In this document: in pieces, positions 1 to 39,463 of the stretch
How the letters are laid out: each line of letters opens with the position of its first letter
Numbering within the stretch: position 1 is the stretch's first letter
Virus record (IMG/VR): IMGVR_UViG_2531839129_000021
DNA from: a virus
Taxonomy: Duplodnaviria; Heunggongvirae; Uroviricota; Caudoviricetes
DNA: 39,463 bases
Strand: one strand, 5' to 3'
The notes under the pieces: generated by a model
What the model was told of the DNA's origin: nothing
Databases searched by the model: none
The model's input: only the letters and a program-made list of their open reading frames with translations
Position numbers and translations under genes: made by a program

Positions 1-9217: not shown

Positions 9218-9267
9218 TTTTAAACGGAAAATAGTTTGTTTTTTGGTTATTGAGATTGAGGTGGGGA

Positions 9268-10620
<1,353 letters not shown>

Positions 10621-10628
10621 GACATTCC

Positions 10629-10660
10629 CGCTCTTACCCATCCCCGCCCTGAAAAAGGGC
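10629..10660 (+). promoter_or_regulatory. nutR: nutR (boxA CGCTCTTA, boxB GCCCTGAAAAAGGGC)
   Basis: Exact lambda nutR boxA at 10629-10636 and boxB at 10646-10660. Confidence 0.8.
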
Positions 10661-10739
10661 ATCTAATTAAACCACACCTATGGTGTATGCATTTATTTGC
10701 ATACATTCAATCAATTGTTATCTAAGGAAATACTTACAT

Positions 10740-11033
10740 ATGGTTCGTGCAAACAAACGCAACGAGGCTCTACGAATCGAGAGTGCGTTGCTTAACAAAA
10801 TCGCAATGCTTGGAACTGAGAAGACAGCGGAAGCTGTGGGAGTTGATAAGTCGCAGATCAGCAGGTGGAAGAGGGACTGGATTCCAAAGTTCTCAATGCT
10901 GCTTGCTGTTCTTGAATGGGGTGTCGTTGACGACGACATGGCTCGATTGGCACGACAAGTTGCTGCGATTCTCACCAATAAAAAACGCCCGGCGGCAACC
11001 GAGCGTTCTGAACAAATCCAGATGGAGTTCTGA
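10740..11033 (+). CDS. cII: CII transcriptional activator
   Basis: 97-aa ORF MVRANKRNEALRIESALLNKIAMLGTEKTAEAVGVDKSQISRWKRDWIPKF... recognised as lambda CII. Confidence 0.9.
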   Translation: MVRANKRNEALRIESALLNKIAMLGTEKTAEAVGVDKSQISRWKRDWIPKFSMLLAVLEWGVVDDDMARLARQVAAILTNKKRPAATERSEQIQMEF

Positions 11034-11056
11034 GGTCATTACTGGATCAATCTACA
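10979..11056 (-). ncRNA. oop: OOP antisense RNA (overlaps the 3' end of cII)
   Basis: Minus strand reads ...GATCCAGTAATGACCTCAGAACTCCATCTGGATTTGTTCAGAACGCTCGGTTGCCGCCGGGCGTTTTTTATT, matching lambda OOP RNA with its terminator; ends approximate. Confidence 0.55.
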
Positions 11057-11065
11057 GGAGTCATT

Positions 11066-11965
11066 ATGACAAATACAGCAAAAATACTCAACTTCTGCAG
11101 AGGTAACTTTGCCAAACAGGAGCGTAATGTGGCAGATCTCGATGATGGTTACGCCAGACTATCAAATATGCTGCTTGAGGCTTATTCAGGCGCAGATCTG
11201 ACCAAGCGACAGTTTAAAGTGCTGCTTGCCATTCTGCGTAAAACCTATGGGTGGAATAAACCAATGGACAGAATCACCGATTCTCAACTTAGCGAGATTA
11301 CAAAGTTACCTGTCAAACGGTGCAATGAAGCCAAGTTAGAACTCGTCAGAATGAATATTATCAAGCAGCAAGGCGGCATGTTTGGACCAAATAAAAACAT
11401 CTCAGAATGGTGTATCCCTCAAAACGAGGGAAAATCCCCTAAAACGAGGGATAAAACATCCCTCAAATTGGGGGATTGCTATCCCTCAAAACAGGGGGAC
11501 ACAAAAGACACCATTACAAAAGAAAAAAGAAAAGATTATTCGTCCGAGAATTCTGGCGAATCCTCTGACCAGCCAGAAAACGATCTTTCTGTGGTTAAAC
11601 CGGATGCTGCAATTCAGAGCGGCAGCAAGTGGGGGACAGCAGAAGACCTGACCGCCGCAGAGTGGATGTTTGACATGGTAAAGACTATCGCACCATCAGC
11701 CAGAAAACCGAATTTTGCTGGGTGGGCTAACGATATCCGCCTGATGCGTGAACGTGACGGACGTAACCATCGCGACATGTGTGTACTGTTCCGCTGGGCA
11801 TGCCAGGACAACTTCTGGTCCGGTAACGTGCTTAGCCCGGCCAAACTCCGCGACAAGTGGACCCAGCTCGAAATCAACCGTAACAAGCAACAGGCAGCCG
11901 TGACAGCCAGCAAACCAAAACTCGACTTGACAAACACAGACTGGATTTACGGGGTGGATCTATGA
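11066..11965 (+). CDS. O: Replication initiator O
   Basis: 299-aa ORF recognised as lambda O; contains the ori iterons. Confidence 0.95.
   Translation: MTNTAKILNFCRGNFAKQERNVADLDDGYARLSNMLLEAYSGADLTKRQFKVLLAILRKTYGWNKPMDRITDSQLSEITKLPVKRCNEAKLELVRMNIIKQQGGMFGPNKNISEWCIPQNEGKSPKTRDKTSLKLGDCYPSKQGDTKDTITKEKRKDYSSENSGESSDQPENDLSVVKPDAAIQSGSKWGTAEDLTAAEWMFDMVKTIAPSARKPNFAGWANDIRLMRERDGRNHRDMCVLFRWACQDNFWSGNVLSPAKLRDKWTQLEINRNKQQAAVTASKPKLDLTNTDWIYGVDL
11413..11499. repeat. Lambda-type replication origin: four ~18-20-bp iterons (ATCCCTCAAAACGAGGGA-like), followed by an AT-rich region to ~11545
   Basis: Four tandem direct repeats visible inside O; poly-A/T tract immediately downstream. Confidence 0.85.
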
Positions 11966-12663
11966 AAAACATCGCCGCACAGATGGTTAACTTTGACCGT
12001 GAGCAGATGCGTCGGATCGCCAACAACATGCCGGAACAGTACGACGAAAAGCCTCAGGTACAGCAGGTAGCGCAGATCATCAACGGTGTGTTCAGCCAGT
12101 TACTGGCAACTTTCCCGGCGAGCCTGGCTAACCGTGACCAGAACGAACTGAACGAAATCCGCCGCCAGTGGGTTCTGGCTTTCCGGGAAAACGGGATCAC
12201 CACAATGGAACAGGTTAACGCAGGAATGCGCGTAGCCCGTCGGCAGAATCGACCATTTCTGCCATCACCCGGGCAGTTTGTTGCATGGTGCCGGGAAGAA
12301 GCATCCGTTATCGCCGGATTGCCAAACGTCAGCGAGCTGGTTGATATGGTTTACGAGTATTGCCGGAAGCGAGGCCTGTATCCGGATGCGGAGTCTTATC
12401 CGTGGAAATCAAACGCGCACTACTGGCTGGTTACCAACCTGTATCAGAACATGCGGGCCAATGCGCTTACTGATGCGGAATTACGCCGTAAGGCCGCAGA
12501 TGAGCTTGTCCATATGACTGCGAGAATTAACCGTGGTGAGGCGATCCCTGAACCAGTAAAACAACTTCCTGTCATGGGCGGTAGACCTCTAAATCGTGCA
12601 CAGGCTCTGGCGAAGATCGCAGAAATCAAAGCTAAGTTCGGACTGAAAGGAGCAAGTGTATGA
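11962..12663 (+). CDS. P: Replication protein P (DnaB helicase loader)
   Basis: 233-aa ORF recognised as lambda P; ATGA-type coupling with ren. Confidence 0.95.
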   Translation: MKNIAAQMVNFDREQMRRIANNMPEQYDEKPQVQQVAQIINGVFSQLLATFPASLANRDQNELNEIRRQWVLAFRENGITTMEQVNAGMRVARRQNRPFLPSPGQFVAWCREEASVIAGLPNVSELVDMVYEYCRKRGLYPDAESYPWKSNAHYWLVTNLYQNMRANALTDAELRRKAADELVHMTARINRGEAIPEPVKQLPVMGGRPLNRAQALAKIAEIKAKFGLKGASV

Positions 12664-12950
12664 CGGGCAAAGAGGCAATTATTCATTACCTGGGGACGCA
12701 TAATAGCTTCTGTGCGCCGGACGTTGCCGCGCTAACAGGCGCAACAGTAACCAGCATAAATCAGGCCGCGGCTAAAATGGCACGGGCAGGTCTTCTGGTT
12801 ATCGAAGGTAAGGTCTGGCGAACGGTGTATTACCGGTTTGCTACCAAGGAAGAACGGGAAGGAAAGATGAGCACGAACCTGATTTTTAAGGAGTGTCGCC
12901 AGAGTGCCGCGATGAAACGGGTATTGGCGGTATATGGAGTTAAAAGATGA
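12660..12950 (+). CDS. ren: Ren (protects against Rex exclusion)
   Basis: 96-aa ORF MTGKEAIIHYLGTHNSFCAPDVAALTGATVTSINQAAAKMARAGLLVIEGK... recognised as lambda Ren. Confidence 0.85.
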   Translation: MTGKEAIIHYLGTHNSFCAPDVAALTGATVTSINQAAAKMARAGLLVIEGKVWRTVYYRFATKEEREGKMSTNLIFKECRQSAAMKRVLAVYGVKR

Positions 12951-12975
12951 CCATCTACATCACTGAGCTAATAAC

Positions 12976-13007
12976 AGGCCTGCTGGTAATCGCAGGCCTT
13001 TTTATTT
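12976..13007 (+). terminator. Putative rho-independent terminator (tR2-like)
   Basis: 8-bp stem AGGCCTGC/GCAGGCCT, 8-nt loop, then TTTTATTT. Confidence 0.5.
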
Positions 13008-13023
13008 GGGGGAGAGGGAAGTC

Positions 13024-13464
13024 ATGAAAAAACTAACCTTTGAAATTCGATCTCCAGCACATCAGCAAAACGCTATTCACGCGGTACAGCAAATTCTTCC
13101 AGACCCAACCAAACCAATCGTAGTAACCATTCAGGAACGCAACCGCAGCTTAGACCAGAATCGAAAGCTTTGGGCTTGCCTTGGTGACGTCTCTCGTCAG
13201 GTTGAATGGCATGGTCGCTGGCTGGATGCAGAAAGCTGGAAGTGTGTGTTTACCGCAGCATTAAAGCAGCAGGATGTTGTTCCTAACCTTGCCGGGAATG
13301 GATTTGTGGTAATAGGCCAGTCAACCAGCAGGATGCGTGTAAGCGAATTTGCGGAGCTATTAGAGCTTATACAGGCATTCGGTACAGAGCGTGGCGTTAA
13401 GTGGTCAGACGAAGCGCGACTGGCTCTGGAATGGAAAGCGCGATGGGGAGACAGGGCGGCATGA
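13024..13464 (+). CDS. ninB: NinB (Orf recombination mediator)
   Basis: 146-aa [59 protein letters not shown]...; ATG at 13024 with GGGGGAGAGGG RBS (the track start at 13006 is TTG). Confidence 0.85.
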
Positions 13465-13643
13465 GACGACAGCGACGAAGTTTCACCGACATCATCTGCG
13501 AAAACTGCAAATACCTTCCAACGAAACGCTCCAGAAATAAACGCAAGCCAATCCCAAAAGAATCTGACGTAAAAACCTTCAACTACACGGCTCACCTGTG
13601 GGATATCCGGTGGCTAAGACATCGTGCGAGGAAAACAAGGTGA
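13461..13643 (+). CDS. ninE: NinE
   Basis: 60-aa [67 protein letters not shown] overlap with the ninB stop. Confidence 0.8.
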
Positions 13644-13810
13644 TTGACCAAAATCGAAGTTACGAACAAGAAAGCGTCGAGCGAGCTTTAACGTGCGCTA
13701 ACTGCGGTCAGAAGCTGCATGTGCTGGAAGTTCACGTGTGTGAGCACTGCTGCGCAGAGCTGATGAGCGATTCGAATAGCTCGATGCACGAGGAAGAAGA
13801 TGATGGCTAA
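13640..13810 (+). CDS. ninF: NinF
   Basis: 56-aa ORF from GTG (13640) overlapping the ninE stop: (M)[55 protein letters not shown]. Confidence 0.7.
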
Positions 13811-14414
13811 ACCAGCGCGAAGACGATGTAAAAACGATGAATGTCGGGAATGGTTTCACCCTGCATTCGCTAATCAGTGGTGGTGCTCTCCAGAGTGTGG
13901 AACCAAGATAGCACTCGAACGACGAAGCAAAGAACGCGAAAAAGCGGAAAAGGTAGCAGAGAAGAAACGACGACGAGAGGAGCAGAAACAGAAAGATAAA
14001 CTTAAGATTCGAAAACTCGCCTTAAAGCCCCGCAGTTACTGGATTAAACAAGCCCAACAAGCCGTAAACGCCTTCATCAGAGAAAGAGACCGCGACTTAC
14101 CATGTATCTCGTGCGGAACGCTCACGTCTGCTCAGTGGGATGCCGGGCATTACCGGACAACTGCTGCGGCGCCTCAACTCCGATTTGATGAACGCAATAT
14201 TCACAAGCAATGCGTGGTATGCAACCAACATAAAAGCGGAAATCTCGTTCCGTATCGCGTCGAACTGATTAACCGCATCGGGCAGGAAGCAGTAGACGAA
14301 ATCGAATCAAACCATAACCGCCATCGCTGGACTGTCGAAGAGTGCAGGGCCATCAAGGCGGAGTATCAACAGAAACTTAAAAAACTGCGAAACAGCAGAA
14401 GTGAGGCTGCATGA
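13800..14414 (+). CDS. ninG: NinG (Rap; Holliday-junction/branched-DNA endonuclease)
   Basis: 204-aa [37 protein letters not shown]... recognised as lambda NinG. Confidence 0.85.
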
Positions 14415-15082
14415 ATATCTACGAAAGAATTGATGGCAGCAAATACCGAAATATTTGGGTAGTTGGCGATCTGCACGGATGCTACACGAACCTGATGAAC
14501 AAACTGGATACGATTGGATTCGACAACAAAAAAGACCTGCTTATCTCGGTGGGCGATTTGGTTGATCGTGGTGCAGAGAACGTTGAATGCCTGGAATTAA
14601 TCACATTCCCCTGGTTCAGAGCTGTACGTGGAAACCATGAGCACATGATGATTGATGGCTTATCAGAGCGTGGAAACGTTAATCACTGGCTGCTTAATGG
14701 CGGTGTCTGGTTCTTCAATCTCGATTACGACAAAGAGATTCTGGCTAAAGCTCTTGCCCATAAAGCAGAAGAACTTCCGTTAATCATCGAACTGGTGAGC
14801 AAAGATAAAAAATATGTCATTTGCCACGCCGATTATCCTTGTAACGAATACGAATTTGGAAAGCCAGTTGATCCTCAGCAGGTAATCTGGAACCGCGAAC
14901 GAATCGGCAACTCACAAGACGGGATCGTGAAAGAAATTAAAGGCGCGGACACGTTCATCTTTGGTCATACGCCAGCAGTGAAACCACTCAAATTTGCCAA
15001 CCAGATGTATATCGATACTGGGGCAGTGTTCTGCGGAAATCTCACATTGATTCAGGTACAGGGAGAAGGCGCGTGGGCATAA
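14411..15082 (+). CDS. ninI: NinI, Ser/Thr protein phosphatase (metallophosphoesterase)
   Basis: 223-aa ORF with GDLHG, GDLVDRG and GNHE metallophosphatase motifs; ATGA overlap with ninG. Confidence 0.85.
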
Positions 15083-15561
15083 GAGAACTAAACCTCACCA
15101 AAGAACAGCATGAGTGGCTGAATGGCTGGCTTGAACTGTGGGGCGCATGGGTTTATTCAGGTCGTCTGGAAAAGCGCATGAGCAGCGTAATAGCGAAGTT
15201 CATGGAGAGCGTAGAGCCGGGAAGAGTTATGACAAGGCCAATGTGTAATGATGATGATGGAATGTTGATTTCTCAGGTCGTCGATTCCGTCATGTACATT
15301 GACAAGAAAGCCTTTGGCATCCTCCTCAGCTACTACGCCCACGGCTCTTCCAAGCACGCCATTGCATCTTACTATCATCGCGTCGCAAGACCTCGCAAGA
15401 TGTTATGCCGGGGCGGCGGGCGCATTCAAAAACCATCGCTCGCAACCTGTCGACGGGAAGTTGACGAAATCCTCAATGCCTCGTTGTTTATGATTTACCC
15501 GGTTCTGGATAGTGCGTTTAAAAACCGGAAACGTGTAGAGAAAATTAAACATGTAGCATAG
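15073..15561 (+). CDS. Q: Late-gene antiterminator Q, non-lambda type (probably Q21/Q82-like)
   Basis: 162-aa ORF (GTG start with GGGAGAAGG RBS) between the nin genes and the lysis cassette; no similarity to lambda Q but contains an ELWGAWV segment resembling other Q families; assignment rests mainly on position. Confidence 0.55.
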
Positions 15562-15565
15562 AACG

Positions 15566-15650
15566 TGTTGACATCATTGAGCAAATGAGCAACACTATTC
15601 GCATAAGCTGCCGTTAGTGACTCTTAAGTTGCAACGGTGGCTTTTTTTAT
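15566..15650 (+). promoter_or_regulatory. Candidate late promoter pR'/qut region with tR'-like terminator
   Basis: TTGACA at 15568-15573 immediately after Q; weak -10; short stem (CCGTT/AACGG) followed by a T7 run at 15642-15648. Confidence 0.3.
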
Positions 15651-15652
15651 TT

Positions 15653-15727
15653 GGGTCAGTCGTATAAAGGTCATTACGGAAGGCTGTTAACCTTCTTATC
15701 GTGGTTCGAGTCCACGCTGTCCCGCCA
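15653..15727 (+). tRNA. tRNA-like gene, anticodon GTT (Asn) by hand folding
   Basis: 75 nt: acceptor GGGTCAG/CTGTCCC (one mismatch), anticodon stem GAAGG/CCTTC, loop CTGTTAA, T-arm CGTGG-TTCGAGT-CCACG, encoded GCCA 3' end. Confidence 0.5.
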
Positions 15728-15732
15728 AATAT

Positions 15733-15808
15733 GCTGGTTTAGCTCCAATGGTAGAGCGGTCGCCTTGTAAGCGAATGGGTAGCGGTTCAAGTCCGTTAAC
15801 CAGCACCA
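15733..15808 (+). tRNA. tRNA-like gene, anticodon TGT (Thr) by hand folding
   Basis: 76 nt: perfect 7-bp acceptor GCTGGTT/AACCAGC, D-arm GCTC-CAATGGTA-GAGC, anticodon loop CTTGTAA, T-loop TTCAAGT, encoded ACCA 3' end. Confidence 0.55.
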
Positions 15809-15926
15809 TAACTGAGCCGTAGCCACTGGATGTCCTGAATTCATCAGTGATAGTTATGCTGCGGTCTTCTTTTTCTCCCTTCCCAATATAAGAACTACGC
15901 AATCCGTTACTGGCGGAGGCGTTGCT

Positions 15927-16142
15927 ATGAAATCAATGGACAAAATCTCAACTGGCATTGCCTACGGAACATCCGCTGGTAGTGCGGGATACTGGTTTTT
16001 GCAGTGGTTGGATCAGGTCAGTCCATCACAGTGGGCTGCGATTGGGATGCTTGGAAGCCTTGTGTTGGGCTTTCTCACCTATCTGACAAATCTGTACTTC
16101 AAAATCAGAGAAGACAGAAGAAAGGCTGCGAGAGGTGAATAA
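15927..16142 (+). CDS. S: Pinholin S21 type with dual start (antiholin from 15927, holin from 15936)
   Basis: 71-aa [74 protein letters not shown] recognised as phage 21 S; two transmembrane segments; Met-Lys-Ser-Met dual-start motif. Confidence 0.85.
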
Positions 16143-16639
16143 TGCCTCCATCATTACGAAAAGCCGTTGCTGCGGCTATTGGTGGCGGGGCTATTGCTAT
16201 AGCATCTGTGTTAATCACTGGCCCAAGTGGTAACGATGGTCTGGAAGGCGTCAGCTACATACCATATAAAGATATCGTTGGTGTATGGACTGTATGTTAC
16301 GGGCATACCGGAAAAGACATTATGCTCGGTAAAACGTATACCAAAGCAGAATGCAAAGCCCTCCTGAATAAAGACCTTGCCACTGTCGCCAGACAAATTA
16401 ACCCGTACATCAAAGTCGATATACCGGAAACAACGCGCGGCGCTCTTTACTCGTTCGTTTACAACGTTGGTGCTGGAAATTTCAGAACATCGACGCTTCT
16501 TCGCAAAATAAACCAGGGCGATATCAAAGGCGCATGTGATCAGCTACGGCGCTGGACATACGCTGGCGGTAAGCAATGGAAAGGTCTCATGACTCGTCGT
16601 GAGATTGAGCGTGAAGTCTGTTTATGGGGGAAGCAATGA
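16142..16639 (+). CDS. R: SAR endolysin (lysozyme with N-terminal signal-anchor-release domain), R21 type
   Basis: 165-aa ORF with Gly/Ala-rich hydrophobic N-terminus ([18 protein letters not shown]) followed by a lysozyme-like domain; immediately follows the pinholin. Confidence 0.85.
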
Positions 16640-17028
16640 AGATCCACTACAAGATAATTATCTTCGCGTTCGCATTGAGCGTACTGGGCGTCATCGTTTG
16701 GTCAGCAAGCCATTATCACGATAAGTATCAGGCGGAACGGCTACGCGCAGATGCTGCCGAGCAGAACGCCAACGCCGCCGAAGCGATCACCGCCAACGTC
16801 ATTCGGTCTGTGAACATCATCAACGCCATTGCAGAGGCCAACCAGGATGCAAAGAACCAGATCACACTGGAGTCACAGGGAGCCCAAGCAGATATCAAAG
16901 TGGCTATTGAGAATGATGACTGCGCTCATCGGCCTGTGCCTCCTGCAACTGCTCACCGGCTGCGGCAATTCGCGGACAGTTTACGTACCGGTATCGGTAG
17001 TGCCTCTACCGGCAAACCTGACAGCTGA
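16636..17028 (+). CDS. Rz: Spanin inner-membrane subunit (Rz-like)
   Basis: N-terminal TM helix ([16 protein letters not shown]) then a charged coiled-coil-like region; ATG 16636 overlaps the R stop (ATGA) with a GGGGGAAG RBS. Confidence 0.7.
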
Positions 17029-17170
17029 GACGCAACAGCCAGCCATTCCCGAACCGCTGACCTATGGGGCCAGTCTGGAGCTGAATGTTAGCCTGCTATC
17101 GGCGCTGGGTCAGTGCAACATCGATAAGGCTAGTATCAGGAAGATTGAAGAGTCTCGGACCTCTCTGTAG
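16913..17170 (+). CDS. Rz1: Spanin outer-membrane lipoprotein subunit (Rz1-like), overlapping Rz in the +1 frame
   Basis: Signal peptide with lipobox LTGC ([20 protein letters not shown]), proline-rich mature region; starts inside Rz and extends beyond its stop. Confidence 0.65.
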   Translation: MMTALIGLCLLQLLTGCGNSRTVYVPVSVVPLPANLTAETQQPAIPEPLTYGASLELNVSLLSALGQCNIDKASIRKIEESRTSL

Positions 17171-17290
17171 AAGACTATTTTGCTGCCATGAAGAAGCTTT
17201 ATATCTTTGGTCAATACATCGAACAGATCAGATAATTCTTATGTGATTGATGCTATATTTATCCCCTATTTAAACATGGGAGTTACGGAT

Positions 17291-18091
17291 ATGTCTGTCA
17301 GTCAAGATATTTATAAGTCTACACTTAGAGTTGAAAGTGATACTCCAGAGGGAACCTCGGTAGGAACTGCTTTCTGGTTTTGCTTTGTTATGGAAGGTGG
17401 TGAAGATATTGTTCCACTCTTGGTAACTAATAAGCATGTTGTTAACGGGGCAACAGAAGTTAGACTACGTCTAAACATTACCGACAGCGCAAATCCTGAG
17501 ATAAAATTTTATAACCTAACAATTTCAGAGGGGGCAAATGCGTTCATTATGCACCCTGATGATAATGTTGATATATGCATATTGCCTATCGCTGGATTGC
17601 TGAATGAGATGGAGAAAAGTGGCATTAGCCCAGAACTCTTCTTTTTCACAGATCGTCAGATGCGTGGTAACAATTACATTACTCCTGTCGAAGATGTTTA
17701 CATGACAGGATATCCAAATGGATTATGGGATTCTGTAAACAATAGGCCTGTTACCAGGAAAGGCATCACAGCATCATCACCTATGGAAAACTGGAAGGGT
17801 AAGCCTGAATTCCTCATTGATATGGCTTGTTTCGGTGGTTCTAGCGGTTCTCCCGTTTATATAATGAACCAAGGCTCATATGCTACTAATGATGGTATTG
17901 CTATGGGGGAGAGATTAATTTTCCTTGGGTTGTTGTATGCAGGGCCAGTAACGAATGTTAGCGGGAATATTGAAATTATTGACGTACCAACAGTCGCTAC
18001 ACCAGTTGTGCGTTCTGAAATTACAATGAATCTCGGATTTGTTATTAAAGCAGAGAAGCTAAATGACTTTAAGCCTCTCTTGGGGATTTAA
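17291..18091 (+). CDS. Trypsin-like (chymotrypsin-fold) serine protease, cytoplasmic; moron of unknown role
   Basis: 266-aa ORF from ATG 17291 with GGGAG RBS; motifs in catalytic order: His (LVTNKHVV), Asp (HPDDNVDICIL), Ser (GGSSGSPVY); no signal peptide; AT-rich. Confidence 0.6.
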   Translation: MSVSQDIYKSTLRVESDTPEGTSVGTAFWFCFVMEGGEDIVPLLVTNKHVVNGATEVRLRLNITDSANPEIKFYNLTISEGANAFIMHPDDNVDICILPIAGLLNEMEKSGISPELFFFTDRQMRGNNYITPVEDVYMTGYPNGLWDSVNNRPVTRKGITASSPMENWKGKPEFLIDMACFGGSSGSPVYIMNQGSYATNDGIAMGERLIFLGLLYAGPVTNVSGNIEIIDVPTVATPVVRSEITMNLGFVIKAEKLNDFKPLLGI

Positions 18092-18224
18092 CACAAGCCG
18101 CCTCCGGACGGTTTTTTTATTGCTATTACAAAAGCCACTCCATGCCGAGTGGCTTTGATAATGGCTTATACCCTACACGGGATAACTTAACTGATATCCC
18201 AACAAGCGGATAAAGAGGTTCTCA

Positions 18225-18350
18225 ATGTCCGACATCTACCAAATCATGTTAACCACCCAAACAGGCGAAACCTTTACGGGTAAGATGTCACGACGTCAGC
18301 GTGAGCTGGTTAATGGCTTTATGCAGCCGGCTACCGAGATGGGCGAGTAG
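18225..18350 (+). CDS. Hypothetical micro-protein (41 aa)
   Basis: ATG ORF MSDIYQIMLTTQTGETFTGKMSRRQRELVNGFMQPATEMGE preceded by an AAGAGG RBS; no homology recognised. Confidence 0.25.
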   Translation: MSDIYQIMLTTQTGETFTGKMSRRQRELVNGFMQPATEMGE

Positions 18351-18439
18351 AATAACTCCATTAGGAGAATGTGGAACCATTACACTTTGAGCCGTTAACT
18401 GATATTGATAAAGGTAAATAATATCGTGGTTAAGGCTTT

Positions 18440-18712
18440 CTAATAGCCAGCCATTTGCAAAATCACAGTTGCAGCAGCAGCGAAAGCTGCATATGAGTTA
18501 TATTTAGACTGTAACCGCGCAGTTAAGAAAAATTCGTGAAGATCTACATTTTTTTGGGGATCATCAAATGTAATTGCTACAACGGTGCTTCTACCTGTTT
18601 TGACTTTGGCTGTTGCTGATTTGATCCATAACCCAGCCGATAAAAAACCAAAGAAAATTGATAGTGTATGATGGTCAATTAACCAGTTTTTAATTAGTAA
18701 TAAATCACTCAT
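18440..18712 (-). CDS. Hypothetical small membrane protein (90 aa)
   Basis: ATG start at 18712; one hydrophobic helix (LSIFFGFLSAGLWI); AT-rich; occupies the slot where lambda carries bor, but is not Bor-like. Confidence 0.35.
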   Translation of the reverse strand: MSDLLLIKNWLIDHHTLSIFFGFLSAGLWIKSATAKVKTGRSTVVAITFDDPQKNVDLHEFFLTARLQSKYNSYAAFAAAATVILQMAGY

Positions 18713-18736
18713 TTTCAATCCAATTGAGACTTTGCC

Positions 18737-19288
18737 ATGGCACTCACCGACAAACAAGAAATGTTCTGTCGCGAGTACCTCATCGATTTAAACGCCACAC
18801 AAGCGGCTATTCGGGCGGGGTACAGCGCAAAGACAGCCAACCGTACTGCGTCCGAAAACATGTCAAAACCTGACATCAAGTTAAGAATCGCTGAACTGAA
18901 AGCGCAACGCAATGATCTTGTTGGTATTAATGCAGAATATGTACTTAATCGCCTTCTTGAAATCGACCAGATGGATGTGCTTGACATTCTCCTGCAAAAC
19001 GGTGAGCTAAAACCCATTAAAGACTGGCCTAAGGTATGGCGCACAACGCTATCAGGAATGGATGTCGTGGAGATGGTATCCGCAGATAGCGCCGCACTTC
19101 TGAAGAAAATCAAATGGCCTGATAAGGTTAAAAATCTTGAGTTGCTTGGGCGTCATGTTTCTGTTCAGGCGTTTAAAGACAATGTCAAAAATGAAGTGAC
19201 TGGCGCTGATGGAGGACCAGTCAGAACAGAAATTACCAACTTAACGCCGGAGCAGGCTGCAGAGGCGTATAGAAAAATGATGGGCTAA
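18737..19288 (+). CDS. Terminase small subunit
   Basis: 183-aa [37 protein letters not shown]..., the characteristic N-terminus of small terminase subunits; directly upstream of the large subunit. Confidence 0.7.
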
Positions 19289-19290
19289 GT

Positions 19291-39463: not shown

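Follow-up and report, generated by a model that had tools for sequence, protein, structure and literature searches.

P2 OLD, the effector of classic P2–lambda interference, is a nuclease whose toxicity comes from cutting the host's only tRNA-Thr(UGU) in its anticodon stem, after the C of paired CNG motifs at nucleotides 28–30 and 40–42 (Govande et al., NAR 2025, PMC12445682). Phage tRNA-Thr(UGU) genes rescue the toxicity of P2 OLD, and phage 21's own tRNA-Thr (Thr21) both protects and resists cleavage; resistance requires an altered CNG motif (C28U/G42A in Thr21) together with a shortened anticodon stem, and replacement at ACA codons requires the UGU anticodon (PMC12445682). When expressed from plasmids, the phage 21 and HK446 Thr alleles give a rescue that is anticodon-dependent (PMC12445682; bioRxiv 10.64898/2026.07.10.737580). 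With the HK446 allele, HK97 and HK542 gain strong counter-defence against OLD and lambda itself does not; a single viral Thr(UGU) rescues neither lambda nor cells lacking recB from OLD (bioRxiv 10.64898/2026.07.10.737580). Because HK446 also has a protein inhibitor, the authors of the same preprint favour a "temperate lifestyle" explanation for its tRNA (bioRxiv 10.64898/2026.07.10.737580).

The same UGU anticodon is borne by a tRNA-Thr of the virulent phages T4, T5, Bas32 and Bas33, a nuclease-resistant copy proposed to replace the cleaved host tRNA in defence against OLD and PARIS, where it belongs to large lytic-phage arrays that also include a resistant tRNA-Lys(UUU). The temperate phage P1 encodes trnA (Asn) and trnT (Thr) with the anticodons, order and adjacency of the pair described below (2-nt spacer), likewise in a lytic operon, under repressor control. 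Stx phages such as 933W carry ileZ-argN-argO between Q and stx/S, downstream of pR′/tR′ and upstream of the lysis genes; these tRNAs address rare Ile/Arg codons, are unrelated in sequence to the pair below, and are usually read as codon supplementation for stx and the late genes. Among the phages closest to the present one, the SfI paper describes the tRNA-Asn/tRNA-Thr pair and reports it for Sf6, ST64T, PS3 and phage 21 too (PMC3636060).

The window analysed here, a 39,463-bp stretch of Caudoviricetes DNA (IMG/VR record IMGVR_UViG_2531839129_000021), contains the phage-21-type tRNA cassette, which is a known, annotated and partly characterised element and not a new finding. Positions 15540–15930 share 99.7% identity with Shigella phage SfI and 97.7% with coliphage 21, and a 267-bp core (~15604–15870) recurs at 96–98% identity in Sf6, in the Salmonella phages BTP1 and SPN9CC and in a large number of further lambdoid and P22-like phages; when SfI, HK446, mEp506 and Kapi1 are counted with these, the 267-bp (or 228-bp) cassette ranges from 96 to 99.7% identity. 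It is present in 92 phage records, the annotated ones of which have a tRNA-Asn and a tRNA-Thr "similar to phage 21", and on more than 120 IMG/VR contigs, and the Asn–Thr order is constant in all sets examined. Of 5426 complete E. coli genomes, 369 (~7%) contain the identical pair as well, and there PGAP calls both tRNAs intact. The first-pass annotation had pointed to tRNAs downstream of pR′ in some lambdoid phages, and such genes are indeed annotated in phage 21, Sf6 and SfI.

The nearest characterised relative is phage 21 (OL657228, CPT_21_64/65), in which the pR′-QBE-tR′ leader, the tRNA-Asn, a 5-nt spacer, the tRNA-Thr and the S21 holin gene follow one another in the same order. The tRNA-Asn matches that of the window at 75/75 nt and the tRNA-Thr at 75/76 nt, with an identical anticodon arm; the one difference, A26 in phage 21 against G26 in the window and SfI, lies outside that arm. 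The two phages further differ at one spacer base and in the early arm, lambda/434-like in the window, where a NinI-type phosphatase precedes Q. Compared with T4, T5, Bas32 and Bas33, the window has two tRNAs only, in a temperate phage and under Q antitermination control. P1 differs in its ban operon context, in a Thr (~80% identical to the window tRNA-Thr) that retains CNG/CNG along with all 5 bp of the anticodon stem, and in an Asn that keeps UAAUCA; by the published rules the P1 pair is not nuclease-proofed.

The cassette stands behind a phage-21-type Q in the window, SfI and phage 21, behind a P22 gp23-type Q in Sf6 and L, and behind a lambda-type Q in HK446, and it precedes varying holins, those of HK446 and Sf6 being lambda S-like. 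Across these settings, its sequence distribution suggests that it behaves as a small mobile unit in the lambdoid late-operon leader. Several variants of the arrangement were encountered. Phage L and ST64T keep the Asn gene next to a second tRNA that is a scrambled, Thr-like "Leu(UAA)"; in phage L this 72-nt "tRNA-Leu(UAA)" aligns to the Thr21 body, has a scrambled anticodon arm and scores 42 bits. Two related loci have an extra tRNA-Arg(UCU) after Thr. HK446 carries both tRNAs, and the 2026 preprint mentions the single Thr tRNA only (bioRxiv 10.64898/2026.07.10.737580).

ARAGORN, run on the whole window, returned two tRNA genes and no others, both on the + strand: a 75-nt tRNA-Asn with anticodon GUU, discriminator G73 and an encoded CCA at 15653–15727, and a 76-nt tRNA-Thr with anticodon UGU, G1-C72, C2-G71, A73 and an encoded CCA at 15733–15808. 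Between them lies the 5-nt spacer AATAT (15728–15732, + strand), whose length is kept in almost all of ~120 related loci. The Rfam tRNA model RF00005 matches at the same places, with 55.3 bits (E = 2e-9) for tRNA-Asn and 61.2 bits (E = 5e-11) for tRNA-Thr. Both scores are above the gathering score of 29 bits; together with these E-values, calculated for the whole window, they therefore exclude chance matches. The first-pass annotation, made by hand folding, had placed two adjacent tRNA genes with anticodons GTT and TGT at these coordinates, and both programs uphold the placement and ARAGORN the identities. A permissive Rfam scan of 15540–15930 found no RNA family besides the two tRNAs.

At the conserved loop and tertiary positions the picture is mixed. 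The anticodon loops read CTGTTAA in tRNA-Asn and CTTGTAA in tRNA-Thr, and the T loops TTCGAGT and TTCAAGT, as had been proposed along with the encoded CCA ends. Both molecules have U33, A37, the D-loop GG, a TTCGA or TTCAA T loop and the Levitt pair A15·U48, but tRNA-Asn has C9 and tRNA-Thr has C14 in place of the usual A14 (T14 in a few haplotypes). Mismatches are present at U4·U69 of the acceptor stem and U13·U22 of the D stem in tRNA-Asn, according to the Rfam alignment, and at G27·A43, which tops the anticodon stem, in tRNA-Thr. The two in tRNA-Asn had been noticed earlier and are real; G27·A43 and C14 had been missed.

To place these features in a wider population, we drew on an IMG/VR pattern search spanning both anticodon loops, which recovered 124 copies in 37 haplotypes, 28 of which were aligned; Asn positions 29–41 and Thr positions 31–39 were fixed by the search pattern, and invariance there carries no information. 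E. coli AsnRS recognises the anticodon G34 U35 U36 together with G73, and E. coli ThrRS recognises G1-C72, C2-G71, G35 and U36. The window tRNA-Asn has both GUU and G73, the latter retained in 27/28 haplotypes, and the window tRNA-Thr has all four of its elements, with both acceptor pairs invariant in 28/28. Both are genuine tRNA genes, Asn-GUU and Thr-UGU.

Upstream of the pair, the phage-21-type Q antiterminator gene occupies 15073–15561 on the + strand (PF06530 Phage_antitermQ, 87 bits) and is collinear with phage 21 CPT_21_63, annotated "antiterminator". The coordinates of the leader were mapped through a gap-free identical alignment to the phage 21 record OL657228 (offset 14039); from pR′ through the QBE and pause to tR′, the window leader equals, base for base, that of phage 21, which has been experimentally characterised. 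The elements transferred from that annotation, all on the + strand, are the pR′ −35 TTGACA (15568–15573), the Q-binding element or QBE ATTGAGCAAATGAGCA (15576–15591), the −10 (15591–15596), the transcription start (15603) and a sigma-dependent pause element (15604–15610). The intrinsic terminator tR′, a hairpin plus UUUUUUUAUUU at 15605–15652 on the + strand, is given by both the phage 21 annotation and the hairpin fold; its hairpin has a free energy of −20.2 kcal/mol (z = −6.1), and 0/200 shuffles fold as well. The first base of tRNA-Asn directly follows this terminator. On the far side of the pair, the first late protein gene encodes the S21 pinholin/antiholin, a class II holin (15927–16142, + strand; PF04971 "Bacteriophage P21 holin S", 119.5 bits, and phage 21 annotation), which confirms the earlier placement of the tRNAs between Q and the holin, and a domain search of the window puts the lysozyme gene at 16142–16639.

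Since the tRNAs sit immediately after tR′ in a leader identical to that of phage 21, their co-expression with the late genes is predicted. Without Q, transcription from pR′ would halt at tR′, and a quiescent prophage would make little or none of the tRNA pair. An RNA polymerase that had taken up Q at the QBE and pause site would pass tR′, and the tRNAs would head the late transcript, from which host RNase P and 3′ nucleases would release them; no CCA addition would be required because CCA is encoded in both genes. A simple promoter and terminator scan of 15000–16300 found no separate tRNA promoter; the same scan also missed pR′ and tR′, its settings being too stringent for a −10 this weak and a tR′ stem this long.

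A second, conserved but imperfect hairpin follows tRNA-Thr at 15814–15868, with a U-rich run that extends the element to 15879 (+ strand; fold −19.8 kcal/mol). Identity across 123 loci is 0.77–0.95 up to ~15868 and then falls below 0.5, which would put the 3′ limit of the mobile tRNA cassette at the hairpin and its U-rich run. It resembles a terminator or 3′-end element: a terminator is annotated at this position in phage L, and divergent loci have canonical terminators there. Covariation within the hairpin is not convincing for selection on structure, the changes being mostly one-sided, and the permissive Rfam scan gave it no match to described RNA families.

The anticodon arm of the window tRNA-Thr, GUCGC/CUUGUAA/GCGAA, is identical to that of Thr21 and departs from the host arm in both respects that govern cleavage by OLD. 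With U28 and A42 it reads UCG/CGA and contains no CNG on either strand, as against the CUG/CAG within ACUGA/UCAGU of host thrU, the only UGU tRNA gene in K-12; with G27·A43 the 27–43 pair is lost, leaving 4/5 pairs in the stem. The tRNA thus combines, in its sequence, the published features of OLD resistance, namely the UGU anticodon, the loss of CNG and the shortened stem. Elsewhere in the window are genes for lambda-type Exo, Bet and Gam (Gam: PF06064, 215 bits, 6371–6667, − strand), and Gam is the canonical trigger of OLD. OLD becomes active once phage Gam inhibits RecBCD, and it then cuts the host's one tRNA-Thr(UGU). In the mechanism we propose, the window tRNA-Thr, whose anticodon arm OLD would cut poorly, would replace the destroyed host tRNA, and ACA would stay readable during late expression. 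Replacement of the OLD-cleaved host tRNA is the best-supported function of the window tRNA-Thr; experiments have demonstrated it for the almost identical alleles of phage 21 and HK446, and for the window copy we infer it. As the present phage is lambda-like and encodes Gam, the protection may be partial, given that a single viral Thr(UGU) failed to rescue lambda or to relieve OLD toxicity in recB cells. A general gain in the capacity to decode ACA and Asn codons probably accompanies replacement.

Three other readings of the pair bear on this proposal, and one is that tRNA-Asn, or both genes, are decaying pseudogenes or hitch-hiking relics without function. The first-pass annotation had allowed that the first tRNA may be degenerate on account of its mismatches, and to the U·U mismatches in the acceptor and D stems of tRNA-Asn one may add the C14 of tRNA-Thr and RF00005 scores that are 12–17 bits below those of the host isoacceptors (55.3/61.2 vs. 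72.6 for asnT and 73.8 for thrU). E. coli tRNAs themselves, however, score 53–75 bits, with tyrU at 53.4 and glyT at 64.9, so that both window tRNAs fall inside the real range. The mismatches are kept and not scattered, being present in 25/28 (Asn U4·U69), 27/28 (Asn U13·U22) and 26/28 (Thr G27·A43) haplotypes, and the stems show covariation: 92.5% of cells are paired, 19/42 stem pairs have double-sided changes among the 28 haplotypes, none of 500 column shuffles matches any of five pairing measures, and slid controls yield at most 5 double-sided pairs. Compensatory changes such as Thr G5-C68 to U-A or A-U, Thr U3-A70 to C-G, Asn A6-U67 to G-C and Asn A28-U42 to C-G affect all four helices of tRNA-Asn and three of the four of tRNA-Thr, the D stem excepted. 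Single-sequence MFE folds from ViennaRNA, which beat shuffled sequences by a small margin (z = −1.7 and −1.5) and would speak for decay, were non-cloverleaf or marginal (z ~ −1.6) and were set aside as uninformative in favour of the covariance model and covariation. Phages 21, Sf6, SfI, HK446 and L, whose flanking genes differ, moreover carry one and the same tRNA-Asn sequence (100% identity); PGAP sets no pseudogene flag; and the Thr allele is experimentally active in ACA decoding in the literature. Selection acts on both cloverleaves, and degeneracy, rejected on the conserved mismatches, covariation, Rfam scores and identity elements, retains hardly any credibility.

A reading that leaves the genes functional and makes host nucleases irrelevant is pure codon supplementation, in which the tRNAs only raise the decoding of ACA and AAC/AAU. 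Codon counts from greedy ATG ORFs in the window, set against 43 annotated E. coli K-12 genes, agree with it in part: ACA stands at 14.1 vs. 5.9 per thousand (odds ratio 2.4, p = 3e-11) and the Asn codons AAC + AAT at 49 vs. 34 per thousand (about 1.45x, odds ratio 1.46, p = 4e-9). The SfI paper likewise gives ACA as 17.3 vs. 7.1 (PMC3636060), AAC makes up 24/25 of the Asn codons of the phage L capsid gene (PMC8022706), and the sole UGU tRNA gene of K-12 is thrU. The codon-usage comparison with the host that had been suggested for the late genes is thus borne out as to enrichment and fails as to specificity for cognate codons or late genes. AGG (5.2 vs. 0.6 per thousand, about 8x), AGA (8.5 vs. 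1.1, about 8x), CGA (8.0 vs. 2.9, 2.7x) and ATA (8.6 vs. 3.3, 2.6x) are more enriched than ACA, yet the window has no cognate tRNA for them; ACA stands at 14.6 in early and 13.8 in late genes, although the tRNAs would be made only late; and the SfI paper reports the codons read by the Asn tRNA as unbiased (PMC3636060). Nor does supplementation explain the two OLD-resistance changes in the Thr arm or the conservation of the destabilising G27·A43, and in published experiments the phage alleles protect against OLD and additional host thrU does not. Codon supplementation is non-specific and compatible with replacement, to which it probably contributes; as the entire explanation we rate it below an even chance. 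The third reading, that the tRNAs make up for a host tRNA gene interrupted when the prophage integrated or are attachment-site remnants, has been suggested for HK446 (bioRxiv 10.64898/2026.07.10.737580), and many temperate phages do insert into tRNA genes, SfI into thrW (PMC3636060). The cassette nevertheless lies in the late leader, ~13 kb from the integrase (1419–2489), behind a terminator that would block tRNA expression in the lysogen, the very state in need of compensation, and phages whose integration modules differ share the cassette. The early arm of the window, including int, is lambda-like, and the lambda attB is not a tRNA gene; thrW for its part carries the anticodon CGU, not UGU, and is restored when the prophage inserts. 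Compensation for integration is accordingly very improbable.

For the Asn partner, the cited literature on the cassette and the nucleases reports no function of the phage copy. Published targets of OLD/PARIS-type nucleases include Thr(UGU) and Asn(GUU), host tRNA-Asn being a secondary target of both, and host tRNA-Asn was among the tRNAs compared with thrU for the kinetics of OLD cleavage, in which thrU was cut fastest (PMC12445682). The phage tRNA-Asn would most likely supplement or replace host tRNA-Asn(GUU), a secondary substrate of the same nuclease family. In accord with this, host asnT has the paired CNG motifs CGG/CCG and the window tRNA-Asn has none (AAG/CUU). Avoidance of CNG by phage tRNA-Asn in general was considered and dropped: it is true of the window allele, yet 5/28 haplotypes restore CNG/CNG through the A28-U42 to C28-G42 change.

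The PARIS nuclease AriB has determinants in its host target at U39, N41 and U16 (Burman 2024; Belukhina 2025). At these the window tRNA-Thr has UAAGCG + A16 against UAAUCA + U16 in the host, and the window tRNA-Asn has UAACCU + A16 against UAAUCC + U16, substitutions that for tRNA-Asn speak in favour of a counter-defence role. Escape from B185 PARIS requires a resistant tRNA-Lys(UUU) (Burman 2024; Belukhina 2025), and a tRNA-Lys is absent both from the window, as scanned with ARAGORN, and from ~120 related loci; for want of it the pair is not classed as an anti-PARIS set, and its absence tells against counter-defence by tRNA-Asn.

A more ambitious proposal would pair tRNA-Asn with tRNA-Thr in a minimal counter-defence kit of two tRNAs, carried by temperate lambdoid and P22-like phages and released only on Q antitermination. 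Its targets would be OLD-family tRNases of the ABC-ATPase/TOPRIM type (OLD, PARIS-like), encoded by P2 prophages and P4 satellites. We put it forward tentatively and consider it less likely than not. The CNG/CNG motifs restored in some Asn haplotypes count against a counter-defence role for tRNA-Asn, and so does the independent Asn–Thr tandem of P1, which keeps nuclease-sensitive motifs. Co-occurrence of Asn and Thr was discarded as evidence, since the IMG/VR pattern required both anticodon loops and the co-occurrence is there by construction; checks independent of that pattern are mixed, with P1 having the tandem and phage L and ST64T keeping Asn beside the scrambled Thr-like tRNA.

Taken together, an account in which a mobile, Q-controlled late cassette supplies a tRNA-Thr that would replace the OLD-cut host tRNA, accompanied by a tRNA-Asn that most likely supplements or replaces host tRNA-Asn(GUU), is in our judgement likely to be right. 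The partner tRNA-Asn would matter as the counterpart of a host tRNA that both OLD and PARIS attack as a secondary target. Were the two tRNAs indeed to act jointly against such nucleases, they would be supplied just when late proteins are needed, in a cell losing its tRNAs to cleavage. The window prophage pairs Gam, the trigger of OLD, with a tRNA-Thr of the OLD-resistant type, and as such would represent a natural example of a temperate-phage replacement tRNA serving as counter-defence.

The early arm of the window (1331-15072) is lambda/434-like at 97-98% identity, and a hit for Rfam RF01804, the lambda cIII thermoregulator element, on the minus strand at 6974-7032 (88.5 bits) is consistent with this assignment. 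The similarity to lambda stops where Q begins, and from there the sequence is of the phage-21/SfI type, placing a mosaic joint at 15072/15073. Q is preceded in the window by a gene for a NinI-like metallophosphatase (14411-15082), whereas phage 21 and SfI carry a NinH fragment at this location.

The mobile tRNA cassette ends, directly 3′ of tRNA-Thr, in a conserved, imperfect hairpin followed by a U-rich run (15814-15879; predicted fold of -19.8 kcal/mol). A terminator is annotated at the matching position in the phage L record, and canonical intrinsic terminators occupy the same spot in the divergent relatives L032, L034, L055, and L120. The hairpin matched no Rfam family, and its function as an RNA structure is unproven because sequence variation within it is mostly one-sided. 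In a few relatives, the IMG/VR contigs L069 (987-1063) and L077 (1575-1651), a third gene, tRNA-Arg(UCU), lies 5 nt past tRNA-Thr; relative to E. coli, the window over-represents AGA more strongly than any other codon except AGG.

Among named phages, HK446 (locus L007, JQ086372) possesses both tRNA-Asn and tRNA-Thr at 611-766. Its GenBank record annotates neither gene, and a 2026 preprint on OLD, the P2 prophage nuclease that cuts host tRNA-Thr(UGU), describes the phage with a single Thr(UGU) tRNA (bioRxiv 10.64898/2026.07.10.737580). The phage L record (locus L130, MW013502) annotates a 72-nt "tRNA-Leu(TAA)" at 781-852, which scores only 42 bits against Rfam; its acceptor, D, and T arms align to the phage-21 tRNA-Thr, and indels disrupt its anticodon arm, while the neighboring tRNA-Asn gene is 100% conserved. 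The annotated tRNA-Leu appears to be a copy of the Thr gene that has decayed or been retargeted. Phage P1 (locus L129, NC_005856) carries adjoining tRNA-Asn and tRNA-Thr(UGU) genes, in that order, at 2423-2576 in the C1-repressed ban operon. In the P1 tRNA-Thr, CNG/CNG is still present and the anticodon stem still has 5 bp, and the P1 tRNA-Asn retains UAAUCA, the sequence of host tRNA-Thr at the determinants of the PARIS nuclease AriB; going by published rules, both tRNAs would be OLD/AriB-sensitive.

Beyond the lysis genes, a trypsin-like serine peptidase ORF (17207-18091, plus strand; PF13365) and a small ORF on the opposite strand (18440-18757, minus) precede the ORF at 18737-19288, whose position suggests a small terminase gene. 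The peptidase and small ORFs appear to occupy a moron or cargo site.

In the early arm, a lambda-type Gam (6371-6667, minus strand; PF06064, 215 bits) is encoded next to RecT/Bet (bet, 5580-6365), in the same cluster as YqaJ/Exo (exo, 4903-5583). Since P2-OLD is classically triggered by Gam, this genome carries both an OLD trigger and a tRNA-Thr predicted from its sequence to be OLD-resistant.

What the first reader, a model, noticed from the sequence alone, without database searches (positions are those of the whole stretch)
17171..18091. AT-rich moron encoding a stand-alone cytoplasmic trypsin-like serine protease between the spanin genes and the terminase
A 266-aa ORF carries His (LVTNKHVV), Asp (HPDDNVDICIL) and Ser (GGSSGSPVY) motifs in the order expected for a chymotrypsin-fold peptidase, with no signal peptide, so it would act in the cytoplasm. 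The segment is visibly AT-rich compared with the flanking lysis and terminase genes, has its own RBS (GGGAG) and promoter-like upstream sequence, and is followed by a T7 tract. It sits in the Rz-to-terminase slot where lambdoid phages carry accessory genes such as bor. A cytoplasmic protease with no partner gene in this position is not part of the lysis or packaging machinery. A single-gene abortive-infection or exclusion function is a reasonable hypothesis, but I cannot assign it to a named family.
Basis: partly seen in the sequence, partly recalled or inferred. Interest (0 to 1): 0.75.

Follow-up and report, generated by a model that had tools for sequence, protein, structure and literature searches.

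The report
Prophage cargo gene: stand-alone cytoplasmic serine protease
A prophage carries, between its lysis and DNA-packaging genes, an extra AT-rich gene for a small cytoplasmic trypsin-fold protease; the gene belongs to a large catalogued family (PADLOC PDC-S45) that is suspected of defending bacteria against other phages, but nobody has tested that.

Summary

The protein matches PADLOC PDC-S45 over its full length (E=7.5e-100), PHROG 7688 and Pfam Trypsin_2. PDC-S45 is one of 145 untested "phage defence candidates".

The gene is accessory cargo. A near-isogenic E. coli prophage (99% and 98% identical flanks) lacks it. Only 1 of 5,426 complete E. coli genomes has a homologue. Homologues of 44-97% identity sit next to the terminase genes in prophages with unrelated lysis, terminase and head modules. 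Others lie in a nin region, a prophage remnant, a TIR-caspase island and plasmids. No neighbouring gene is conserved.

The most likely function is single-gene protection of the lysogen by proteolysis, which is inferred and not shown. It is a new member of a known candidate family and of moderate interest.

The parts
17171..17290 (+). AT-rich intergenic leader (GC 0.33) between the Rz1 stop codon and the protease start. It holds the ribosome-binding site GGGAG (17278-17282) and one weak sigma-70-like match (TGGTCA-17-GATAAT, 17208-17236).
   Evidence: The promoter match is at chance level (5 found, 4.8 expected from shuffles). The leader is about 95% identical in the Salmonella copy.
17291..18091 (+). 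Gene for a 266-aa stand-alone cytoplasmic chymotrypsin-fold (clan PA, S1-like) serine endopeptidase. Catalytic codons: His49 17435-17437, Asp94 17570-17572, Ser185 17843-17845. Member of PADLOC PDC-S45, PHROG 7688 and Pfam Trypsin_2.
18095..18118 (+). Terminator-like hairpin (GCCGCC...GGACGG) followed by a T7 run (18112-18118), starting 4 nt after the stop codon.
   Evidence: The Salmonella (L001) and Serratia (L010) copies carry the same element with perfect CCGCC/GGCGG-type stems.
16641..18120 (+). Mosaic module (Rz, Rz1 and the protease gene) that replaces an 881-bp 'Rz + 50-aa ORF' segment of a near-isogenic E. coli prophage. It defines the variable slot.
   Evidence: Against E. coli ERP001 (L026), blastn gives 99.2% identity over 15060-16640, no homology over 16641-18120, 91% over 18121-18239 and 97.8% over 18737-19912. 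Window 16101-18214 is a single block 94-95% identical to Salmonella P22-like prophages.
18113..18239 (+). Conserved linker of about 100 nt that forms the right-hand boundary of the slot. It contains a perfect 10-bp hairpin at 18131-18156.
   Evidence: It is 88-95% identical in about 97 phage records and in many E. coli prophages, always upstream of a DUF2560-type gene. No Rfam family matches it.

Best explanation
The gene encodes a catalytically competent, cytoplasmic, single-domain serine endopeptidase of the chymotrypsin fold. It is mobile accessory cargo (a moron) in the hypervariable junction between the lysis cassette and the terminase genes of a lambdoid prophage.

Shown:
- The fold, the triad and the absence of export signals.
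- Membership of the catalogued single-gene candidate family PDC-S45.
- Presence/absence polymorphism between near-identical prophages.
- Spread among unrelated phage backbones, plasmids and islands without any conserved partner gene.

Inferred:
- The gene benefits the lysogen by blocking other phages.
- The protein is a bare protease domain with no sensor domain, so recognition must lie in its substrate cleft. One option is that it cleaves a specific protein of the invading phage directly. The other is that a phage protein completes the substrate complex and licenses cleavage of an essential host protein. The second is an abortive-infection mechanism like that of the e14 prophage protease Lit, which cuts EF-Tu only in the presence of the T4 Gol peptide (from my own knowledge).
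- High specificity or latency would explain why an unpartnered cytoplasmic protease is tolerated.
- The gene lies on the late-operon strand, so Q-antiterminated transcription would also express it during the phage's own lytic growth.
For: Enzyme:
- Trypsin_2 match.
- H49/D94/S185 and the GxSGxP motif are invariant across 57 homologues, as is a strongly conserved GYPNGLWD..NN..R.G loop.
- A profile search aligns the TNKH, D and GGxSGSP motifs to the triad of the Esp/V8 proteases.

Cytoplasmic location: no hydrophobic segment.

Defence link:
- Full-length PDC-S45 hit, E=7.5e-100. PDC systems were derived from genes embedded in BREX, DISARM or type I R-M loci.
- In one outside study 4 of 8 other PDC/HEC candidates protected when tested.
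- One homologue lies in an integrase/transposase island beside a TIR-caspase gene.
- Another is the cargo of a 13-kb Acinetobacter plasmid that also carries an R-M system.
- Another is kept in a Serratia prophage remnant that has lost its structural genes.

Accessory, not core:
- Absent from a prophage with 99% and 98% identical flanks.
- Only 1 of 5,426 complete E. coli genomes has a homologue, although 4,291 carry matches to the flanking sequences.
- The ORF is always more AT-rich than its surroundings in Enterobacterales (0.33-0.41 against 0.40-0.53).
- Window versus Salmonella copy gives omega 0.25.

Single gene: neighbours differ in every context and the downstream genes are unrelated to each other.
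Against: - No member of PDC-S45 has been tested. I found no paper reporting a phenotype.
- An own promoter is not demonstrable. In Morganella and Providencia prophages the gene follows the upstream gene by only 33-37 nt, so those copies are probably transcribed only with phage operons. That fits a function in the lytic cycle as well as a lysogen function.
- In three Bacteroidota-like contigs the gene sits among housekeeping genes, with neither phage nor defence neighbours.
Confidence: 0.5

Rival explanations
1. The protease serves the phage's own lytic cycle. It would be made from the late transcript and cut host proteins, for example host immune or stress proteins (counter-defence), much as viral 3C-type proteases do.
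Against: - The family was catalogued from genes embedded inside host defence loci.
- It occurs on plasmids, in an island with a TIR-caspase gene and as a solitary chromosomal gene.
- It is retained in a prophage remnant with no virion genes.
- It is absent from 50,697 sequenced phage genomes except for one truncated copy in SfII.
- A hairpin plus T7 tract directly after the gene fits the architecture of a self-contained moron.
Confidence: 0.25
2. The gene is a lysogenic-conversion or host-fitness factor unrelated to phages. A specific intracellular protease would remodel a host regulator, a toxin-antitoxin pair or a stress pathway, or would stabilise the mobile element by addiction.
For: Carriage on small plasmids next to recombinases. 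Solitary chromosomal copies among housekeeping genes in Bacteroidota-like contigs. The closest solved structures are the HtrA/Deg quality-control proteases.
Against: There is no PDZ domain and no export signal, so it is not an HtrA-type quality-control enzyme. No adjacent antitoxin-like gene is conserved. Its rarity and patchy distribution on mobile elements are typical of conflict genes.
Confidence: 0.15
3. The gene is an accessory component of lysis or DNA packaging, for example processing of spanins, endolysin or terminase. It would travel with the lysis cassette because it works with it.
For: In this window and in Salmonella it forms one 94-95% identical block with the lysozyme, Rz and Rz1 genes. 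Its position at the junction of the lysis and terminase genes recurs.
Against: - The adjacent lysis genes are of unrelated types (lysozyme against GH19 endolysin, different holins and spanins), and the terminases are of at least five types.
- The Providencia copy lies in the nin region, far from both.
- A near-isogenic prophage and thousands of E. coli prophages with the same lysozyme lack it.
- P22-like phages lyse and package without it.
Confidence: 0.04

Closest known systems
PADLOC 'phage defence candidate' PDC-S45 (Payne et al. 2024, bioRxiv 10.1101/2024.01.29.577857); the same proteins form PHROG 7688 and are named 'S1 family peptidase' by NCBI
   Same: Full-length HMM match (E=7.5e-100, residues 2-264 on profile positions 15-283 of 293), single-gene architecture, about 265 aa, Trypsin_2 domain.
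   Different: Nothing detectable; this gene is a member. The family has no demonstrated function, being one of '145 untested phage defence candidates'. A PDC-S45 hit has also been reported in a Sinorhizobium prophage.
Trypsin-MBL effector module of Hachiman, AVAST/Avs1, Lamassu and DRT/UG9 systems (PMC12799240; bioRxiv 10.1101/2025.09.03.673762; PMC9226505)
   Same: A Trypsin_2-type cytoplasmic serine protease used in anti-phage immunity. The window protein gives weak hits to the protease parts of the PADLOC RT-Protease_XI model (E=2.7e-6) and LmuA model (E=7e-4).
   Different: In that module the protease is fused to a sensor protein (HamA, Avs1a, LmuA or a reverse transcriptase) and works by cleaving and activating an MBL-fold nuclease proenzyme encoded just upstream. 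Here there is no fusion and no MBL gene next to the protease. The neighbours are spanins, two small ORFs and TerS.
Lit protease of the E. coli e14 prophage (my own knowledge, not tested here)
   Same: A prophage-encoded, cytoplasmic, single-gene protease with no partner. It is the only well-studied precedent for immunity based on a protease alone: abortive infection by cleavage of EF-Tu, triggered by a late phage peptide.
   Different: Lit is a zinc metalloprotease of an unrelated fold. No sequence or structural relationship exists, and the PADLOC scan gave no Lit hit. The resemblance is in predicted logic only.
HtrA/Deg (S1C) and V8/Esp glutamyl endopeptidase (S1B) families
   Different: Those enzymes are exported (periplasmic or secreted). 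HtrA proteins carry PDZ domains and V8/Esp carry pro-peptides. This protein has no signal peptide, PDZ domain or pro-peptide, shares only 15-21% identity, and has a longer beta-hairpin (residues 188-217) and a conserved flexible loop (225-234).
Lambdoid morons in the late region, such as lambda bor (my own knowledge of the moron concept of Juhala/Hendrix)
   Same: An extra gene of deviant GC content lies between conserved late genes. It is absent from close relatives and followed by a terminator-like hairpin. The same slot holds other cargo in other phages: KilA-N in BIS08P22, DUF1398 and YlcI in E. coli STE15.
   Different: bor is on the opposite strand and has a proven promoter active in the lysogen. 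This gene is co-oriented with the late operon and its promoter is unproven.

Membership tests
Clan PA / S1-type chymotrypsin-fold serine peptidase | Double beta-barrel chymotrypsin fold | tested here: met
Clan PA / S1-type chymotrypsin-fold serine peptidase | His-Asp-Ser triad in that order, with a GxSGxP motif around the serine | tested here: met
   H49, D94 and S185 (G183-S184-S185-G186-S187-P188) are invariant in 57 sequences. They align to the triad motifs of Esp. The 3-D geometry of the triad was not measured.
Clan PA / S1-type chymotrypsin-fold serine peptidase | Peptide-bond hydrolysis | not testable with these tools
   Needs purified protein and substrates.
PADLOC PDC-S45 (single-gene phage defence candidate) | Full-length match to the family HMM PDLC05022 | tested here: met
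   E=7.5e-100, 331.6 bits, residues 2-264 on profile positions 15-283 of 293.
PADLOC PDC-S45 (single-gene phage defence candidate) | Stand-alone gene with no obligatory partner | tested here: met
   About 15 contexts have no shared neighbour. Downstream genes are unrelated to each other. The window's small neighbouring ORFs are absent from the other loci.
PADLOC PDC-S45 (single-gene phage defence candidate) | Association with defence loci or mobile-element cargo regions | tested here: inconclusive
   Supporting: an island with a TIR-caspase gene, a plasmid with an R-M system, prophage cargo slots, and the origin of the family by embedding in defence loci. Not supporting: three solitary chromosomal contexts. 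The paper's supplements did not yield the PDC-S45 record.
PADLOC PDC-S45 (single-gene phage defence candidate) | Anti-phage activity | not testable with these tools
   Untested by anyone according to the source and my literature searches.
Trypsin-MBL defence effector module | Adjacent MBL-fold nuclease proenzyme | tested here: not met
   The neighbours are Rz/Rz1, a 41-aa ORF, a 90-aa ORF and TerS. Scans of the two small ORFs and TerS gave no MBL hit; Rz hit only DUF2570. None is seen next to homologues either.
Trypsin-MBL defence effector module | Protease fused to a sensor or enzyme (HamA, Avs1, LmuA, reverse transcriptase) | tested here: not met
   The 266-aa protein is the protease domain only. 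Nearly all of the 150 best cluster representatives listed are 265-310 aa.
HtrA/DegP (S1C) quality-control proteases | Signal peptide or membrane anchor plus one or more C-terminal PDZ domains | tested here: not met
   No PDZ hit. NCBIfam degP_htrA score 10.5 bits against a cut-off of 416. No hydrophobic N-terminus.
Moron (autonomous extra gene in a phage late region) | Present or absent between conserved flanks in close relatives, with deviant base composition | tested here: met
   Comparison with the ERP001 prophage. GC 0.40 against 0.51-0.53. 0 of 4,291 E. coli genomes with flank matches contain the gene in this form.
Moron (autonomous extra gene in a phage late region) | Own promoter and own terminator | tested here: inconclusive
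   A terminator-like hairpin plus T7 is present and recurs in Salmonella and Serratia. Promoter matches are at chance level.

The most novel reading that the evidence does not exclude
Probability: 0.3. Interest if true: 0.75.

Novelty: new member of a known kind. Interest (0 to 1): 0.45.

Why it matters
If PDC-S45 proteins do protect against phages, they would be among the simplest immune proteins known. Each is a single protease domain, so specificity, triggering and self-tolerance must all be encoded in one small fold. That contrasts with the recently described trypsin-MBL modules, which need a sensor fusion and a nuclease proenzyme.

The family is large: about 2,000 clusters at 50% identity, spread across Proteobacteria, Firmicutes, Actinobacteria and Bacteroidota, in prophages and on plasmids. 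A validated function would therefore annotate thousands of 'S1 family peptidase' genes.

This locus is a convenient test case. A natural near-isogenic prophage lacks the gene, and a 97%-identical copy exists in Salmonella P22-like prophages. The finding is not a new kind of element, though. The family is already in PADLOC and PHROGs, and cargo genes in this lambdoid slot are expected.

Tried and rejected
- Partner gene. I checked whether the 485-aa and 481-aa genes downstream of two homologues are related. They are not (BLASTP E=0.82), and neither hits PADLOC. The window's 90-aa minus-strand ORF and 41-aa ORF are absent from all other loci that carry the protease.
- Trypsin-MBL module. Rejected because there is no MBL gene and no sensor fusion.
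- Head-maturation protease. Rejected because the window has its own portal, Mu-F, DUF2213 and capsid module, and P22-like carriers need no such enzyme.
- Sequenced phage genomes. tblastn found no full-length copy in 50,697 records. A second query found only a truncated copy next to an IS911 in Shigella phage SfII. Given how rare the gene is, I do not read this absence as evidence of counter-selection.
- Fusion partners. N-terminal extensions in six longer family members gave no Pfam domain.
- Literature. Candidate papers on prophage defence concern other proteins: GiPD474 is an ATPase and HepS is unrelated.
- Rfam. No RNA family matches in 15500-19000 apart from two tRNAs.
- Not available: the afdb50 fold library, the predicted model's coordinates (so triad distances were not measured), and the PDC-S45 record in the Payne et al. 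supplements.

Full report
**1. Observation**

The ORF is real. The ORF listing reports 17207..18091 from a TTG. The biologically supported start is ATG 17291, which lies 8 nt after GGGAG (17278-17282) and gives 266 aa. Most homologues are 265-268 aa. Nucleotide similarity to a 70%-identical E. coli copy begins exactly at 17291 and ends at 18091.

These residues are invariant in an alignment of 57 homologues of 41-88% identity.

The N-terminus is polar, and no 19-residue window exceeds a Kyte-Doolittle mean of 1.34. There is therefore no signal peptide or membrane segment.

GC content is 0.402 in the ORF and 0.333 in the 120-nt leader. It is 0.512 in the lysis genes and 0.529 in TerL.

A hairpin (18095-18114) running into a T7 tract (18112-18118) starts four bases after the stop codon.

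One part of the observation does not hold statistically: the 'promoter-like' sequence. The scan found a single 9-of-12 match upstream (17208-17236), and the region has no more such matches than shuffled sequence does (5 found, 4.8 expected).

**2. What the protein is**

- Pfam Trypsin_2: E=1.9e-10.
- PHROG 7688, function unknown: E=1.7e-100.
- PADLOC PDC-S45: E=7.5e-100 over the full length.
- NCBIfam has no specific model. NCBI names the homologues 'S1 family peptidase'.

AlphaFold2 with the 57-sequence alignment gave a confident model (pLDDT 90.1, pTM 0.87). The only disordered stretch is residues 225-234.

- Foldseek against the PDB returned V8/Esp glutamyl endopeptidases, DegP/DegQ/DegS, Rv3671c and FMDV 3C, all at probability 1.0.
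- A profile search of PDB sequences aligned the TNKH, D and GGxSGSP motifs with the catalytic residues of Esp.

The 81 residues after Ser185 belong to the second barrel of the canonical fold, with an elongated hairpin and a C-terminal helix. They are not a separate domain. The protein is therefore a bare protease domain with no PDZ domain, pro-peptide or sensor.

The family is very large and uniform. It has 1,967 clusters at 50% identity with E<=1e-30, and nearly all members are 265-310 aa. The few longer members have N-terminal extensions with no recognisable domain.

**3. Genomic anatomy**

The window is a lambdoid prophage. The gene order is:
- NinG, a lambda-type phosphatase and Q;
- tRNA-Asn and tRNA-Thr;
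- holin, lysozyme and Rz/Rz1;
- the protease gene;
- a 41-aa ORF and a 90-aa minus-strand ORF;
- TerS (Terminase_2), TerL, portal, Mu-F, DUF2213 and the capsid gene.

*A relative that lacks the gene.* The E. coli ERP001 prophage is 99.2% identical over 15060-16640 and 97.8% identical over 18737-19912. In place of window 16641-18120 it carries an 881-bp segment with a different Rz and a 50-aa ORF. Homology resumes in a conserved linker of about 100 nt (18121-18239).

*The slot across E. coli.* 4,291 of 5,426 complete E. coli genomes match the flanking sequences. None contains the protease in this form, and only one genome has any homologue, at 67% nucleotide identity.

*Where this copy of the module recurs.* Window 16101-18214 (lysozyme, Rz/Rz1, protease and linker) is a single block 94-95% identical to Salmonella P22-like prophages. 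Their terminase, portal and coat genes are entirely different from those of the window.

*Other cargo in the slot.* Other phages fill the same slot with a KilA-N gene (BIS08P22), a 50-aa ORF (mEp460), or DUF1398 and YlcI genes (E. coli STE15).

The gene is therefore accessory cargo in a recombination-bounded variable slot. It is not part of the lysis or packaging machinery.

**4. Where the homologues live**

| Context | Identity to window protein | Setting |
|---|---|---|
| Salmonella P22-like prophages | 97% | Lysis cassette, then protease, then terminase |
| Klebsiella prophages, four terminase variants | 59% | Lysis cassette, then protease, then terminase |
| Two E. coli prophages | 67-68% | GH19 endolysin upstream; HK97- or P27-type terminase downstream |
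| Morganella-type prophages | 41-44% | Directly upstream of TerS, 33-37 nt after the preceding gene |
| Providencia prophage | 43% | nin region between P and Q |
| Serratia | 58% | Prophage remnant that keeps only lysis genes and the protease |
| Metagenomic island | 43% | Integrase, TIR-caspase gene (PADLOC PDC-S66/caspase hits), HD protein and transposase |
| Three Bacteroidota-like contigs | 43-46% | Solitary gene among housekeeping genes |
| Plasmids of Bacillus, Exiguobacterium, Moraxella, Acinetobacter, Legionella, Arthrobacter and others | <60% | Includes a 13-kb Acinetobacter plasmid that also carries an MvaI/BcnI R-M system |

No neighbouring gene is conserved across these contexts.

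In Enterobacterales the ORF is always more AT-rich than its surroundings (0.33-0.41 against 0.40-0.53).

Sequenced phage genomes (50,697 records) contain no intact copy. The only hit is a truncated, IS911-adjacent relic in Shigella phage SfII, in the same slot.

**5. What is known about the family**

PDC-S45 is one of 145 'phage defence candidates'. They were derived by 'guilt-by-embedding', that is, from genes nested inside BREX, DISARM and type I R-M loci. The authors explicitly describe them as untested.

I found no experimental test of PDC-S45. One study that tested eight other PDC/HEC candidates found protection for four. One paper reports a PDC-S45 hit in a Sinorhizobium prophage.

Trypsin_2-type proteases have a demonstrated role in immunity as part of trypsin-MBL modules. 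There the protease is fused to HamA, Avs1a, LmuA or a reverse transcriptase, and it activates an MBL nuclease proenzyme.

The window protein gives only weak hits to those protease domains (E=2.7e-6 and 7e-4). It has neither the fusion nor the MBL neighbour, so it is not a member of that module.

**6. Mechanism**

*Shown.* The protein has an intact catalytic apparatus on a confidently predicted chymotrypsin fold. It is cytoplasmic, unpartnered, mobile and under purifying selection (omega 0.25 against the Salmonella copy, plus deep conservation of the triad and of a GYPNGLWD..NN..R.G loop).

*Inferred.* It protects the lysogen from other phages by proteolysis. With no sensor domain, discrimination must reside in the substrate cleft. 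That means either direct cleavage of an invading-phage protein, or Lit-like cleavage of a host factor licensed by a phage protein. I put this at about 0.5.

*Main rival (0.25).* The protease serves the carrier phage's own lytic cycle, for example in counter-defence. This is favoured by co-orientation with the late operon, tight upstream spacing in some prophages and the lack of a demonstrable promoter. It is disfavoured by the contexts in plasmids, islands, prophage remnants and defence loci.

*Other rivals.* A phage-independent host-fitness or addiction role (0.15) and a lysis or packaging accessory role (0.04) are less likely. The second is effectively excluded by the natural presence/absence data.

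**7. Verdict**

There are two corrections: the family can be named, and the promoter is unproven.

The gene is a new member of a catalogued but functionally untested candidate defence family, sitting in a classical lambdoid cargo slot. Interest is moderate. Neither the element type nor the family is new. However, a sensor-less, single-domain protease acting as a complete immune system would be mechanistically novel, and this locus offers a clean natural comparison for testing it.

Noticed in passing
window 18113-18239: A segment of about 100 nt is 88-95% conserved in about 97 phage records (Sf6, HK544, mEp460, P22-like phages) and in many E. coli prophages, always just upstream of a DUF2560-type small gene. 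It contains a perfect 10-bp hairpin (18131-18156, AAAGCCACTC/GAGTGGCTTT). No Rfam family matches. It acts as the right-hand homology boundary of the variable slot; its own function (terminator, RNA element or recombination linker) is unknown.
   Followed up: partly
window 18440-18712 (- strand): A 90-aa ORF (PHROG 14357, E=5e-62, GC 0.36) runs convergent to the protease gene and just upstream of TerS. The near-isogenic E. coli ERP001 prophage has a different 78-aa minus-strand ORF at this position. This is therefore a second, independent variable cargo slot, arranged like bor (opposite strand). The ORF is not found next to other PDC-S45 genes.
   Followed up: partly
window 18225-18350 (+ strand): A 41-aa ORF matches only the first 41 of 66 positions of PHROG 6581. 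Homology to related prophages stops about 15 nt into it (at 18239), so it looks like a truncated or recombinant small gene at a mosaic joint.
   Followed up: no
window 15653-15808: tRNA-Asn (GTT) and tRNA-Thr (TGT) lie between the Q antiterminator gene and the holin gene. The same pair occurs in the E. coli ERP001 prophage.
   Followed up: no
L032 (Shigella phage SfII, KC736978.1) 40429-41049: SfII_57 (206 aa, annotated hypothetical) is an N-terminally truncated relative of the protease, 31% identical and lacking the His-bearing half. It lies in the same slot between Rz1 and the HNH/terminase genes, directly beside an IS911 copy. It is probably an inactivated relic and is the only trace of the family in 50,697 phage records.
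   Followed up: partly
L020 2602-3759 (metagenome contig, ENA ERZ27253369): A 386-aa TIR plus caspase-like (Peptidase_C14) protein hits PADLOC PDC-S66, caspase and ThsB models. It lies about 3 kb upstream of a PDC-S45 homologue, in an island with an integrase and a transposase.
   Followed up: no
window 14411-15082: A lambda-type Ser/Thr phosphatase (Pfam Metallophos) lies between NinG and Q. This is ordinary for lambdoid nin regions.
   Followed up: no
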